Part shown: positions 1 through 64,000 of the stretch, in pieces
Position numbering within the stretch: position 1 is the stretch's first letter
How the letters are laid out: the number at the start of each line of letters is the position of its first letter
NCBI GenBank assembly: GCA_050916035.1
Contig: CP050876.1
Location: forward strand, 700,727 to 764,726
From: Vampirovibrio sp.
GTDB lineage: Bacteria; Cyanobacteriota; Vampirovibrionia; Vampirovibrionales; JAJTHC01
Length of the DNA stretch: 64,000 bases
Direction: 5' to 3'
Made by a program: the position numbers and the translations under genes
Notes under the pieces: model-generated
Databases searched by the model: none
Told to the model about the DNA's origin: nothing
Seen by the model: the letters and a program-made list of their open reading frames with translations, nothing else

Positions 1-768
1 AATATAAATAGGCCGATCATTTTGATATTTGACAATAACGTTGCCCAAATCATCTAATTTTTGAAGAAGCCCCAAACCCCTTAAGGTGATTTGCTCCGCC
101 CCATGTTCAATAATGCCTCCACTAAAATTGGTATTGTTCTGCTGTAAGGCGCCAAAAACGTCTTTTAAGGTAATTTGATATTCGGACAATTTTTGTGGAT
201 ACACGGTGACTTGGTATTCTCGTGTTTCTCCCCCCCACGTATTGATTTCATTCACCCCAGGGACGCTACGCAATAGGTATTTAATGTCCCATTCATGCAA
301 CGTTTTTAAGTCCGCAGGCGAATACCCGTGGCCCGTGAGGACATATTGATAAATTTCTCCCATGCCTGTGGTAATGGGACCCAGTTCGGGGTTAAAGCCC
401 ATTGGTAAGCGGGCTTTAGCACTTTGTAATTTTTCGTTGACCAGTTGACGGGCAAAATAAATATTGACCCCTTCTTTAAAGACGACGGTCACCACGGAAA
501 CACCTAGTTTGGAAAGGGAACGTACTTCTTGCACCTTGGGGAGTCCATTCATCATGGATTCAATGGGAATGGTGACCAGTTGTTCGCTTTCTAAGGGATT
601 GGCTCCTTGGGTATCGGTTAAAATTTGAACTTGGTTATTACTTAAGTCGGGGAAGGCATCAATCGCTAAAGTTTTAAACGCAATTAACCCGCCGATTAAA
701 CATAACGCAAAAAATAGGCAAATCATGAATCGTTGACGAATAAGTTTGACCAAAAACCGTTCAAGCAT
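1..768 (-). CDS. CzcA/CusA-family heavy-metal efflux RND permease, N-terminal 256 codons (gene runs off the window start)
   Basis: Own translation of the minus strand from ATG (768-766): MLERFLVKLIRQRFMICLFFALCLIGGLIAFKTLAIDAFPDLSNNQVQILTDTQGANPLESEQLVTIPIES... It stays open to position 1. It resembles the N-terminus of the 8341-11469 product. The start lies 1 nt after the stop of the adaptor gene. Confidence 0.85.
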   Translation of the reverse strand, partial: MLERFLVKLIRQRFMICLFFALCLIGGLIAFKTLAIDAFPDLSNNQVQILTDTQGANPLESEQLVTIPIESMMNGLPKVQEVRSLSKLGVSVVTVVFKEGVNIYFARQLVNEKLQSAKARLPMGFNPELGPITTGMGEIYQYVLTGHGYSPADLKTLHEWDIKYLLRSVPGVNEINTWGGETREYQVTVYPQKLSEYQITLKDVFGALQQNNTNFSGGIIEHGAEQITLRGLGLLQKLDDLGNVIVKYQNDRPIYI

Positions 769-769
769 T

Positions 770-2014
770 TTAGGACGGCTCTCCTTCTGCCTCTTTAAGC
801 CATGCGGCTTTCAGGGTAAAGCTCCCTTGGCCGACGATGTTTTCTCCCGCCTTTAACCCCTGAATGATCCATATGCCTGTGGGGGAAGCACTCCCCACCA
901 CAACCCGCCGTTTTTGATAATGCCTCTGTCCTAAATCGATAAAGACAAAGGATTCTTTGCCGTAGCTTTGTAAGGCGTGGTGAGGAATAAAGGGTTTTTG
1001 AAGGTGCAGGTTTTTTTGAATATGAATTTCACCCATCATGCCAGGCTTGAGTGCTTGCTGAGGGTTGGGGATGAAAACCCGTGCGGTAAAGGTTTGACTG
1101 GGCTGATTACTGATGGGTTGAATATAGTCAATATGCCCTTTGAAGGCCTTTGTGGGGAAGCTGTCCGCTTTAAATACAACGCTTTGATTTTTTTGAATGC
1201 TTCCAATTTGATTGGCGTAAAGGGTGATGTCCAACCAAAGTTCTCCAAGGTCGGAAACTTCATATAAGGTTTGACTGGGAGACACCACTGAACCTAAGGT
1301 AACATTTTTTTTGGTAACAACCCCTGAACGTAAGGCTTTAATCGGACTAGTGGTACTGAGTTGTTCGGATTCAAAATCTGGGCGACTCCCGTAGGTGCTG
1401 AGCAACGCGGTGGCTTCGGACCGAATATGAAGGGCCCGCTCATGGGCGTGATCTAAATTACTTTTTGCCAGAATGAGATCCGATTCGGATTGTAAAAAAT
1501 CTTTTTCGGGACTAATGCCCACTTTAAATAGGCGTTTTTCTCGGTCATACGCCCGCTTGGCCAGTGTATAGTGTGTTTTGGCTTGATTGATTTCAACTTG
1601 ATTTTCATGCAGTTGTTGCTTAAAACGAGCGTTGATTTGGGTGACTTCCGCACTTTGAATCACCGCGACGGTTTGCCCTGCTTCAACCGTATCTCCCAAT
1701 TGGAGCCGGTCTTCTACAATACGACCCGTGACAATGGGGTTAATGAAAAAAAGTGTATTCTCATTTGCTTTGATTTCTCCTGTGGTGACGACTTCATCCA
1801 CAACAGGCTCGGTGGTGACTTTAAACGATTGAATAGGCGTTTGGGTGATGACGGTTTTGCTGAGGTAAATATCACGCGTTTCGGTTTTGGCTGGGTGATT
1901 GGAGGCGATGGGGGGGGCTTGGCCACATCCTGAAGTCCCTAGGCAGAAAAGCAATCCTAAAAAAAAAGGTAAACTTTTTAGCGGGTTGAATGAAAATGAG
2001 GGTGCCATGGTCAA
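770..2014 (-). CDS. RND efflux periplasmic adaptor (membrane fusion protein, HlyD/CzcB-like), probable lipoprotein
   Basis: 414-aa ORF. N-terminal signal ending LGTSGC. Coiled-coil hairpin region (QINARFKQQLHENQVEINQAKTHYTLAKRAYDREKRLFKVGISPEKDF) followed by beta-barrel segments typical of MFPs. Directly precedes the RND permease. Confidence 0.85.
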   Translation of the reverse strand: MTMAPSFSFNPLKSLPFFLGLLFCLGTSGCGQAPPIASNHPAKTETRDIYLSKTVITQTPIQSFKVTTEPVVDEVVTTGEIKANENTLFFINPIVTGRIVEDRLQLGDTVEAGQTVAVIQSAEVTQINARFKQQLHENQVEINQAKTHYTLAKRAYDREKRLFKVGISPEKDFLQSESDLILAKSNLDHAHERALHIRSEATALLSTYGSRPDFESEQLSTTSPIKALRSGVVTKKNVTLGSVVSPSQTLYEVSDLGELWLDITLYANQIGSIQKNQSVVFKADSFPTKAFKGHIDYIQPISNQPSQTFTARVFIPNPQQALKPGMMGEIHIQKNLHLQKPFIPHHALQSYGKESFVFIDLGQRHYQKRRVVVGSASPTGIWIIQGLKAGENIVGQGSFTLKAAWLKEAEGEPS

Positions 2015-2139
2015 AACCTTTTAGATGTATGTATTTTTAAGAATGAGGACAAATCCAAGATGAACCTTAAGTCTAAGAGTACCTTAAAAGGGCTAAAAAA
2101 ACAAAACGCTTTTAAGGTCGCTTGGTGTATGATGTGGCT

Positions 2140-2898
2140 ATGAAAAGTTTAACGTTATTACACTTGTACCCAAATGAAATGAACCTGTATGGGGATCGAG
2201 GAAATGTCTTGGCCTTGTATCAACAGTTGGCATGGCGTGGCGTGCGTTTAAAGGTTTTGTCTGCGCCTTTGGGCGCCTGGCAGGTGTCTTGGCAGGAAGC
2301 GGACCTTATTTTTATGGGCGGAGGCCAAGACGCTCAACAATTCACGGTCGTGGAGGATTTACATCGTCATAAGGCCCCGTCCCTGAAGGGCTTGGCTCAA
2401 GACGGCGCTCTTTTTTTAGGGATTTGCGGCGGCTTTCAATTTTTAGGGCATTATTATAAAACACCGCAAGGGAATGAATTAAGGGGGCTTAGTTTGCTGG
2501 ACGCCTATACCGTTGCAGGTTCAGCGCGTTTTATTGGCAATGTGGTCTTAGAAACCTCTCTTTTGGGGAAGTCGGAGACCTTAGTAGGCTTTGAAAATCA
2601 TAGTGGTTTAACCTATTTAGGCGCAGACTTGCCCCCTTTGGGGAAAATCTTGGTGGGACGAGGCAATAACGGGAAAGATAGGACGGAAGGCGCGAATTTT
2701 CAGAATCAAATTATAGGTACTTATTTACATGGTGCTTTATTACCTAAGAATCCTGTTTTAAGTGAAGCTTTATTGTCGTGGGCATGGCAACGTCGCTATG
2801 GGGAAGGTTTGCCTCCTCTGCGCTATGCAGGGGAACTTTTGGCGAGCCAAGCCCATCAAGAAGCCCTATGTGTAGCCAAATTCAAAGATAAACGTTAA
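2140..2898 (+). CDS. gatD: Lipid II isoglutaminyl synthase glutamine amidotransferase subunit GatD (CobQ/CobB-type GATase)
   Basis: LYPNEMNLYGDRGN, FMGGGQD, ICGGFQFLGHYY (nucleophile Cys), VGFENHSG, GTYLHGALLPKN; these run collinear with the GatD sequence as I recall it. The ORF track starts at TTG 2122; the ATG at 2140 (MKSLTLL) is the more likely start. Confidence 0.8.
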   Translation: MKSLTLLHLYPNEMNLYGDRGNVLALYQQLAWRGVRLKVLSAPLGAWQVSWQEADLIFMGGGQDAQQFTVVEDLHRHKAPSLKGLAQDGALFLGICGGFQFLGHYYKTPQGNELRGLSLLDAYTVAGSARFIGNVVLETSLLGKSETLVGFENHSGLTYLGADLPPLGKILVGRGNNGKDRTEGANFQNQIIGTYLHGALLPKNPVLSEALLSWAWQRRYGEGLPPLRYAGELLASQAHQEALCVAKFKDKR

Positions 2899-2933
2899 AA
2901 TAAAAAGAATGCTATCGTGACGAAAGGTGCTTC

Positions 2934-5900
2934 ATGTCTGCTCCTGCTTCCCCTGAACAAACATTTTTGGCGTTGTTATGTGTTGAATTACTTCATATGC
3001 CCGAAGCCCCTGAGGCGTCTGAATTGGATATACAGAGTCTCTCGGCACGTTTTCAGGAGCAGTTGGCGGAACGTTTAGCGACTTTAGGCGGTGCTGTCGT
3101 GGAACGTGAATACCAAAATATGGTGTTTATTGCGTTTTCGCATCATGCCAACCCTGTGGATGAATTGGAATCCGCCTTAAGCTTTGTTCTGCAATTGTAT
3201 CGTAAACCTTTGCCTGTGCTTAGAGCGAACCGGTCCTTGTCTTTACGTTTTGGTTTGAGTTTGGAAGAACTCAACCAGCGGAACCCTATGGCATCTGCCG
3301 CGGAGCGGAGCTTGGCGGGGGCTTCTCAAATTGTGGTGTCTCAGCGTGTGTTGCAAGTCATTGGGCAAACGCGCTATCCCTTTGAACCTTTGGTAGTGGA
3401 TAATCCCATGGCGCGGCAGGGGCAGTATTTTGTATTGACTTTGCAAGCGCTTAAAGCCGAAGCAATGGCTTCGATGTCTTTTACTCAGGTGGATGCTGAC
3501 CCTTCGCCTCGTCATGCCACGAGTGAGGAAGATGGCTTTACTGATTTTTCTGTGGAAGAACATTCGCCCTATACAGTTTATACGACCGAAGCCTTACCCA
3601 CTGACGTGACGGTTGCGCTTCCTCCCGTGGAACAGGCGACCCCCTTGGCGCTGTCTGTTGAATCGGTCTTGCCTCACTTGCCCCCCTTGCCTCCTTTGGT
3701 AGAGGCATATTCTGTTTCTGATCGGCTGGACCCACCTGTGGCAGTTGAGCCAGAGGCGCCTACGCTTCGGCGGGATGCCTTTGATATTTTCTCGACGCCT
3801 CAGGGAATTTTAGAAGATCCTTTTGTCCTTCCAATAGCGGAGTCGCGATCTTCTTCTTTAGACGTGCGTCCTGAACAGAACCTGTCTTCAGAAGAAAAAA
3901 TGCCCGTGGCCTATTATTCGCCTCGTTTACATATTTTTGATGAAGCTCCTTCGTGGCCCCGCTTGGATGAGCGCCCCTTGTGGGTGCCTGCGGAAACTAT
4001 TCCTACCACGCTATATACCTTGAATGGTCTGCAGGATTTTCTGCCTTTGTTTTTAGCCAAGGGCTTAGGGGTGTATCAAGACGACTACCCAACGACTCAG
4101 CAAGTGTTTTGTCTACTGGGGGAAACGGGTTCAGGCACTACCTCTAGCATCATGACTGCGCGTCAACACTTAGATGCCTTTTTAAAGGAAGGGCAAGCTT
4201 CTTCGGAAGAAGGGCTTTCGCCCGCCATGGAAGACGGGGTGGAACCTCCGTATTTGAGTTTGCATACGTCGCATTATCGTCATCAATCGGCGTATCCTTT
4301 TTATTTAGAGTTATGGCATGACTTATGTCGTGCGTTGTTTCAAATCCCTACGGAAGGGTTTTTACAGTCGCAGATTCAATCCGCCATTGAAGGGGTATTG
4401 TTTTATATTTTGCCTGAAGCGGAACAGGCGCTTGCACAGCCTTATATTCAGACCTTGACTCGCTTTATGGGGGGCGCGGGTGCGGAACCTAGTCTGGATT
4501 TGATTGAAGCCTTGGCATGGGTACTTCCCCAAGTGGCTACGGTTAAGCCGTTGCTTTTACAATTGGAAAATTTAGAAACGGCCGATGAAGCCTCCCTTTA
4601 TGTTTTGGGCGTTTTGTTGCATCAATATGGGTTGGCGTCTCACAAAGGGATGGTCTGGGTGCTTCAATCCGCCCCTTCTCACCATTTGGCCTGCCTTGAA
4701 TATATTGATCCTATCTACTATAGTACGGGTCGGCTGAATGCTTTAAGTCCCACCCAAAGTGAAGATTATTTGAAAAGCACGTGGTTGGCAGGCTGTTTTG
4801 ACGCGTGCCCCACTTCTTTTATAGAGGGGCTGATTCAGCGTGGAGAAGGCAAGCCTTTTTATCTAGAAGAAGCCTTGCGTTATGCCTTGCAATGTCGTTT
4901 GTTAGAAAGCAATCCACAAACAGGGATGATGGAATGGATAGGAGGTAACGACGAGCAGACCTTTGCTTGGCCTGAATCGATGACGGCGCTTTGGTATGAA
5001 CGTTTACAAGTATTGCCGGAAGAAACGGCCAAGGTTTTACAGCTGGCGGGTATTTTGGGTATTCGTTTTTCTATGTTGAGTGTGGCGTCCTTATTAGGGC
5101 TGGAACAAGACGTTTTAAATCAGCACTTGGGCGTTTTGTGGGAACAAGGGTGGATTCTCCCTGATGTGGCGGACAGCGTTTCTTTTCGGCATCCTTTGCT
5201 TTTAAAGGCGGTGCGTCAATTTATGCCTGCTGATGAATTGTCGCATCGGCATGCGTGGGTCTATGAATCTTTGAGCCAGCATTTTGAAGCCCCTGTCGCT
5301 ATGCCTGAACCTGTTTTGGCGTTTCATGCGTTTTATGGCGCTTTACCAGAAGCGTTGGCTCATCAAAATCAAGCATGGCAGGAACGTATTGAACCGTTTA
5401 CGGGGTCATGGTTACCTTCATTTTTGAGACGTCTGCAGTTGCAAGATGTAGATTTGGATCTTAAAACGCGTCTGTCGCTTTGGCATGCGCATTTGCAAGC
5501 GGAACCTGATCCGCAGGCGGAAAAAAGCTTACTTAAATGTGAGGCTTATGAAGCCTTGCAAATGGGGCACTTGACTTTAGCTGCTGCAGCAACCTTTGAA
5601 ATGTTGATTTTGTTGGGAGATGACGCCAAGGAACAGTTGGATCTTAAAAATGCTCAACGTTTGTATGAATACGCACGAGACATTCATCAAGAATCCGCGT
5701 TGAATGCGCACGGTGATTTTATCGCGATGACCAGTTTAATGGTCTTGGCATGGATGCGTTATGACCTGTTGGATTTACAATCATGGTGGAAACGTTTGGA
5801 ACATCACTCGGCGTGGAAAGAGCCTTCTACCGCTTTAGTCCCTTGGAAATTAGAAGCCATTGGTTTGGCCTTACATTTGTATCGTTTGCAAGCCAATAGT

Positions 5901-6779
5901 CCCGCGGTGAAAAAATGGTATGCACAAGCCAAGCATCTGTGGGAACTTTGTATTCGAGACGCCCTGAATCCCCTGTGGATGGCACGGAGCCAATTGGCCT
6001 ATGCTCATTATCTTTACGACAAGGGGGCTTTGCATGCGTATCGTCAAATTACTGAAAATGTGAAGTTGGTCTTGGCGTCCACACCGACGCAAAGTGTGGC
6101 TTTGCATCAAACCTTGGTGGATTACGTCATGGTGAATTGGCTTGAAGACCATCACCACCGCTTGCAAAGCGCCGTGCAAGAACGATATCAATATTTGGCG
6201 GAGGATTTAGAGACCAATCGTCATCAGTTCACCCCTCATCATCGTCGTGTGCTGGAAACCCTCGTGGCTTCTATGCGTCACCCTCAAAAAAGCGACGACT
6301 ATTTGTCTCAAATGCGACGTTTAGGATTGGGTTTGGTCGCGGATGTCTTGGCTTGGCAAAAAATAGAAGAGGCGCTGATGAGTCGGCAAGTGGATTCGAT
6401 TCAACACGCCTTAGACGATTGGCAATTTAATTTAACGGGAGATGTACTTCCTCATTTTGAACTATTGACTTGGCAAGCCACGATGGTGCGTGTACGGATT
6501 TTGATTTTGGAACAGGCCTTTGTCCCTGCACTACAGCTTATTTCGACAGTGTGGACCCCTTTGGCATCGTCTTTAATGGGGCGGGTCTTGGTCATGACTT
6601 TGGCCTTATTGGCACACATTTATCATCGCGTGGCCTATGAGGCGGGAATGGGACTTGCTCAGCAAGACGCCTATGTGAAAAAAAGTCGTGGCTTTGCCGA
6701 ACAAGCCTTGGCCTTAAGCGTACAAAGTCAGAATCCTACCTTACAAGCGGATGCTGAAACCTTGATGAAATTTGGATAA
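2934..6779 (+). CDS. Large STAND-like regulator: degenerate class III cyclase-homology domain, Pro-rich linker, degenerate P-loop NTPase (AAA_16-like), C-terminal helical/TPR-like repeats
   Basis: 1281-aa ORF. The N-terminus follows the cyclase layout but lacks the metal-binding Asp residues (LALLCVELLHM; GGAVVEREYQNMVFIAF; LRFGLSLEEL; AAERSLAGASQIVVSQRVL). Walker-A-like GETGSGTTS at 4119-4145 has Thr where the Lys should be. The long alpha-helical C-terminal half resembles MalT/Rv0386-type proteins. Confidence 0.6.
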   Translation: MSAPASPEQTFLALLCVELLHMPEAPEASELDIQSLSARFQEQLAERLATLGGAVVEREYQNMVFIAFSHHANPVDELESALSFVLQLYRKPLPVLRANRSLSLRFGLSLEELNQRNPMASAAERSLAGASQIVVSQRVLQVIGQTRYPFEPLVVDNPMARQGQYFVLTLQALKAEAMASMSFTQVDADPSPRHATSEEDGFTDFSVEEHSPYTVYTTEALPTDVTVALPPVEQATPLALSVESVLPHLPPLPPLVEAYSVSDRLDPPVAVEPEAPTLRRDAFDIFSTPQGILEDPFVLPIAESRSSSLDVRPEQNLSSEEKMPVAYYSPRLHIFDEAPSWPRLDERPLWVPAETIPTTLYTLNGLQDFLPLFLAKGLGVYQDDYPTTQQVFCLLGETGSGTTSSIMTARQHLDAFLKEGQASSEEGLSPAMEDGVEPPYLSLHTSHYRHQSAYPFYLELWHDLCRALFQIPTEGFLQSQIQSAIEGVLFYILPEAEQALAQPYIQTLTRFMGGAGAEPSLDLIEALAWVLPQVATVKPLLLQLENLETADEASLYVLGVLLHQYGLASHKGMVWVLQSAPSHHLACLEYIDPIYYSTGRLNALSPTQSEDYLKSTWLAGCFDACPTSFIEGLIQRGEGKPFYLEEALRYALQCRLLESNPQTGMMEWIGGNDEQTFAWPESMTALWYERLQVLPEETAKVLQLAGILGIRFSMLSVASLLGLEQDVLNQHLGVLWEQGWILPDVADSVSFRHPLLLKAVRQFMPADELSHRHAWVYESLSQHFEAPVAMPEPVLAFHAFYGALPEALAHQNQAWQERIEPFTGSWLPSFLRRLQLQDVDLDLKTRLSLWHAHLQAEPDPQAEKSLLKCEAYEALQMGHLTLAAAATFEMLILLGDDAKEQLDLKNAQRLYEYARDIHQESALNAHGDFIAMTSLMVLAWMRYDLLDLQSWWKRLEHHSAWKEPSTALVPWKLEAIGLALHLYRLQANSPAVKKWYAQAKHLWELCIRDALNPLWMARSQLAYAHYLYDKGALHAYRQITENVKLVLASTPTQSVALHQTLVDYVMVNWLEDHHHRLQSAVQERYQYLAEDLETNRHQFTPHHRRVLETLVASMRHPQKSDDYLSQMRRLGLGLVADVLAWQKIEEALMSRQVDSIQHALDDWQFNLTGDVLPHFELLTWQATMVRVRILILEQAFVPALQLISTVWTPLASSLMGRVLVMTLALLAHIYHRVAYEAGMGLAQQDAYVKKSRGFAEQALALSVQSQNPTLQADAETLMKFG

Positions 6780-6913
6780 GGAATTTTGAATCATTGCGTT
6801 TAAGTGAAGTGGCTATAAGCTTCTGCTTATAAGCCCTGCACGGCTTCTATGTTTATGGTAGGATTAACTTAGAATGTATTTTTTTGTAATGGTTGTCAAA
6901 GAATGCTTGAAGT

Positions 6914-8341
6914 ATGAGCGTGGGGAATTTCATGAAACGTCTGTGCATTTTAAGTCTAAGTAGCCTTGTGTGCCTGCTATGCATGAGTGTAGGGTTGCCC
7001 GCATGGGGTGCTGAGTTACCTGTCGTTCAAAACTCTACCTTTGAATCGCTGTATGAGACAGCCATCAAGCAAAATCCAGATATTAAAGTGCTTCAAGAAA
7101 GCTTGCAGGTTTCTCAGCAAGATATTGTCATTGCAGGTTATATTCCTAACCCGAGTTTGAATACCTATTGGGGCTGGGGTAAAATGACCTCCGTGTTGGG
7201 GAACCCGAATCAGGTGGGTTTACAGCAAACGTTGGAACTGGGGCCTAAACGGAAATTACGTACTTTAGATGCCCAACTCCAATACGACAAAGAAAAGGCA
7301 GGTTTGCAACAAGCCTTGTGGCAATTACGGAGTCATTTACGACTGGCGTATTTAGACTACTTGGCCACGGTGAGTCAAATGGAGCAGTTGGAAAAACAGT
7401 ATAGTTTGGTGAATCAGTTGATTCATATCGCGGAAGTTCGTTTCAAGGCGGGCAGTTCGCCTCAGGCGGATTTGATTCAGGCCCAGTTGAGTCAGTATCA
7501 ATTGAATCCTGTTCGTATTCAGCTTCAAGGCCAGTTGGTTCAAAATCAATGGAAATTGGCGCAGTGGGTGGGGTTGACGCAACGAGACGCCTTGCACTTA
7601 GACGGGAGCCATTCCGCATTGTTAGAACAAGTGCCGTATTGGAAGACCCCTGTGCCTGAAGCAGATTATTTGACTTGTCTAGCCAAGCTTAAGCAGTTTG
7701 GACGCCAACATCGCCAAGAACTTAAAATCGCCTTACAGCAAGTGGAACAAAGTCGTGTTCGCTTGAAGGCGAGCAAGTTACAACGTATTCCTGATCCACA
7801 AATCGGTGGGGGGATTTTATTTGTCAATACGCTTTCTCCGCTTTCTAATATTAATGAAAAAGATAATTTTCTAGGGGGCTATGCGACTCTTAACGTCGCT
7901 TTGCCTATTTTTCATAATCAAGGCGGGGAAATCGCCAAGAGCAAGGCGCGTCTTTCGGTGGATGAAGGCAATGTTGAAGCCTTAGAATTTGCCATTGACA
8001 GTGGGATTCAACAGGCGGTGGTGGGGATTGAAACGCAGCAAAAAACCTTGGAAAATTACCGTAAACAATTGCTCCCGCAATCCCTGCAAGTCTTGCAATT
8101 AGCCGATTTAGGGTATCGCTACGGGAAAACAGGCTTGGCGAATGTAATTTTAGCGCGTCAGGCTTATCAAGCCATTCAGGTCGACTATATCAAAACCTTG
8201 GGGCAAGCTTGGCAGTCTTGGGCCGCTTTAGAACAACAAACGGGTTTACCTTTAGAAGTCTTGGTGAATGAATTACCGTGGTCGCAGCCGACTCAGGTGT
8301 ATCAACGGCCAAACTTGCCAACGCCTTTGGAAATACACTAA
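6914..8341 (+). CDS. TolC-family outer-membrane efflux factor (CzcC-like)
   Basis: 475-aa ORF with a signal peptide (LSSLVCLLCMSVGLPAWGAE). Two tandem OEP-type helical repeats. First gene of an OMF-RND-MFP cluster; its stop overlaps the next start (TAATG). Confidence 0.8.
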   Translation: MSVGNFMKRLCILSLSSLVCLLCMSVGLPAWGAELPVVQNSTFESLYETAIKQNPDIKVLQESLQVSQQDIVIAGYIPNPSLNTYWGWGKMTSVLGNPNQVGLQQTLELGPKRKLRTLDAQLQYDKEKAGLQQALWQLRSHLRLAYLDYLATVSQMEQLEKQYSLVNQLIHIAEVRFKAGSSPQADLIQAQLSQYQLNPVRIQLQGQLVQNQWKLAQWVGLTQRDALHLDGSHSALLEQVPYWKTPVPEADYLTCLAKLKQFGRQHRQELKIALQQVEQSRVRLKASKLQRIPDPQIGGGILFVNTLSPLSNINEKDNFLGGYATLNVALPIFHNQGGEIAKSKARLSVDEGNVEALEFAIDSGIQQAVVGIETQQKTLENYRKQLLPQSLQVLQLADLGYRYGKTGLANVILARQAYQAIQVDYIKTLGQAWQSWAALEQQTGLPLEVLVNELPWSQPTQVYQRPNLPTPLEIH

Positions 8342-11300
8342 TGAAATGGTTAAACGTCCCTCAACAGGTGATGGGTTTTTTATTTCAGCACCGCGTATGG
8401 ACGCTTGTCGCAGGCTTAATCTTGATGGCCTTAGGCGTTTACCATTACCTTCATTTGCCTATGGAGGCGTATCCTGATTTTACCAATCCTTTGGTGCGCG
8501 TGATTACGCTTTACCCAGGAAAAGGGGCGGAAGAAGTTGAACGTTTAATTACGATTCCCATTGAAAAAGAATTAAATGGCCTCAAACGACAAATCCAGTT
8601 GCGTTCGGTGAGTATGTTTGGCCTTTCGGTGGTGTCTGTTGTTTTTCAGGATAACACGCCGTCTTCAGTGACTCGTCAACAGGTTTTAGAGCGTATTCGC
8701 CAAGCGGATGTGCCTGCGGATGTGAAGCCCGCTTTGGATCCTGATGCCACCCCGATTGGTGAAATTTTTCGCTATACTTTAGAATCTTCGTATTATGACA
8801 AGACCTCCTTAAAAGCCTTGCAAGAATGGGAAATGGAAAAAGCCTTTCGTCAAGTGCCTGGTGTGGTGGACGTGACCAGCTTTGGGGGGCCTCGAAAAAC
8901 GTATCAAGTTCAGCTGGATTCCGCTCAGCTGAAGTCTTATGATATTTCGGTAGAAGACGTCATGGAAGCGATTGCCGAGGCCAATGGCAGTACAGGAGCC
9001 AATACCATTGATGTGAATCATCAAGCCTTTGCAGTGCGCGCTTTGGGTTTAATCAACAATATTGAAGATTTTAAACATATCGGGATTAAAACCAATGCGG
9101 AAACAGGCACGCCGATTCGCTTGGAAGACGTGGCCACCGTTAACGTCGCGCCTGCCTTACGCTTGGGCCAAGTGGGTAAAAATGCCGATGGCGATGCGGT
9201 GATGGGGATTGTCTTGATGCGACGAGGTGAAAATCCCGCCAAAGTCTTGAATACGCTCTATCAAGTCTTGCCCGATATTCGGGATAAATTGCCTAAAGGG
9301 GTGCTGATGAAGCCTCTTTATGACCGTATGGAACTGATGCGGCGGACCATGGAAACCATTGGAGAAAATGTACTTCATGGTATTGGATTGGTTTTAATTG
9401 TCTTGTTGATTTTTTTGGGAGACTGGCAAGCGGCTTTGATTTGTGCGTCGGTCATTCCTTTTTCATTATTGGTGTCTTTTAGTGGACTCACTTTTTTGGA
9501 TACGCCCGCGAATTTATTGAGCTTAGGGGCCATTGACTTTGGTATGATTGTAGACGGCACGGTGGTGATGGTGGAACATTTGGTGCATCGCTTAAGTCAA
9601 AAAGGTCGTGACTTGAGTCAAAAAGACCGTATCGCCTTGGTTCAACAATCTACGTTAGAAATGATTCGCCCGATTACGGTGGCCACTTTGGTGATTGGTT
9701 TAGGCTTTATTCCTATTTTTGGTTTTACAGGGGTGGCGGGTAAATTATTTCACCCCTTGGCCATTACCATGAATTTGGCTTTGTTTGGCGCCTTGCTCGC
9801 CAGCTTAACCTTGGTCCCGATTTTGGTATCCTTTTTTATGACGAAAAAGCCGTATAAAGAAGGACGAAATATTGTCTTAGACCTTCTAACCAAGGGCTAT
9901 AAGCGTTTACTTTTAAGCACGCTACGGTATAAAAAAATGGTGTTATGGGTGACATTGCTACTGATGTTCTTGGGCTTGGCGGTGACGACCAAGTTAGGCA
10001 GTGAATTTTTGCCTCAGTTGGATGAAGGAAATATCTGGCTGCGAGCGAATATTTTGCCCACCAGTGCGGTTTTACCCCAAGCCACGAAAACGGCGGATCA
10101 CATTAGGCGCATACTGGCCGCCTACCCTGAAGTTAAAAATATTGTGACCCAAGTGGGCTCTCCCGATGATGGGACGGATCCTAATTTACCGAGTAATATT
10201 CAGTGTTTGATTGATTTGTATCCCGCCAAGCGTTGGCGTCCTCAATGGCATGAAAATAAACAAGCCTTGGTCACGGCCATGGATCAAAGTTTGGATGAAA
10301 TTTTGGGGCTTCAAACCATGTTTTCTCAATATATTCAAGACAATGTGGATGAAGCCCTTTCAGGAGGTGCCAAAGCACAGGTGGCCTTGAAAATTTTTGG
10401 TTCTGACTTAAATACCTTACAACATGTGGCGCAAGACGTCTTGGAAGTGTTTCATCACACCAAAGGCATGACGGATGTCAGCCAAGATCGTATTTTGGGT
10501 CAACCTCAATACCGTATTGAATTGGATCGAGACGCCTTGAATCGCTATGGATTAAGTATTGATTCGGTGGAAGAAACGGTACAGATTGCCGTGGGGGGTC
10601 AAGTCATTACTCAGGTGCAAGAAGGAGAAAGGCGCTTCGACGTCGTTTTACGTTTAAATCCAGAAGACCGTTCTAGTCAACACGCCTTGCATACTTTGTT
10701 GATTCAGCTGCCTAATGGAGGGAGTATTCCGCTTCATAATGTGGCGCATATTAAAGAAGACAATGGGGCTTATTTTATTAATCGCTTTCAAAATGAACGG
10801 GTGGTGAATGTGGTGGCCAATGTCCGTGGGCGAGATTTGGGGGGCGCGGTGCAGGACGCTCAAAAACGATTTAAGCAAACGGTGACTTTACCAGAAGGTT
10901 ATCGGGTGGTGTGGGCAGGTCAGTACGACAAGCAACAAGAAGCCAATAGTAAACTCATGGTGGTGGCGCCGCTTACGTTGGTCACTATTTTTCTCTTGTT
11001 ACTCTTACTCTTTAGAAATATGGGTTTAAGTTTGATTGCGCTGTCTGCGATTCCGATTGCCTTGGTGGGTGGAATACTGAGCTTGTGGCTGACGGGGACG
11101 TATTTTTCTGTTTCGGCAGGGGTGGGCTTTTTAGCGGCTGCGGGGGTTTCGGTGCAGAATAGTATTATTTTAATTTCAGCCGTTTTACAAGCGTCTGAAA
11201 GCGTAACGCTTATGGCCATTTTTAAAGGCGCTGTGGAAAAATTACGTCCTATTTTAATGGCAGGCTTGGTGGCTATTTTGGGGCTCTTGCCCGCGGCCTT

Positions 11301-11469
11301 GTCTAATGGGATTGGGGCTCAAAGTCAAAAGCCCTTTGCCATTGCCATTATTGGCTCGCTTATTTTATCAACCGTCTTTTTGCCTTTAATTATTCCTGCT
11401 TTGCTCTTGCAATTTCGTTCTTCTCTTTCTCGTTTACCGTCCGCCAAAACAGGAGTCCCTCCACAATGA
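8341..11469 (+). CDS. CzcA/CusA-family heavy-metal efflux RND permease
   Basis: MKWLNVPQQVMGFLFQHRVWTLVAGLILMALGVYHYLHLPMEAYPDFTNPLVRVIT..., about 1040 aa with 12-TM RND architecture. I chose the ATG at 8341 (TAATG overlap with the upstream stop) rather than the ORF-track start at 8278. Confidence 0.9.
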   Translation: MKWLNVPQQVMGFLFQHRVWTLVAGLILMALGVYHYLHLPMEAYPDFTNPLVRVITLYPGKGAEEVERLITIPIEKELNGLKRQIQLRSVSMFGLSVVSVVFQDNTPSSVTRQQVLERIRQADVPADVKPALDPDATPIGEIFRYTLESSYYDKTSLKALQEWEMEKAFRQVPGVVDVTSFGGPRKTYQVQLDSAQLKSYDISVEDVMEAIAEANGSTGANTIDVNHQAFAVRALGLINNIEDFKHIGIKTNAETGTPIRLEDVATVNVAPALRLGQVGKNADGDAVMGIVLMRRGENPAKVLNTLYQVLPDIRDKLPKGVLMKPLYDRMELMRRTMETIGENVLHGIGLVLIVLLIFLGDWQAALICASVIPFSLLVSFSGLTFLDTPANLLSLGAIDFGMIVDGTVVMVEHLVHRLSQKGRDLSQKDRIALVQQSTLEMIRPITVATLVIGLGFIPIFGFTGVAGKLFHPLAITMNLALFGALLASLTLVPILVSFFMTKKPYKEGRNIVLDLLTKGYKRLLLSTLRYKKMVLWVTLLLMFLGLAVTTKLGSEFLPQLDEGNIWLRANILPTSAVLPQATKTADHIRRILAAYPEVKNIVTQVGSPDDGTDPNLPSNIQCLIDLYPAKRWRPQWHENKQALVTAMDQSLDEILGLQTMFSQYIQDNVDEALSGGAKAQVALKIFGSDLNTLQHVAQDVLEVFHHTKGMTDVSQDRILGQPQYRIELDRDALNRYGLSIDSVEETVQIAVGGQVITQVQEGERRFDVVLRLNPEDRSSQHALHTLLIQLPNGGSIPLHNVAHIKEDNGAYFINRFQNERVVNVVANVRGRDLGGAVQDAQKRFKQTVTLPEGYRVVWAGQYDKQQEANSKLMVVAPLTLVTIFLLLLLLFRNMGLSLIALSAIPIALVGGILSLWLTGTYFSVSAGVGFLAAAGVSVQNSIILISAVLQASESVTLMAIFKGAVEKLRPILMAGLVAILGLLPAALSNGIGAQSQKPFAIAIIGSLILSTVFLPLIIPALLLQFRSSLSRLPSAKTGVPPQ

Positions 11470-12725
11470 TGCCTACTTTTTCAATACGAAAGATGTTGTG
11501 TTTGACATTAGTCGCTGTATCTTTGCTGAGCTTAAGTGCTTGTGATTCTTCAGCGGTCAAACCCCCCGAAGTACTGGGGGAAGCACAAAAAGTAGAGGCT
11601 TCTACGGGAAATGAGGGAAATTTGGTGACTTTGTCTCCTCGGCAAGTGGAAAATCTGGACTTTAAAACGACTGAATCGATTGAAGGCCATACGCCTGTGT
11701 GGATGTCACTAACAGGGGTGATTCAAGCCATTCCCAATCAAACCTTACATATCGGTACACCTGTCGCAGGCCGTATTGAACGTATTTCGGTTAATTTAGA
11801 AGAACTGGTTCACCCGCAAGATACTTTGGTCACGCTGTATTCTAAAGAAATTGGAGATACACAGACGGAACTTTTAAATACCTTGCTGGATTTAGAAGCA
11901 ACCGAATTACAAGTGGAAACGGACAAACAATTTGCGACGTCTTCCTTTGAACGAGAAAAACGTTTATTTGAAGGGAAGGTTTCCGCGAAGGCCGATTATG
12001 AAATGGCTCAAACCAATTTGAAAAAAATTACGCGACAGCTTAGCTCCATTCGTCAAAAACGGCAGGCGTTGATTGAGGTGTATGATAAGCGATTACAGCT
12101 CATGGGAGCGACCTCTGGGAGTGCGTATCAAGTGGCGAGTGGTAAAACATTACAGCCGCGGGTGTATTTAAAAACCTTAAAAAGAGGGATTGTCACCACA
12201 CGAAACGCCAACCCTGGCGAATGGGTGGAAGCCAATACGGAAATTTTAACCATTGCTGATTTAAGTCAAGTGTGGGTGGTGGCCCAAGCGTTTGAAAAAG
12301 ATTTAATTCGTTTGCATGCAGGTCAAGCGGTTAAAATACAGTTAGATGGTCGCCCCAATGAGCATTTAACGGGGAAGATTACTATTATTGGCTCTGAAGT
12401 TCACCCTGATACCCGTACGGCGGATGTTCGGATTCAAGTCCAGAATGCGAAGCAGTGGCTTAAACCTAATTTATTTGCGCGTGTGAGTATTGAAGTGGGA
12501 CAACAAACGGGGATTTTGATTCCAAAAACAGCGGTGCAAACCTTTGGGGATCGAAAAGTGGTATATGTTCAGTCGAGTACTCGACAATTTAGGCAGAATA
12601 AGGTGACGGTTTTAGGGGAAGCCAGTGATCGTTTAGTGGCGGTACAGGGACTTCGTGAGCATCAAAAGGTCGTCACGGACGGCTCCTTTGCGGTTCATGG
12701 AGAGTGGCTTAAAAAGAAATACTAG
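11466..12725 (+). CDS. RND efflux periplasmic adaptor (MFP), lipoprotein
   Basis: 419-aa ORF. Lipobox LSLSAC. Coiled-coil plus barrel segments (EREKRLFEGKVSAKADYEMAQTNLKK). ATGA overlap with the RND gene stop. Confidence 0.85.
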   Translation: MMPTFSIRKMLCLTLVAVSLLSLSACDSSAVKPPEVLGEAQKVEASTGNEGNLVTLSPRQVENLDFKTTESIEGHTPVWMSLTGVIQAIPNQTLHIGTPVAGRIERISVNLEELVHPQDTLVTLYSKEIGDTQTELLNTLLDLEATELQVETDKQFATSSFEREKRLFEGKVSAKADYEMAQTNLKKITRQLSSIRQKRQALIEVYDKRLQLMGATSGSAYQVASGKTLQPRVYLKTLKRGIVTTRNANPGEWVEANTEILTIADLSQVWVVAQAFEKDLIRLHAGQAVKIQLDGRPNEHLTGKITIIGSEVHPDTRTADVRIQVQNAKQWLKPNLFARVSIEVGQQTGILIPKTAVQTFGDRKVVYVQSSTRQFRQNKVTVLGEASDRLVAVQGLREHQKVVTDGSFAVHGEWLKKKY

Positions 12726-12734
12726 GTAAATGTA

Positions 12735-13553
12735 GTGGCTTTGACCTTACCTCTGGGGATTTTTTCCCCTAGAGGCATGACGGGCTTGTCGCTTTTATTG
12801 AAGCCCGTCGATAGAGCTTTTAATGGAGGTCATGCTCACCTAATGCTTTTCTCAACAGTAGATCTATCCTTTTTTTCAAGGTCTTTGGCAAAAAAAGTCA
12901 TAGGGGGCTTTTGTCTCGTAGGCTTTTGGGGACTGATGAGTCTTGGGACACTCCATACGCAGGCGCTTGAAAAAATGCCCTCCGCCAAGGTGCCTCCCGT
13001 TAGTGAAGCTTTGATTCCTTATGCCTTTCAACAAGTGATTCAATCTCATTTGAATCCTGTCTTCCCCATGGAGTCCGTGTCGAAACCTGCTGGGGTGACC
13101 GCTTTGCCTGTTTCGACTTTGTCTCAAAAACAATATCAACAGTATGTGAAGCAATGGTCTACGTTGTGGCCGTCTTTGGATGCGTTTACCACCCTTTTTA
13201 CACAAGCGGATATGGGTAAGGATGAAATTTCAGTGCAGTATTTGTCGGCCCGTATTGCCAATATTTTACTGTTGTATCATCATCGTTTTGCGGAGGCTCC
13301 CCAAGCCTATAGCACTTTAGCGAGCTTTCGGTCTTTGTCTCGTTTGACGGAACATTTGGAAGAATTACGCTCACTGTTGCAAGTGCAAGGACGTCCCGAC
13401 ATTGTACAGCGTCCTTTTCAGAATGATTTGGATGAAGAAGCCTTGGCGTATCAACGCTATTTTGTTCAAATTCGGCAAGATTTGGCCATTCTGAATGAGT
13501 ATCGGGATTTGTCTCGTTTATTGACGACGGATTTCCGAAAAACGGATCATTAA
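12735..13553 (+). CDS. Hypothetical protein; start uncertain (alternative Met at 12843 gives a signal-like N-terminus)
   Basis: 272-aa ORF downstream of the efflux cluster with no recognisable motifs. A 10-bp hairpin (cctctgggga..tcccctagagg, about 12754-12780) lies inside the annotated 5' end, which argues for a later start. Confidence 0.45.
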   Translation: MALTLPLGIFSPRGMTGLSLLLKPVDRAFNGGHAHLMLFSTVDLSFFSRSLAKKVIGGFCLVGFWGLMSLGTLHTQALEKMPSAKVPPVSEALIPYAFQQVIQSHLNPVFPMESVSKPAGVTALPVSTLSQKQYQQYVKQWSTLWPSLDAFTTLFTQADMGKDEISVQYLSARIANILLLYHHRFAEAPQAYSTLASFRSLSRLTEHLEELRSLLQVQGRPDIVQRPFQNDLDEEALAYQRYFVQIRQDLAILNEYRDLSRLLTTDFRKTDH

Positions 13554-13584
13554 AAAAGCGGAACGTGATAAACGCTCCGCTTTG
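13552..13584. terminator. Bidirectional intrinsic terminator between convergent genes (stronger for icd on the minus strand)
   Basis: aaaaaAGCGGAacgtgataaacgcTCCGCTttg. The stem is flanked by A6 on one side (T6 on the minus strand) and TTT on the other. Confidence 0.6.
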
Positions 13585-13613
13585 AAGGACTTTAAATGAC
13601 GATCTGAAGGAGC

Positions 13614-15131
13614 CTAAGCACCTTGAACGGCCGTCCAGCCTTGTTCCCCGTCAAAGGTGCATAGGTTTTCTGTTTTAATAAAATCAAACCCTGCGGCACT
13701 GATATTATTTAAGACGGTGGTGATGTCTTGGTGCGTAATCGATTCACCGGCTTTATTTTCATAACGACAACGCCAGTGATCGGTATGGAAGGTTTCAGCA
13801 AATCCATTGGGCCACACCTTTTGACCACGATTAGAAATAATTTGCAAGGGAAGCTGAGGCAAGCCCGCCTTGGTAAGCTGAGCGGCCACTTCTTCAATGT
13901 TCGGTTCACGTAGGTGTAAGAAAATATCCACACCAACCGTTTCCTTTTTAGCAGGGACGGTGGGGGTATAGAGCTTTTTGGGCGGCCCTGTTTCTTCGAC
14001 TTTGGCTTCGTAATGAACGGCCTTTAAGGTGGCGGGTTTTTGACCCAAGCGTTCAATGACGGCTTGTGCAAATTCTTGCGTACCTACTTTTTGTTTGGAC
14101 ACCCCTTCTTTATAGATGTCATAGGTATGAATGCCGTCTTCCATCGTTTTAAGCCATGCATTGTGGAAGAGCGTGGCAATATCAGGCTGGTTGATGTGTA
14201 CCAACATTTGCACCGCGCCTAGCATTAAACCTGAAGGATTGGCCACATTCTGCCCCGCACGACGTGGTGCGGACCCGTGAATCGCTTCAAACATCGCGCA
14301 ATGTTCGCCAATGTTCGCGGAACCTGCAATACCGACAGACCCAGCAATTTGAGCCGCCACGTCAGACAAAATATCGCCATACAAGTTGGCCATGACAATC
14401 ACGTCAAAGGCTTCAGGGGTATCCGCCATTTTGGCGGCGCCAATATCGATAATCCAGAATTCATTTTCAAGTTCAGGATATTCCGTGGCCACTTCGTCAA
14501 AGACTTTGTGGAATAAGCCATCGGTAAGTTTCATGATATTGTCTTTGGCAAAACACGTGACTTTTTTACGGTTATGCTTACGGGCGTATTCAAAGGCATA
14601 ACGAACGATTTTTTCAGTCCCTGGACGAGAAATCAACTTTAGGCACTGGTAGACTTCATCCGTTTGGCGATGTTCAATCCCTGCGTAGAGATCTTCTTCG
14701 TTTTCACGAACAATGACGAGATCCATTTTAGGGTGCTTGGTGTCGACAAAAGGGGAATAGCTAACACAGGGGCGAATATTGGCGTATAGGCCCAAGGTTT
14801 TACGCGTGGTGACGTTCAAACTTTTAAAGCCACCGCCTTGAGGCGTGGTAATCGGGGCTTTTAAAAAGACTTTGGTACGGCGAAGACTTTCCCAAGACGA
14901 GGCTTCAATTCCTGTTAAATGGCCACGGCCGTAGACTTTTTCGCCAATTTCAATTTCTTCAATGTCGATTCTCGCGCCTGCGGCTTTGAGTACATCCAAG
15001 GTGGCCTGCATAATTTCAGGGCCAATGCCGTCACCACGCGCGACGGTAATGGGGACGTTAACGGGCTGAGTGGGGTTAAGCGAACACGCGGGGGACGTCG
15101 TGGCTTGAGTCATAGGGGAATTCTCCTGCAT
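13614..15131 (-). CDS. icd: NADP-type isocitrate dehydrogenase of the long (about 500 aa) form with an extra C-terminal domain
   Basis: ITVARGDGIGPEIM, NVTTRKTLGLYANIRPC, VIVRENEEDLYAG, NLYGDILSD, GSAPRRAGQNVANP. About 120 additional C-terminal residues, as in the Thermus-type enzymes I recall. Confidence 0.9.
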   Translation of the reverse strand: MQENSPMTQATTSPACSLNPTQPVNVPITVARGDGIGPEIMQATLDVLKAAGARIDIEEIEIGEKVYGRGHLTGIEASSWESLRRTKVFLKAPITTPQGGGFKSLNVTTRKTLGLYANIRPCVSYSPFVDTKHPKMDLVIVRENEEDLYAGIEHRQTDEVYQCLKLISRPGTEKIVRYAFEYARKHNRKKVTCFAKDNIMKLTDGLFHKVFDEVATEYPELENEFWIIDIGAAKMADTPEAFDVIVMANLYGDILSDVAAQIAGSVGIAGSANIGEHCAMFEAIHGSAPRRAGQNVANPSGLMLGAVQMLVHINQPDIATLFHNAWLKTMEDGIHTYDIYKEGVSKQKVGTQEFAQAVIERLGQKPATLKAVHYEAKVEETGPPKKLYTPTVPAKKETVGVDIFLHLREPNIEEVAAQLTKAGLPQLPLQIISNRGQKVWPNGFAETFHTDHWRCRYENKAGESITHQDITTVLNNISAAGFDFIKTENLCTFDGEQGWTAVQGA

Positions 15132-15235
15132 TCTGGTGTCTAATAAGTGGCATAAAAACGATTATGCAGCTTAATTAGTGTAACACGAGTTTAGGGAGAA
15201 ACAAGCCATGCATGGGCGTTTAACGGCACGCTTCT

Positions 15236-15275
15236 CAAAAAGATCCCCAGTTAGTAGGAGTCACCCACTGGGGAG
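15236..15275 (-). terminator. Intrinsic terminator downstream of the second (15313) stop of the split repeat-protein gene
   Basis: Minus strand: CCCCAGTgggtgactcctactaACTGGGGatcttttt. 7-bp GC-rich stem followed by a T-run. Confidence 0.6.
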
Positions 15276-15312
15276 TCTTTCATGTTCAGTTGTGGCCGAA
15301 CCGCGCCTATCT

Positions 15313-17776
15313 TTAGGAGCTCTTGTGGTGCTTACTTTTTCCTGTGACGTCTTGCCACCAATATCCTACGTTTCTAAACCAACTTCCCACTCCACCGCCT
15401 TCTTCACGAAACCCATAAAGACTCGCGTCTGTACTTAAATGGGGATATTCCACAGGCTTTCCAATGCTTTCTTTTGTATGGACCATGCGGGCATTGGTGA
15501 GCGATGAATCATCCTCTAATCTGATATTAGAGCCTGCACCGTCTTTCAGACGCATATTCTTCAGCATGGCGCCCTGTTCTAGAGTGACGTCTACTTTTTT
15601 TTCCGTTAATGGCGCCTTCAGATATTTGGGTATTATTCCCCATAATCCTAAGATTATCGGCCTGGATATTGACGCGAGGCTCTTTTGATGGAATCTTACC
15701 CTCCTTACGTCCTGAGATATTTAAGGATGACATTATTTCCGGATTCTTCATTGTAACGTTAGAGGCAGTAATATCACTGCCTCCTATTAGACCCACATTA
15801 TATAGTTCGATTCCCCCTTCCGTCTCAACCTTGGCTATAAGAGTAGAGTTCTGTATACGAGGGTTTCTCGTACTACCTGTTTCGATATTTACGTTGCCGT
15901 ATGTACTATTGTCTACAGTGACCTGCTGAAACGGATCGGATTTAATGGGCTTACCATTGGGGGCTATTCTTTTTTCGGGATTGGCTTTAATGTCTAAAGA
16001 AGAGCCTTTGTTTAATCCGTTTACCTTAACCTTCTCATAGCCTTCTAGCTGGTTGGAAGAAGGCATGAGCGTATAATTGGTCTGTTCAGAAGCCCCAAGC
16101 GTAATGTTTGTATCCCTGTCGGAATGGTTTCGAAGGACAGTTGTGTCGTTAAAGTTACCATTCACTATAACGTCCTCGGTGGTATTATCGTTGATGTTAA
16201 CCTTTTGTGGAAATTCCTGAGTGCCGTTATTTTGCGTCACTTGTACCTTAGGGAGCTTGTTTCCTTCAATCGTGATTGTATTATCTGTCTTTAGAAGATT
16301 ATTGTGATTAGAAGACAGGTCTGAAACATAAATACCATCATCGTTTCGGTACGTCCCATAAACTGTACTATTGGTGATGGAAACGCCGTCATTTATTCCC
16401 CCTGTGATCGCCACTCGATCCGTTTTGACATGATCCAGATCAACATGCACAGTTGGTACCTTAGAAGTTGCTACTCCTCCTCCGCGCATAGTGTGCGTGC
16501 CTGAATTGTCAACGCGGACCTCTCCTATATTTAAAAGTTTTGCGGGCACCTCTTTTCCGCCTATATTTGTGGCCGGCTTTCCCTTCGCCTCGAGCCATAG
16601 GTTCGAGTCAATACTCGTCACATCGCCTAGGGTATCTTTAGCGTTAATCTGTAGCGTGGAGTCAAGCTTACCTGTAATATCCCCTAATGCTCCTTTAGCC
16701 TTTAAGGTTGCCCCGTTAGTAGCTAGTATTTCTTTAACCGCACGGCTATAGTTCCTGTCAAAGTTGTTCGACGGAAAAGCTGTTACGTCAACCTTCGCTC
16801 CCAAGGAGGCATTAACGAATTGTATCGCGTTATCACCTTCTGCCTGAATCGTAGTATTTAGAGGGATTTTTTCCGCCTCTTTAGCAATGCCCGTCCCCAT
16901 AGAAGAAACCGTGCCAATGGCATCGGGATATAATGCTGTAACAGTATTTTCAGCGTTTGCTATAACCTTCTCAACCATGGGCTTGCCTGTATTATTGCCC
17001 CAAGCATTCACGGTGAGATGAGCATTTCTACCAAGGTCCACGGTTTCGACCTTTGATTTTGGCGCAATGCTGAGGCTTTCTTGTGCCAAGGTCACGGAGG
17101 CATTGTTTACCTTTAAATGCTCAATCTGAGTGTTGTCTATTTGTAGCAAGGGCTTTTTTTCAATGCCAGGATTAGAAATACTAACATTTTTTAATTCACT
17201 ACCACTCATGAGGGCTCCCCCCGTCCCTGGCTCATGTATTAGAGTGTCAAACATATGATAAGAAACACCCTCTGTGGGGGCTTTGCCTTCTGCATAGCGA
17301 CTCACGTCCTCTAGTGTAAGCGTGGCGTCTGGTTTTGTATGTACGGCATCAATTATTTGAAGCCCTTGTGGTGTCTTTTTTATTCTTGCATCATCTAAAA
17401 TGACGTTTTTCAATTTAATGGTCTGATCAGGAGCAAAGTCTTGTCCGCTTAAGTCCATACCACTTAAATCGAGACGAGCCTTTAACGGTTCTTTGCTATT
17501 CGTGAATTCTGTAAGCATATATCTTGTGCGAAGCTCAGGAGGCAGGCGGAGGATCTGATCTGGGGTCATGGCTCCACTCTTTAGAATGGATTCCCCTGTC
17601 TCAGGGTTAGTCGTCGCTTCATTGATGTGTTTAATCACGCCATTGAGGTCTGGATCCCATTTGGATAAATCTCCCCCTAGGCGCACCTCCTTTAACAAAT
17701 CCCCTGCGTGCCGACTGGCTTGGGTCACGGCGGGATTTACTGCTTCTTTAGTCAAATTGGCGGTGGCTTCCGCCAT
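15313..17776 (-). pseudogene. Large beta-helix / pentapeptide-like repeat protein interrupted by a +1 frameshift in an A8 tract (ORFs 15527-17776 and 15313-15567)
   Basis: The 749-aa ORF ends in an unrelated basic tail (GKKSRRHSRTGRHAEEYASERRCRL*) immediately after A8. Deleting one A reads ...AINGKK VDVTLEQGAMLKNMRLKDGAGSNIRLEDDSSLTNARMVH..., continuing into the 84-aa ORF. Repeat-like N/G/T-rich sequence throughout (LDLSGMDLSGQDF; NVSISNPGIEKK; VNNASVTLAQ). No signal peptide. Confidence 0.7.
15595..15602 (-). other. A8 homopolymer (T8 on the plus strand) at the frameshift point
   Basis: The plus strand reads ctacTTTTTTTTcc. On the minus strand gga aaa aaa a|gta gac; the extra A causes the frame change. 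Confidence 0.9.
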
Positions 17777-18074
17777 TATTTCTTCTGTTCTCTTTTTTAC
17801 AAAATTTCCTGCAAAAACTCGATTTGTTTTAAATTGAAACTCATCATTTTCTTCCTTTTTTTGGGTTTAATGGGTCGACGTGCTTGTGTGGTCTATAGCG
17901 ATGTGACGACACACACGCCACATTGATGCTATGAGGGCATAAAACCTCAAACAAAGCATAAGGGTGCGAAAGGGGGGGTGCTTTAATAAAATTGTTACAT
18001 ATTGAAATATTCATCGTGTTTTTAAGGCTTTACAGTTCGCTGTGTTCCTCGTACACTGAAGCGTAATAAGATAA

Positions 18075-18145
18075 GGCGACATGGCCAAGTGGTAAGGCAG
18101 GGGTCTGCAAAATCCTTATCCCCAGTTCGAATCTGGGTGTCGCCT
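18075..18145 (+). tRNA. tRNA-Cys (anticodon GCA)
   Basis: GGCGACA/TGTCGCC acceptor stem. Anticodon loop CTGCAAA. T-arm CCCAG-TTCGAAT-CTGGG. Discriminator U73. Hand-folded cloverleaf of 71 nt. Confidence 0.9.
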
Positions 18146-18178
18146 TTTTTTTGCCTTTTTTAAATAGGCTTTCTACTA

Positions 18179-18292
18179 ATCATACGAAAAGGCGAAGTTC
18201 TAGAGTTCTCACTTTCGTTTTGGGCTGGCGACGTCAGAGACCTTTTCGCGTAAAAAGGTCTCCAATACCTCGCATTTTTGCGTGGACGTCTC
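18179..18292 (-). repeat. Modular hairpin repeat, minimal copy E (module 1 start fused directly to the terminal hairpin plus tail)
   Basis: Reverse complement: gagacgtccacgcaaaaatgcgaggtaTTGGAGACCTTTTtacgcgAAAAGGTCTCTGACGtcgccagcccaaaacgaaagtgagaactctagaacttcgccttttcgtatgat. Aligns by eye to both ends of copies A and B. Confidence 0.8.
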
Positions 18293-18428
18293 TTGGTGTA
18301 ACGGGTTAAAGCGCTCACATTTTATCTAAAAAGCACTATAATACCGCCCTTTGCGGAGGAAACCTATAATCCAATCTATTTTTGTGCTAAAATTTTTTAC
18401 TAGAATCTACAATTGAAAAGGGTTTAGA

Positions 18429-19211
18429 ATGAATCGCTTGCGGGGAATTTTACTTGCTCTGCTGGTTTTTATGGCTTGGGGAACCCCTTGCGTCATGAAA
18501 GCGGCTTCTTTGTCGTGGCCGCTTCGTTCGTCTCCTCCCGTGGTGGAGACTTCTCCTCTGCAAAAAGAGCAAGACGCTTTAAAGGCGTATGCGGAAGGGG
18601 TACGGCTCTTTCAGGCCGCACAAGCCACCGAAACGCAAAGCCCTGCCTCCGTGATTCAACTTAAAAAGCAAGCGCAAAAGGCCTTTGAACAGGCGGTGTT
18701 TTTGAATCCTAATTTGGTGGAAGCACACGCCAACTGGGGCTATTTGTGCTTGAGTCAAAACCACCCAAAGCAAGCGTTGCTTCATTTTCAACAGGCCTTA
18801 ATGCTTCGCCCGCAGGATGAAACCGCGATGTCAGGCTTGGCCGTGGCCTTGCATGAATCGGGACAGTCTGACCAAGCCATTGAAACGTTTTTAAAATTGA
18901 CGCAATACTACCCGCAGGTCGAACGTCATTGGTTTAATTTAGGGACGATTTATCAGGCCCTTCATGCCAATGAAAAGGCCATCGCAGCCTATCAAGAAGC
19001 CTTGTTACGCAATCCGAAGCATCCTCCTTCCTTTTTTAATCTGGCCACGGTGTATCATGAACAAGACCAACGCGCTCAAGCGTGGCGGTATTATGAACGC
19101 TGTATTCAAATGAATCCTGGTTCGGCGTTGGCCTTGCAAGCGCAGCATCGACTCAAAATGTTAGAGGCACCGCCCGTGTCTTCCTCCACTGTACCCATAA
19201 CGAAAAAGTGA
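18429..19211 (+). CDS. Secreted TPR-repeat protein
   Basis: Signal peptide MNRLRGILLALLVFMAWGTPCVMKAAS. Successive 34-aa TPR-like units (AHANWGYLCLSQNHPKQALLHFQQALMLRPQD; HWFNLGTIYQALHANEKAIAAYQEALLRNPKH; FFNLATVYHEQDQRAQAWRYYERCIQMNP). Confidence 0.8.
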   Translation: MNRLRGILLALLVFMAWGTPCVMKAASLSWPLRSSPPVVETSPLQKEQDALKAYAEGVRLFQAAQATETQSPASVIQLKKQAQKAFEQAVFLNPNLVEAHANWGYLCLSQNHPKQALLHFQQALMLRPQDETAMSGLAVALHESGQSDQAIETFLKLTQYYPQVERHWFNLGTIYQALHANEKAIAAYQEALLRNPKHPPSFFNLATVYHEQDQRAQAWRYYERCIQMNPGSALALQAQHRLKMLEAPPVSSSTVPITKK

Positions 19212-20440
19212 TGCGTATGTCCCGATCTTTTTTAAACGTGATGATTGCGAAAGGCTTACAGGGCTTGCATGTTTTGGCATTGAAGGATCGCCAAAAGTTT
19301 TATCCCTTATTGGGCTTGGCTTTATTGTCCGCCCTTTATGAAGTCTTATGCGTCAGTGTTCAAAGCCATGCCACAGGCCTGCCAACTCAGGGGGCTTCTT
19401 TGGTTTATCAAGGGGTTCAGGCCACGGTGACGCTAGGCGTTTTGTATACCTTTTTTATTTTGATGCCGCCTTTGGGGGCTTGGTTGAAGTGGACTTTTTA
19501 TAGTTTTTTCCCCCTAGGCATTTTATTGTTGTCGGGCTTAATGATTTCTCAACATCATGCGAGCTTTATTTGGTATAGTCTACCCGTGCTCATGACTTTG
19601 GCTCATTTACAGATGATTCACTCTCCTTCAAAGTGGATAGTTTCCACGGCCATCGGGATTATTTTTATTAATTTAGCCTTATTTTTACCGAGCACTACCC
19701 CTCATTTAAATCTACTGATTTTAAAGCAGAATTTTTGGGTGAGTTTCAGTAGTGGCCTTTTAAAGAGTCTGGCGTTTGTCTATTTGTTGATGTGTATGAA
19801 GCGTTATGAAGATGATATTTTGAATTTGAACCGTGTCTTGGATGTTGAAAAAAATTCGGCCAGTCAGGATGCGCTCACGGGGTTGATGAACCGTCGGAGT
19901 TTAAATAGCGTTTTGACGCGTGAAATCGCACGAAGTAAGCGAAACCAAGCACCCTTGGCCGTGGCGATGCTAGATATTGACCATTTTAAACAAATTAATG
20001 ATGTGTATGGTCATAAAACAGGGGATGATGTCTTAATTGAATTGGCTCAGTTGTTGCGTCAAAATTTAAGAGAATCCGATGTCGTGGCGCGTTATGGAGG
20101 CGAAGAATTTGCGCTCGTCTTACCCGAAACCACTTGTTTGGAAGCCTTGGCGTTGTTGGATCGTTTACGTCGTTTGGTGCAAGGGCACAGGTTTACGCGC
20201 GCAGGTAAATCGCTGAAAGTGACCATTAGTTTGGGGGTTACCCAATTTGATCCCCAACGACATGATTTAACGAGTTTATTGGAAGAAGCCGATTTGGGCC
20301 TCTATCAATCCAAACGAAGTGGACGTAATCAGGTACAGGCGTACGGCTTGGGTAAAATGAGTAATACCATGGTAGAACAACGCAGTAGTCAAGGAATGTC
20401 TTCTCCTGTACCCACCGCAACGCCCACACTTAACTCATAA
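19208..20440 (+). CDS. Membrane-anchored diguanylate cyclase (GGDEF domain)
   Basis: About 190-aa multi-TM N-terminus, then DALTGLMNRRS, MLDIDHFKQINDVYGH, RYGGEEFALVL (active GGEEF), and LYQSKRSGRNQV. ATGA-type overlap with the TPR gene. Confidence 0.85.
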   Translation: MMRMSRSFLNVMIAKGLQGLHVLALKDRQKFYPLLGLALLSALYEVLCVSVQSHATGLPTQGASLVYQGVQATVTLGVLYTFFILMPPLGAWLKWTFYSFFPLGILLLSGLMISQHHASFIWYSLPVLMTLAHLQMIHSPSKWIVSTAIGIIFINLALFLPSTTPHLNLLILKQNFWVSFSSGLLKSLAFVYLLMCMKRYEDDILNLNRVLDVEKNSASQDALTGLMNRRSLNSVLTREIARSKRNQAPLAVAMLDIDHFKQINDVYGHKTGDDVLIELAQLLRQNLRESDVVARYGGEEFALVLPETTCLEALALLDRLRRLVQGHRFTRAGKSLKVTISLGVTQFDPQRHDLTSLLEEADLGLYQSKRSGRNQVQAYGLGKMSNTMVEQRSSQGMSSPVPTATPTLNS

Positions 20441-20451
20441 GTAAGCATCAT

Positions 20452-20491
20452 AAAAGAGCCTCTATTCTGGTTGAAGGGAGGCTCTTTTTTT
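20452..20491. terminator. Bidirectional intrinsic terminator between convergent genes
   Basis: aaaAGAGCCTCtattctggttgaaggGAGGCTCTttttttt. 8-bp stem with an A-run before and T7 after. Confidence 0.7.
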
Positions 20492-20496
20492 GTTAT

Positions 20497-21981
20497 TTAT
20501 ACTTCCGAAGCATCCAGTATGACAGGGACGGGTGCTTCAATGAGCGCGTCCACAGGAGGGACCACTTTCTTAGGGCGCCCTCTCTTTTTAGGGGCTTCTA
20601 CAGGAACTGTCTCTTCCGTATTGACTACTTCAAGCGTCTCTTCAACAAGCACAGGTGTTGCTATGGCTTGCGGAAGATTCGTTAAAATGACAGGTTCAAC
20701 GGTGGATTCAACCGAGTTTGGTGTTGCTTTGGCCGTCGTTTTTTCTGCCAGTGCCTTGGCTTCTGCGGCGGCTAAATCATTGGCTTCTTGAGCCGCTTTG
20801 ACCAAGTCTTCATCGGCTAACATCCGTTGACGGGCGGCTTCAATTTCGACTTTCATCGCCTCAGGTAAATCAGGACGCCCCTCATTCCACTGGGGCAAGT
20901 TACGAGACTTACGAATCAGCTTGATGGCCACATGCACTCGCCATTCATCAATGCGTAGTTGTTTGGCCACAATTTTATGAATCCCAATGGGAGGGGTGGG
21001 CAAATAGGGTTCGTACAACATTTGAATGGCTTGTAATTGATCCGAAGACACGGCCAAGGGGCGCTTGGGTAAATCCACCTTCGGCAAATTCATTTTTTGG
21101 CGAATTAAATTCATACCAAAAAATACTTTTAAGGGGTCTAGCTGTAATTCTTCACCCACAACGGTATGGAAATCAGGGTTGGGTAAAGGCAAGCACGTTC
21201 TGTAACGTTTTTCAATTTCAGCAAGTAATTCAGGTTCGACAAACATACGACGCTGCGGCGGACGTCCCCCGCCTCCACGTGGATTGAACCCGCTTCCCGG
21301 TGGGCGACCTTGATAAGGACGGCCTTGGTTTTGGTATCCACCACGATTTTGGTATCCACCACCACCAGCGCCTTGGCCTTGGTATCCGCCACCGCCAGTG
21401 CCTTGGCCTTGGTATCCACCACGATTTTGGTATCCACCCCCGCCAGCGCCTTGGCCTTGGTATCCACCACGATTTTGGTATCCACCACCACCAGCGCCTT
21501 GGCCTTGGTATCCACCACGATTTTGGTATCCACCACCACCAGCGCCTTGGCCTTGGTATCCACCACGATTTTGGTATCCGCCACCACCAGCGCCTTGGCC
21601 TTGGTATCCACCACGATTTTGGTATCCGCCACCACCAGCGCCTTGGCCTTGGTATCCGCCTTGATTTTGGTATCCACCACCGCCACCACCTTGGTTTTGG
21701 TATCCACCGCGGTTTTGGTATCCGCCACCACCACCTTGGCTTTGGTATCCGCCGCGGTTTTGGTAATTGTTTTGTCTCGGTGCATAGTTGGAACGTTGAT
21801 CTCCCCCTCCCTCAGGGGCTGAACCGTAGCCACCTTCAGGCTGAAATCCATTTTGCATGGGGGCATTACTTAGCGGTTCTTCTGGCGCACGTGTTTTATA
21901 TAGGCAATCAGGACAAATAATACGTTTGGGGTTCTTGGTTTCAAAGGTAATACCACACTTGGAACAATTGTTTTCGTACAT
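20497..21981 (-). CDS. Zinc-ribbon / RGG-GGYQ low-complexity / duplicated helical domain / AT-hook protein (function unknown, probable nucleic-acid binder)
   Basis: N-terminus CSKCGITFETKNPKRIICPDC (CxxC-x15-CxxC). Residues ~45-235 are GGYQNRGGYQGQGAGGGG repeats. Two ~55-aa related segments (LLAEIEKRYRTCLPLPNPDFHTVVGEELQLDPLKVFFGMNLIRQK and LQAIQMLYEPYLPTPPIGIHKIVAKQLRIDEWRVHVAIKLIRKS). KKRGRPKK encoded at 20566-20589. Confidence 0.75.
   Translation of the reverse strand: MYENNCSKCGITFETKNPKRIICPDCLYKTRAPEEPLSNAPMQNGFQPEGGYGSAPEGGGDQRSNYAPRQNNYQNRGGYQSQGGGGGYQNRGGYQNQGGGGGGYQNQGGYQGQGAGGGGYQNRGGYQGQGAGGGGYQNRGGYQGQGAGGGGYQNRGGYQGQGAGGGGYQNRGGYQGQGAGGGGYQNRGGYQGQGTGGGGYQGQGAGGGGYQNRGGYQNQGRPYQGRPPGSGFNPRGGGGRPPQRRMFVEPELLAEIEKRYRTCLPLPNPDFHTVVGEELQLDPLKVFFGMNLIRQKMNLPKVDLPKRPLAVSSDQLQAIQMLYEPYLPTPPIGIHKIVAKQLRIDEWRVHVAIKLIRKSRNLPQWNEGRPDLPEAMKVEIEAARQRMLADEDLVKAAQEANDLAAAEAKALAEKTTAKATPNSVESTVEPVILTNLPQAIATPVLVEETLEVVNTEETVPVEAPKKRGRPKKVVPPVDALIEAPVPVILDASEV
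21331..21770 (-). repeat. 48-bp (16-codon) tandem repeat array inside the coding sequence, with degenerate flanking units
   Basis: The motif ccacgatttt recurs at 21419, 21467, 21515, 21563 and 21611, an exact 48-bp period. Unit: ttggtatccaccacgattttggtatccaccaccaccagcgccttggcc. Looser copies lie on both sides. Confidence 0.9.
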
Positions 21982-22700
21982 GCGCTCAACATAAGCCTCT
22001 ATTTATTTTATAAATCTTATAAATCGTAATAACGATGATGTTATATCAGGTTTAAAGTGTTAAATGATTAGGGTCAGGGTGCAAATTTGTATTTTATTTA
22101 ATCTATTTAACGCGTACAATCCTCTTTTTTAGTCTTTATATAATATTTTGACGTGAATGAAGGTTTTTGAAATTTTAAACATAAAGCCTAAAATGGGCTA
22201 ATTAAGGATAAAACCAATGAAGGTTAGATAAAATCTAAAGTGAAAACATATATTTTTTAATATGATTAAACGGCGTACTTTATATTTAATTTGCTTTGAA
22301 AATAAATTAAGATATTATTTTTGATCACTCTTACTTATGAACGGCTTGTCAGTGATGTGCAGTTAATTAACTGAAAGTATAGCACAGTATTTTTAAGTAA
22401 AACATAAAATTCACGTAAAGAACACTTCTTATTTTAAGATTAGGCACCAAAATATCTTCTTATTTTATAATTCTAACATATAAAAAGGTGAGTTTCTTAA
22501 AATTGTAACATTTACTTTTGCATTTATTTTTTTAAATAAAGGTGATTTATTTTGATTTCAAAGGCTTTTTATCATGTTTTGACTGTGTTTTTCGCCCAAG
22601 AATATTTGTTACATTTAAGAGCTCCCCCGAAAGGTGGGTTTAATTCATAATGAAACTACGTTAAGATAGAAATGCCGTTTATTTAATTACATGGAAAGGA

Positions 22701-23576
22701 ATGAGTTATGCTATGCCAAACGCTAAAGCGGATTACCATATGCACACCGTTTTTTCGGATGGTTCGTCTCAGCCTGAAGCTTTACTAGAGGCGGTGGCCG
22801 CACAAGGGGTAGAGATCGTGGCGGTGACGGATCATGACACCACAGCGGGCTACGAACGCCTCGTTCCCAAGGCGGAAGCTCTTGGACTTACTTTAATACG
22901 TAGTATTGAAATCAATACCCATTGGGGTAAGGAAGATTTACACGTATTGGGCTATTATATTGACGATACTAAATCTTATATTCAGGACGTGATGCGAGAG
23001 CATCAAGCGAATCGTCGGGTGCAGATTAAAGCCATGGTGGAAAAAATTGCACGCAATACCAATATTCAAATTACGCCTGATGACGTTTTTGGATTGTCTC
23101 ACCCTGAAGGCGCGATTGGTCGGCCTCATGTGGCGAAAGTGCTTTGTGAGAAAAAAGCGGTTCGTAATATGTCAGAAGCCTTCAATAAATTTTTAAAATC
23201 GAATTCAGGGACTTATGTGAGTCGCCTAACAGTGGCGCCTCATGAAGCGGTGGAAGCCATTTATGAAAGTGGGGGGATCCCCGTGGTGGCTCATCCAGGC
23301 CTGACAGAAGGCATTGCTAAATTGATTCCAGAATTAATTAGTTATGGATTAATGGGTTTGGAAGCGTATCATAAAAGTCATATTCCTCCTGTTATTGAAT
23401 ATTTTTGTACGCTTGCCGAAGAACATGACTTACTGGTGACAGGCGGAACGGATTTTCACGGGACACCTGAGTTATACGCCACGGCTCATCATCGTTTGGT
23501 GATGCCCCCACGGGTGAGCGAACGTTTAAAAGAAGCGCATGAAAGTCGGCATCACTCCGCCATTCAAATGGGATAG
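22701..23576 (+). CDS. PHP-domain phosphoesterase (TrpH/YciV-like)
   Basis: DYHMHTVFSDGS, VAVTDHDT, VVAHPG and GGTDFHG match the PHP metal-binding His/Asp motifs. Confidence 0.8.
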   Translation: MSYAMPNAKADYHMHTVFSDGSSQPEALLEAVAAQGVEIVAVTDHDTTAGYERLVPKAEALGLTLIRSIEINTHWGKEDLHVLGYYIDDTKSYIQDVMREHQANRRVQIKAMVEKIARNTNIQITPDDVFGLSHPEGAIGRPHVAKVLCEKKAVRNMSEAFNKFLKSNSGTYVSRLTVAPHEAVEAIYESGGIPVVAHPGLTEGIAKLIPELISYGLMGLEAYHKSHIPPVIEYFCTLAEEHDLLVTGGTDFHGTPELYATAHHRLVMPPRVSERLKEAHESRHHSAIQMG

Positions 23577-23732
23577 GGATTGGATGTCGGAGTTCGTGTC
23601 TTTGGGCTTGAATTGGCCTTGGTGTGTTGTATACACGGATTGCCCCTTTTTTTTCAACCGTTACAATAAGCTTAAAGTGTTTTATTTGGTCGGTATTCAA
23701 AAAGACCGAGCGTAAAGGAGAATCCCACGATC

Positions 23733-25067
23733 ATGAAACTTGCTGTCATTGGTTCAGGATATGTCGCAAATGTGACGGGGGCTTGTTTCGCTGCCATGGG
23801 GCATGAAGTGACGGTCGCCAGCTTGGATGTGGAGCGCATTGAACGCTTGAAAGAAGGCATTGTCCCCTTTTATGAAGAAGGCTTGGAATCCATTGTTAAA
23901 ACGGAATTGGCGAATCAACATTTGCACTATACCACTGATTTACGGGGGGCGTGTCGCGATGCTGGTATTATTTTCTTATGTTTGTCTTCCCCGCCTCTGC
24001 CTGATGGAAAGCCCGATACCAAACAATTAGCCCAAGTGTTGGAAACCATTCTGCAGGACTTTCATTCGGGGTATCGTTTATTGGTGGAGAGGCATAATTT
24101 CCCTGCGGGTACAGGAGAGTGGATCAAGAAGGAATTACAACGCTTGCGTCCTTCAGGCAGTACGGCGACGATAGAGGTGGCCAGTGTGCCTCAGTTTTTG
24201 AGAGAAGGCCATGCGGTGAATGATTTTTATCACCCTGACCGCTTGATTATTGGGGCGGAGACACAGCGTTCTAAAGAATTGTTGATGTCTCTCTATGAAG
24301 AAGTCCCTGCCCCTATTTTAATGACAGATGTCACCACGGCAGAACTGATTAAGCAAAGTACCAACGCTTTTTTAGCGATGAAAATTTCTTTTATGAATTC
24401 CATGGGTCAGTTGGCTGAAAAATGTGGCGCAGACGTTGAAATGGTGGCCAAGGGCTTGGGGATGGACAAACGTATTTCGCCTCACTTTTTGCACGCAGGC
24501 ATTGGGTATGGAGGGATCTTTCTCCCTCAAGATGTTCAATCCTTGAGCTATTTAGCGAGCCAGTATCATTTAAATTTGGATTTACTGAAAGCCACGGAAA
24601 CGGTGAATCGTTATCAACGGATTAGTTTTATTGAACGGGTGGAAAAAGCCTGCGGGGGACAATTGGCAGGGAAAACCGTCGCTATATGGGGCTTGGCCTA
24701 TCGCCCGAATACGGATGATATGCGTGATTGTCCCTCTACTCAAATTATTTGGGGCTTGCAAAACCGTGGGGCAACCGTCAAGGCCTATGATCCCATTGCC
24801 ATGCCTTCCGCCGAACATAAGGTGCGACGTGTTCAATTTTGTGAAGATTTGTATCATTGCGCCAAGGAAGCGGATGTCATTGCGATTTTGACCGAATGGC
24901 CTGAGTTTTCTCAAGTGAATTTTAGTCAATTGAGAGCGTCGACCACCTGTCGTTTAATCGTGGATGGCCGTAACCTTTTTAATCCACACCGTATGCAAGA
25001 ACAGGGTTTTACCTATTATTCGGTGGGACGAAAATCGACCTTCCCTGAAAAAACCTGCCCTTTGTAA
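23733..25067 (+). CDS. ugd: UDP-glucose 6-dehydrogenase / nucleotide-sugar dehydrogenase
   Basis: MKLAVIGSGYVANVTGACFA (Rossmann fold), EFLREGHAVNDFYHPDRLIIG, GIGYGGIFLPQDV (Cys replaced in GG-x-F/C-L-P-K-D context), GLAYRPNTDDMRDCPS. Confidence 0.8.
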   Translation: MKLAVIGSGYVANVTGACFAAMGHEVTVASLDVERIERLKEGIVPFYEEGLESIVKTELANQHLHYTTDLRGACRDAGIIFLCLSSPPLPDGKPDTKQLAQVLETILQDFHSGYRLLVERHNFPAGTGEWIKKELQRLRPSGSTATIEVASVPQFLREGHAVNDFYHPDRLIIGAETQRSKELLMSLYEEVPAPILMTDVTTAELIKQSTNAFLAMKISFMNSMGQLAEKCGADVEMVAKGLGMDKRISPHFLHAGIGYGGIFLPQDVQSLSYLASQYHLNLDLLKATETVNRYQRISFIERVEKACGGQLAGKTVAIWGLAYRPNTDDMRDCPSTQIIWGLQNRGATVKAYDPIAMPSAEHKVRRVQFCEDLYHCAKEADVIAILTEWPEFSQVNFSQLRASTTCRLIVDGRNLFNPHRMQEQGFTYYSVGRKSTFPEKTCPL

Positions 25068-25080
25068 GAGGTGTGACCCT

Positions 25081-25605
25081 ATGTCGAGCGTACCCGTTTT
25101 TTTGACTCAGTTGGGTGTGTTTCGCTTGCTAGGATTGTTTTTTTTAACGTGGGCGTCTTTTATGCTTTTTTTAAGTGTGCTTCCCTTTCAGGGCCCCGCC
25201 TTGCTGGAATGGACGTATTATGTGATGCGCGATTATAGGCATCTCCAAAAGGCACAGGTTTGCCCTCCTGAAGAGGCCTCCTCCTCATCGTCCTTGCGTT
25301 TGTGTCTAACTCAAGATCCTTTCCCCTGCCGTGCGTTAACTGACTTGCCTAAGACGTTTGCGTCGCTTCGTGTGGGGGATTCCGTTTATGTCTATGCCCC
25401 AGCCCATCAGCCTTGGAAGCGTCTTGAAATCACTTTAGGGACGCCTTTTTATTTGTTGCTAGGCATTCTGCCGTTAATGTTCTGTTTTTGGTGGGGATGG
25501 CGGATGATCCTTTCCTTTAACGTGGCCAGAGAAGGGCGCGTGAGTCCTTATGAAATGAAGCGTCGCTTGATGAGAGGTGTGTATAAGAATAAGGGGCCTC
25601 GTTAG
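25081..25605 (+). CDS. Hypothetical membrane protein
   Basis: The ATG at 25081 gives MSSVPVFLTQLGVFRLLGLFFLTWASFMLFLSVLPF (TM segments) plus a second hydrophobic pair near the C-terminus. The ORF-track start at 24964 overlaps ugd and is unlikely. Confidence 0.5.
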   Translation: MSSVPVFLTQLGVFRLLGLFFLTWASFMLFLSVLPFQGPALLEWTYYVMRDYRHLQKAQVCPPEEASSSSSLRLCLTQDPFPCRALTDLPKTFASLRVGDSVYVYAPAHQPWKRLEITLGTPFYLLLGILPLMFCFWWGWRMILSFNVAREGRVSPYEMKRRLMRGVYKNKGPR

Positions 25606-25708
25606 TGACGGGCGCTCTTCTTTACGGACGTTTTTACGGACGCTCTCTTGTTTCGGGTATACTCATCGTATTAAGCCCTTTGATTCAGCTTAGAAAGAAG
25701 CCCCCCTT

Positions 25709-27127
25709 ATGTTACACGGTAGCCTACCTTTAACGCAAGATGCCCCTACGATTGTGGCCCAAGCGACCGCTTCAGGGCCTGCGGGGGTTGCGGTTTTGCG
25801 TTTAAGTGGAACGGAGGCATGGCGTATTGCTCGCATGCTTTTTCAAGGGACGGCGCTTCAAAAAAACCGTATCGCTTACGGTCATATTGTGGATCCTCAA
25901 AGCGGGACACTGGTCGATGAGGTCATTTTACTGCCTTTTCAGGCGCCTCATAGCTTTACAGGGGAAGATGTCATTGAAATTCAATGTCATGGGGGGCAGG
26001 TTTTGCCTCAGCGTATTTTACAATTATGTTTGGCTCAGGGGGCGACGCTGGCGTCCAAGGGAGAATTTACCCGTCGCGCTTTCTTAAACGGGAAAGTGAA
26101 TCTGGCTCAAGCCGAAGCCATTGTGGATGCGATTCATGCGGAAGGTCAAGCCTTGGCGCAAGTGGCTATACAGTCTTTGCATGCCAATACCTTGGGCCAA
26201 CGATTGGGGCGTTTACGTCAGGTGTTGATTGATGTTCAGGCCGATGTGGTGGCGTCTATGGACTACCCCGAAGAAGTGGAAGAGCCGGATCGAGCGCGTT
26301 TGAATCAAAAATTAGACGCCTTGGCAGAAGAAGCGCGCACGTATACGGATCAATCTCAGCGTTATGAGCTTTTACGCCATGGATTAAAAGTGGCCTTATT
26401 AGGCCAGCCCAATGCAGGCAAGTCTTCCTTATTTAATGCCTTGTTGAGTCAAGAAAGAAGTATTGTGACCCCACTGGCGGGGACCACGCGGGACGTGGTG
26501 ACGGAACGATTGGTCGTGGCGGGGGTGCCCATTACCTTGGTGGATACGGCAGGCCTGCGGGAAAGTACCGATTTGGTAGAGCAAATGGGCGTGGCACGTA
26601 GTCAGCAAGCGTGTCAAGAGGCGGATGCCGTGCTTTATGTGGTGGATGTCACTGCCTTGGACGCCTCACCACACTTTACACTGCCTGCAGCCGATACAGA
26701 ACTCTTGTCTCAAGTGCCTTCGCATACGCCGATTTGCTGTCTATTGAATAAGGTGGATACGCTTTCCCGTGAGGCACAAATCTCCCTGAATCTTTACTAT
26801 CCTGAAAGTCTCTGTGTTTCCGCTTTGTCGGGGGTCGGTTTGCTAGCGCTTTTGGCATGGTTGGAAGAACGAGTCCATGCGGGTTTGGGCCAGACGACTC
26901 GGCAAGAGGCGGAACTGTGCTTGAATCAACGTCAGTTAGACGGCTTACAGGAAATGACCACGCATATCGAAGTGGCGCAAAGCACCCTGTTGAGCAAGGG
27001 AATGCCCTTAGACATGGTGACGATTCCTATTACGGATGCCTTGCGTGCGTTGGATGATTTATTAGGGATTGACACGTCCGAATTGGTGTTGGACGAAGTC
27101 TTTTCTCGTTTTTGTGTAGGCAAATAA
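25709..27127 (+). CDS. mnmE: tRNA modification GTPase MnmE (TrmE)
   Basis: IVAQATASGPAGVAVLRLSG, G-domain GQPNAGKSSLFNAL / DTAGLRES / NKVD, and the C-terminal CVGK motif. Confidence 0.9.
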   Translation: MLHGSLPLTQDAPTIVAQATASGPAGVAVLRLSGTEAWRIARMLFQGTALQKNRIAYGHIVDPQSGTLVDEVILLPFQAPHSFTGEDVIEIQCHGGQVLPQRILQLCLAQGATLASKGEFTRRAFLNGKVNLAQAEAIVDAIHAEGQALAQVAIQSLHANTLGQRLGRLRQVLIDVQADVVASMDYPEEVEEPDRARLNQKLDALAEEARTYTDQSQRYELLRHGLKVALLGQPNAGKSSLFNALLSQERSIVTPLAGTTRDVVTERLVVAGVPITLVDTAGLRESTDLVEQMGVARSQQACQEADAVLYVVDVTALDASPHFTLPAADTELLSQVPSHTPICCLLNKVDTLSREAQISLNLYYPESLCVSALSGVGLLALLAWLEERVHAGLGQTTRQEAELCLNQRQLDGLQEMTTHIEVAQSTLLSKGMPLDMVTIPITDALRALDDLLGIDTSELVLDEVFSRFCVGK

Positions 27128-27207
27128 AGCCCCTCAAAAAGGAAGGCCAAATCATAATATACTCATACTTTCAGATAGAAAAAAGAGATTTATCCCCTCT
27201 TCGTCAA

Positions 27208-27458
27208 CAGACGTCAACGCAAAAATGCGAGGCTTCCGAGACATTTTGCGGACGTCGTGCACAGGAATGATGCGAGGAGGTGGGGATTGAGGGGGGATTT
27301 TCAAGGGGGGACGAAGGGGAGGAGAAACGCAATGCGTCCTACCCCGTCCCCCCTTGAACGGATTTAGAGGTGTTGGAGACCTTTTTCCGTGAAAAGGTCT
27401 CTGACGGCACCAGCTTGAAACGGAGCGAGGAATCTATGGCTTAGCCTTCGCCGATTAT
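27208..27458 (+). repeat. Modular hairpin repeat, copy A (reference: modules 1-4)
   Basis: cagacgtcaacgcaaaaatgcgagg...cattttgcggacgtc (hairpin 1). GGGGGGACGaaggggaggagaaacgcaatgcgtcctaccCCGTCCCCCC (hairpin 2, 27305-27353). ttGGAGACCTTTTtccgtgAAAAGGTCTCtgacg (hairpin 3, 27375-27401). About 55-nt tail. The core is identical to copies B and C. Confidence 0.85.
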
Positions 27459-27499
27459 AGTTAAGCCGTGTGTAGATTTTTGACCAGAAGCCTTTGTGC

Positions 27500-27949
27500 T
27501 TAGGGTTCTGTTTTTTCTGACGCATCTTGCTTTAATCGTTGAAACTTATCAAATGGTTCTTCTTCTATTGGATCAAATTCTTTTTCGGTTAAGTTTAAGG
27601 CAGACTCTACCTGTTTTAAATTGGTTAATAAAGAATGGTCTTTTCTTTCAAAAGTATCTTTTAACTTTTGAGAATCGCCAGATTTTGGTTCTTTCTGTGT
27701 CACTGTTACTTGAGTATCACTAATGATCACTTGAGCTTTCTCGGAAAGAGAATGAATTTTTTCTACAAGGTTAAGCAAATCCTGTGCTTCTTGTGCAGGA
27801 TGTAGAACCAGTCGCAAAAAAAATCTTTTTTCCTGTGATGCTAAACTGCTTATTTCGTTATGGATATGTTCGAAAGACTTAAGAGTGATATAGCCGTTTC
27901 TTTGTTTGGTTTGGGTTTGGGAGTGTGAAACGCGTTGAATAGGGAGCAT
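27500..27949 (-). CDS. Hypothetical protein (149 aa, helical/charged, visibly AT-rich gene)
   Basis: Long ORF with no recognisable motifs. Lies between repeat copies A and D. Confidence 0.5.
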   Translation of the reverse strand: MLPIQRVSHSQTQTKQRNGYITLKSFEHIHNEISSLASQEKRFFLRLVLHPAQEAQDLLNLVEKIHSLSEKAQVIISDTQVTVTQKEPKSGDSQKLKDTFERKDHSLLTNLKQVESALNLTEKEFDPIEEEPFDKFQRLKQDASEKTEP

Positions 27950-28053
27950 GGGTGAACCTTTTCTTATGGTCGTTATGGCTAGGTTGAGATATAAAGTGAG
28001 AGTAGCTTTATATTAAATAGTATAAAAAAAATGGATTTGTAAAGCCTATTTGT

Positions 28054-28200
28054 GTCAAGGCTAACGAAAATGTTACAAAGTATCGGGGGAGTGGGCAATG
28101 CCGTCCTCCCTTTCCCCCTCCTTGAACGGATTTAGAGGGGTGGAGACCTTTTTCCGCGAAAAGGTCTCTGACGAGCGACCAGCCAAAAACGAAAGCCAGC
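28054..28200 (+). repeat. Modular hairpin repeat, diverged and shortened copy D
   Basis: gtcaaggctaacgaaaatg...caatgccgtcctccctttccccctccttgaacggatttagaggggtGGAGACCTTTTtccgcgAAAAGGTCTCtgacgagcgaccagccaaaaacgaaagcc. Terminal hairpin intact; hairpin 2 degenerate. Confidence 0.7.
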
Positions 28201-28263
28201 CATCCAAAAAACAAGAATTCAAAAAAAAGAGCCTCTTCAAGGATAAAAACACTCTATGTGACC

Positions 28264-29430
28264 TTAAACGTTCTGTGCGGTTGAAGGTGCTTGTTGTTCT
28301 TTATCGGCTTGGTATCGATTCGCGAGCTGACCACAGGCGGCATCAATATCGACTCCGCGTTCTAAACGAACCGTGACTTTTTTATGGTATCGCTCCAGTA
28401 AAATAGTCATAAAGGTTTTAATCGCTGCATTGGAAGAACGCCTGTAGTCCACGGCACGAGGCAAGTCTTTCGCCATGGGATTATAAGGAATCAGGTTGAT
28501 ATTACATTTTAAATGTTTGATTAATTGTCCGAGTTGATGGGCATGTTCAGGTTGGTCGTTGATGCCGTCCATCATAATATATTCCATGGTGAGGCGTCGA
28601 TGAGTGGAGGCCAAATAGCGCTCTAAGGCGGGGATGAGTGTTTCTAAAGGCCAGCGACGGTTAATGGGCATAATTTGAGAACGTATCTCGTTGTTGGGCG
28701 CATGCAGCGACAAGGCCAAGGTGATGGGCATTTCTTCCGTGGCCAATTGATCAATGTGGTCTACCAATCCAGACGTCGACACGGTAATCCGTCGCATGCC
28801 CACTTCGCAGGATTCATTTAAAATCCGAAGAGACTTCACGGTGTTTTCGTAATTATGGAGGGGTTCCCCTTGTCCCATGTAAACGACGTTGCGGACTTCT
28901 TTACCGCTGTCGGCTTGTACTTGCGTGTATTGCTCTACAATTTCACTGGCGGAAAGGTGTCGTTTTAATCCGATTTTACCTGTCGCGCAAAAGGAACAGT
29001 TAATCGCACAGCCCACTTGGGTGGACACACATAAGGCGTAGCTGCCTCGCTCTTCAAAATACATTAAGACGGATTCAATCACGTTACCGTCCGCACATTG
29101 AAACAGGTACTTCACGGTGCCGTCTTGAGAAAGCTGTTTGCTTGCAATACGAAGCGTGCCGATTTGAAAATGTTCACGGAGTTCTTGCTGAAAGGCTTTG
29201 GAAAGATTCCGCATGGCGGAAAAGTCCTGAACGCCTTTGACGTATAGCCAATGGTGAAGCTGTTCGGCACGAAAGCGAGGGTGCCCTAAGGCGGTGAAGA
29301 GTTCCAGTAGCTCGGCTTGTGTTTTACCAATTAGGACGGGTAAGGCATGGGCGGGAAGGGGGGGTAAGGTGACCTGCGTCATCCGGGTGTAGGACGCCGT
29401 TTCTGAAGCGTTAGGAGGGGAGATAGGCAT
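28264..29430 (-). CDS. rlmN: 23S rRNA/tRNA A2503 C2-methyltransferase RlmN (radical SAM)
   Basis: CVSTQVGCAINCSFCATG (CxxxCxxC), MGQGEPLHN, TVSTSG, and the ending ERGVDIDAACGQL. Confidence 0.9.
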   Translation of the reverse strand: MPISPPNASETASYTRMTQVTLPPLPAHALPVLIGKTQAELLELFTALGHPRFRAEQLHHWLYVKGVQDFSAMRNLSKAFQQELREHFQIGTLRIASKQLSQDGTVKYLFQCADGNVIESVLMYFEERGSYALCVSTQVGCAINCSFCATGKIGLKRHLSASEIVEQYTQVQADSGKEVRNVVYMGQGEPLHNYENTVKSLRILNESCEVGMRRITVSTSGLVDHIDQLATEEMPITLALSLHAPNNEIRSQIMPINRRWPLETLIPALERYLASTHRRLTMEYIMMDGINDQPEHAHQLGQLIKHLKCNINLIPYNPMAKDLPRAVDYRRSSNAAIKTFMTILLERYHKKVTVRLERGVDIDAACGQLANRYQADKEQQAPSTAQNV

Positions 29431-29572
29431 GGGAGTAAGGTTTCAATCGGGATTGTCAAGGATCATCGATATTTAGGATGATACCTTAAAAGGGAGTTTA
29501 GTCTATAAAAGCATAAAGAGGCCTCAAGGTAAAATGATGCGTCTTCTTGGAATGTTTAATTTGCTTTTTCAT

Positions 29573-30040
29573 TTACTCAGGCTTGGGGATGAAGCTGAAC
29601 ATCATATCCGCTTCGACAGACACTTGACCATCAACGCTTGCAAGGCCTTTGATTTTGACGATACTGCGTCGACATTGAACGAGTTCTGCACGAAGATCAA
29701 GACGGTCCCCAGGGACGACCATTCGACGAAAGCGGACATTATCTAAGCCTGCGAATAAGCCTAATTTTCCTTCGCCTTCGGGTAAGTGCGCCACCATGAC
29801 GCCCCCGAGTTGTGCCAAGGCTTCAATCTGTAAAACCCCTGGCATAATGGGCAGATGAGGGAAGTGCCCTTTGAAAAAATCTTCATTCATACTGGTGTTT
29901 TTATACCCGACAATAAAAACCCCTTGGTTATGTTCCGTGACACGATCAATCAATAAAAAGGGCGGCCGATGGGGAATATAACGTTGAATGTCTAAAATAT
30001 CCAAGGTGGGCATGGGTTCTGTGGTGGGTAGGGTGGTCAT
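29573..30040 (-). CDS. fabZ: 3-hydroxyacyl-ACP dehydratase FabZ
   Basis: IQRYIPHRPPFLLIDRV, FFKGHFPHLPIMPGVLQIEALAQ, FAGLDNVRFRRMVVPGD. Start set at the ATG at 30040 (MTTLPTT) rather than 30127. Confidence 0.9.
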   Translation of the reverse strand: MTTLPTTEPMPTLDILDIQRYIPHRPPFLLIDRVTEHNQGVFIVGYKNTSMNEDFFKGHFPHLPIMPGVLQIEALAQLGGVMVAHLPEGEGKLGLFAGLDNVRFRRMVVPGDRLDLRAELVQCRRSIVKIKGLASVDGQVSVEADMMFSFIPKPE

Positions 30041-30130
30041 TATAAGCAGGGTCTTTCTGTTTAAAAGGCAAAAAATAGGTGTACCCATTATAAAATAAAC
30101 ATAAAGATATTTCAAAATAAAACACAAATA

Positions 30131-30161
30131 AAAAGCCCCACATCGATGAAGACTGGGGCTT
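30131..30161 (-). terminator. Intrinsic terminator just downstream of tRNA-Lys
   Basis: Minus strand: AGCCCCAgtcttcatcgatgTGGGGCTtttt. 7-bp stem and a T-run. Confidence 0.65.
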
Positions 30162-30163
30162 TA

Positions 30164-30235
30164 TGCGTCCACTGAGATTCGAACTCAGGACCTTTCCCTT
30201 AAAAGGGGACTGCTCTACCGCTGAGCTATGGACGC
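30164..30235 (-). tRNA. tRNA-Lys (anticodon UUU)
   Basis: Reverse complement: GCGTCCATAGCTCAGCGGTAGAGCAGTCCCCTTTTAAGGGAAAGGTCCTGAGTTCGAATCTCAGTGGACGCA. Acceptor GCGTCCA/TGGACGC. Anticodon loop CTTTTAA. T-arm CTGAG-TTCGAAT-CTCAG. Confidence 0.9.
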
Positions 30236-30251
30236 TTATTTGACTTTTAAT

Positions 30252-30280
30252 AGAGTATGCCAAGCATAAATGAGAGTCAA
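30252..30280 (-). promoter_or_regulatory. Candidate sigma-70 promoter for tRNA-Lys
   Basis: Minus strand: TTGACT-17 nt-TACTCT, ending about 16 nt before the mature tRNA 5' end. Pattern match only. Confidence 0.35.
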
Positions 30281-30632
30281 CCCCTTACGCTGAGTTCTTC
30301 GCTCAGCAGGGTAGGGTTTAGCCTTTTTATGTTAGGCAACTGTGATTCAAGTGAAGTGGGCGCGTTTAAATCTTGACGTCCCTTCTATGTCTATACGAAG
30401 GGTTACCTTACTTAGTCGTCCCCCTGTTTTTCTTAACCATTTGGATTATTTGTCATGATGATGTTCTTACGCACGCCCGTCTTATCCCCTTTAATATATA
30501 TATAGTATCCCTTTGCGAGCGTTCTTGGATTCTGAGTGGAGTGCTAATGCTTATGAAACGTATGTTGCTTTGCAGAACACGCCTTATTTAAAGTCAAAAT
30601 AGTAAAGAGTCTCTAGAATGTAGGTTTTCGCT

Positions 30633-31355
30633 TTAATGCAACACGGACAAGGTCACCATAAAGACATTTTCTAAACGGGTGCTGCCGTTGGCTTGGTGCT
30701 GAAGCAAGGCCATGTAACCCAGTTCAGCATTGACGTGTGCGGTTAAATGCCTGCCTACCCCGAGGTAGCTACCGTTTTGATTCCAGCCCGCCTTATTGTT
30801 GGGGCTGGAGGTATTGGCGTTGACAATGAGTTCATTTTGAAGAAACCCGTACCATTTGGGGTGCTGGGGTATGCTATGTTGATAACGAGCCAAGGTGCGA
30901 AGGTTAACCAAGGCGGTGGACTGCCCTTCAATCAGGCGCTCTTCCACGCGCCCTCTCAACAGAAGGTTGCCTCCACCAAGGGGTTCGTTATGAAGGACGG
31001 CTTGCCATAAGCGTTGTTCGTTGTTAAAGCGGGGGTTATAGGTCGGCACCCACGCATAACCCGACCACAGGCTGGTTTTTGGGGTAATTTGATAGCCTAG
31101 TCCCGTCCATAATAGGGTACGTTCTAAGGGGGTCGTTTTTTCTTGGCTTTGTAAGCGTAATTGACCTTCTAAATAGACTTTGAGCTTGGGGGTTTGGGCT
31201 AAAGGGGTCAGGGTGACGGCAAGGGTCTCCCACGTGCCTTCTGTGGCTTCTCCCGCGTGGGTAGGAGTGGAGAGCCCAAATCCTACGACTAAAAATAATA
31301 GTCCCCAGAAGATGCTTGCTGTGACGTCGATTTTCCAGAAAAAGGGAGAGGGCAT
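30633..31355 (-). CDS. Secreted probable outer-membrane beta-barrel protein (DUF2490-like by recollection)
   Basis: Signal/TM segment IFWGLLFLVVGFGLSTPTHAGE. Alternating-polarity strands with aromatic ends (LWTGLGYQI, LWSGYAWVP, AELGYMALL). Confidence 0.45.
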   Translation of the reverse strand: MPSPFFWKIDVTASIFWGLLFLVVGFGLSTPTHAGEATEGTWETLAVTLTPLAQTPKLKVYLEGQLRLQSQEKTTPLERTLLWTGLGYQITPKTSLWSGYAWVPTYNPRFNNEQRLWQAVLHNEPLGGGNLLLRGRVEERLIEGQSTALVNLRTLARYQHSIPQHPKWYGFLQNELIVNANTSSPNNKAGWNQNGSYLGVGRHLTAHVNAELGYMALLQHQANGSTRLENVFMVTLSVLH

Positions 31356-31597
31356 ACGTGTAATTTTTTAGATTATTTATAATGACAGCTTTAAGTATTT
31401 CATAAAAATAAAAAGCAGGGGATGGAATATCGTTCTTTCGGCCTTCTTTTTGCTGATCGAGATGGGGCTCCTGTGGCAAGTGGAAAGGAGGGGGTTTCGC
31501 ATCCATAATAGATTCTCTAGGAGGTCTGGTATCTTGCCAGTCTGTCGCCTTTATGAGACAGTGAAGACACAGTTATTGAAAGAGAAAGGATGCTCCC

Positions 31598-34546
31598 GTG
31601 ACGTCTGAACCGAATCCTTCTGAAACGAATCTTAAAGCGTCTGAACTCAACTATAAAGACACCCTTCGCCTCCCTAAAACGGGGTTTCCTATGCGCGCAG
31701 GGGCCAGTACGCGAGAACCTGAAATTCAAGCCTTTTGGGAATCTGAAAAAATTTATCAAAGTAATTTGGCGTCTAAGAATAAGTCCCATGCCTTTATTTT
31801 ACATGACGGTCCGCCTTATCTTTCTAGTGATAAAATTCATATTGGGACGGCCTTGAATAAAATTTTGAAAGATATTGTCGTTCGCTATAAAACGCAAAAG
31901 GGATTTTACGCCCCTTATGTGCCGGGTTATGACGGTCACGGTTTGCCCATTGAAGCGGCGGTTGAAAAAAAGATCAAAGGCGGACGAAAATCCATTACGG
32001 CTTTGGAATTGCGCGAAAAATGTAGAGCCTTTGCGCTTTCTAATTTAAAAGGGCAGGAAACAAACTTTAAGCGCTTAGGGGTCATGGGCCATTGGGACGC
32101 GCCTTATTTGACGATTGATCCCAGTTTTGAAGCCACGCAAATTGAATTGTTTGCCCAGATGCTTGAAAAAGGCTATGTCTATAAAGGCTTAAAGCCTGTC
32201 CATTGGTGCCCGATTAGTGAGTCGGCAATGGCAGAAGCAGAAATTGAATACGAAGATCATGAAAGCCATAGTATTTATGTGGCCTTTAAGCTACCCACGC
32301 TTGAAAAGCGTTATGGGGACCCTTTGACTGCTGAATTGACTACAGTTTTAGAAGGGGCGTCTTTAGTGATTTGGACGACCACGCCATGGACGATGCCCGC
32401 CAACGTCGCTATTGCGGTTCATGAAACGGTCGATTACGTCGTGGTGCAAGCGCCTCAACACGGCAAAGTGGTGCTTGCGTTAGATTTACTGGAAACGCTT
32501 GCGCCTAAATTTGGGGTGGATCCTGCTCAAGGTTTTAAGCCGCTTATGACGTTTAAGGGGCGTGAACTCAAAGGATTGGTAGCCAAGCACCCTTTTATTG
32601 AGCGAGAATCCGTCGTAATTGCGGCCGATTTTGTGACCACGGATTCAGGGACGGGCTTGGTGCATATTGCAGGCGGCCACGGTCCAGATGACTTCTTTGT
32701 CGTCAAATCCTACAACCGTCAAGAACTCAAAGATCATCCGCTTCCCATTATTTCGCCCGTGGATGAACAAGGTAAATTCAGGGCCGAAGCAGGTGTGCCT
32801 CATGAAGTGGTCGGTGTGTTTTATGAAAAAGCCAACTGGATTTTATTAGAGATTATGAAAAAAGCTGAGGCCTTGGTTTGGCATGGGACCTTTACCCATT
32901 CTTTTCCGCATAGCTGGCGCAGTCATGCCCCCGTTATTTTCAGAGCCACGGAACAATGGTTTATTCAAGTGGACGCGTTTCGAGACACCGCCCTTGCCGA
33001 AATTAAAAACGTCCAGTGGATTCCCGCGCGTGGTGAATCCCGCCTCAGTACCATGGTAGCCAATCGTCCTGAATGGTGTGTGAGTCGTCAACGGGTTTGG
33101 GGGGTTCCGATTCCTGCGTTTTATTGTGAAAAATGTAAGACGGTGCATTTAACGACTGAAACCACGGCGTGGGTGGCGGAAGTGTTTCGTCAAGAAAGTA
33201 GTGATGCATGGGCGAAATATGACGCTGATCACTTTTTACAAGGTCGTTTAACTTGTACGCATTGTGGGCATGATCGTTTCACCAAAGAAGAAGACGTCAT
33301 GGATGTCTGGTTTGATTCTGGGGTGAGCCATACGGCGGTGGTGGAAGCGCGTCATGCGGAACTGGGCCATGTTCCTGTGGATTTGTATCTAGAAGGCAGT
33401 GACCAGCATCGAGGTTGGTTCCAGTCGTCTTTACTGACGAGTGTGATGTTACGAGATAAAGCCCCCTATAAAGCGGTGTTGACCCACGGTTTTGTCTTGG
33501 ATGAAAATGGCCGAAAAATGAGTAAGTCTTTGGGTAATGTGATTGACCCTAATACCGTGATGCGTGAATACGGAGCGGATGTCTTGCGTTTGTGGGTGGC
33601 TTCGGTGGACTATACCAGTGATGTTAAAATCGGGGGGGGCACGCTGAAGCAACTTGGTGATATTTACCGAAAAATTCGCAATACCTGTCGCTTTTTAATG
33701 GGGAACTTGCATGGGTTTAATCCCGAGCAAGACATGGTGCCCTACGAACAACTAAGCGTTTTGGACACCTATGTGTTGCATCGTTTAACGGTGGTGACTC
33801 ACGCGTTAGAAGACGCCTTTGAACGCTATGAGTTTCATCGTTTTTATCAATTATTGCAAAATTTGTGTGTGGTGGAATTATCATCGCTTTACTTTGATGT
33901 GGTGAAAGATGTGCTGTATTGTCATGGGGAAAAGGATGCGCGACGTCTGGGGGTACAAAGCGTCTTGTATCATATTCTCAGTACCTTGACTCGTGTGATT
34001 ATTCCCGTCATGCCCCATATGGCTGAAGATATTTGGAGCCATTGGCCGAAGGAGCAAAAACCCTCTTTCGCTTTGACAGAGGGAGCTCCGACTTCAATTT
34101 TACTGGCTCCTTGGCCAGAACTACCCACGGCTTGGGTCTTGCCTGCTGAAAAAGAAAAGGCCTTTGAAGCCTTGCTAATGTTGCGGGAAACGGTGAATGC
34201 GGGCTTAGAACAAGCGCGTTCGCAAGAAGAAATTGGTTCGTCTTTAGAAGCGAGTATTTTAATTCAACCCTTGTCCCCTACGTGGCAATTTGTTCAGGCT
34301 TTGGACGAAAATTTACTGGAAACGATCTTTTTGGTGTCTGGGGTAGAGGTTTTAACGTCCACCACCAACGTCTATACCGAATATGCCGTGCTGGCTGAAG
34401 AAGAAGTGGACGGAGAATACAAGGTTTACGTGATTCGTGCCACAGGCGATAAATGCCAACGCTGTTGGCAGTATAAGGAAACGGTTGGGGCGTATGTGGA
34501 TCATCCTTCCTTGTGTACCCGTTGTCATCACGCCGTTTTAGATTAA
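31598..34546 (+). CDS. ileS: Isoleucine--tRNA ligase
   Basis: FILHDGPPYLSSDKIHIGTALNKILKD (HIGH region), KMSKSLGN, editing-domain WTTTPWTMPAN, and C-terminal Zn cysteines (CQRCW...CTRCH). GTG start. Confidence 0.95.
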   Translation: MTSEPNPSETNLKASELNYKDTLRLPKTGFPMRAGASTREPEIQAFWESEKIYQSNLASKNKSHAFILHDGPPYLSSDKIHIGTALNKILKDIVVRYKTQKGFYAPYVPGYDGHGLPIEAAVEKKIKGGRKSITALELREKCRAFALSNLKGQETNFKRLGVMGHWDAPYLTIDPSFEATQIELFAQMLEKGYVYKGLKPVHWCPISESAMAEAEIEYEDHESHSIYVAFKLPTLEKRYGDPLTAELTTVLEGASLVIWTTTPWTMPANVAIAVHETVDYVVVQAPQHGKVVLALDLLETLAPKFGVDPAQGFKPLMTFKGRELKGLVAKHPFIERESVVIAADFVTTDSGTGLVHIAGGHGPDDFFVVKSYNRQELKDHPLPIISPVDEQGKFRAEAGVPHEVVGVFYEKANWILLEIMKKAEALVWHGTFTHSFPHSWRSHAPVIFRATEQWFIQVDAFRDTALAEIKNVQWIPARGESRLSTMVANRPEWCVSRQRVWGVPIPAFYCEKCKTVHLTTETTAWVAEVFRQESSDAWAKYDADHFLQGRLTCTHCGHDRFTKEEDVMDVWFDSGVSHTAVVEARHAELGHVPVDLYLEGSDQHRGWFQSSLLTSVMLRDKAPYKAVLTHGFVLDENGRKMSKSLGNVIDPNTVMREYGADVLRLWVASVDYTSDVKIGGGTLKQLGDIYRKIRNTCRFLMGNLHGFNPEQDMVPYEQLSVLDTYVLHRLTVVTHALEDAFERYEFHRFYQLLQNLCVVELSSLYFDVVKDVLYCHGEKDARRLGVQSVLYHILSTLTRVIIPVMPHMAEDIWSHWPKEQKPSFALTEGAPTSILLAPWPELPTAWVLPAEKEKAFEALLMLRETVNAGLEQARSQEEIGSSLEASILIQPLSPTWQFVQALDENLLETIFLVSGVEVLTSTTNVYTEYAVLAEEEVDGEYKVYVIRATGDKCQRCWQYKETVGAYVDHPSLCTRCHHAVLD

Positions 34547-36030
34547 GCGATGTTTGCAGGAATGCCGCCCGCCCAGTCTTTATTTTTTGAAGGGGCGTGA
34601 AAGCCAATTTGGCTAGAGTCTAATTTTTCTGCGTCGGTATATTTGACTTCTTCAATATCACCTACGGTAATGGATTGATTAAACTCTTTATGGATGTAGG
34701 TCTTGGTCCCCTCTTCTTTGTTTTCACGAATGTCCCAATCGGCTTCACGTCCTTCTAAGGTCATTGTATCGCTGCCTGCGCCCCCACTGACGATAAAATT
34801 GCTGTTGGCATTTTTAGATGAGGCATGGACAAAGACTTCATCATTCCCGACCCCTAAGTCGGCGATGACTTCGTTCTTTTTGCCCCCTAAGTCAAGGGTA
34901 TCGGTTTGTTTGGCTTCAAAGGCAGGGCGCTTTTCTTTTGACAGGTCGATCTGAGAGGTTAAATCACTGGTCACCACGGTGCTTTGATTGCCTTCCCCTC
35001 CAATACGGATGGTTTGCTTACCGCTCCCCCCATATAAGGTTTGGTTATTTTGCCCCGCCAAGGTGGCTTCAGTGGCTTTGTCTCCCGCATGGCTAAAAAT
35101 GGTATTGTTATTATTTTTACCGATTAAGTCAAAGCGTTGAAGACCTTTTTGTGCGGTGATAAAATTGGTGTTGCCGTCCGCTTTTTCCCCTAGGCCGAGT
35201 TCTTGAATGGACCCTGAAGCGTTGAGGTGATTCGTGTTTTTTAGTCCATTTAAGGTAACGCTTCCGACGTTGCCATTGACGTAGAATTTACTTTGGGCTT
35301 TTTCAGCGGAATCTTCCCAAGACTCTAGATTGCCCAATATTTGGGTTTTGGACTCTGCTTTATAAGCGGTCGTTAGTACTTGTTTGCTGTTTCCGTTGAC
35401 CATGACGTCATGCCGAACGGCAGGGACGCCTTGAAGGAAGGTGCCCAGGTCAAGATCGTTTTTAAGGGCAGGCTTGTCGTCATTACGGTGGCTGGCCCCT
35501 GCAAGTGTTAATTGATCAATCGACCCTGCGCTGAGTTGATTTTCCGTGCCGCCTTCTCCATCTAAAACGGCGTCTTGTAGACGTCCCCCCACGTTTAATT
35601 GATTACGATTGTTTCGCCCAGACTGATAGCTCTTTTCAATATTACCCAGGACAATAGCGTCGTGCTTGGCTCCTTTTTGACCCATTTGTGACAGCGATTG
35701 AACATTCCCATTCACCTGTGCTTGATTCAAACTGGTCGCGGTGGATCCCGCCATGTCTAAACGTCCCACATTCTTTTCAAATAAAATTTGTGTGTTTTGG
35801 CCGCTGAGTCGGGCTTGATTAAGCTCATAGCCAAAACGTTGAATGTCCGTGTTTTGTGCAGTGAAGTCAATGCGTAGCGGTCCACTATTTTTGGGTTGAA
35901 CCCTGTTAAATTGGGTGACATCAACGACAGGAATAGGTTCAATGGGGGCAGGGGCTTGTGGATATCCCAAGCCAGATAAATTCCCAAAATTGGGGGGAAA
36001 GCAGTTAGTGCCATTCATGCGAGCGGTCAT
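34543..36030 (-). CDS. N/G/Q-rich beta-helix-like repeat protein with RTX-type Ca-binding nonapeptide(s); no signal peptide
   Basis: 495-aa ORF. GGAGSDTMT (GGxGxDxUx) encoded at 34759-34785, plus weaker YGGSGKQTI and GVGNDEVFV. Its stop codon overlaps the ileS stop (TTAA). Confidence 0.6.
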   Translation of the reverse strand: MTARMNGTNCFPPNFGNLSGLGYPQAPAPIEPIPVVDVTQFNRVQPKNSGPLRIDFTAQNTDIQRFGYELNQARLSGQNTQILFEKNVGRLDMAGSTATSLNQAQVNGNVQSLSQMGQKGAKHDAIVLGNIEKSYQSGRNNRNQLNVGGRLQDAVLDGEGGTENQLSAGSIDQLTLAGASHRNDDKPALKNDLDLGTFLQGVPAVRHDVMVNGNSKQVLTTAYKAESKTQILGNLESWEDSAEKAQSKFYVNGNVGSVTLNGLKNTNHLNASGSIQELGLGEKADGNTNFITAQKGLQRFDLIGKNNNNTIFSHAGDKATEATLAGQNNQTLYGGSGKQTIRIGGEGNQSTVVTSDLTSQIDLSKEKRPAFEAKQTDTLDLGGKKNEVIADLGVGNDEVFVHASSKNANSNFIVSGGAGSDTMTLEGREADWDIRENKEEGTKTYIHKEFNQSITVGDIEEVKYTDAEKLDSSQIGFHAPSKNKDWAGGIPANIA

Positions 36031-36230
36031 ATCTTTAAATCCTATGTCTTTTAGCTGTCCTTTAGCGTCTTCTTATACGCATAAAAACAAGGGACGGCCT
36101 TTTTTGTGCTAAGTGCAATAAAAAATCCTCTTAAACAAAAGGGCTGAGAGAAAAGTTTCTAGCGTTTTCTTTCTTTTTTTTATAGAATAGAGACTCTTAT
36201 TGAAGTAAAAATGCGTTAACGCAAAGGCGA

Positions 36231-37247
36231 GTGGCCATGACTTTTTCCCCTTCCCCTTTAATGACGACTCGAAAAGCCCATTTAATGCAGGACATTGACA
36301 CCTTAAAGCAAACGCGTCACGCGGTGATTTTGGCGCATGTCTACGAACGCTTGGAGGTTCAAGATTTGGCCGATTTTAGAGGGGATTCCCTCGGCCTGAG
36401 TCGGCAAGCCGCCTCGACAGAAGCGGAGGTGATTGTCTTTTGTGGGGTTCACTTTATGGCAGAAACGGCCAAGCTATTGAGCCCTGAAAAAACGGTGTAT
36501 TTAGCCAATCCTCATGCAGGCTGCCCTATGGCGGATATGATTACCGCGGAGCAGCTTCGCGCCTTTAAGGCGCAATATCCCGCCACACCCGTGGTAGCTT
36601 ATGTCAATACCAGTGCAGAAGTTAAAGCGGAAAGTGATATTTGTTGTACCAGTGCCAATGCGGTGGATGTGGTTCGCTCTTTGAAGGCGTCTCGGGTTTT
36701 GTTTGTCCCAGACAAACATTTAGGGGCCTATGTACAGAGTCAATTGCCAGAACTTGAAATTATTTGTTGGGATGGCTTTTGTCCCACCCACCTTCGCATT
36801 GAGTTGGAAGATTTAAAAGCCCTTCAGGCCAAGCATCCGCAGGCTTTAACGTTGGTGCATCCTGAATGTGATGAAGCAGTGAAAGCTTTAGCGCATTATA
36901 TTGGTTCGACCACAGGCATTTTAGAACAAGCGATGGTGTGTAACGCCTTTGAGTTTATTATTTGTACGGAAGATGGGGTCGCGCAACGTTTGATTCAAGA
37001 TTTTCCCCATAAATCTTTTTATACGCCGTCTCGTCAACAGGCCTTATGTCCCAATATGAAAATGACGCGTTTGGAAAATGTGCATCGTGCCTTGCTTGGC
37101 GAGGTGGAAGCCATTGAAATTGCACCCGACATTTTTGAAAAAGCACGTCAAAGTATTGACAAAATGCTTGCGGTACCGATTACGGAAAGTCAAGTGGGAC
37201 AAGGGTCTGCCGCTTGCCGATGCAAATCTACGCCTGTTTTGGTCTAA
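36231..37247 (+). CDS. nadA: Quinolinate synthase NadA
   Basis: ILAHVYERLEVQDLADFRGDSL, FCGVHFMAETAKLL, VAYVNTSAEVKAESDICCTSANA, HPEC. The ATG at 36237 is probably the true start. Confidence 0.9.
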   Translation: MAMTFSPSPLMTTRKAHLMQDIDTLKQTRHAVILAHVYERLEVQDLADFRGDSLGLSRQAASTEAEVIVFCGVHFMAETAKLLSPEKTVYLANPHAGCPMADMITAEQLRAFKAQYPATPVVAYVNTSAEVKAESDICCTSANAVDVVRSLKASRVLFVPDKHLGAYVQSQLPELEIICWDGFCPTHLRIELEDLKALQAKHPQALTLVHPECDEAVKALAHYIGSTTGILEQAMVCNAFEFIICTEDGVAQRLIQDFPHKSFYTPSRQQALCPNMKMTRLENVHRALLGEVEAIEIAPDIFEKARQSIDKMLAVPITESQVGQGSAACRCKSTPVLV

Positions 37248-37250
37248 GTC

Positions 37251-40200
37251 ATGTCTGTACACGCCCTTCAGCAGCTCACGGTGGTGGAAGGGAATCCTCT
37301 CTTTTTAAAAGGCCATGCGCTAGAGGCTTGGATTTTAGAAGCGTGGCAGCGCCAAGCGGCCTTGTCGGAAAAAACCCTTATAATCGTTCGTCATACGCAT
37401 GAAGAAAAGGCCTTACAAAACGCCTTGTGCCAAGGCTGGTCTGCTCCTTTGCATCGCTTGCCTGTGTATACCTTTAATGGTTTGATTCGCCATATTGTTC
37501 AGCGCTTATGGCCTTTTGCGGAACTTAAATTACAGGAGTCCTTTCCCCAGTCGCTGAAGTGGGCCCAATGGCAAGCCGATTTGGTGGGACTCGAAGAAAG
37601 TGAACGACTGTTTCAGTTGATTTTAAGTACGCAAAAAGAGACAGAAGCCTACCAAAACTTGAAATTAGATGAAGCCTCTTTGATTCGGCAATTGATTCGA
37701 CGCCAACGTTTGCGTGCGGAACAACGCTTGACCCGCGTTCAAATGCAAGCCATGGATGGCGTGCTGAACCTGCCTAATAGGGAATGGATTCATCGTCTTG
37801 AACAACATTTTGATCAACAAAGTCTCGCCTTGCGTTACTTAGATTCTACCAAGCAAATCGATGTGGCCTTGGGCCTACTAGAAGCAAATCCTGAGTATTT
37901 TCAGTATTTGGAACTTCAGCCTGATTTATTGATTTGGACGGATGCGGATGAAAGCACCCCTGCGGAACAGGCGTTGATTCGTATTTTGTCTTCGCATGCT
38001 CAGGCCATTCATGTCACTTGGGACGCCCGCGGCGGCGCCCGACGAGGATACTTAAACGCCGATATTGAAGGGGCCAAGGCCTTAATTGAAGCGTGGAAAG
38101 ATCAAGCGCAGGAATTTTGCCTCCTGCAGGACAGCTCTACAGAGGCTTCACCGAGGGCGTTGGGGGATCTTTTATGTGATGTGCTTGTGGGAGAGGCCCT
38201 CCCCATGGATGCCTTGGCAGAGAGCACCCCGCGCTTAAACCTACATGCGCCTCAACGTAGCTTGATTGAAATGTGGCAGGCCGTCACCGATCTATTAACC
38301 ACTTTACCCCCTGAAGAGGTTTTGATTGTCCTACCCGAACTCAATGCCTTAACTTTGAGTCCGCTTCGTGCTTTTTTTCAGGCTCAAGGGATTCCCTTTC
38401 AAATTTTAAGTGGTACGCAACGCCCTGTGGATCTGTGGCAAGGACGCGTTTTTTTACTCTTGATTCAATGTCTACGGAGCCACGAATGGGGCTTGCCGCT
38501 CAGTCGTTTTGAATGGCGTAATCTCTTTACCACGTGCTTGAATTTACACCAGTATGACGCTCAGGCTTTAGACGCCTTTGCTGATTTTGTGACCCAACAG
38601 GCCATGCAAGCCTTGGCTCAAGGCAAGGCAGGTCATGCGAGTCTCCCCCTTGAGATTCCAGAAGACTTACTCACGCACCCTAGCAGTCGTGAACGTTACC
38701 AAATCTTTCGTGACGCTTTAGAAGGCTTGGCGGATGCGTCTGTTGAAGCACAACTTTTGGCGATTTCACAGCGTTGGATTTATCCTCACTTACAGGAAGG
38801 GGAAGCGGACACTGCCCTTCAATTAATTTTTAGAAGCTGGCAACGGCACCGAGACATGCTCACCCGTCTCAATCAACCCCTTGAAGAAGGGGGACGGCAA
38901 TGGCTTTGGCAAGCCAAATATGGGCAGGTGGCGGATACGGCGGATTCGCCTAAGGCTTTAAATCCAGAAGCTTTATGGGTGGCGTCTCCTCAAAAAGTGG
39001 TGGATTTTAAACTCCAGCGGCCGTATCAGTTGTGGTTGGATGTTCAAAACCCGCGTTGGAGCAAGACGGATGAAGCCCCGCTCTACCATACCGCTTTACA
39101 TTCTCCACAAGGTTGGCAACGCATTGAGCAGGCCAAGGAAGAAAAGCATCCTTTAGATTTGTTGAGCTTAACCGAACGACAACGCCGAGAACGCGCGGGC
39201 CATTTACTGCGGAAAGTCGTGTTTGCCGCGGGTCAAGCGCTCCATATTTTTTCATCGGAATTGGACCTTGAAGGTCGAGAATATGCGCAACAGCATCCCC
39301 TTTTATATCAAGCACTGACGCAAAACTTAAGTCCTCTCTTGGAAAAACCTCAGTTAAATGCGATTGCTCTAGCGCCTTTACGTGCGGATCAAGAAGTCGT
39401 CTTGACCTATTCGGGGGGTACCATGGCCATTAGTGCGGTTCCTGGGGCAGGGAAGACTTTTGTGACGGTGGAACTCATTTTGTCTCTGATTAAAAAAGGC
39501 AGGTCTCCGTCTGAAATTTTAGTGCTGACTTACATGGAATCGGCGGCGCGAACGCTATTGAGTCGATTAAAACCTAAGTTGGCTGCCGCAGGTATGACCC
39601 AAGTCCCCATGGTGTGTACCATTCATGCCTTGGCTTTTAAAATTTTAAGTGAGCCTGCCCATGCCCGCCACATTGGCTTAGATGCCAATACCTTTCGCAT
39701 GATTGATGAAATAGAAGCCGATGCCTTGCAAAAACAAGCGGCGATTGAGGTGTATCCCTTGGCAAGCACGCAAGAGGATCTGAGTGTAGAGGCGTGGCAA
39801 CGCATTTTAATACAGGCCATTCGTCATGCCAAAAGTCTTGAATTGACCTGGGTGGATTTATTAGAAGATGCGGAAACCCTAAACAATACACGACTTAAGG
39901 CCATGGGCTTGGGGATGAAGGCGTATCAACACAGTTTAGAAGCACGTAATGCCTTGGATTTTACGGATTTAATCGTGTACGCGGTGCAATTGTTGGACGC
40001 TCACCCTGAGGTTCGTGCGTTTTATCAAGCCCAATATCAGGTGATTATTGAAGATGAAGCGCAGGATTCATCTCAACTACTTCAACGTTTTTTAAATTTA
40101 TTGGGAGGAGACAGCCCCCACTTGGTTCGCTGTGGAGATACCAATCAATCGATTACCACGACCTTTAGTAGCGCAGAACCAGAGGTTTTTCGCTCGTTTA

Positions 40201-41543
40201 TGGCCCAAGCTCAGGCTCACGTTCGTATGACGCAGAGTAGCCGATGCGCGGTAGAAATTATGCAGGTGGCGAATCAATGGATTCAGCATACTCAGCAAAA
40301 GGGTCATCCCTTGGCGGAGGCTTTTTTGCCTGCGTGCATGGAAGGGGTGGCGACTTTGAATCCCCCTTTGGCGGAACCTCTTCGTGCAGAAGTATTTCCA
40401 AGCCAAGCGGAAGAAATGCAGGCCTTAATTGCTTCTGTGTTAGAGATTCAAGCCCGTTATCCCTACGCGCGTTGTGCGATTTTATTACGCTATAATCGAG
40501 ACGTGCTTACCGTTAGTCAACAATTATTGGAACGTGGCATTCCCGCCTTGTCGATGACGGAACGCCTGCCAAGTCTTCAAGTCTTTAAATTGGTGGAAGC
40601 ATGGCTTGGGGTTTTACTCTACGGTGAAACAGCACAGGCTCGTTTGGCGTGGCTTTATGCCTTAAAGGAAGCCCATGTCTATGACTTACACACGCTAGAA
40701 GAAGAATCGTTCAAAGCCTTGAGGGATCTTTTGGCCTCTCTCCCTCTTTTCGCTTTACCGCTTGTCGAAGTGACGACCTTGCCCACGGCGTTACAAGATT
40801 TATATCGGGATTGGCATCACTTTCAGCATGAGTTTCTTCAACGGGATTTACCGTCTTGTCTCTTGGATTTGGTCAAGCATTACATGCCTAGTGTTTTGGA
40901 TCAATGCAACGGTGTTTTATGTGCCTTACATGCCCAGCGGATTCTGCAACGTTATGGATGGGAAAGGGTTCCTTTGGAAGCGGTACAGCTGAATCTTTTG
41001 AACGCCTTTCATGCCGTGTCTCCCCTTGAAGTGGTGCATCAACATTTTAAGACGCTGACGGCGAGTCGACGTAATGTTCAACTGTTTACGGAAGAATTGC
41101 TTAATCCCCCACCAGTCAGTGCCCAAGGCCTTGAAACGCCTCCGCTTCAAGTCATGACTTTACATAAGTCTAAAGGCATGGAATTTGATTTTGTGTGGAT
41201 GCCCGCTTTAACGCAAGCCCATTTCCCAGATCACTTGGAACAAATTCGTATGGGGGACACTGAAAAAGCCTTAATTGGGATTCAACGACTCGCCAAGCAA
41301 CGCCATCATCCTCAGGTTCCGCTGGCTCCTTTGGCCGCAGATATCGAAGCCTTTAAACGGCAACATTTAGAAGAAGAAGCGCGCCTGCTTTATGTGGGTG
41401 TGACCCGTGCCATGAAAGGTTTATTTTTGTCTGCGCATGTGCAATACCGTAATGCCTTTCATAGGCTTCAAAAAACACAGCCTACAGAAGCCTTCACGCT
41501 TATTCAAGCATGGCTTAAAAGCCCGTCAGGGGGACCTTTATAA
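37251..41543 (+). CDS. UvrD/Rep/AddA-family SF1 helicase with a ~700-aa N-terminal extension and no nuclease domain of its own
   Basis: All helicase motifs lie in the C-terminal half: AVPGAGKTF (I), TYMESAARTL (Ia), IIEDEAQD (II), CGDTNQSI (III), MTLHKSKGMEFDFVWMP (V), EEARLLYVGVTRAMKGL (VI). The N-terminal half has no intact Walker A. Confidence 0.8.
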   Translation: MSVHALQQLTVVEGNPLFLKGHALEAWILEAWQRQAALSEKTLIIVRHTHEEKALQNALCQGWSAPLHRLPVYTFNGLIRHIVQRLWPFAELKLQESFPQSLKWAQWQADLVGLEESERLFQLILSTQKETEAYQNLKLDEASLIRQLIRRQRLRAEQRLTRVQMQAMDGVLNLPNREWIHRLEQHFDQQSLALRYLDSTKQIDVALGLLEANPEYFQYLELQPDLLIWTDADESTPAEQALIRILSSHAQAIHVTWDARGGARRGYLNADIEGAKALIEAWKDQAQEFCLLQDSSTEASPRALGDLLCDVLVGEALPMDALAESTPRLNLHAPQRSLIEMWQAVTDLLTTLPPEEVLIVLPELNALTLSPLRAFFQAQGIPFQILSGTQRPVDLWQGRVFLLLIQCLRSHEWGLPLSRFEWRNLFTTCLNLHQYDAQALDAFADFVTQQAMQALAQGKAGHASLPLEIPEDLLTHPSSRERYQIFRDALEGLADASVEAQLLAISQRWIYPHLQEGEADTALQLIFRSWQRHRDMLTRLNQPLEEGGRQWLWQAKYGQVADTADSPKALNPEALWVASPQKVVDFKLQRPYQLWLDVQNPRWSKTDEAPLYHTALHSPQGWQRIEQAKEEKHPLDLLSLTERQRRERAGHLLRKVVFAAGQALHIFSSELDLEGREYAQQHPLLYQALTQNLSPLLEKPQLNAIALAPLRADQEVVLTYSGGTMAISAVPGAGKTFVTVELILSLIKKGRSPSEILVLTYMESAARTLLSRLKPKLAAAGMTQVPMVCTIHALAFKILSEPAHARHIGLDANTFRMIDEIEADALQKQAAIEVYPLASTQEDLSVEAWQRILIQAIRHAKSLELTWVDLLEDAETLNNTRLKAMGLGMKAYQHSLEARNALDFTDLIVYAVQLLDAHPEVRAFYQAQYQVIIEDEAQDSSQLLQRFLNLLGGDSPHLVRCGDTNQSITTTFSSAEPEVFRSFMAQAQAHVRMTQSSRCAVEIMQVANQWIQHTQQKGHPLAEAFLPACMEGVATLNPPLAEPLRAEVFPSQAEEMQALIASVLEIQARYPYARCAILLRYNRDVLTVSQQLLERGIPALSMTERLPSLQVFKLVEAWLGVLLYGETAQARLAWLYALKEAHVYDLHTLEEESFKALRDLLASLPLFALPLVEVTTLPTALQDLYRDWHHFQHEFLQRDLPSCLLDLVKHYMPSVLDQCNGVLCALHAQRILQRYGWERVPLEAVQLNLLNAFHAVSPLEVVHQHFKTLTASRRNVQLFTEELLNPPPVSAQGLETPPLQVMTLHKSKGMEFDFVWMPALTQAHFPDHLEQIRMGDTEKALIGIQRLAKQRHHPQVPLAPLAADIEAFKRQHLEEEARLLYVGVTRAMKGLFLSAHVQYRNAFHRLQKTQPTEAFTLIQAWLKSPSGGPL

Positions 41544-42388
41544 TGTCTGCGTCGTTGGCTTATTTAAACCCCAGTGTTCAAGAGCCTTGGTGGCTTTCGG
41601 TGAATCATTTGAAAGAATGGGAGAAGTGTCCCAAACAGTTTTATTATAAAACCGTTTTAAAGCAACGTTGTATTAGTGATGAACGTAATTTTGAATTGGG
41701 GAAAACGGTTCATGCCTTGATGGATTTACAGGCCAAGGGACTCCCTTATGCCCACTTGGAAGTCGGGCTTAGCCCTAAGATTCGTTCGCATTTTCAAGCG
41801 TTACGGGAGCACCCTTTGGCGAAAGTTCCTACCCTTGCCAGTGAATATGCCTTTTATGTTCCGTTTCAATCCGCGGGTTTACCGCCTATTTTCTTAACAG
41901 GGCGCGTGGACCGTATTAGTGAAGTTCAGGGACGATTGGCGCTGATTGATTGGAAAACAGGCACGGCAGTCCCCCCCGACTATCCCAACGCGTGGCAAAC
42001 GCGTTTATACGCTTACGCGATTTGGAGGCTCTTGCAGGCCAATCCTCACGCCTTTGGGGATTCACGGCCTATGAAGGCGCTGTCTTTGCCCTTTATGTTT
42101 TATTATGTGGAGGTGCGTTTAAACCGAATGCCCCATGTGAAGGACTATGCGGTGGAGATGGATGCGACGTATTTGGCAGAAACAGAAGCTTTATTAACTC
42201 AACAGATTCAAAAAATCTTGGCGGAACGTCATTTCCCGTTGCCGAAGGCGTGTCCGGATCGATACTGTCCCTTTAATCGTGTTTGTGGGATTGAACCTAA
42301 AACGGAGAGTCCTTTATGGGAATTGCCAGAAGCGTTGGTTTTAGAACCACAACACGCGACTAGGGACGATCCGTTTGATCTGTTTTAG
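41543..42388 (+). CDS. PD-(D/E)XK nuclease with Cas4/AddB-type 4-Cys (Fe-S) arrangement
   Basis: WEKCPKQFYYK (first Cys), GRVDRI...LIDWKTG (D...D/E-x-K core), C-terminal CPDRYCPFNRVC. Its start ATG overlaps the helicase stop by 1 nt (TAATG). Confidence 0.8.
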   Translation: MSASLAYLNPSVQEPWWLSVNHLKEWEKCPKQFYYKTVLKQRCISDERNFELGKTVHALMDLQAKGLPYAHLEVGLSPKIRSHFQALREHPLAKVPTLASEYAFYVPFQSAGLPPIFLTGRVDRISEVQGRLALIDWKTGTAVPPDYPNAWQTRLYAYAIWRLLQANPHAFGDSRPMKALSLPFMFYYVEVRLNRMPHVKDYAVEMDATYLAETEALLTQQIQKILAERHFPLPKACPDRYCPFNRVCGIEPKTESPLWELPEALVLEPQHATRDDPFDLF

Positions 42389-42437
42389 GGGAAAAAATAA
42401 TAGGCTCTCTCACCAAACGGCAGCCGTATTGTCAAGG

Positions 42438-42796
42438 CAGACGTCAACGCAAAAATGCGAGGCTTCCGAGACATTTTGCGGACGTCGTGTAAAGCAATGA
42501 TGCGAGGAGGTGGGGACAAAAACTTCTTATTCACGAAGTGAATCTACTCCTTTAGGAAGGAGAGGTTGGGAGAGGAAACCAACGGTTTTCTTTCCCAAGA
42601 GAAAAAGTCAAAGCTTTTTCGACTCTAGGGGGGATTTTCAAGGGGGGACGAAGGGGAGGAGAAACGCAATGCGTCCTACCCCGTCCCCCCTTGAACGGAT
42701 TTAGAGGTGTTGGAGACCTTTTTCCGAGAAAAGGTCTCTGACGGAACAAGCTCAAAACTAAAACGAGAACTCTAGGGCTTAGTCTTCCCGCATGAT
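42438..42796 (+). repeat. Modular hairpin repeat, copy B (carries an extra ~111-bp module at 42517-42627)
   Basis: Same module 1, hairpin 2, hairpin 3 (loop tccgag) and tail as copy A, with extra sequence between ...ggtgggga and ggggggatttt. Confidence 0.85.
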
Positions 42797-42808
42797 GATG
42801 AGGAGGCA

Positions 42809-42850
42809 TAAAAAAAGAGGACCCCGTATAGACGGAACGTCCTCTTTTTT
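42809..42850. terminator. Bidirectional intrinsic terminator downstream of rpsT
   Basis: aaaaaaAGAGGACcccgtatagacggaacGTCCTCTttttt. Stem flanked by an A-run and a T-run. Confidence 0.7.
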
Positions 42851-42899
42851 ATCAATGGCTTTGTATCACCATTTTATTTTTTCCAGAATAAGGTATAGT

Positions 42900-43175
42900 C
42901 TAAACGGCTTGTGCGTTTCGTTCAATTAAACCAAATAAACGAGACTTGTCTCTCGCCCCTTTGTTGGGTTTGAAAATCTTTTTAGACACCGCACGGTCAA
43001 TCAAACTTTGTGCAAATTGAAAAGCGCTTTGAATGTCTTCTGCAGAGGCTTGTGTACTTACCAAAGCGTGTACTTTTTTAATGGAAGTACGCACGGACGC
43101 TTTGTACGCACTGTTGCGCAAGCGGTTGCGCTCATTGACATCGATCCGTTTCCGAGAACCTTTACTATTGGCCAT
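42900..43175 (-). CDS. rpsT: 30S ribosomal protein S20
   Basis: MANSKGSRKRIDVNERNRLRNSAYKASVRTSIKKV...IDRAVSKKIFKPNKGARDKSRL. Typical S20 sequence and size. Confidence 0.9.
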   Translation of the reverse strand: MANSKGSRKRIDVNERNRLRNSAYKASVRTSIKKVHALVSTQASAEDIQSAFQFAQSLIDRAVSKKIFKPNKGARDKSRLFGLIERNAQAV

Positions 43176-43468
43176 AAGTAGTCATCCTAATTGTTTAAAT
43201 ACACTTCTAAAATACAGCCATGAACTTGTGAACGATTGTTTTGACACGCCGACGTTAAAGGGGAACTTTCACATCGTCAACAATACGCAAGACTCATGAA
43301 GTATTACACATAACAACTGTTGAGGTATGTTTATTTTAAGGCATCCATATAAAATAACAAGTGTTCTGTTACGTTTTGTGTCTTTCAGGTGGGCTGCAGG
43401 ATAGTCCTTAAAGATTTTCCACCTTTCGGCTATACTGGTGGTGTTTTATAAAAGAAGGAGATTTTCGC

Positions 43469-44473
43469 TTGTCCGCTATCCCTGAACTCCCCTTGAGTTA
43501 TGAATTTAAGTTTAATTGCCCGCAGGATTTGTGTGACTATGCTGGTGAATTGTGTTGGGGTTTAGCGGAGGTAGATTCAGTCATGCTCCATTACGTGACC
43601 AATGCAGACTTTGTGGAAGTCCCTTATGCGGTTTCGGTCTTTACGCATCAGGCGGGACTGGAACCCATTTTACGTGGCGTGTTGGAAGCGGATGATTTAC
43701 TGAACCCAACCCCTTGTTTTGAAGTATTGACGCACGCCGAAGCAGACTGGGCGGAAGCATGGAAGCGGCATTGGGATGTGGATACGGTGATTGAGAATCA
43801 ATTGACGATTTGTCCCACATGGAAGTCTTATACCCCTGTGTCGGGGGAAGTGGTGTTGACGCTGGACCCTGGTTCAGCCTTTGGAACAGGGGCGCATGAA
43901 ACGACGCGCTTAATGTTAGAGCGTTTGGCGGCATGGGATCAAACGTGTTCTTTAGAGGGTAAGCGTGTCTTGGATTTGGGTTGTGGTTCGGGTGTGTTGG
44001 GGATTTATGCGGCTAAGTTAGGGGCATCGGATGTTTTGGGCTTGGATATTGATCCTATTGCGGTAAAGGTGTCTCAAGCCAATGCTCAGCTCAATGAGGT
44101 CGACGGCGTTTGTCATTTTGACGCCACACCCCTTGCCGAAATTTCCTTGGGGGAAAAGCCATTATTTTCTTTGATTTTGGCCAATATTTTAGGTCCTGTC
44201 ATTATTGAATTATTGCCCGATATACTCAGGCAACTGGCCCCTGAAGGGCGTTTGATTTGCTCAGGCTTGATTGAACCGAGTTGTAAGGAGCTGCGGGAGG
44301 TCTTAGCGCGTTACGGTTTGGTGGATTTAAAATCGACTCAACTGAATCAATGGTTTAGTTTAGAAGGCACGTATCGCTCGGTTGACCGTCCTATAGATCG
44401 CTTGAGTCACTCGTCTAGTGATGTTCCTGTGGAGGGGTCTCTCAGTACCCGTGACATTTTACGATCCGAATAA
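43469..44473 (+). CDS. prmA: Ribosomal protein L11 methyltransferase PrmA
   Basis: LTLDPGSAFGTGAHETTRLMLERL, VLDLGCGSGVLGIYAAKLGA, LGLDIDP, ANIL. Confidence 0.85.
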   Translation: MSAIPELPLSYEFKFNCPQDLCDYAGELCWGLAEVDSVMLHYVTNADFVEVPYAVSVFTHQAGLEPILRGVLEADDLLNPTPCFEVLTHAEADWAEAWKRHWDVDTVIENQLTICPTWKSYTPVSGEVVLTLDPGSAFGTGAHETTRLMLERLAAWDQTCSLEGKRVLDLGCGSGVLGIYAAKLGASDVLGLDIDPIAVKVSQANAQLNEVDGVCHFDATPLAEISLGEKPLFSLILANILGPVIIELLPDILRQLAPEGRLICSGLIEPSCKELREVLARYGLVDLKSTQLNQWFSLEGTYRSVDRPIDRLSHSSSDVPVEGSLSTRDILRSE

Positions 44474-44482
44474 GGTTGATCA

Positions 44483-45253
44483 TTGATGATGGCACACGTC
44501 AAACGACTGTTTTTACCTTCTTCTTCCCTACCTTGGCAGACCCAAGACACGTGGGTGTTGGAGGATGCCGAAACGCTTCATCATTTGGTGAGCGTCCAAC
44601 GTTTGAAACGATATGATACGGTTGTGGCGGTGGATTTAGAACAACGGCAAGTCTTTGAAGCACGGGTCCTTCAGGTGGATAAAAAAGCGATTACCTTGTC
44701 GGATATTCACCGTCGTGTGGAGTCAGACACCACGCCACAGGTTCAAGTGACTTTATATGCGAGCGTCTTAAAAGAACAGGCATGGGATGTACTCCTTCAA
44801 AAAGCCAGTGAGTTGGGCGTCCACCGTATTCAGCCCATGGTCACCGCCCATGGGGTGGTGCCTCTTTCACATGTGGCGTCTAAAATGAATCGTTGGCAAC
44901 GCATTTTAAGAGACGCCGCCTTACAATGTGAAAGTCTTTATATCCCCGAATTACTCGCGCCCCAACGCTTAGAAGACCTGTGGAATGCTCCCACCAACAC
45001 GCCGTCTTGGGTGTTGATGGAACGGAGTCATGATGATTTCCCTCATTTACAGGGAGCGCTCCACGCTGCGGAGCCTTCGACAGTCGCCCATTTGTGGGTA
45101 GGACCTGAAGGCGGCTGGTCGGCGGATGAAAAAGAACAGTTTCAAAGGCATCCCCTTTGTCGTCCTTGTCATTTGAATGCACGTATTTTAAGAGCAGAAA
45201 CGGCCGCCTTGGTTGGCTTAACGCTTCTGCTTCATGGGAAAGGAAGGGCCTAA
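44483..45253 (+). CDS. rsmE: 16S rRNA m3U1498 methyltransferase RsmE
   Basis: HHLVSVQRLKRYD, LYASVLKEQAWDVLLQKASELGV, VGPEGGWSADE, RILRAETA. Confidence 0.85.
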   Translation: MMMAHVKRLFLPSSSLPWQTQDTWVLEDAETLHHLVSVQRLKRYDTVVAVDLEQRQVFEARVLQVDKKAITLSDIHRRVESDTTPQVQVTLYASVLKEQAWDVLLQKASELGVHRIQPMVTAHGVVPLSHVASKMNRWQRILRDAALQCESLYIPELLAPQRLEDLWNAPTNTPSWVLMERSHDDFPHLQGALHAAEPSTVAHLWVGPEGGWSADEKEQFQRHPLCRPCHLNARILRAETAALVGLTLLLHGKGRA

Positions 45254-46710
45254 TGTCTTTTTTTGATCCCTTATGGGTGGATCGTCGTGTGCAAGCTTTA
45301 AATCAAGCTTTAGACGCCTTTCAAGGTGCAGAAGCCTATGTGGTGGGGGGGGCTGTACGAGATGCATTCCTTCAAAAGCCCTTTCCCTTTGAAGATGTTG
45401 ACGTTTGTGTGCTTCATGTGTCTGCCGAAGCACTGGCTAGGCACCTCGTTGCTCATACGGAAGACACTCGCTTGGTGGTGCTGGACGAGGCATGGGGCAT
45501 TTTTAGAGTGGTCTTTTTTTCAGCACAGCCTGAAGCGTCCCCTCTGTTTTTAGATATTGCTCAAGCCTTGGGCGATGAGATTGAGCAGGATTTGGCACGC
45601 CGAGATTTAAGCATAAATGCTATGGCGCTTCATACACGGACAAGGGCGTGTTTAGACCCTTATCACGGTCAAGTGGATTTAGAGTGTGGGCGGATTACTG
45701 CCTTGTCCTTTCAGAATATGAAGGATGATCCCTTACGCGTGTTACGCTTGTTTCGTTTCCATGCGGTCTTGAATCAACAAAAACGACCTTCTGTATTGGA
45801 TTCAGACAGTTTGGCTTGGGCCTTAGAGGTGCTCCCCTTTTTGACACAGGTGGCCAAGGAACGCGTGGCGGTGGAATGGTTTAAATTATTGTCCGCCCCC
45901 CATGCCTTTTCAACCCTTGCCTTAATGGCGGAAACAGGGGTCTTAGAAATCTTATTCCCTGCGTTACGGGTTTTAAAATGTGTGCCGCCGAATAGCCATC
46001 ATCATTTGCCGTTATGGGAACATAGTCTTGCTTTGGTTCAAGAAGCGGAAGGCTTATGGCCTGATTTAGATGTCGACACTCAGCAGGCTTTACTAATGCC
46101 TACGAGTCATAGCGCGACGGAATATGCGGTGCTTAAAATGGCTTGCTTATTTCATGATTTAGCCAAGCCCCAGTGTTGGCAAATTGAACGGTTACCGAAT
46201 GGGGTAAGGCGCCATCGATTTTTAGGCCATGAAAAAATGGGGGCAAACCTTTTATTGCCTATTTTGAAATCGTGGCATTTGAGTCAGCAGGTGCAAAAAC
46301 GTTTGACGCATTTGGTGGCGTGGCATTTATATCCCTGTACGTTTAGCCCAGCCAGTAGTGAAAAAAGTCGTTTGCGTTATTTTAGGAAAATGGGAGAGCA
46401 TACGCCTTTTTTGGGGGTTTTGGCTTTAGCGGATACCCTAAGTACCCGAGGCCCCGCTTTAACAAGGGAAGCGATTGCTCAGGCCAAGCAGCATCAATTA
46501 CAATTACTTCAGCAGTATTGGGACGGTTTGGCTCAACGTCAAGCCCCTTCCTGCTTAGATGGCCACCGCCTGATGTCTCTACTTCACTTGTCACCGGGGC
46601 CTCAGGTGGGAAAAATTTTAAGCGCCCTTCAAGACGCCCAAGCCTTGGGGGAAGTCAATACTGTAGAAGAAGCCGTGGCATGGGCCGTGGCGTATCATCA
46701 ATCCATTTAA
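45253..46710 (+). CDS. CCA-adding enzyme / poly(A) polymerase-family nucleotidyltransferase with HD domain
   Basis: YVVGGAVRDAFL...EDVDV, RRDLSINAMA, DPLRVLRLFRF, HD-type LFHDLAKP...GHEKMG. The ATG at 45253 overlaps the rsmE stop (TAATG). Confidence 0.75.
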   Translation: MSFFDPLWVDRRVQALNQALDAFQGAEAYVVGGAVRDAFLQKPFPFEDVDVCVLHVSAEALARHLVAHTEDTRLVVLDEAWGIFRVVFFSAQPEASPLFLDIAQALGDEIEQDLARRDLSINAMALHTRTRACLDPYHGQVDLECGRITALSFQNMKDDPLRVLRLFRFHAVLNQQKRPSVLDSDSLAWALEVLPFLTQVAKERVAVEWFKLLSAPHAFSTLALMAETGVLEILFPALRVLKCVPPNSHHHLPLWEHSLALVQEAEGLWPDLDVDTQQALLMPTSHSATEYAVLKMACLFHDLAKPQCWQIERLPNGVRRHRFLGHEKMGANLLLPILKSWHLSQQVQKRLTHLVAWHLYPCTFSPASSEKSRLRYFRKMGEHTPFLGVLALADTLSTRGPALTREAIAQAKQHQLQLLQQYWDGLAQRQAPSCLDGHRLMSLLHLSPGPQVGKILSALQDAQALGEVNTVEEAVAWAVAYHQSI

Positions 46711-46711
46711 A

Positions 46712-47791
46712 CTACACACGTTCAGGTTCTAAGCACTTTTGTATTTTGTCAAAGGCCGTGTGATTCAAGGCCAAAGTCAAGTGGTCCAGTTTCCAGTCGC
46801 TTAATAAATGATTATAAACCTGAGGCGTATGCATGTCATAGCCTGTCGTTTGTAGCATGGCATTTTGAAAGGGCACCATAAAGTCCCATACCACCATAAT
46901 GGAATGATACACGACATCAATGCCTTGTTTGACGAGGGCGTTTTTGGCCTGAGTTAGTTGGTCAAACACTTCAGGAATGGGTTTGTCTGGATTACGAGGC
47001 ACCCAATAATCTTTGAGGCGTTGCACGCCAGTGGCGCCTAAAAATCCCGTTCCCAAGGTCACCAACGTTTTAATGGGCGACTGTGTCGTCCTTATGGAAT
47101 CAATCAGGTATTTGGCCACCAAGCCCCCTAGACAATGACCGACCACATGAATACGTTCTACGTGGTAGTGCTGGCATAAGGCTTGAATTTGTTCGTTGAC
47201 AGCCACGGCGGATTCCCCAATGGAAGACAAGCCTTGCTGTGGCATTTCAGCCACATAAATGGGGTAGCCTTGCGCGTTGAAATGTTCGACCATTTCTCTA
47301 AAAAAGTAGGGGGGCGTGTTTAAACCAGGCACGATTAAAATGGGTAAATGCGCATTTTTTAAACGGGGAACATCGGATTCTGCGCTGTCTTCTTTTAGAT
47401 CAGAGGTAAGCGGAATAATCTTCGATGTATAGGGACTTTGTCGGTTTAAGGCGTAGTAGTCTTGACGTGCCGAATCACTTAAATCCCACAAACGAAAGCC
47501 TGAAATAAAATAAGTCCATAACCACGCGTAAAAACGAAAGATGGGCCAACGACGAGGACGGTTCCACTCGTTATAATAGGCCATAATATTTTGTACTTCT
47601 AGCGCTTGTAGTTGTCGGTGAATGGGGCTTAATTTGACCACCCCCATATGTAATAAGCCGCCGATGGGGGTACGCATCCAAGCCACTTTCAACGTCTGTA
47701 GAAAAGGCGAGCGTTTTTTTTTGAAAAGCAAGGCAGTCATTTTATTTTCCCTGTTGAAGGGTTGACCCGAAAGCGATGCTAAGCGTTTCAA
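46712..47791 (-). CDS. Alpha/beta-fold hydrolase with Cys in the nucleophile elbow (G-H-C-L-G-G)
   Basis: LPILIVPGLNTPPYFF, HVVGHCLGGLVAKY (Cys codon at 47132-47134), distal D and H candidates (VVWDFMVP, LDHLTL). Start may be Met18 (47740). Confidence 0.6.
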   Translation of the reverse strand: MKRLASLSGQPFNRENKMTALLFKKKRSPFLQTLKVAWMRTPIGGLLHMGVVKLSPIHRQLQALEVQNIMAYYNEWNRPRRWPIFRFYAWLWTYFISGFRLWDLSDSARQDYYALNRQSPYTSKIIPLTSDLKEDSAESDVPRLKNAHLPILIVPGLNTPPYFFREMVEHFNAQGYPIYVAEMPQQGLSSIGESAVAVNEQIQALCQHYHVERIHVVGHCLGGLVAKYLIDSIRTTQSPIKTLVTLGTGFLGATGVQRLKDYWVPRNPDKPIPEVFDQLTQAKNALVKQGIDVVYHSIMVVWDFMVPFQNAMLQTTGYDMHTPQVYNHLLSDWKLDHLTLALNHTAFDKIQKCLEPERV

Positions 47792-47914
47792 GACCCCTTC
47801 TCTACACAGTATAACGTAGTTTTTAAAAAATTAAACCCTTCTTCAAGGAAAAGATCCCTTATGGGTGTGATGTTCTTTCGTGAAAAGGCTTTATGGTCTT
47901 GTGAAGGACAGCGC

Positions 47915-48565
47915 TTAGGCTTCTTGTGCGGCCCAGTCTTTTTTAAAGGCGGCAATCCCTGAAGTCGTTAAGGGGTGTTGATACATTTGCTTTAAGATTT
48001 TTAAGGGAATGGTGGCAATATCACAACCGGCTTGTGCGGCTTGAACTACATGTAAGGGGTGACGAATACTCGCGGCCAGTATTTCAGAGTCAAAGGCGTA
48101 ATTGCCCAGCATTTCTACAATTTCTGCGGTGGCGGTCATGCCGTCTTGTCCGATATCATCCAGACGCCCCACAAAGGTTGAAATAAAAGAAGCCCCTGCA
48201 CGAGCGGCCAATAAGGCTTGAGCGGGTGAAAAAACAAGTGTGACGTTGGTTTTAATGCCTTGAGCACTTAAGGCAGCAACGGCCTTCATACCTTCAAGGC
48301 CAAAGGGAATTTTCACGTAAATGTGATCCGCCCATGTGGCAAATTCTTGTCCTTCTTGAATCATGCCTTCGGCGTCGTCGCTCATGACTTCCATACTGAC
48401 AGGGCTATTGGGGAAAATCTGACAAATTTCTTGAATAGTGGCTTTGACATCACCATGACCTGCTTTGGCCAGTAAGCTAGGGTTGGTGGTGACCCCTGAA
48501 ACGACGCCTAGGGTGGCGGCTTCACGAATTTCAGCTAAATCAGCGGTATCAACAAATAATTTCAT
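47915..48565 (-). CDS. tal: Short-type transaldolase / fructose-6-phosphate aldolase
   Basis: MKLFVDTADLAEIREAATLGVVSGVTTNPSLLAK, IYVKIPFGLEGMKA (Schiff-base Lys context), NVTLVFS, STFVGRLDD. Confidence 0.85.
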   Translation of the reverse strand: MKLFVDTADLAEIREAATLGVVSGVTTNPSLLAKAGHGDVKATIQEICQIFPNSPVSMEVMSDDAEGMIQEGQEFATWADHIYVKIPFGLEGMKAVAALSAQGIKTNVTLVFSPAQALLAARAGASFISTFVGRLDDIGQDGMTATAEIVEMLGNYAFDSEILAASIRHPLHVVQAAQAGCDIATIPLKILKQMYQHPLTTSGIAAFKKDWAAQEA

Positions 48566-48731
48566 GGGGAAGTCCTTTTCAGTTTGGTGTAAATATAGGC
48601 TCATCTATAGGACCCTATTTTGCCATAAAGATAAGGCGATGAATACCCATGAATTTTAAGGCCGCTTGTGCTAAAGTGAAGCAAGTCGACTTCCATTTTA
48701 AAGCCTTTTAAGCAAGGAGTTTCAAAATCTC

Positions 48732-49937
48732 TTGATGTCACCTGCCTTTACCTCTTCTCCTGAAAATCACCTCAACTGGTTGCCTGAACGTCCTAGTCGT
48801 ATTGCCGTGGGCATGTCGGGTGGGGTGGATTCTTCTGCCATTGCGTATATGCTCAAAGAAATGGGGCATGAAGTGGTGGGGCTCACCGCTTGGACGCTGA
48901 ATGGACCTGGGACCTGCTGTAATGATGCGTTGGTGAATGCGGGGCGTGTGTGTGAAGCCTTGGGCTGTGAGTTTGATACGGTTGATTTACGAGCTGAATT
49001 TCATCATTATGTCATGGATTATTATGAAAAGAGTTATCAAGCGGGCTTGACGCCTAATCCTTGTGTGGAATGTAATCGTTATGTGAAATGGGAACGCTTG
49101 GTCGATTATGCACAAGAATCCTTGAATTGTGAGTATATCGCCACAGGGCATTATCTCAGTATGAGACGCCCTCAGGGAGAAGCGGGCGATTTTACCATTC
49201 ATCGTGCCGTGGATGAACGGAAAGATCAAACGTATATGCTGGCGCGTGTCTTTCCCAAAGACTTGAAGCGGGCTTTATTTCCTTTAGGCTTATGGCAGAA
49301 AGCAGACGTGCTGGCCTACGCCAAGGAACGAGGCATCATTGAAAGTTCTTATAAAGAAAGTGTCGATGTGTGTTTTGTGTTGGACGGACAAGCGAATTAT
49401 CTAAAAGGGGTTTTGGGAGAAAAAACAGGCCCTATTGTCGACATTGAAACACAAGAAATTTTAGGGACTCACCAAGGCCACTGGTTGTTTACCAAGGGGC
49501 AACGCAAGGGGGTGGGTGTGGCTGCAGGCGTGCCGATTTACGTGATCAAAACGGACGCGCTCACCAATACCGTCTATGTGGGGTCGTCTATTCATTTAGA
49601 AAGTACCACCTTTAAGCTCAAACGAATGAACTGGTTTAAGCCGCCTAGTGCTCAAGAGTTAGACGCCGTGATGATTAAAGTCCGCTATGCGGGTCAACCG
49701 ACTTTGGGGACTTTGCGTCCAGACCCTGCAGGAACGGCAGATGAAGATTATGTCGTGACCTTGCAGATGCCTCAGCACGCCATTACCCCTGGACAAATTG
49801 CCGCGATTTATGATGCGTCGTTTCAACAGCTTTTAGGCGGCGGCTACATCGATGCTATGCTCGTGCATGAGGCCTTTGATGCGAGCCACGCCCCTGCTTT
49901 ACCTGATTTAAATGCCGCTTGCGATATTGTTAAGTAA
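48732..49937 (+). CDS. mnmA: tRNA 2-thiouridine(34) synthase MnmA
   Basis: RIAVGMSGGVDSS (PP-loop), NPCVECNRYVKW, ATGHY, DERKDQTYML. Confidence 0.9.
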   Translation: MMSPAFTSSPENHLNWLPERPSRIAVGMSGGVDSSAIAYMLKEMGHEVVGLTAWTLNGPGTCCNDALVNAGRVCEALGCEFDTVDLRAEFHHYVMDYYEKSYQAGLTPNPCVECNRYVKWERLVDYAQESLNCEYIATGHYLSMRRPQGEAGDFTIHRAVDERKDQTYMLARVFPKDLKRALFPLGLWQKADVLAYAKERGIIESSYKESVDVCFVLDGQANYLKGVLGEKTGPIVDIETQEILGTHQGHWLFTKGQRKGVGVAAGVPIYVIKTDALTNTVYVGSSIHLESTTFKLKRMNWFKPPSAQELDAVMIKVRYAGQPTLGTLRPDPAGTADEDYVVTLQMPQHAITPGQIAAIYDASFQQLLGGGYIDAMLVHEAFDASHAPALPDLNAACDIVK

Positions 49938-49952
49938 GAAAAGTGTCTAATC

Positions 49953-51431
49953 ATGACGAGCCCTTCCTTTTTGGCCTTACAGCACGCCTGTCCCCATATC
50001 ACCTTTTTACAGTCGCCCGCCCAACGGCTGGTTTATGAACGAGACGCCAATGTCTTGCTTGCTCAAGCCCCTGCCTTGATTGCGCTTCCGCAAAGCCCTC
50101 AGGATGTGGCGGATTTACTGAAAGTCTGTCAGCAGTTTCAAATTCCCTTTACCACGCGCGGGGCAGGCACCGGATTGGCTGCGGGAAGTGTGCCTCATCA
50201 CCCTGATTGTTTGCTGATTTCTACGGCTCGTCTGAAGCAGATTCATCACATTGATACAGAAGCCTATACCGCCCATTGTCAAGCGGGGGTTGTGAACGCT
50301 ACGCTCAATGAACGTTTAGCACCTTTGGGCTTGATGTATGCGCCTGATCCGTCGAGTCAACGTGCGTGTACCTTAGGGGGGAATTGGGCCGCCAATGCGG
50401 GAGGCGTCCATTGTATTGGCTATGGGGTAACCACCGACCACCTTTTGGCCTTAGAAGTGGTCACCCCTTCAGGGGAACGCTTTTGGACAAAGCCTGAACC
50501 AGCAGGCCTGCCTTCTGTGTTAAGCGAATCGTTTACCAGTTTATATTGTGGCAGTGAAGGCACCTTAGGCATTTTAACGGAAGCTGTGGTGAAATTAACC
50601 CCCGTGCCGACTCATGTTGGGGTGGGTTTAATTGGCTTTGCTTCGGTGGACGCCGCCATGCAGGCGGTTACCCAGTTAACCGCGAGTGGGTTGAACCCTA
50701 AAGCGGTTGAATTTATGGACGCCCTGACGATTCAATGTGTGAATCAAGCCTTTCAGGTGGGCTTACCTGAAACGGCTCAAGGCGTTTTACTGATTGAATT
50801 GGCCTATCATTATGAAGCCGAATTGCAAGACGCGTATGCCCACTTTCAACGTTTGCTTGCCGTGTGGAATCCCTTGTCTTTTGTGTGGGAAAGCTCCCCT
50901 CAACGTCGTCAGGCCTTATGGCAGGCGCGTAAAGGAGCCGTCGCCAGTTATGGTCAGCTGTCTCCTCTTTTTTATGTCTTGGATAGTGTCATTCCTCGTT
51001 CCGCTTTGCCTAGGGTATTACAAGGGATTGATACTATTTCGCAAGACATTCAACTCCCCATTGCCAATGTGTTTCATGCGGGGGATGGTAATTTGCACCC
51101 GCATATTATGTTTAAGGATCACGACCCTTCTACCTTGGAACGCGTCAAGGCGGGCGCGGATGCCATTTTTGACTTATGCCTTGAAGTGGGCGGCGTCTTA
51201 AGCGGGGAGCATGGAATTGGCCTTGAAAAAGTGGCTCATATGCCCCAGCAGTTTGACCCGTGGAGTTTAGCCGCTCAGCAAGCGGTCAGCGAAGCCTTAG
51301 ACCCCGCCTATGTGGCGAATCCCCATAAATTGTTACCGCATAAAGGCTGTTGTGGCGAATCTCATCACGCCAAGCCCATAGGCAAGGGACTTTCCGTACA
51401 GCAGTGTCAAGAGCAAACGCTGTGGATTTAA
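49953..51431 (+). CDS. FAD-linked oxidase, GlcD / D-lactate dehydrogenase family
   Basis: TTRGAGTGLAAG, GGNWAANAGG, GSEGTLGILTEAVVKL, HAGDGNLHP, GVLSGEHGIGLEK. Confidence 0.8.
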   Translation: MTSPSFLALQHACPHITFLQSPAQRLVYERDANVLLAQAPALIALPQSPQDVADLLKVCQQFQIPFTTRGAGTGLAAGSVPHHPDCLLISTARLKQIHHIDTEAYTAHCQAGVVNATLNERLAPLGLMYAPDPSSQRACTLGGNWAANAGGVHCIGYGVTTDHLLALEVVTPSGERFWTKPEPAGLPSVLSESFTSLYCGSEGTLGILTEAVVKLTPVPTHVGVGLIGFASVDAAMQAVTQLTASGLNPKAVEFMDALTIQCVNQAFQVGLPETAQGVLLIELAYHYEAELQDAYAHFQRLLAVWNPLSFVWESSPQRRQALWQARKGAVASYGQLSPLFYVLDSVIPRSALPRVLQGIDTISQDIQLPIANVFHAGDGNLHPHIMFKDHDPSTLERVKAGADAIFDLCLEVGGVLSGEHGIGLEKVAHMPQQFDPWSLAAQQAVSEALDPAYVANPHKLLPHKGCCGESHHAKPIGKGLSVQQCQEQTLWI

Positions 51432-51539
51432 TGTGTTGCCCTAGCACAAAAAAGACTTCAGCGTGTTTTATCCCTTTGAAAGCAACCATACGATGCTTTT
51501 GATGATTATTTACGTTATAAAATAAAGAAAGGTTCAATC

Positions 51540-51947
51540 ATGAATCCTATTTCGGGTTACTCCCCTTCTCCTCAAATGAACAGCCACCGTTCAGGTAGTC
51601 TTACTGTTGATGGTGAAAAGCTTATCTATGAACAAATAGATAAGCTACCTGCTCAGACTAAAATCTTCGATACTGCATGGAGTTTATTCAACCGAGCAGG
51701 TGTTCATCCACAGGATGGATTCAATATTCTTCAGCATGCTGGTCTAAATAGTAAGGGTCACGATATACATATAACTACTGAAGGAGCGAACGCTTCCGTA
51801 ACTTTTTTTCAAGGTGAAAAAACAGTTGCATCAATGCCAGTATCGACTGTTGGCGCTCATATAACGAATCATTATAAGGGAGCAGTCGGTCCTGAGAGTT
51901 TATTTACACCTCTTAAATTGGCTCAAAATGGAACAGTGGTAGGCTAA
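51540..51947 (+). CDS. Hypothetical protein (135 aa), AT-richer orphan
   Basis: ORF with a plausible RBS context (aaagaaaggttcaatcATG), followed by its own terminator. No recognisable motifs. Confidence 0.5.
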   Translation: MNPISGYSPSPQMNSHRSGSLTVDGEKLIYEQIDKLPAQTKIFDTAWSLFNRAGVHPQDGFNILQHAGLNSKGHDIHITTEGANASVTFFQGEKTVASMPVSTVGAHITNHYKGAVGPESLFTPLKLAQNGTVVG

Positions 51948-51992
51948 AAAGCTTGTCTCCTCTTGTAAAGGCTGGCAAAATAGCTTCCCTTT

Positions 51993-52017
51993 AGGGAGGG
52001 CTCCTTCCCTTTTTTTC
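51993..52017 (+). terminator. Intrinsic terminator after the 135-aa gene
   Basis: AGGGAgggctcctTCCCTttttttt. Short GC stem plus T7. Confidence 0.55.
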
Positions 52018-52228
52018 AAGCTGGTCGACGTCAGAGACCTTTTCGTGGAAAAAGGTCTCCAACACCTCTAAATCCGTTCAAGGGGGGACGGGGTAGGACG
52101 CATTGCGTTTCTCCTCCCCTTCGTCCCCCCTTGAAAATCCCCCCTGAATCCCCACCTCCTCGCATCATTTACGGCCACGACGTCCGCAAAATGTCTCGGA
52201 CGCCTCGCATTTAGTGCTTGGACGTCTG
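52014..52228 (-). repeat. Modular hairpin repeat, copy C (inverted orientation, truncated tail)
   Basis: The reverse complement gives cagacgtccaagcactaaatgcgagg..., then a core identical to A and B, then hairpin 3 with loop tccacg, then ctgacgtcgaccagcttgaaa. Confidence 0.85.
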
Positions 52229-52352
52229 CTCTAAAATTACCTTTAAAATAATTTTCGCCGTGTGGGGAGGAAACGTTTAATGCTTTAGGTAGTGTCGACA
52301 TATAAATAATGATATAATAAATCCAAGATCTAGTTGTTTTGAGGGATTTATT

Positions 52353-53113
52353 ATGAACGATTATATTCAATACGAGTTGTCTAAAGCCCAATGGAATCAG
52401 ATAAAAGAGGCTCTACCTGGTCAGTCGCATCATAGAGGACGCACTGCCGAAAACAACCGTCTTTTTGTAGAAGCGGTATTATGGATGGGGCGAAACGGGG
52501 GAAGATGGAGGTCGCTTCCCTATTATTACGGCAAGTGGAGCAGTGTTCACAAGCGCTTCATTCGTTGGGCGAAACAAGGCATTTGGCAAATGATTTTCAA
52601 CACCCTTGCCACATCGGCAGATACCGAATGGCTTATGATTGATTCGACGATTATTCGCGCCCACCAGTGTTCAGCAGGGGCAAAAAAAGTGCCGGAAAAC
52701 AAGCGTTAGGACGATCGTCAGGGGGCTATACGAGCAAGCTTCACGCCGTTTGTGACAGCCACGGCAACCCCGTTCGCTTTATCGTCACCGCAGGGCAGGT
52801 TTCCGACTCAACCCAAGCCATCCCTTTGTTAAAAGGGCTTGAAGCCACGGCGGTTTTGGCGGACAAGGGCTATGTTTCAGAACAAATATTTGAGGCGATT
52901 CACCTCATGGGGGCTGAAGTGGTCATCCCTAATAAAAGCAATGCGGTGGCTCCTCGTCAAGTCGATTACTTCCTTTACAAGGCTCGCCACTTGGTAGAAA
53001 ACTTGTTTAAAGACCTTAAAAACTTCAGGCGAATGGCAACCCGTTACGATAAATTAGATGTGGCTTATTTGTCTTTTGTTCATCTTGCTTCTATTTGTTT
53101 ATGGCTTAAGTAA
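52353..53113 (+). CDS. IS5-family DDE transposase, orfA-orfB joined by a programmed -1 frameshift
   Basis: orfA (52353-52709): LSKAQWNQIKEALPG...GRTAENNRLFVEAVLWMGRNGGRWRSLP...KRFIRWAKQGIW...IDSTIIRAHQ. orfB (52667-53113): LADKGY...ENLFKDLKNFRRMATRYDK. The frames differ by -1 across an A7 run. Confidence 0.85.
52682..52688 (+). promoter_or_regulatory. Slippery A AAA AAA heptamer for -1 ribosomal frameshifting in the transposase
   Basis: gcA AAA AAA gtg in the orfA frame; a -1 slip reads agt gcc gga aaa caa, which is the orfB sequence SAGKQ. Confidence 0.7.
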
Positions 53114-53143
53114 ATGTCGACACTACCTAATCGTCCGCATCTA

Positions 53144-53281
53144 ATACCATTTAAACGATTGGAAAGCGTATAGATGTATTCTAGGAGCCTAGACTCGCAG
53201 AGGGGTGAAGTGTACATAAACGTACATAAACACCTCGAGAATCGTAGCGACAACGAAGACGTCAGACGCTATTTAATCGTT
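53144..53281 (+). repeat. Left arm of a ~138-bp mosaic inverted repeat
   Basis: Blocks ataccatttaaacga, tattctaggagcct (53177-53190), gtgtacataaacgtacataa, gtagcgacaacgaaga (53244-53259) and atttaatcgtt recur in the same order in the reverse complement of 55952-56090. Confidence 0.75.
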
Positions 53282-53608
53282 GGATAAGGCCTGTAAACGT
53301 TCCGCAACCGGTTGGACGTCCGCACGGTGGGCATAGCGATTCAGTTGGACCTTATCAAACACATAGCGCTTCTGTCCGTGTGCATCGTCTTGTACACGAA
53401 TTAATTCCAATAAGGTCAGCTCGTGCAAACGTTTTTTAAGACGATCAACATCTCGTTTATGAACCGTGGCTTTTAAAGTTTGAAGCGAAACACCGTCCCC
53501 ACGCTCGTTATGTTCTGTTGAGTTTAAGGCTTGTAAAAAAAGCGTTTCACAAAGCCACCACGTCAACGCATCCCAGTCCTCACTATTAATACGGGGAAGG
53601 CTTGCCAC
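53273..53608 (-). CDS. Hypothetical protein (111 aa), possible winged-helix fold
   Basis: ORF whose start codon overlaps the upstream gene's stop by 1 nt. The segment SLQTLKATVHKRDVDRLKKRLHELTLLELIRVQDDAHGQKRYVF looks wHTH-like; this is a weak inference. Confidence 0.45.
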   Translation of the reverse strand: MASLPRINSEDWDALTWWLCETLFLQALNSTEHNERGDGVSLQTLKATVHKRDVDRLKKRLHELTLLELIRVQDDAHGQKRYVFDKVQLNRYAHRADVQPVAERLQALSND

Positions 53609-54003
53609 TAATCAAGCACCGTAGCATCCACATGTTTTAAATCAGGATGCTTAATCACCGCTTGTAGCTTGGCAAAGGTCGTAATGGTGTGAATGTCAAG
53701 GCCTTTGACTTTGACTGCGGGGACGGAAACGGCTTCCAAAGCCAGTGCCACCGCTTTGGCACCTGCTTCATTACGCGCGGTTAAATGCAAGGCCAAACGT
53801 TTATAGGTAATCTGTTCTAAATTGTCCTTCATACTCAAAAAGGCGTGCCAGCCTTGACGAGAAAAACGTGCGGTGGACTGCATTAAAGCGTCGATGTTTT
53901 TAGGCTGGGGACTCGCGACGGCGGGAGAAGCCTCCTCTAAAACAGGGGTGACTTCAAGGGCGGCAGGGGAACTATTGTCTTTGGTGGTCATGATGCCATC
54001 CAC
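53608..54003 (-). CDS. Hypothetical protein (131 aa)
   Basis: ORF downstream of flgC on the same strand. No recognisable motifs. Confidence 0.45.
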   Translation of the reverse strand: MDGIMTTKDNSSPAALEVTPVLEEASPAVASPQPKNIDALMQSTARFSRQGWHAFLSMKDNLEQITYKRLALHLTARNEAGAKAVALALEAVSVPAVKVKGLDIHTITTFAKLQAVIKHPDLKHVDATVLD

Positions 54004-54115
54004 TCCTTTGAGACGATAAACGATACATTGGCTTCTATTATATCAGCAAAACAGGGTTGAAGGCCATTTTACTTTAAGGTGAGGGGTCAACGTGTTTTTC
54101 GTTTATCGAATCAAT

Positions 54116-54574
54116 TTATCGTCCTGAACCGAGTTCAATGGAACGACTGGCCATGGTTTTTAAAATCCCATAGACGGAAAGATTGGCTTCAAACATGCGG
54201 TTGGCCATCAGTGCATCCGCCATATCCACCAAAGGGTTTGCGGTTGACGATTCGACGTAGCCTTTTTCATCTGCCGCAGGGTGATAGGGCATATAAATTT
54301 GAGTGCCTTTAGTCGGGTCGCTTATCGTGCCTGACATGGCCACCCCCGCTTCCCCGAGATGATTGACCGTTCGGGGGTGAACCCCAGAGGCCACCGCATG
54401 GACATTGCCCATTAATTCGGCAAAGGGAACGCTTGCCTGTTGGTTTAAAATCGGGATTTGGCGCTTGTAATTGGGGGTGCCCAAGTTGGCCAAGTTGGTG
54501 GCGTGGACTTGAGCCCGCTGAGAATGGGCCGTCATCCCCGATGAGGAAATGGACATGGCGTTGAAAAGTGTCAT
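54116..54574 (-). CDS. flgC: Flagellar basal-body rod protein FlgC
   Basis: MTLFNAMSISSSGMTAHSQRAQVHATNLANLGTPNYKRQ (rod N-terminal motif), YMPYHPAADEKGYVESSTANPLVDMADALMANRMFEANLSVYGILKTM (C-terminal rod motif). 152 aa. Confidence 0.85.
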   Translation of the reverse strand: MTLFNAMSISSSGMTAHSQRAQVHATNLANLGTPNYKRQIPILNQQASVPFAELMGNVHAVASGVHPRTVNHLGEAGVAMSGTISDPTKGTQIYMPYHPAADEKGYVESSTANPLVDMADALMANRMFEANLSVYGILKTMASRSIELGSGR

Positions 54575-54807
54575 GGTTTAGGGGTTTCCTAATGATTGCA
54601 TAGGGAATCAAGCGTGTGGGTGGCTTCGGGTGGGGCTGCCTTATTCTCAAGGCGGCTCCTTTATGAAGAGGAGTCAAACCATAGTGGCTTCTTTATTTGC
54701 GTCCCCTTTAAGGAAAGTTTAAGAAAAGTCTCTTGAAAAACATTAACGCTTACGTTAAGCTTTAGGTATGCTTTATACTTAATCTGTTCAATTAAGGAGC
54801 TTCGCTC

Positions 54808-55146
54808 ATGACGACCGTCCAAGACGCCATTGTCCATGTCACGCCTCTCGCCCTTCAAAAAATGAAACAATTGCTTGCGGAACAAGCGCTTTCCGCCATT
54901 CGCTTTAGTGTTTTAGGTGGGGGTTGTGCGGGTTTACAGTATGATATGCATCCCACTGATGAACGATTAGAAGGTGATTTTATTCAGACGGTGGAAGGGG
55001 TGCTCTTATATATTCACCCTGTGGCCGTCGCCTATTTAAAAGGCACGACGGTTGACTATTCGGAAGCCATGGTGGATGGTGGCTTTAAGTTTATTAACCC
55101 CAATGCCAGTAATACCTGTGGTTGTGGAACCTCTTTTGGAATTTAG
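54808..55146 (+). CDS. erpA: IscA/ErpA/HesB-family iron-sulfur cluster insertion protein
   Basis: IRFSVLGGGCAGLQYDM and C-terminal NPNASNTCGCGTSFGI. Confidence 0.85.
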   Translation: MTTVQDAIVHVTPLALQKMKQLLAEQALSAIRFSVLGGGCAGLQYDMHPTDERLEGDFIQTVEGVLLYIHPVAVAYLKGTTVDYSEAMVDGGFKFINPNASNTCGCGTSFGI

Positions 55147-55177
55147 ATATTTTAATAACACAGAAGGATAAAAACGC

Positions 55178-55417
55178 ATGGCGACTTTGCTTGATTTGGT
55201 TAAAATTCAAGAAGTTCTAGATACCTTACGCCCTTATTTACAGGCCGATGGCGGAGATGTTGAATTGGTCGATGTGACGGATGAAGGCGTGGTGCAAGTC
55301 CGTTTACAAGGGGCGTGTGGGACTTGTCCTTCTTCCACCTATACCCTTAAAATGGGGATTGAAGAACAGCTGAAGGCACATGTGCCTGGCGTGACCGAAG
55401 TGATTTCCGTCGCGTAG
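55178..55417 (+). CDS. NifU C-terminal-domain (Nfu-type) Fe-S scaffold protein
   Basis: [24 protein letters not shown]...[24 protein letters not shown] (CxxC). Confidence 0.85.
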
Positions 55418-55426
55418 TAAGAGGTA

Positions 55427-55921
55427 TTAAGCTAAGCCAGGTGGGGGTGCTGCGTTAAAATTAGTTAAGGTGACTCCTGCAGGGGTTGCATTATTGGTGG
55501 GAACGAGGGGAACGGTATCCGTAATCAGGAGCTTTCCACTAACGAGGTTACGGTTGATGTTGTTTTGAATGGCTTGATTCGCTTGTCCTACAGTTTGGGG
55601 CATGAAAAGGGAAGTCAAACTTGTGTTGGCGTTGGGCAGTACGGGATCCGGAATGGGGCTAATGCTGGGCAAAGGAAGCTGATTAAACGTTTGCAAGGCC
55701 GTGTTTGCAGAAGAAGATTGTTTCCCGACTAATTTTTCAAAAATAGAAGATCCTAGTGTCGCATCAGACGGCGTGTCAGGTGCCGTGGTTTTTGGGCTTA
55801 GATTGCTAGGCGTCTGCTTTTTCGGGGTGTCTGTTTCGGAAGCTTCTGTTTTGGTGGAAGAGCTTGAGGAACTGACGGTGTTCCAAGAAACCTTGGCAGA
55901 GGGGAGTCCAGAGAGAGTCAT
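55427..55921 (-). CDS. Hypothetical S/T/P-rich low-complexity protein (164 aa)
   Basis: ORF only; the composition suggests a disordered protein. No motifs. Confidence 0.4.
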   Translation of the reverse strand: MTLSGLPSAKVSWNTVSSSSSSTKTEASETDTPKKQTPSNLSPKTTAPDTPSDATLGSSIFEKLVGKQSSSANTALQTFNQLPLPSISPIPDPVLPNANTSLTSLFMPQTVGQANQAIQNNINRNLVSGKLLITDTVPLVPTNNATPAGVTLTNFNAAPPPGLA

Positions 55922-55951
55922 AATAAAGTATCCATGAGATTGTTACCAATT

Positions 55952-56090
55952 AAACGATTAAATGTCGTGTGGTCTCTTCGTTGTCGCTACAATTTTTTTG
56001 TGCAGTTATGTACGTCTGTGTACACGCTTTTACAAAAAAATAGAGGCTCCTAGAATAGCCTGACACCCTATTCACTCGTTTAAACGGTAT
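55952..56090 (-). repeat. Right arm of the ~138-bp mosaic inverted repeat
   Basis: aggctcctagaata (56044-56057), tcttcgttgtcgctac (55975-55990), gttatgtacgtctgtgtacac (56005-56025), aaacgattaaat (55952-55963), cgtttaaacggtat (56077-56090). These are reverse complements of the left-arm blocks. Confidence 0.75.
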
Positions 56091-56206
56091 GAGTTGGGGT
56101 AAAAGATCAAAAGAGTTTGACTTACCTTAATAAAACAATCAAAAAGATACTTATTGCCCAATTGTAATCTTTCGTTACGATAAGCGAAAGATAATCGTTC
56201 GTATGC

Positions 56207-57238
56207 TTAGACGGAAGTGAGAATGGTTTTCTGTTCTTGAGAGTCTCTCCACCAGCAGAGCAATGAAGAGGCAATGGCAATAGAGGAATAGGCGCCAATT
56301 AAAATACCAAGTCCCATGCACAGCACAAGGTTTTGCGTGCTTTCTCCACCAAAGAAATACAGCGTGCTTAAAGGCAGTAAGGCGGTTAAAGAGGTATTTA
56401 AAGAACGCGCCAAGGTTTGATTGATGGAGACATTCACCACTTCCGTGAAGGGCTTTTTTTGAGAATACATCAGTCGGCTATTTTCGCGTAAGCGGTCAAA
56501 GACCACAATAGTATCGTGCACACTAAAGCCAATGACGGTTAAAATCCCTGTAATAAAAAGACTGTCGACCGTCACGTTAGCGAAGTATCCCATGCCTGCA
56601 AAGACCCCTAAGACAATGACGGTGTCATGCACTAAAGCGATTAAGGCACAAAGGGCGTAATCCAACTGAAAACGATAGCTCAGGTACCCTGTAATCAATA
56701 AATACGCCAGTCCTAAGGCCAGTAAGGCATTGCTTAAGAGTTCTTTGGCCAAGGTGGGACCTACCGTATTGCGTTGTACCAATTCAAACGCGCCTACTTG
56801 GGCTTTGAGTGTGCGGTCTAAATGACGGACTTCTGCCGAATCCAGCATGGGACTTCGTACGGAAAGGAGGCTCCCTTGGGCTTTATTTTTACCTTGAATC
56901 GGTTCTTGCACTTGTAATAGAATTTCTTCAAAGCCTTCGGCTTTTAAGGCCTCGGTAATGGGGGGTAAGTCTTTTTGAGTGAGTGTTTTGCTGCTGTGGA
57001 GTTCGGTCAGGGTGCCTCCCACAAAATCAATGCCCAGTTTAAGGGGGGAATGCGTGGGGGTTTGGGCGATATTTAAACCCATAAAAACCAAACCAGGGAC
57101 CATCATCGCCACTGCAATCCACAAATAAAGGCTACGGTATTTGACAATGTCAATAATATATCTCACCGTCGCCACGGGGCTTGTGGGAACGGAAGGGGCG
57201 GGGACTTGGGGGGAGCTTTCTAAAGTGCTACTCATCAT
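56207..57238 (-). CDS. secF: Protein translocase subunit SecF
   Basis: LGIDFVGGT, periplasmic domain, then GYFANVTVDSLFITGILTVIGFSVHDTIVVFDRLREN. Confidence 0.9.
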   Translation of the reverse strand: MMSSTLESSPQVPAPSVPTSPVATVRYIIDIVKYRSLYLWIAVAMMVPGLVFMGLNIAQTPTHSPLKLGIDFVGGTLTELHSSKTLTQKDLPPITEALKAEGFEEILLQVQEPIQGKNKAQGSLLSVRSPMLDSAEVRHLDRTLKAQVGAFELVQRNTVGPTLAKELLSNALLALGLAYLLITGYLSYRFQLDYALCALIALVHDTVIVLGVFAGMGYFANVTVDSLFITGILTVIGFSVHDTIVVFDRLRENSRLMYSQKKPFTEVVNVSINQTLARSLNTSLTALLPLSTLYFFGGESTQNLVLCMGLGILIGAYSSIAIASSLLCWWRDSQEQKTILTSV

Positions 57239-57245
57239 GAGAGGA

Positions 57246-58478
57246 TTATCCTTTTGAAAATGTCATACGGGGGCGAGTGTCTGCCCCTAAGGCCAATTCT
57301 AAAATGGTACGGGTGACGGTGAGTGCCGTAAACATACTGACGGCCACACCGAGTGCGAGGGTGACGGCAAAGCCTTTGACGGATCCCGTTCCCAAGCCCC
57401 ATAAGACGGCACAGGTAATGAGCGTGGTGAAATTAGAATCCAAAATGGAAGGGAGGGCGCGATCAAAGCCTAAGGCAATGGCTTTTTTAAAGGCCTTGCC
57501 TTGTGCCAGTTCTTCTTTGCTTCGTTCGAAAATCAGGATGTTGGCATCCACCGCCATCCCAATAGATAAAATAAAACCTGCAATGCCTGCCAAGGTAAAG
57601 GTGACACCAACAAGCATTAAAACCGCATAACTCAGCAACGTATAAGCCACCAAGCCCACATTCGCCACTAGCCCTAATTTGCGGTAGTAGCCGATCATAA
57701 AGACCAAGACGGCCAGTAAACCTGCGATCCCTGCATTCAGGCTCTGTTTGAGTGAATTTTCACCTAATAAGGCCCCGACCGTACTTTCTTCAATGACATT
57801 GACATTGACCGGCAAGGCCCCTGCATTGAGGGTATCGACAATGCTTTTGGCTTCTTCTTCTTCAAAGTCTCCTTTAATCATACCAGAGCCTGATAAAATA
57901 GGATTGTCAATATAGGGGTCTGAGATTAATACTCCATCAAAAAAGATGCCTAGTTTTTGTTTCGTTTGGTGCAATTCGGTTGTGACTTTAGCAAACTTTT
58001 CTGCCCCTGCATTGGTAAGTTCAAAGGCAACTACCCAACCTCTCGAGTTTTGATCCGAATTTTGATCCAAACGAGCAGATTTCAAATCACGACCCGACAC
58101 ACCTGAAGGAGACCAGCCTCCATTGTGTTCCCGTTTAAACTCCAACAAGCCGACTTTGCCGAGCTGGTTTTTTGCCTCTTCAGGGTCTTTAATCCCCGGA
58201 ATTTCGACCAATAATCGGTTCGCGCCTGATTTTTGTACAATGGCTTCAGACACCCCAAATTTGTTGACGCGTTGTTCAATCACCATTTGTAAGCTGTCCA
58301 TGACGGAAGGGGTAATCTGCGGAACTTGGGCATTGGCTTGGGCTTCTAAGGTGAGGCGTGTGCCACCTTTGAGATCAAGGCCTAAATGGGGACTATGCTT
58401 CGCGGCATAAAAACCTGCCCCTGCGAGTAGAATCAGTAAAATTAAAAATTTGAGTTGTGGGGTTTTAGAAGCAGACAT
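57246..58478 (-). CDS. secD: Protein translocase subunit SecD
   Basis: The ATG at 58478 gives MSASKTPQLKFLILLILLAGAGFYAAK. LGLDLKGGT, then ILSIGMAVDANILIFERSKEEL. Confidence 0.9.
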   Translation of the reverse strand: MSASKTPQLKFLILLILLAGAGFYAAKHSPHLGLDLKGGTRLTLEAQANAQVPQITPSVMDSLQMVIEQRVNKFGVSEAIVQKSGANRLLVEIPGIKDPEEAKNQLGKVGLLEFKREHNGGWSPSGVSGRDLKSARLDQNSDQNSRGWVVAFELTNAGAEKFAKVTTELHQTKQKLGIFFDGVLISDPYIDNPILSGSGMIKGDFEEEEAKSIVDTLNAGALPVNVNVIEESTVGALLGENSLKQSLNAGIAGLLAVLVFMIGYYRKLGLVANVGLVAYTLLSYAVLMLVGVTFTLAGIAGFILSIGMAVDANILIFERSKEELAQGKAFKKAIALGFDRALPSILDSNFTTLITCAVLWGLGTGSVKGFAVTLALGVAVSMFTALTVTRTILELALGADTRPRMTFSKG

Positions 58479-58613
58479 GAAGCGTCCCTTATTATCTAAA
58501 TTAAAGTGAAAAACAGTGATGACAATCACGCTTATTTAAGTGATGTGTCTTCTATTATACATGAATTTTTCGATTCTTCTGTGCTATATTGAAAAAAAGT
58601 CTTCGTAGATTTT

Positions 58614-59759
58614 GTGGTAAACGCTTTTATGTCAAGCACTGCTCCTTATACCCTTTATTTAGATGCGGAATGTTTTGTTCGCCCTTTTGGGGGGGTGGCC
58701 AAGGCCACTTGGCACTTGTATAACGCGTTTTGCCCGCGCTATGCGGATCAATTCAAGGTGGTGGCTGTAAGACGGCCTGAACCTTACCAGCAGCCTTTAC
58801 CCCAAGGGATGCATGACTGCGTTTTGGGCTGGGGTCCACTGCGGGATTTATGGCGAGCAAGCACCTTGCCACCTTTTCTTTGGATGCCCCCTCTCCCTCA
58901 CATGCACTTTCCCAATAATGGAAGAATTCCCGTCGGTATTCCGAGAGGTAAAGCCATTACGACCTTGCATGATGTTTTACCTTTAGAAGTGGAAGGTTAC
59001 TTAAGCCCTGAAAAAGAGGCGCGTTACCGACGCAAAACGCAACGTTATATCGACCAATCCGCCATGGTGATGACGGTGTCCGCGTATTCGAAGGCACAAA
59101 TTTTAAGACATTTTACCATGACGAAAGACTTGGTGGTGATTCCCAATGCCCCGACGCTTCCCCCGCGTCCCCGCGAAACAGCCTTGTCTTTAGAAGAAAC
59201 GAAACCTTATTTTTTGTATACGGGCCGTTATGAAGCCCGTAAAGGGATTGATGTTGCCATTGAAGCTTTTTTGGCTTTGCATGAATCGGGACGTTCGCAA
59301 ACCCCTTTATGGATGACGGGGAAAGCGAAGTACTATAACGCCGACTTTGAACGCTTGGTGAAACGGGCCACTGAAAAAGGCGTGGTGAAAGAACTCGGTT
59401 ATGTGAGTGATGAACGCTTGGCGACCTTGATGCATGAAAGTCGAGGGTTGGTCTATTTGTCTCGTTCTGAAGGTTTTGGCTTGCCTCCTTTAGAAGCCAT
59501 GAACCAAGCCTGTCCTGTGATTACAACGGCATTGACGGCGATGCCTGAAGCGTGTGGGGATGCAGTTTACTATGTAAATCCAGATGACTTAGCAGCCGTT
59601 GAAAATGCGATTCTTCTCTTGGACCGCGATGCCACGTTGCGCCAGACTTTCATTGAAAAAGGCTTTGAGCAAGCCAAACGTTTTTCGTGGGAGGCGTCTG
59701 CGGATTTATTTGCCGCGGCCTTACGTCGTGAAGTCTTTGATAAAGGGAGTTCTACTTGA
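58614..59759 (+). CDS. GT-B glycosyltransferase (family 4-like)
   Basis: YTGRYEARKGID, LVYLSRSEGFGLPPLEAM (EX7E region). Start could be the ATG at 58629. Confidence 0.8.
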   Translation: MVNAFMSSTAPYTLYLDAECFVRPFGGVAKATWHLYNAFCPRYADQFKVVAVRRPEPYQQPLPQGMHDCVLGWGPLRDLWRASTLPPFLWMPPLPHMHFPNNGRIPVGIPRGKAITTLHDVLPLEVEGYLSPEKEARYRRKTQRYIDQSAMVMTVSAYSKAQILRHFTMTKDLVVIPNAPTLPPRPRETALSLEETKPYFLYTGRYEARKGIDVAIEAFLALHESGRSQTPLWMTGKAKYYNADFERLVKRATEKGVVKELGYVSDERLATLMHESRGLVYLSRSEGFGLPPLEAMNQACPVITTALTAMPEACGDAVYYVNPDDLAAVENAILLLDRDATLRQTFIEKGFEQAKRFSWEASADLFAAALRREVFDKGSST

Positions 59760-61153
59760 TGATGCCTGTGGCGATGCCGATTAAATCCCCTGACTCTTCT
59801 TCTGATTCTCCGCCCCTTGAAGTGTCTATTTTTAAGAACCGTTCTTTTATGGCCTTGTGGTGGTCTCAAGTCTTGTCACAATTAGCAGACCGCATTATTT
59901 TTGTGGTCTTTGTGACTTATTTGACGCATGTGTATGGGGGAGATGAACGACTGACGAGTTATCTTTATGTCGCGTTTACGATTCCTGCGATTTTATTAAC
60001 CGCCATGGCGGGTGTTTTTGTGGATCGTTGGCCGCGACGCTTGACCTTAGTGGTGATTAATGTGTTGCGAGGCGTCTTGGTTTTTTCCTTGCCTTGGATG
60101 GCGCATGCAGGCATTGGTTACTTATATACCTTGGCGTTTTTATTGTCTGCCGTCACCCAATTTTTTGTGCCTGCCGAATCCGCCACCATTCCCACCATTG
60201 TTTCGAAAGATCAATTGCTTTCGGCCAATTCCCTGTTTACTACCACAATGATGGCCAGTGTGATTGTGGGCTTTGCCTTGGGGGACCCCTTGATTGAAGT
60301 CATGGGCTTGGCAGAGGTTCATTGGGCCTTGAGTCTTTTGTTTATTTTGGCCGCGGTGGCCTTGTTTGATTTGCGTTTGGACCGAAATATTGCCTTGACG
60401 GAACGGGTTGATCCAACGAAGCCTCGTTACTTTGGGGATAGCCTTCGTCGATTTTCAAGTGAACTGAAAGAAGGGTTTACCTATATTCGAACCCATACGA
60501 CCGTTTGGCATGCCATGGCGAAATTGGCCTTGTTATTTTCGGCCGTGGTGGCCTTATGTATTTTATCTATTACCTTTGCCAAAGCCTTTTTGTATACGGA
60601 TCCCACTTTAGCGGCGCGTAAATTTTCTTATATCGTTGCCAGTGCAGGCGTCGGTATGGCGCTGGGGGCGATTGGGGTGAGTCAAGGATTGAAGCAGGTG
60701 CCTGCGCCTTTTATTGTCTATGGGGGGATGCTCTTGTTGAGTATGGGACTAGCTGCAATGGTGCTTGTGCCACAGGTCTTTCCTGATTTGGCGTCTCTAG
60801 GGGTGAGTGTTTCTCTTTCTAAGGGGCTCCCGCCTTTGGTGTTGACGGATCGTATGATTTGGACGTATGTAGCCAATTTAATGATGGGACTGGGGGCTGC
60901 AGGGGTGGCGATTCCCTTACAAGCCTTTTTACATGATTGTATTCCTGAAGCCATACGCGGTAAAGTCTTAGGGGTTCAGTTTACCTTATTGTCTACCAGT
61001 TCGACTTTGCCCGCTTTGATTGCAGGACTGAGCGCTCACTTTTTAGGTGTACAGATGATGATGACCCTTTTGGCTCTGCCCTTTTTGGCTTGGGGAGTCT
61101 ACGGTCTGTATTTAATCATATTTAAAAAAATGCGGTCCTTTCATCCTCTTTGA
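59756..61153 (+). CDS. MFS transporter
   Basis: 465 aa, about 12 predicted TM segments, FVDRWPRR loop motif after TM2. ATGA-type overlap with the glycosyltransferase gene. Confidence 0.75.
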   Translation: MMMPVAMPIKSPDSSSDSPPLEVSIFKNRSFMALWWSQVLSQLADRIIFVVFVTYLTHVYGGDERLTSYLYVAFTIPAILLTAMAGVFVDRWPRRLTLVVINVLRGVLVFSLPWMAHAGIGYLYTLAFLLSAVTQFFVPAESATIPTIVSKDQLLSANSLFTTTMMASVIVGFALGDPLIEVMGLAEVHWALSLLFILAAVALFDLRLDRNIALTERVDPTKPRYFGDSLRRFSSELKEGFTYIRTHTTVWHAMAKLALLFSAVVALCILSITFAKAFLYTDPTLAARKFSYIVASAGVGMALGAIGVSQGLKQVPAPFIVYGGMLLLSMGLAAMVLVPQVFPDLASLGVSVSLSKGLPPLVLTDRMIWTYVANLMMGLGAAGVAIPLQAFLHDCIPEAIRGKVLGVQFTLLSTSSTLPALIAGLSAHFLGVQMMMTLLALPFLAWGVYGLYLIIFKKMRSFHPL

Positions 61154-61264
61154 AGAAGAAAAACGCATCCTTATAAAAAGAGACGCCTGTGGGACGCCTC
61201 TTCCTTGAATGATATCAAGTATTTACGATACCTAAAGCGTTACGCTTAGGTGCATTAAAGGGGA

Positions 61265-61504
61265 TTAGGCACCAAACAATACTTTGTTTAGCGCAACCGT
61301 ATTGCCCGTACTGGCCACTTTTTGAACTGAAACGGCATCAACTTTCCGGTTGTTGACGGTAAAGCTGTCGCCTGCTTTGTGGTTTTTATTGTACTGGCTG
61401 GCGGCGACTTTAACGGCTGTCACATTTTTGTTAGCCATGTCTTGTCCACTACGTTGGGTTACGCTAGGGGTGAATAACGCCCGATTGAGTCTAAGATCCA
61501 TCAC
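61265..61504 (-). CDS. Small hypothetical protein (79 aa, or 57 aa from MANKNV)
   Basis: ORF only; isolated between MFS and GT2-like genes. Confidence 0.35.
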   Translation of the reverse strand: MMDLRLNRALFTPSVTQRSGQDMANKNVTAVKVAASQYNKNHKAGDSFTVNNRKVDAVSVQKVASTGNTVALNKVLFGA

Positions 61505-61624
61505 ATACTTCCTTTTAAATAATAAAGGTATACATTTGGGAAAACATCTAAAAATTAAGAATCAAATTTAAAAAACCTTCCCATCCTATTCTAAAAAGAA
61601 GTGCATACTTATGCAAGCTTTTTG

Positions 61625-63373
61625 TTAAGTAAGGGGTTGGGGAATACGGGCGTCCCACGCTTGCTTTTGAAAGGCATATTGGGCACGATCGGTGTGAAAG
61701 CTACAGGGCATGGCTAGCACATTGAGTGTCGCCATGGCTTGATCGAGATGTTGTGACGGTTCAGCTTCACGTAAGCAAAGGCCTTGTTGAGGTCCTACGC
61801 TTTTTTCTGGCTGAGGGACATGCCAGTAGGCGCAATTACCGCAGGTTTTAGGCTGAATTTGATAATGGGCCAGCCGAGTACTAAGTTCAGAAAAGGCGTC
61901 TTCTAAAGAAGGGTGATAAGTAGTGGTCACTTGTTGGCGTTTGTAATGGAGTGTTAAGGCATAGATCAAACCTTGACGCGACCGTTGAAGGTCGACTAAA
62001 ACCGTGCCCAGAATTTCTTGTGAAGCAAAACGTAGTAAGAGCGGTAAGGTGGTATCCAAGGTGTGATGCTTTGAAGGCGTACTAAGGGCTTTTATATTCG
62101 AAGAGAAAAGTGGAGTGCTTACCCCTGAAGGAGCGTGTTTAGAAAAAGAAAAGGGCTTTTGGGGAAGGGACATATTATTTTTCAGTTTTTCTAAGGCCCC
62201 TAAAATCAGGGCAATGGGTAGGGCAAAGAGTTCTAAGAACATTGCCGTGGTGACGATGACGGTGGTGCCTAGCCAATCCTGCCAGCGGATGCGGGCAACG
62301 GCTAAGGTAGTCAACCAAATGAAGGTTTGCAGCCCTGCGAGGACAAACCACGTCGTCGATGCTCCCCATAGGGAGGGGGCTTCGCTTTGCGCGACTTGAA
62401 TTCCCATACCCACCAGTATTAATAGTTTGAACATAGGGTTATGAGGAAATAGGGCCATACGTTGTTCTAATTCTCGAGGAGGAGCTAAACGCATAAAACG
62501 AAGGACTAATCCTATGCTTGCCTGCTTAATGGCGTGGACTTGCTCCAAAACGTGTTCAAATAGGTCGGGGTAATCTCGTTGGTAGACAATCATTTGCGGG
62601 ACCCAGCGTACGAGTAGTCCTGCTTGATTAAGGGTGATGGACCACGGTGCAAATCCTAAGTGTTCATCATACTGAATCGGGAACCGCTCTAAAATGCTCG
62701 GTTTAAAGGCAAAGCCACTGCTTCGAAATAAAAGCCCTAATCCCCCATGAGAGCGTCCCACACTTTGAATGCGAGAGTGTAAGCGGGTGAGAATCCCTAG
62801 ACTACGACTCAGCAGTCCTTCTCCAAAATCTCGGTGCGCGATATAGCCTTGATAGACGTCATATTGATACGCCATAGAAGCCGTCTGGCTTAAAAAATCA
62901 GGCTTAATTAAGTCGTGGGGATTCAAGTAAATAATTAAATCGCTGCGGTGTGTGGAGAAAAACCGATGGAGGCCCCATTGTAAAATAGCTTCTTTAGAGC
63001 CATAAGTAGAGGGAGGCGCCTCTAACCACTTGAAATTTTGAAGGCCTTCGGATTTGGACACTTCCGCGGCGTGAGGGAAAGCAGACAAGGCCACCCACAA
63101 GACTTTAGTGGGGTCATAGGTCTGAGCTTTTCCACAGGTTAATAAATCCATTAACGCTTTTGCATCATCATCATTTTGAAGCACAATCAAGACAGCGATT
63201 TCAAAATCATTTCGCTGAATAGGCGTATGACGAATTAAATCATGGCGACGTCCTTGTTCTGCGCAGTACAGTACCCAAAAGGCGCGAAAACTCCATAAAG
63301 CAGCTAGGGCATAAAGCATTAAATCCGTAGGGAAAAGTAAAGGGTACATCATGCATATCCTTATTGAAAGCAC
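61625..63373 (-). CDS. Membrane GT2-like glycosyltransferase with a C-terminal Cys-rich soluble domain
   Basis: N-terminal TM, then a GT-A-like core (IAVLIVLQNDDD; DLIIYLNPHDL; SSGFAFK), 3-4 TM segments around residues 320-400, and a tail with KTCGNCAYWH...GLCLRE...MPCSFH. Confidence 0.5.
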   Translation of the reverse strand: MLSIRICMMYPLLFPTDLMLYALAALWSFRAFWVLYCAEQGRRHDLIRHTPIQRNDFEIAVLIVLQNDDDAKALMDLLTCGKAQTYDPTKVLWVALSAFPHAAEVSKSEGLQNFKWLEAPPSTYGSKEAILQWGLHRFFSTHRSDLIIYLNPHDLIKPDFLSQTASMAYQYDVYQGYIAHRDFGEGLLSRSLGILTRLHSRIQSVGRSHGGLGLLFRSSGFAFKPSILERFPIQYDEHLGFAPWSITLNQAGLLVRWVPQMIVYQRDYPDLFEHVLEQVHAIKQASIGLVLRFMRLAPPRELEQRMALFPHNPMFKLLILVGMGIQVAQSEAPSLWGASTTWFVLAGLQTFIWLTTLAVARIRWQDWLGTTVIVTTAMFLELFALPIALILGALEKLKNNMSLPQKPFSFSKHAPSGVSTPLFSSNIKALSTPSKHHTLDTTLPLLLRFASQEILGTVLVDLQRSRQGLIYALTLHYKRQQVTTTYHPSLEDAFSELSTRLAHYQIQPKTCGNCAYWHVPQPEKSVGPQQGLCLREAEPSQHLDQAMATLNVLAMPCSFHTDRAQYAFQKQAWDARIPQPLT

Positions 63374-63737
63374 CTTGAAAGTATAAAAGAAACCGTTTCT
63401 TTTGGCTAGGGGAAGACTTTTCTGTGGGGACTCTTTTTCAGAAGTCTTTCCTTCATTTGGAGGAAAACACGCAAGTTAAAGCGTATAGAAACCGATACGT
63501 GCCTTGTAGCAAGATTTCTTTTTTGTAAAACAAACGGACGGCTGTTTTTGAAAAAGGGGAAAAATCTTGTCGCAAGGATGCAACACGATAATACAAGGAT
63601 GTCTTTTTTTAGTATATTTTCAAGCCTTTATTTTTCGGGACATTGTTTTAAAAACTCAATGCGACTGAAAATAGGTGCGGTTCGAGACTATGCAGAAAGA
63701 TTGAGATCCTAAATCAAGGAAGATAAAGGAACCATTT

Positions 63738-64000
63738 ATGATGTCTATTCAAGTCAATACCAACGTGCAGTCTTTAAATGCACAGCGCTTACTCTCTAAA
63801 AACGGGATGATGCTGAGTAAGTCTTTTGAAAAGTTAGCCTCGGGCTTTAAGATCAACCGCGCTTCCGATGATGCGGCGGGTTTTCAGATTTCTGAAGGCT
63901 TGCGTTCTCAGATTCGTGGGAGCCAAAAGGCGGCGGATAATGTTCAGGATGCGATTAATGTGATTAATATGGCAGACGGTACGATGAGTACCATTGTCGA
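63738..64000 (+). CDS. fliC: Flagellin, N-terminal 87 codons (continues beyond the window end)
   Basis: Own translation: MMSIQVNTNVQSLNAQRLLSKNGMMLSKSFEKLASGFKINRASDDAAGFQISEGLRSQIRGSQKAADNVQDAINVINMADGTMSTIV, the canonical flagellin N-domain. RBS aaggaa upstream. Confidence 0.9.
   Translation, partial: MMSIQVNTNVQSLNAQRLLSKNGMMLSKSFEKLASGFKINRASDDAAGFQISEGLRSQIRGSQKAADNVQDAINVINMADGTMSTIV

Follow-up and report, generated by a model that had tools for sequence, protein, structure and literature searches.

What does a bacterium do with a protein that reads in part like FUS? The question is raised by a 494-aa open reading frame with an ATG start, found at 20497..21981 on the minus strand of a 64,000-nucleotide stretch of Vampirovibrio sp. 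DNA (hereafter the window). A preliminary description had proposed, in this order, a zinc ribbon, a FUS-like RGG/GGYQ array, a duplicated helical segment, an acidic/Ala linker, and an AT-hook. This five-part order is correct with small corrections only, and the same architecture recurs in hundreds of genomes, which puts it far outside what chance would produce. Unless marked otherwise, all features described below lie, like the gene, on the minus strand.

The gene is intact and lies in a housekeeping context

The ORF listing gives a complete coding sequence of 494 aa plus stop (20497..21981), whose M1 and N-terminus are invariant in 57 aligned homologues. Four other long ORFs run across the repeat (21138-21866 on the minus strand; 21300-21920, 21310-21822, and 21398-21664 on the plus strand), and these are by-products of the repeat periodicity. 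We searched the 64-kb window for a second copy and found none. The gene is monocistronic here, with a divergent PHP gene on one side and a convergent GGDEF gene on the other. Just 5' of the start codon, the conserved block ATAGAGGCTTATGTTG (21982..22002), with a GAGG Shine-Dalgarno-like core, is almost invariant between the window and six relatives, with a single mismatch in 16 nt; the surrounding intergenic DNA has otherwise diverged among them. Directly 3' of the stop codon, RNA folding revealed a terminator-like hairpin with a U-tract (20451..20488; −18.4 kcal/mol, z-score −6.4 versus shuffles). An A-tract on the far side of the hairpin suggests that it serves the convergent GGDEF gene too. 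A simple promoter/terminator scan overlooked this hairpin, probably because the apical loop region is above the limit of the scan, and found promoter-like sites no more often than in shuffled sequence. An Rfam scan of 18-24 kb returned tRNA-Cys only and no leader RNA family, and PHROGs and PADLOC linked the gene to neither mobile elements nor defense systems. The gene shows no sign of decay and is highly conserved in relatives, contrary to the possibility, raised in the preliminary description, of a decaying ORF that close relatives lack.

The surroundings of the family gene (X) vary with lineage. In 37 Gastranaerophilales loci the order is dtd-X-rimM-trmD, with junctions of 0-6 nt or overlapping genes and with rlmN nearby. 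The nearest relatives show the order X-secE-nusG, and in Chloroflexota X lies upstream of ftsH in 2/2 loci. The linkage to rimM/trmD is found neither in Vampirovibrionales nor at the window locus. The genomic context is a housekeeping, syntenic location. As operon partners, rimM and trmD point to RNA and ribosomes as much as to DNA, a point against a DNA reading of the protein.

The family is class-wide and carries no name

The taxonomic range of the homologues, left to be profiled by the preliminary description, proved to be class-wide. The family occurs in at least 583 species-level genomes; every one that can be classified belongs to Vampirovibrionia, among them Vampirovibrio chlorellavorus and Gastranaerophilales of the gut. 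Vampirovibrionia are non-photosynthetic relatives of the cyanobacteria. All lineages sampled from the class have the gene, with apparently one copy per locus. A distant sister family of the same architecture exists in Ktedonobacteria (Chloroflexota): its members, for example Dictyobacter KDK_15410 and Ktedonobacter KSC_056080, are about 30% identical and are true distant homologues that also have the zinc ribbon, a disordered linker, and tandem helix-turn-helix (HTH) domains. They differ in their linker, which is mostly Pro/Arg/Ala(/Gly) with Tyr in some members only, and lack the LPLPNPD and EWRVHV motifs; they too are annotated as hypothetical proteins.

Between orders, the HTH pair shares 57-66% identity, whereas the window RlmN and that of Gastranaerophilales share only 47-49%. 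The HTH pair and the zinc ribbon show the degree of conservation usual for core machinery, above that of RlmN, and both folded ends are under strong purifying selection. Sequence comparison thus points to a vertically inherited, housekeeping, and undescribed family. Scans of the protein with Pfam, NCBIfam, PHROGs, and PADLOC gave nothing significant, and every named homologue is annotated "hypothetical protein." A profile search combining both phyla turned up no additional relative with a name or annotation among the 120 best matches listed, and our literature search found no paper describing the family. The initial impression that this is not a described bacterial family is borne out by these results.

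Many database entries for the family are shortened (homologues of 170-240 aa). An isoform without the zinc ribbon was considered for these entries and rejected: re-reading of the DNA gave the full ORF wherever the contig permitted, and the frame is intact in 67/67 loci uncut by a contig end. The shortened entries are explained by miscalled internal starts or by contigs broken inside the repeat.

The conserved core is a predicted pair of homeodomain-like HTH domains

A helical segment present in two copies had been noted before, and the internal duplication is genuine (hhalign of one half against the other: probability 98.6%, E 1e-15, 33% identity). HTH1 with its basic N-terminal arm spans residues 246-300 (21082..21246; helices 250-263, 271-278, and 283-296), and HTH2 spans residues 312-361 (20899..21048; helices 313-326, 334-342, and 346-359). 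AF2 models the two as three-helix bundles, each with a pLDDT of about 90. Conserved basic arms precede helix 1 (PKK / PKRK). That of HTH2 forms the conserved basic inter-domain linker LPK..PKR.LAV (residues 301-311; 21049..21081), around which L299, P305, K306, R307, L309, and A310 are invariant. The motif Y-x-P-x-LP-x-PP-[IV]-G-[IV]-H-K in HTH2 is common to the Chloroflexota family, and each putative recognition helix has an Arg (R54 and R117) that does not vary even across the two phyla. HTH1 has a net charge of −2. Model and conservation together indicate that the duplicated segment is a tandem three-helix homeodomain-like HTH pair and the real conserved core of the family.

How close is this pair to homeodomains? 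The Pfam Homeodomain profile (PF00046) matched HTH1 in 16 of 24 relatives at E<=1 (best 6.3e-7), and one member, P0400, carries a precomputed PF00046 tag. The window protein had no PF00046 match at E<=1 and stayed below the gathering threshold of 22.9 bits, which was passed by P0078 only (25.5 bits) among the seven full-length Vampirovibrionia relatives scored. The best PDB sequence matches of HTH1 by hmmsearch were NK-2 homeodomains at E 0.05 (all E >= 0.05), and HTH2 matched no HTH family by sequence. Chloroflexota relatives gave near-threshold matches to HTH_23 and Sigma70_r4_2, one of them falling just below the HTH_23 threshold (24.4 vs 24.6 bits). Helix 3 of homeodomains bears the signature Trp-Phe-x-Asn-x-Arg. 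This signature is not kept: when VFFGINLIRQKM is set against VKIWFQNHRYKM in the HMMER alignments to NK-2 homeodomains, the Arg and Lys positions align and the Trp-Phe and Asn positions do not. We therefore class the protein as homeodomain-like and not as a homeobox protein.

In Foldseek searches nearly all top matches were DNA-bound HTH proteins, led by the DUX4 double homeodomain, POU domains, and tandem engrailed homeodomains (PDB 6e8c, 9pfo, and 6m3d), although all matches were statistically weak (E >= 0.06). Single homeodomains aligned with a TMt of 0.5-0.65 and an rmsd of about 3 Å (2.8-4.2 Å) over 57 residues at E about 1. Weak matches also included SelB-SECIS RNA (E 0.12) and a Mos1 transposase; the full-length model returned nothing beyond the matches of the domain model. 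The eukaryotic tethered double-HTH proteins, which are the best fold matches, have in common with the window protein two three-helix units, a short basic linker, and an N-terminal basic arm on each unit. Unlike them, the window protein is bacterial, its HTH pair being joined to a zinc ribbon and a low-complexity linker of roughly 200 aa, and the matches are non-significant. Pfam, NCBIfam, and Foldseek gave no match of the ordered domains to a characterized family of unrelated function, the finding that, according to the preliminary description, would have overturned its proposal. Bundles of three helices are also widespread and able to bind RNA or protein, a point against the DNA reading.

The N-terminal zinc ribbon is conserved as strongly as the HTH pair

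Conservation, AF2, and profile search concur on a zinc ribbon at residues 1-32 (21886..21981), with the pattern C6xxC9-x13-C23xxC26. The spacing had been given as CxxC-x15-CxxC, which is wrong: 13 residues separate C9 from C23, and the Chloroflexota relatives have the identical spacing. The four Cys and K8, F13, T15, K16, N17, P18, and R20 are invariant in 57 sequences, and the region is as strongly conserved as the HTH pair. In the AF2 model (pLDDT 86-95; beta strands 2-5 and 12-15), the four Cys lie in two CxxC knuckles on predicted beta-hairpins; zinc binding itself is putative. A profile search gave weak matches to zinc ribbons in TFIIB, in ribosomal proteins, and in two RNA polymerase subunits, RPA12 (E 4e-4) and RpoP. 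The FmdB-type Zn_ribbon_8 profile (PF09723, threshold 34.4 bits) scored the window protein at 10.7 bits (E 0.55) and its relatives at 11-13 bits. Matches of the zinc-ribbon profile to C2H2 fingers were discounted because only the CxxCGKxF knuckle fits and the score is summed over repeated fingers.

The linker turns over fast and keeps its composition

Zinc ribbon and HTH pair are joined by a low-complexity linker of GGYQNR / GGYQGQ units (residues 33-245; 21247..21885), delimited by composition, repeat register, and AF2, and predicted to be disordered (pLDDT <50 at residues 33-47 and 49-238). Its low-complexity stretch, previously put at some 190 residues, measures about 205 aa (about residues 41-245) and consists of 43% G, 17.5% Q (both counted over residues 41-240), 11% Y, 8% N, and 7% R. 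The proposed likeness to FUS-type low-complexity/RGG sequences is upheld by composition: residues 33-245 hold 22 Tyr and 16 Arg+Lys in 213 residues with almost no hydrophobic residues, and the protein contains nine RGG. Within the linker lies a tandem DNA repeat (21379..21765) with a period of 48 nt (16 aa) and 8.1 copies, which Tandem Repeats Finder scored at 599 with 92% matches. Four identical 16-aa units, YQNRGGYQGQGAGGGG, nearly identical in DNA too, are accompanied by four or five variants. The near-perfect repeat reported at first is thus real at the DNA level, but its unit is 16 aa; the 18-residue string given for it is the unit plus two flanking residues. When codon usage was examined for a sign of high expression, the window repeat showed a striking TAC/CGT bias. 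Across 67 relatives this bias does not recur (TAC was higher in 34 of 66), so we attribute it to the copying of one repeat unit.

We compared the linkers of 67 complete homologous ORFs. A linker of 71-258 aa is present in 67/67. W and C are absent, hydrophobic residues make up <1% each, and acidic residues are depleted; R averages 12% (range 8-19%) and Y 8%. The repeat units differ by lineage and turn over fast even between close relatives, yet they are nearly always built on GGY plus R/Q/N. The composition partly follows the base composition of the genome: Vampirovibrionales linkers are rich in Gly, those of Gastranaerophilales in Asn. Tyr is lacking altogether in one linker, and in Chloroflexota Pro, Ala, and Arg predominate. 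Some of the FUS-likeness may therefore reflect drift in a tether of which no more is required than solubility and flexibility. However, the retention of Arg, the presence of Tyr in all but one linker, the exclusion of hydrophobic residues, the depletion of acidic ones, and the independent re-invention of GGY...R argue for selection on composition. The exact GGYQ repeat is lineage-specific, and the Tyr/Arg/Gly(/Asn) character is common to the class.

For FUS-type domains a "sticker" grammar is established, in which phase separation is driven by Tyr and Arg (PMC10888811). Like FUS/EWS/TAF15, the linker is Gly/Gln/Tyr-rich, with Tyr at about 10% in regular G-G-Y-Q, interspersed Arg, and nine RGG, so that it resembles the FET combination of a Tyr-rich G/S/Q domain with RGG boxes by composition only. 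Unlike these proteins, it has almost no Ser, and its Tyr and Arg are interleaved in one domain and not split between two. The window array is a recent tandem repeat, and the likeness is compositional with no sign of homology. The Pfam scan found neither an RRM nor a RanBP2-type zinc finger, so the protein is not a FET member. A precedent from the same phylum is Synechocystis Rbp1, a glycine-rich RNA-binding protein with an RRM and a C-terminal Gly-rich region (PMC9333190). As in such cyanobacterial and plant proteins, a Gly/Arg/Tyr-rich region is attached here to a nucleic-acid-binding domain. Those proteins, however, are small, with an RRM and a short Gly tail, whereas the present family has a zinc ribbon, two HTHs, and an internal linker; with no RRM in the Pfam scan, the window protein does not belong among them.

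The C-terminal region carries a clade-specific AT-hook

After HTH2 comes a conserved non-helical motif, LP.WNE.R.DLPE (residues 362-374; 20860..20898), in which W365, N366, R369, D371, and P373 are invariant or nearly so. AF2 models it as coil (pLDDT 62-80), and it may be a partner-binding motif. The acidic/Ala segment expected between the HTH pair and the AT-hook is present as a long helix (residues 375-415; 20737..20859), modeled by AF2 as a single helix over 374-415 (pLDDT 74-84, net charge −4); its sequence is poorly conserved beyond the nearest clade. Residues 416-494 (20500..20736) form an acidic C-terminal tail, predicted to be disordered (pLDDT about 41-52, net charge −5).

The tail contains the AT-hook KKRGRPKK (residues 465-472; 20566..20589). 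The published consensus is TPKRPRGRPKK, with an Arg-Gly-Arg-Pro core flanked by Lys/Arg (PMC11354804). PKKRGRPKK at 464-472 fits it, so the hook is canonical, as first described; it is, however, a clade-specific add-on and not a feature of the family. It lies in a disordered segment (pLDDT about 45-52 around the motif) and is kept in the nearest relatives (L001-L010) while the tail around it diverges, with two copies in L008. It also occurs in some rumen Gastranaerophilales and is absent from most of the family; it therefore cannot belong to the core mechanism. Myxococcus xanthus CarD and eukaryotic HMGA have an unfolded C-terminal domain with an acidic segment followed by RGRP AT-hooks (PMC4374960). 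Like CarD, a global factor working with RNA polymerase, the window protein is bacterial and has a disordered C-terminus with an acidic stretch and a canonical RGRP hook. CarD has four hooks and an N-terminal CarD_CdnL_TRCF domain; the window protein has one hook (two in L008), and Pfam detected no CarD_CdnL_TRCF domain in it.

Discussion

We propose, with a confidence that is about even, that the family is an undescribed housekeeping nucleic-acid-binding protein with a DNA-gripping double HTH and a multivalent linker, serving as an architectural or general transcription-associated factor. As a nucleic-acid-binding protein, it is most likely DNA- or nucleoid-associated. The double HTH would be the main module, gripping double-stranded DNA as double homeodomains, POU, and paired-type domains do, with the recognition helices in the major groove and the basic arms in the minor groove. 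[quoted passage not shown] Separated from the HTH pair by as many as about 200 residues, the zinc ribbon would bind a second site or partner, perhaps a further stretch of nucleic acid or part of the machinery for transcription or translation. The linker would be more than a spacer: spaced GGY and Arg "stickers" could make weak multivalent contacts with one another and with nucleic acid, and thereby bridge or cluster bound sites, possibly as condensates. Condensate formation by the linker is plausible. A protein working in this way would be an abundant architectural or general transcription-associated factor and not a pathway-specific regulator.

Could the target be RNA instead? The protein would then be an RNA chaperone or assembly factor in ribosome biogenesis, a counterpart of Gly/Arg-rich nucleolar or glycine-rich RNA-binding proteins, whose zinc ribbon, RGG/GGY linker, and helical domains bind rRNA, tRNA, or nascent transcripts. 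We consider this unlikely, but it draws on several observations: the 37 tight operons downstream of dtd and directly upstream of rimM and trmD, with rlmN nearby; the adjoining secE-nusG in the nearest relatives; the RGG and Tyr/Gly repeats, which are typical of RNA-binding proteins; the glycine-rich tails of cyanobacterial RRM proteins (PMC9333190); the weak likeness of the zinc-ribbon profile to ribosomal proteins and RNA polymerase subunits; and SelB-SECIS RNA in the Foldseek list. On the other hand, the fold matches are overwhelmingly DNA-binding HTH proteins, and the AT-hook and basic N-terminal arms are DNA minor-groove devices. Moreover, the rimM/trmD linkage is missing in Vampirovibrionales and at the monocistronic window gene, and Pfam detected no RRM, KH, S1, or CSD domain.

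A conventional sequence-specific transcription factor, possibly autoregulated or with a small regulon, is a still more doubtful reading. The linker would then be a passive tether that drifts with GC content and slippage, and there would be neither condensation nor bridging. The tandem HTH architecture is in keeping with such a factor, as are the unconserved linker sequence, its variable length, its Gly-to-Asn shift by lineage, the lack of Tyr in at least one member, and the fast turnover of the arrays among close relatives. However, the HTH pair and zinc ribbon are conserved above RlmN, the gene is present, apparently as a single copy per locus, in all lineages sampled, and the Arg range and near-universal Tyr of the 67 linkers indicate selection on composition.

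The architectural-factor reading has a bolder extension, to which we give about as little credence: an abundant bacterial counterpart of FUS-/nucleolin-type scaffolds, whose linker-driven condensates on nucleic acid organize a hub of transcription and ribosome biogenesis, or compact the nucleoid, in Vampirovibrionia. The hub would be a nucleolus-like compartment, with the double HTH and zinc ribbon as anchoring modules. Since the architecture is common to Vampirovibrionia and Chloroflexota, it would be ancient.

That the ORF is an artifact or a decaying frame held open by the repeat, or a domesticated or mobile-element protein with a transposase-type paired HTH, could draw on the spurious ORFs in other frames, the shortened entries, the HTH_23 near-match (a domain common in IS630-type transposases), and the Mos1 match, but is extremely improbable and effectively refuted by conservation and synteny: the frame is open in all 67 uncut loci, both folded ends are under strong purifying selection, the gene is syntenic among housekeeping neighbors with one copy in the window, the short entries have their own explanation, and there is no PHROG or PADLOC match and no transposase catalytic domain (the DDE domain of the IS630/Tc1 type).

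Conservation above RlmN and class-wide spread make a central function almost certain. Members range from Gastranaerophilales of the human gut to Vampirovibrio chlorellavorus, a predator of algae, yet the family has neither a name nor a domain model nor a literature; it merits a domain model, as present gene calls are often shortened at the repeat. Its putative DNA-binding unit is unusually near the eukaryotic homeodomain in sequence and tandem layout, which bears on the origin of the fold. The linkers constitute a natural experiment: between the same two folded modules, a Tyr/Arg/Gly(/Asn) repeat has been built anew, independently, in dozens of lineages. With this set one can ask if bacteria obey the "sticker and spacer" rules worked out on eukaryotic proteins.

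The family gene and its product

In the ORF listing of the window, a single long ORF with an ATG start and a product of 494 aa occupies 20497–21981 on the minus strand; its coordinates are exactly those of the preliminary description. All five parts described there were seen on the translation: a four-cysteine motif (C6xxC9-x13-C23xxC26, with a spacer of x13 and not the x15 reported), a low-complexity stretch (~residues 41–245; G 43%, Q 17.5%, Y 11%, N 8%, R 7%, nine RGG), two mutually related helical segments (~residues 246–300 and 312–362), an Ala/acidic stretch on their C-terminal side, and an AT-hook, PKKRGRPKK (residues 464–472).

Tandem repetition of the low-complexity part is seen in the DNA (8.1 copies of a 48-nt period, 92% matches, score 599) and in the protein, where a 16-aa unit, YQNRGGYQGQGAGGGG, occurs in four identical copies with variants on either side. 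Codon use within the repeat (21379–21765) is skewed: Tyr is TAC in 91% of cases (background 25%), Arg is CGT in 75%, and GGG is avoided. This bias does not recur consistently in the linkers of relatives and thus probably reflects recent copying of one unit, not selection for expression. Four further long ORFs overlie the 48-nt repeat in a different frame or on the opposite strand (21138–21866 (−), 21300–21920 (+), 21310–21822 (+), and 21398–21664 (+)). Their translations are themselves periodic (e.g., PWPWYPPRFWYPPPPA), and we rejected them as genes: they are artefacts of the repeat periodicity.

The gene is conserved and intact

We searched for homologues with the non-repeat C-terminal half of the protein (E ≤ 1e-3). 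The query matched 853 proteins; those with a name, from Vampirovibrionales, Melainabacteria, or Gastranaerophilales, were each called "hypothetical protein". In a scan of one genome per species, at least 583 genomes encoded a relative. Absence from close relatives had been proposed as the sign of a decaying ORF; conservation in these species-level genomes argues the opposite, and the gene is conserved and intact. The best 80 of these genomes include Vampirovibrio chlorellavorus NCIMB 11383 and many human-gut or rumen Gastranaerophilales; among the 80, the closest relatives of the window protein come from freshwater Vampirovibrionales MAGs (95% folded-core identity).

Database entries for the family are often short, with no N-terminus. 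We re-read the DNA of 80 loci and found the zinc ribbon and a 71–258-aa linker in 67 of 67 ORFs that did not run off a contig. Short entries thus do not represent real short proteins: they stem from miscalled internal starts or from contigs that break within the repeat. Roughly half of the entries in the databases look like 170–240-aa proteins without a zinc ribbon. Where starts were miscalled, gene callers used an internal Met in helix 1 of the first helical domain (HTH1, residues 246–300). Truncated calls were seen at loci L001, L009, L010, L018, L019, L027, L066, L073, and L075 (proteins P0017, P0021, P0029, P0067, and others).

Four loci (L007, L020, L045, and L061) carry MAG labels of Gammaproteobacteria, a Coleofasciculaceae cyanobacterium, or Clostridium. 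The neighbour genes of L007 and L020 match Vampirovibrionales loci, those of L007 the nearest-relative clade (L002–L006) and those of L020 V. chlorellavorus; L061 has the Gastranaerophilales operon, and L045 is without conserved neighbours. Mislabelled or chimeric bins probably explain the four labels.

Folded modules are conserved and the linker keeps its Tyr/Arg character

The zinc ribbon is near-invariant beyond its cysteines (K8, F13, T15, K16, N17, P18, R20). So is the double helical core (with signatures such as LPLPNPD, PKR.LA, Y..(L)P.PPIG.HKI, and EWRVHV.I..IR), and a WNE.R.D.P signature is conserved after it. Core identity between the window protein and Gastranaerophilales is 57–63%; RlmN from those genomes is less similar to its window counterpart, at 47–49%.

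The linker sequence is unconserved and its tandem unit differs lineage by lineage: GGYQNRGGYQGQGAGGGG in this window, GGYQGGGGGYQNRPQQ in locus L004, GGGYQPRGGGYAPRDGG in locus L008, GGGYQQRPQ and GPRPGGFG in V. chlorellavorus, and GGYNRQ, GGYQQRNN, and GGYQSRGGYDNR in Gastranaerophilales. Linker composition is nonetheless constrained. Across 67 linkers, Trp and Cys are absent, Leu, Ile, and Val each stay below 1%, Arg ranges from 8 to 19%, Asp and Glu are at ~3% each, and Tyr averages 8% (zero in one linker). Part of the composition appears to track lineage-specific, probably base-composition, trends because Asn takes the place of Gly in Gastranaerophilales linkers. The Tyr/Arg character is maintained despite this shift.

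The core resembles tandem homeodomain-like HTHs

An AlphaFold2 model of residues 241–375, built on a 60-sequence alignment, gave two three-helix bundles (mean pLDDT 83). In the full-length model, the zinc ribbon forms two strands (pLDDT 86–95), residues 33–238 are predicted to be disordered (pLDDT <50), both helical domains reach pLDDT ~90, a single long helix spans residues 374–415 (pLDDT 74–84), and the AT-hook lies within a low-confidence tail. Profile-profile comparison of the two HTH halves (probability 98.6%, E 1e-15, 33% identity) bore out the proposed duplication as genuine.

Foldseek returned no PDB match at E < 1e-3. HTH modules bound to DNA made up nearly all of the top of the list. 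They included the DUX4 double homeodomain (E 0.06, probability 0.89), tandem engrailed homeodomains, and POU domains, as well as sigma factors, phage Mu Mor, and DNA-binding domains of the LuxR and LysR types. For single homeodomains the rmsd was ~3 Å over 57 residues. Of 24 family cores, 16 matched the Pfam Homeodomain model at E ≤ 1 (the best at 6.3e-7), one relative passed its curated threshold (25.5 versus 22.9 bits), and the window protein had no match to it. The best PDB sequences for the family profile were NK-2 homeodomains (E 0.05), via HTH1 only, and the helix-3 residues characteristic of homeodomains were absent from these alignments. Judged by model and profiles, the helical units are predicted homeodomain-like HTH domains with basic N-terminal arms; we rejected homeobox-family membership because those helix-3 residues are missing. 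For the zinc ribbon, the profile shows a weak likeness to the ribbons in RPA12, RpoP, TFIIB, and ribosomal proteins.

A sister family in Chloroflexota

We ran the core profile exhaustively against 1.84 billion representative proteins with HMMER, and only 109 representatives matched. A second group ranked below the Vampirovibrionia group (E 1e-14 to 1e-4), and its named members are Ktedonobacteria (Dictyobacter, Ktedonobacter, and Reticulibacter). In both families the N-terminal zinc ribbon has the spacing CxxC-x13-CxxC and a CG(K).F knuckle, and the tandem HTH carries Y.P.LP.PP[IV]G[IV]HK and an invariant Arg in both third helices. The sister-family linker is also long and disordered, but rich in Pro, Arg, Gly, and Ala, with GGYR-type repeats in some members (e.g., P0186). 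Some members gave near-threshold matches to HTH_23, HTH_24, or Sigma70_r4_2. The core-profile search found no tandem-HTH domain in another architecture, and a profile combining both phyla brought up no annotated relatives among the 120 best matches listed. In two of two Chloroflexota-type loci, ftsH (AAA + Peptidase_M41) lies 370–500 bp downstream on the same strand (L081, genes 8001–8909 and 9409–11307; L082, genes 8001–8894 and 9264–11180).

Genomic context

In the window the family gene stands alone, between a 720-bp AT-rich intergenic region followed by a divergent PHP-domain gene upstream and a convergent GGDEF gene downstream. Directly 5′ of the start, a 16-nt block with a GAGG core is near-invariant in the window and six relatives (one mismatch in 16 nt), and 3′ of the stop codon lies a strong hairpin with a U-tract (folding energy −18.4 kcal/mol, z −6.4). 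The intergenic region (21982–22700, ~39% GC) holds conserved TGTTACAAT / TG.TA.A.T boxes resembling extended −10 elements, at ~22440–22500 and at aligned positions in L002–L007. Lying ~460–500 nt upstream of the start codon, these putative boxes would mean either that the 5′ leader is long or that they are promoters of the PHP gene.

Elsewhere the neighbours, confirmed by Pfam outside the window, are housekeeping genes. The nearest relatives have PHP(−)/X-secE-nusG-gpmI, where X is the family gene. The window lacks this arrangement, and secE and nusG were not found anywhere in its 64 kb. Synteny with L002–L007 (95% identical core) stops at the stop codon (compared downstream of the gene, at 20441–20496 in the window), beyond which a convergent TPR and GGDEF pair replaces secE-nusG-gpmI. 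Just upstream of this pair is a tRNA-Cys(GCA) (18074–18146 (+)); a tRNA-Lys(TTT) lies at 30164–30235 (−). Window ORFs at 15527–17776 (−) (749 aa), 24964–25605 (+) (213 aa), and 12735–13553 (+) (272 aa) had no significant Pfam match. In V. chlorellavorus, the gene has serine dehydratase genes on one side and a phosphoribosyltransferase (Pribosyltran) gene on the other.

Thirty-seven Gastranaerophilales loci show (rlmN)-dtd-X-rimM-trmD, with X and rimM overlapping or 0–6 nt apart. In this operon X immediately precedes rimM, and rlmN is often found upstream (L028, L031, L033, L034, L037–L049, L055, L057–L068, L070–L072, L074, and L076–L080).

Discussion

The family gene encodes an intact, strongly conserved, unannotated protein in which a disordered Tyr/Arg/Gly-rich repeat joins a zinc ribbon to a double HTH; the window's clade adds an acidic helix and a canonical AT-hook (consensus TPKRPRGRPKK, PMC11354804). 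The double HTH would bind double-stranded DNA as tethered HTH pairs do, and the AT-hook would add a minor-groove contact on AT-rich DNA. A comparable C-terminus, acidic and with AT-hooks, is found in Myxococcus CarD (PMC4374960). The zinc ribbon may contact a second nucleic-acid site or a transcription or translation partner. Tyr and Arg drive phase separation of FUS-type domains (PMC10888811), and those of the linker could provide multivalent weak interactions. The features reported in the preliminary description are confirmed, and its interpretation finds partial support: an association with nucleic acids is well motivated, and condensate formation would be a plausible further property.

We consider an abundant architectural or general transcription-associated factor the most likely role, with about an even chance of being correct. 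The main rival, a role in RNA or ribosome biogenesis, draws on the rimM-trmD operon and the RGG/GGY composition, and we think it unlikely. Slightly more doubtful still is a conventional regulator whose linker is a passive tether. Nothing around the family gene pointed to a mobile element or to a defence island, and an artefactual or mobile-element origin is effectively ruled out.

Taken singly, the components are all modules of familiar kinds. The preliminary description recognised no described bacterial family in the combination it set out, and we likewise found no description of it in Pfam, NCBIfam, or the literature searched. The combination takes in class-wide conservation, a repeatedly re-invented FUS-like linker, and a homeodomain-like tandem HTH. 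We regard the proteins as an uncharacterised family of putative HTH nucleic-acid-binding proteins with an unusual architecture.

Follow-up and report, generated by a model that had tools for sequence, protein, structure and literature searches.

A lineage-restricted family of mosaic, hairpin-rich intergenic repeats in Vampirovibrio sp. and a related Vampirovibrionales MAG

The stretch of Vampirovibrio sp. DNA analysed here (64,000 nucleotides, hereafter the window) is part of a genome of 2,037,776 bp and carries an interspersed repeat that lies between genes. The flanking genes are housekeeping genes, among them mnmE, rlmN, rpsT, a PD-(D/E)XK nuclease gene, tRNA-Cys and a TPR gene. One part of the repeat, the M3 core GGAGACCTTTT-N6-AAAAGGTCTC-TGACG, has five exact matches in the window and none in 100 dinucleotide-preserving shuffles; as the pattern GGAGACCTTTTNNNNNNAAAAGGTCTCTGACG it is found exactly at 18232-18263 (minus strand), 27375-27406 (plus), 28142-28173 (plus), 42712-42743 (plus) and 52029-52060 (minus). 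These matches agree in position and strand with the five copies listed in the initial annotation (called B, A, C, D and E in the order of their coordinates), each of which could be read directly. No sixth copy was found in the window, either by module-by-module BLAST or with nhmmer profiles. The three long copies, at 27208, 42438 and 52014, are 95-98% identical to one another over 117-184 nt according to a repeat finder. When boundaries are drawn from homology to full-length relatives and from an empty site for copy D, the window copies are 222-414 nt long and jointly make up ~2.3% of the window; thus the copies had been located correctly in the initial annotation, but their lengths had been underestimated.

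The modules of the repeat follow one fixed order on one strand in all copies: M0, M1, a linker, an optional insert, M2, and M3 with its tail. A full unit is a foldback of 300-415 nt. M1 is a hairpin framed by GACGTC, M2 is a long G/C-clamped purine/pyrimidine hairpin, and M3 is a perfect 10-bp stem followed by TGACG, which is a CGTC tag on the opposite strand. These three hairpins and the tail are the four parts that had been described originally, and all four are present; the description had left out M0 (an extra 5′ module, e.g., 42396-42437), a 110-nt insert with several hairpins of its own that is present in copy D and recurs in other genomes, the existence of three types of tail, and the sub-variants of M1 (short or long), the linker (a or b) and M2 (v1, v1b or v2). 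M3 and its ~55-nt tail are single or form head-to-tail arrays (n = 1 to at least 4) with a period of ~87 nt, as in loci L004, L009, L015 and L016; in one M3 unit of L004 the loop is inverted. Copies differ in which sub-variants of M1, linker and M2 they bring together: L041, for instance, joins a short M1 to linker b and M2-v2, and L017 joins a long M1 to linker a and M2-v1b. The family is thus mosaic.

The right ends of the copies are ragged, and ~25 nt past M3 is all that is common to every copy. Intact left ends read TA-GG(C/T)(C/T)TCCYC... and intact right ends ...GAGGAGGCC-TA, and the two can pair with each other; of 14 positions, 9-11 agree between the 5′ TAGG(C/T)(C/T)TCCYC and the 3′ ...GAGGAGGCCTA taken as its reverse complement. 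Most intact ends are flanked by TA, and both intact ends occur together in only two to three copies, copy D and the copy-B site (in the window and in L041). A second inverted-repeat system is present in L012 and L015, where one of the three tail types ends with the left half of M1, inverted, at the 3′ end of the element.

Copy B (18150..18371, minus strand) adjoins the 3′ end of tRNA-Cys (18074-18146); in it M0 and the left half of M1 are joined without a break to M3 at 18232-18263, which is followed by a T1 tail. Copy A (27168..27461, plus strand) lies between two convergent genes, mnmE and an orphan 149-aa gene; it has a short M0, M1 at 27209-27256, the linker at 27257-27289, M2 at 27290-27358, M3 at 27375-27406 and a truncated T1 tail at 27407-27461. 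Copy C (~28031-28284, plus strand) is without M1 and has a diverged M2 at ~28084-28126, M3 at 28142-28173 and a T2-type tail that extends into the final codons of rlmN. Upstream of M3 it is much diverged (72% identity, ungapped), and its 28040-28090 segment matches a segment downstream of a copy in L005. Copy D (42396..42809, plus strand) is the most complete, with M0 at 42396-42437, M1 at 42439-42486, a linker, the insert at 42517-42626, M2 at 42627-42695, M3 at 42712-42743 and a full T1 tail whose final letters, GAGGAGGCAT, end at 42809. Copy E (51959..52281, minus strand) has M0, M1 at 52227-52179, a linker, M2 at 52145-52077, M3 at 52060-52029 and a divergent tail; 12 nt separate the end of this tail from the stop codon of an orphan 135-aa gene. 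The genes that flank copy E are singletons, and the segment that holds copies A and C is strain-specific.

All copies are intergenic. At 24 sites the gene ends that face the element comprise 27 3′ ends and 15 5′ ends, in agreement with the original statement that the copies lie mostly at gene 3′ ends. In all five window copies the tail faces a gene 3′ end, but this is not a rule in the wider set, where the count is 14 versus 9. The orientation relative to neighbouring genes is not fixed, which speaks against a dedicated cis-regulatory role, whether 5′ or 3′. Neither an intrinsic terminator nor a sigma-70 promoter was found within the element beyond chance; copy D does not include the terminator at 42821-42838, which is there in the empty allele too. 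The orphan genes beside copies matched no family. No transposase or recombinase partner was found near the copies in the window and the other loci (~230 kb), nor was any Y1/HUH gene or IS630-like gene, and no multi-copy gene lies near the copies in the ~230 kb of loci. The only insertion sequence in the window, an IS5-family element, begins at 52285, just beyond the head of copy E. Its terminal repeats are unrelated to the repeat, and it was rejected as a parent for that reason.

When 185,579 genomes (one per species) were scanned, the M3 pattern was found outside the window's genome in a single related Vampirovibrionales MAG. This fragmented assembly from Lake Mendota has 23 M3 matches on 19 contigs, and many of its copies are near contig ends. 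The flanks of the MAG copies are unlike those in the window, which shows a truly dispersed family; no fewer than 24 unlinked intergenic sites are occupied, with unrelated flanks and no co-duplication of flanking sequence. The repeat is thus interspersed, as had been proposed, and not a local duplication. Plasmid and phage collections contained no relative of the repeat, and pattern scans of viral and metagenome sequences likewise gave none; they returned only a different, longer palindrome with the same hairpin core, which itself matches no Rfam family. Only two tRNAs passed in an Rfam scan of the window, and a permissive scan of copy D gave nothing but noise, with E at least 0.5 and scores that fell well short of the gathering scores. 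No description of repeats in the Vampirovibrionia lineage was found in the literature. The initial annotation had assigned the repeat to no named family, which holds for the Rfam, plasmid and phage comparisons; M3, however, resembles the CGTC-REP superfamily (discussed below), though it departs from that class in several features. The repeat thus represents a new family that is restricted to one lineage, mosaic, intergenic and rich in hairpins, and that belongs to an already known kind.

Several of the sites could be compared with contigs of close strains (94-97% identical to the window), which were recovered by means of the flanking proteins; the close-strain contigs belong to JGI samples 3300059473, 3300044971 and 3300042516 and to Logan SRR325839xx. 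Copy D is absent from eight of these contigs, whose flanks are 95-97% identical to the window and match it up to 42392 and again from 42810. Where the filled allele has 417 nt, the empty allele has 36 unrelated AT-rich bases. Copy D is the one filled/empty polymorphism seen between close strains. Since the empty allele contains 36 bases that are absent from the filled one, no target duplication can be read at this site, and in this comparison of a pair without an outgroup insertion and deletion both fit. At the copy-B site the strains have the full M1-linker-M2-M3 arrangement, and the window copy is 154 nt shorter; the missing 154 nt are the right half of M1, the linker and M2, so that the deletion runs from the hairpin-1 loop to the flank of hairpin 3, and it is bounded by GAGG microhomologies. 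L010 and L054 come from strains that are otherwise identical and are distinguished by an internal tandem duplication of 109 nt, which in L054 extends from the middle of M2 to 20 nt past M3 and has an AA microhomology at its join; the L010 site is filled in all strains. Window positions 27146-28281, which contain copy A, the orphan 149-aa gene and copy C, are absent from the strains. These two copies lie at a synteny breakpoint, synteny with the strains ending 18 nt past the mnmE stop codon and resuming in the last rlmN codons, and the strains have a solo half-M1 directly after rlmN. The element is also absent from the mnmE region of a relative at 70% identity.

Much of the "modular" variation was therefore made in place, by short-repeat deletion or duplication and by exchange between copies, and the breakpoints at these orthologous sites often lie inside modules. 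It had been thought that copies differ by the presence or absence of whole modules; modules do vary in presence, but at the copy-B site and in L054 the breakpoints are internal to them. The repeat is a real, dispersed family with a mosaic order and preserved pairing, which varies both by presence or absence and by remodelling in place.

The preservation of pairing is seen in a consensus fold of 14 distinct copies (RNAalifold), which has 60 pairs; almost none of these is broken, and seven are changed on both sides. Paired cells amount to 99.0%, as against 96.4 ± 0.4% in column shuffles (none of 500 comes up to the real alignment) and 42-61% when the partners are slid, and the covariation score is 0.147 as against 0.096 in shuffles (0 of 500). 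Taken by itself, the tally of pairs in which both partners have changed is unexceptional, being matched by 67 of 500 shuffles, and this is consistent with covariation that stems from only two to three subfamily lineages. The hairpins are preserved via compensatory changes. Palindrome-correcting template switching is an established mutational mechanism that can mimic compensatory change without selection.

Each strand folds 4-6 standard deviations better than composition-matched shuffles (z-scores of -4.1 for the forward strand and -5.5 for the reverse). The consensus energy is -67.7 kcal/mol for the forward strand versus -41.2 for the reverse, and the forward strand folds better in all 14 copies, but the shuffles show the same forward/reverse offset. 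Much of the energy difference is therefore compositional, and the raw energies were downgraded as proof of an RNA strand. In the union of predicted pairs there are 129 G·U cells versus 36 A·C cells, and in M2-v2 the pyrimidine 3′ arm varies between C and T at several positions while the G-rich 5′ arm is unchanged. The G·U excess weakly favours one strand; the M2-v2 pattern is the more specific signal and gives moderate evidence for a role of one strand, whether as RNA or as single-stranded DNA.

A number of other identities were considered and rejected. The open reading frames that recur all pass through the repeat itself, in more than one frame and on either strand, and are broken by 1-nt indels between copies, and the repeat is thus not protein-coding; one spurious frame of this sort runs through copy D at 42552-42809 on the minus strand. 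It is not a CRISPR-like array, as the entire ~87-nt unit repeats and variable spacers are absent, nor a remnant of a group II intron or retron, for which there is neither an Rfam match nor a reverse transcriptase nearby. A known RNA family was likewise rejected, as no Rfam family matched.

Several known repeat families share parts of this design. BOX elements of S. pneumoniae and S. suis consist of ordered modules with a variable tandem centre (boxA-boxB(n)-boxC); their end modules are partly complementary, they show no clear target duplication and have no proven mobilising enzyme, and related species carry alternative modules (PMC3049150). The present repeat is like BOX in its ordered end modules around a tandemly variable centre, its strain-to-strain variation in copy number and its extensive stem-loops; the analogy with BOX that had been drawn at the outset is borne out by the M3-tail arrays of one to at least four units with their ~87-nt period. 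It differs in being up to 414 nt long rather than ~100-300, in having more module types, and in a repeated unit of ~87 nt rather than the 45-nt boxB. The two occur in different phyla and no sequence relation is expected; the comparison is one of published design. The BIMEs of Enterobacteria are mosaics of palindromic units and conserved linkers at gene 3′ ends and are thought to act on read-through transcripts (summarised in PMC3049150); their palindromes are GTAG-type REPs in alternating orientation and are tied to RAYT transposases. Like BIMEs, the present elements have mosaic modules at gene 3′ ends with variants mixed between copies, but all of their modules point the same way, and the window and the loci showed no RAYT gene.

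It seems probable, on balance, that this is a lineage-specific, non-coding and non-autonomous mosaic repeat of the BOX/BIME/NIME kind, which was dispersed by an enzyme and then remodelled in place. Dispersal would be by a trans-acting enzyme encoded elsewhere in the genome, and its target might be either the short terminal inverted repeats or the CGTC-tagged M3 hairpin. Resident copies are remodelled rapidly by deletion and tandem duplication at 2-5-nt microhomologies, and further by amplification of M3 and its tail, inversion of the M3 loop and exchange of sub-variants between copies. Copies may persist because the AT-rich spacers at gene 3′ ends tolerate them, and read-through transcripts would carry very stable hairpins that could incidentally stabilise or block 3′ ends. 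The repeat is most likely selfish DNA; its mode of dispersal and any role at the RNA level we infer from these patterns. The ragged right ends count against this reading, being unlike those of a cut-and-paste element with defined ends. So do the failure to find a transposase or recombinase partner in the window and loci, the unclean filled/empty pair at copy D, a terminal inverted repeat of 12-14 nt that has both ends in just two to three copies, the largely compositional nature of the forward-strand energy advantage, and covariation that reflects few subfamily lineages.

An alternative with the enzyme specified is that the repeat is a REP-like single-stranded DNA element, in which an HUH-type (RAYT/IS200-like) or other hairpin-recognising enzyme cleaves beside the CGTC tag; such cleavage would create the head-to-tail M3 arrays and spread the unit, as proposed for REPs, BIMEs and NIMEs. 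Palindromes of the CGTC-REP superfamily carry CGTC (or TGTC/CCTC), unpaired, at one end and an unpaired 3-nt tail (consensus CCA) at the untagged end, and have a stem of 8-9 bp that almost always begins with two A·T pairs and a loop of 4-5 nt; they are mostly head-to-head dimers, head-to-tail arrangements being "negligible," and they include the neisserial dRS3/NIME arrays and Rickettsia RPE-4/6, with no known transposase (Di Nocera et al. 2013, PMC3733652). Neisseria units of this type bracket 50-150-nt repeat segments in mosaic arrays, and CGTC REPs have not been reported from Cyanobacteria or their relatives (PMC3733652). The reverse strand of M3 has the form of a CGTC-tagged palindrome, 5′-CGTC-A-GAGACCTTTT-loop-AAAAGGTCTC-CAA. 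The tag is invariant beside the stem (CGTC-A-GAGACC...) in 28 of 28 exact copies, and the tandem units of L004 and L009 have TGTC, a variant that is also seen among CGTC REPs (PMC3733652). On that strand it forms at most two of four pairs with the CAAC tail and is thus largely unpaired, as the class requires. The GACGTC frame of M1, moreover, supplies CGTC on both strands. The repeat is also like CGTC REPs in being extragenic, mostly downstream of genes and equipped with a C/A-rich 3′ tail. No repeat-flanked transposase was found in ~230 kb (the unrelated IS5 element beside copy E excepted), and all CGTC families are reported to be without a transposase next door (PMC3733652). Finally, HUH chemistry suits the arrays, the ragged ends and the absence of any clear target duplication better than DDE cut-and-paste does.

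The details of the palindrome, however, fit the class poorly. The GAGACCTTTT/AAAAGGTCTC stem is 10 bp (11 with a closing U·G) rather than 8-9 and begins with G·C and then A·T instead of two A·T pairs; the loop is 6 nt (TCCGYG and variants) and comes down to 4 nt only if the U·G pair is counted; and the untagged end is CAACACC, which yields CCA only with the last stem pair opened. M3 is single or head-to-tail rather than head-to-head, and it sits almost always within a far larger, fixed and ordered multi-module composite that is atypical of REPs. No Y1/HUH gene was seen in the window or loci, and the G·U bias of M2 points to the forward strand instead. Since M3 departs from CGTC REPs in stem, loop and dimer arrangement it is not filed as a member of that superfamily, and a REP-like mode of spread is considered unlikely.

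In Correia elements, RUP and the cyanobacterial Nezha the inverted repeats are well defined and 20 bp or longer, TA is cleanly duplicated, and the cognate insertion-sequence family has been identified. The present repeat could similarly be a classical MITE of an IS630/Tc1-mariner DDE transposase, with imperfect terminal inverted repeats of ~12 nt (GGYYTCCYCAYC) and insertion at TA, which is duplicated, in AT-rich runs beside terminators. Like the TA-targeting MITEs it is non-coding, highly base-paired, intergenic and strain-variable, with possible short terminal inverted repeats and TA flanks. Left ends of the form TA|GG(C/T)T... are seen at copy D, the copy-B site, L019, L018 and L013, and right ends of the form ...GAGGAGGCC|TA or near variants at copy D, the copy-B site, L002, L014 and L013; an A or T run beside a terminator hairpin regularly comes after the T1 end, a terminal stem closes the whole element in the predicted folds of copy D and the L041 copy, and the absence of copy D from eight strain contigs is the presence/absence polymorphism that a MITE should show. 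On the other hand, the TA may belong to the repeat itself, and the empty site does not have a cleanly restored single TA. With matches at 9-11 of 14 positions the inverted repeat is imperfect as well as short, and most copies are without one or both ends and yet have cores that are 95-100% identical. No IS630-like gene, matching insertion-sequence terminus or cognate insertion sequence was found in the window and loci. A classical MITE is thus quite improbable.

A third alternative is that the copies are functional structured RNAs, either independent small RNAs or cis-acting 3′-end elements, whose multiplicity reflects gene duplication or recruitment. Expression, with effects on neighbouring transcripts, is known for both BOX and REP elements (PMC3049150, PMC3733652). 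Here pairing is kept with compensatory changes, G·U cells outnumber A·C cells, the C/T differences of M2-v2 lie opposite G, and the consensus folds better on one strand. Several elements fill the entire spacer between convergent genes and so must be transcribed by read-through. Against this, the strand asymmetry in energy is mostly compositional, template switching at palindromes can produce the same compensation without selection, the orientation to neighbouring genes is inconsistent, and there is no conserved sigma-70-like promoter or intrinsic terminator inside the element. The ragged ends, the internal deletions and duplications and the presence/absence variation at 95% identity are unlike a conserved gene, and the repeat is missing from the mnmE region of the 70%-identity relative and from all other species representatives. 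Functional RNAs of this sort are very improbable as an explanation of the family. About equally doubtful is a more specific form of the single-stranded idea, in which the repeat is a CGTC-type palindrome composite, the first in Vampirovibrionia, a sister lineage of the cyanobacteria, that would be copied to new sites by a hairpin-recognising enzyme through a strand-specific single-stranded form (a structured RNA of >300 nt or single-stranded DNA).

Least probable of these is that the repeat is immobile, the remnant of a few ancient segmental duplications that was spread and homogenised by homologous recombination or gene conversion alone: this would suit the mosaic mixing of sub-variants, the copies at synteny breakpoints, the untidy copy-D junctions and the highly identical cores with differing flanks, but gene conversion homogenises copies and cannot seed new sites, at least 24 unlinked sites have unrelated flanks, and the whole element differs between close strains at the copy-D site.

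Mosaic repeats of this kind have consequences for the genomes that carry them. Such repeats break short-read assemblies, and they mark rearrangement points; the breakpoint at copies A and C also alters the last codons of rlmN. Their variation between strains is fast enough for use as typing markers, and through them the 3′ ends of housekeeping genes (mnmE, rlmN, rpsT and tRNA-Cys) come to have very stable hairpins. If the link to CGTC REPs were true, a compact and recently active family in a 2-Mb genome would be a good place to seek the mobiliser of CGTC REPs, and if the composite reading of the CGTC-type palindrome were true, the family would give a handle on the long-standing question of what mobilises these repeats.

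The element is subject to remodelling within its own modules. Two otherwise identical strain sequences, L054:4720-5149 and L010:1695-2015, are distinguished by a tandem duplication of 109 nt within the element, running from the middle of M2 (the long G/C-clamped hairpin) through M3 (the 10-bp-stem hairpin) plus 20 nt; this is either a very recent slippage event or, less likely, an artefact of assembly. In the tandem array of the related contig L004, the second M3 unit (L004:1030-1061) has its 6-nt loop reverse-complemented (CGCGGA versus TCCGCG) while its flanks retain their orientation, and this inverted loop is a hairpin flip-flop. The forward strand also carries four G-runs upstream of and within the v1 variant of M2 (GGGG-N5-GGGGGG-N8-GGGGGG-N5-GGGG, window 27275-27325, with equivalents in copies D and E), which match a G-quadruplex motif; in the M2-v2 subfamily this motif is not conserved. 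In viral and metagenome contigs of unrelated organisms (L046-L052), a perfect palindrome of greater length, tttagaggg...GGAGACCTTTT-loop-AAAAGGTCTCC...ccctctaaa, has the M3 stem and its TTTAGAGG 5′ flank in common with the element; it belongs to no Rfam family.

Copies A and C, together with an orphan 149-aa gene between them (27500-27949, minus strand), make up a strain-specific segment at window 27146-28281. Close strains align to the window only up to 27145 and then again from 28282 on, and the final codons of rlmN therefore vary with the lineage; in these strains a solo half of M1 (the GACGTC-framed hairpin) is located 7 nt past their own rlmN stop codon.

The head of copy E is directly adjoined, on its outside, by an 846 bp IS5-family insertion sequence (52285-53130) with 25-nt terminal inverted repeats and two overlapping ORFs, DUF4096 (52353-52709) and a DDE domain (52667-53113), which are presumably joined via a frameshift. 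The start of MAG contig L005 is 98% identical to the right end of this element, which is therefore multi-copy. Five nt past its end begins a second, unrelated inverted-repeat pair, whose members are each ∼147 nt long (53135-53281 and 55953-56099). The 2.7 kb between them, with orphan ORFs alongside a flagellar-rod-like gene and one for an Fe-S cluster (IscA-like) protein, may be capable of inversion or of moving as a unit.

Two further orphan genes in the window lie on the minus strand. The 494-aa ORF at 20497-21981, for which no Pfam family was found, includes about eight copies of a 48-nt (16-codon) tandem repeat with 92% identity (21379-21765), and alignments with strains L023 and L024 suggest a repeat number different from that of the window. 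The large orphan gene at 15527-17776, upstream of tRNA-Cys, encodes a protein only ∼30% identical to the 873-aa product encoded at the equivalent position in another strain (L041:1-2280), where the neighbouring DNA is 84-94% identical to the window; the gene may be hypervariable or may have been replaced.
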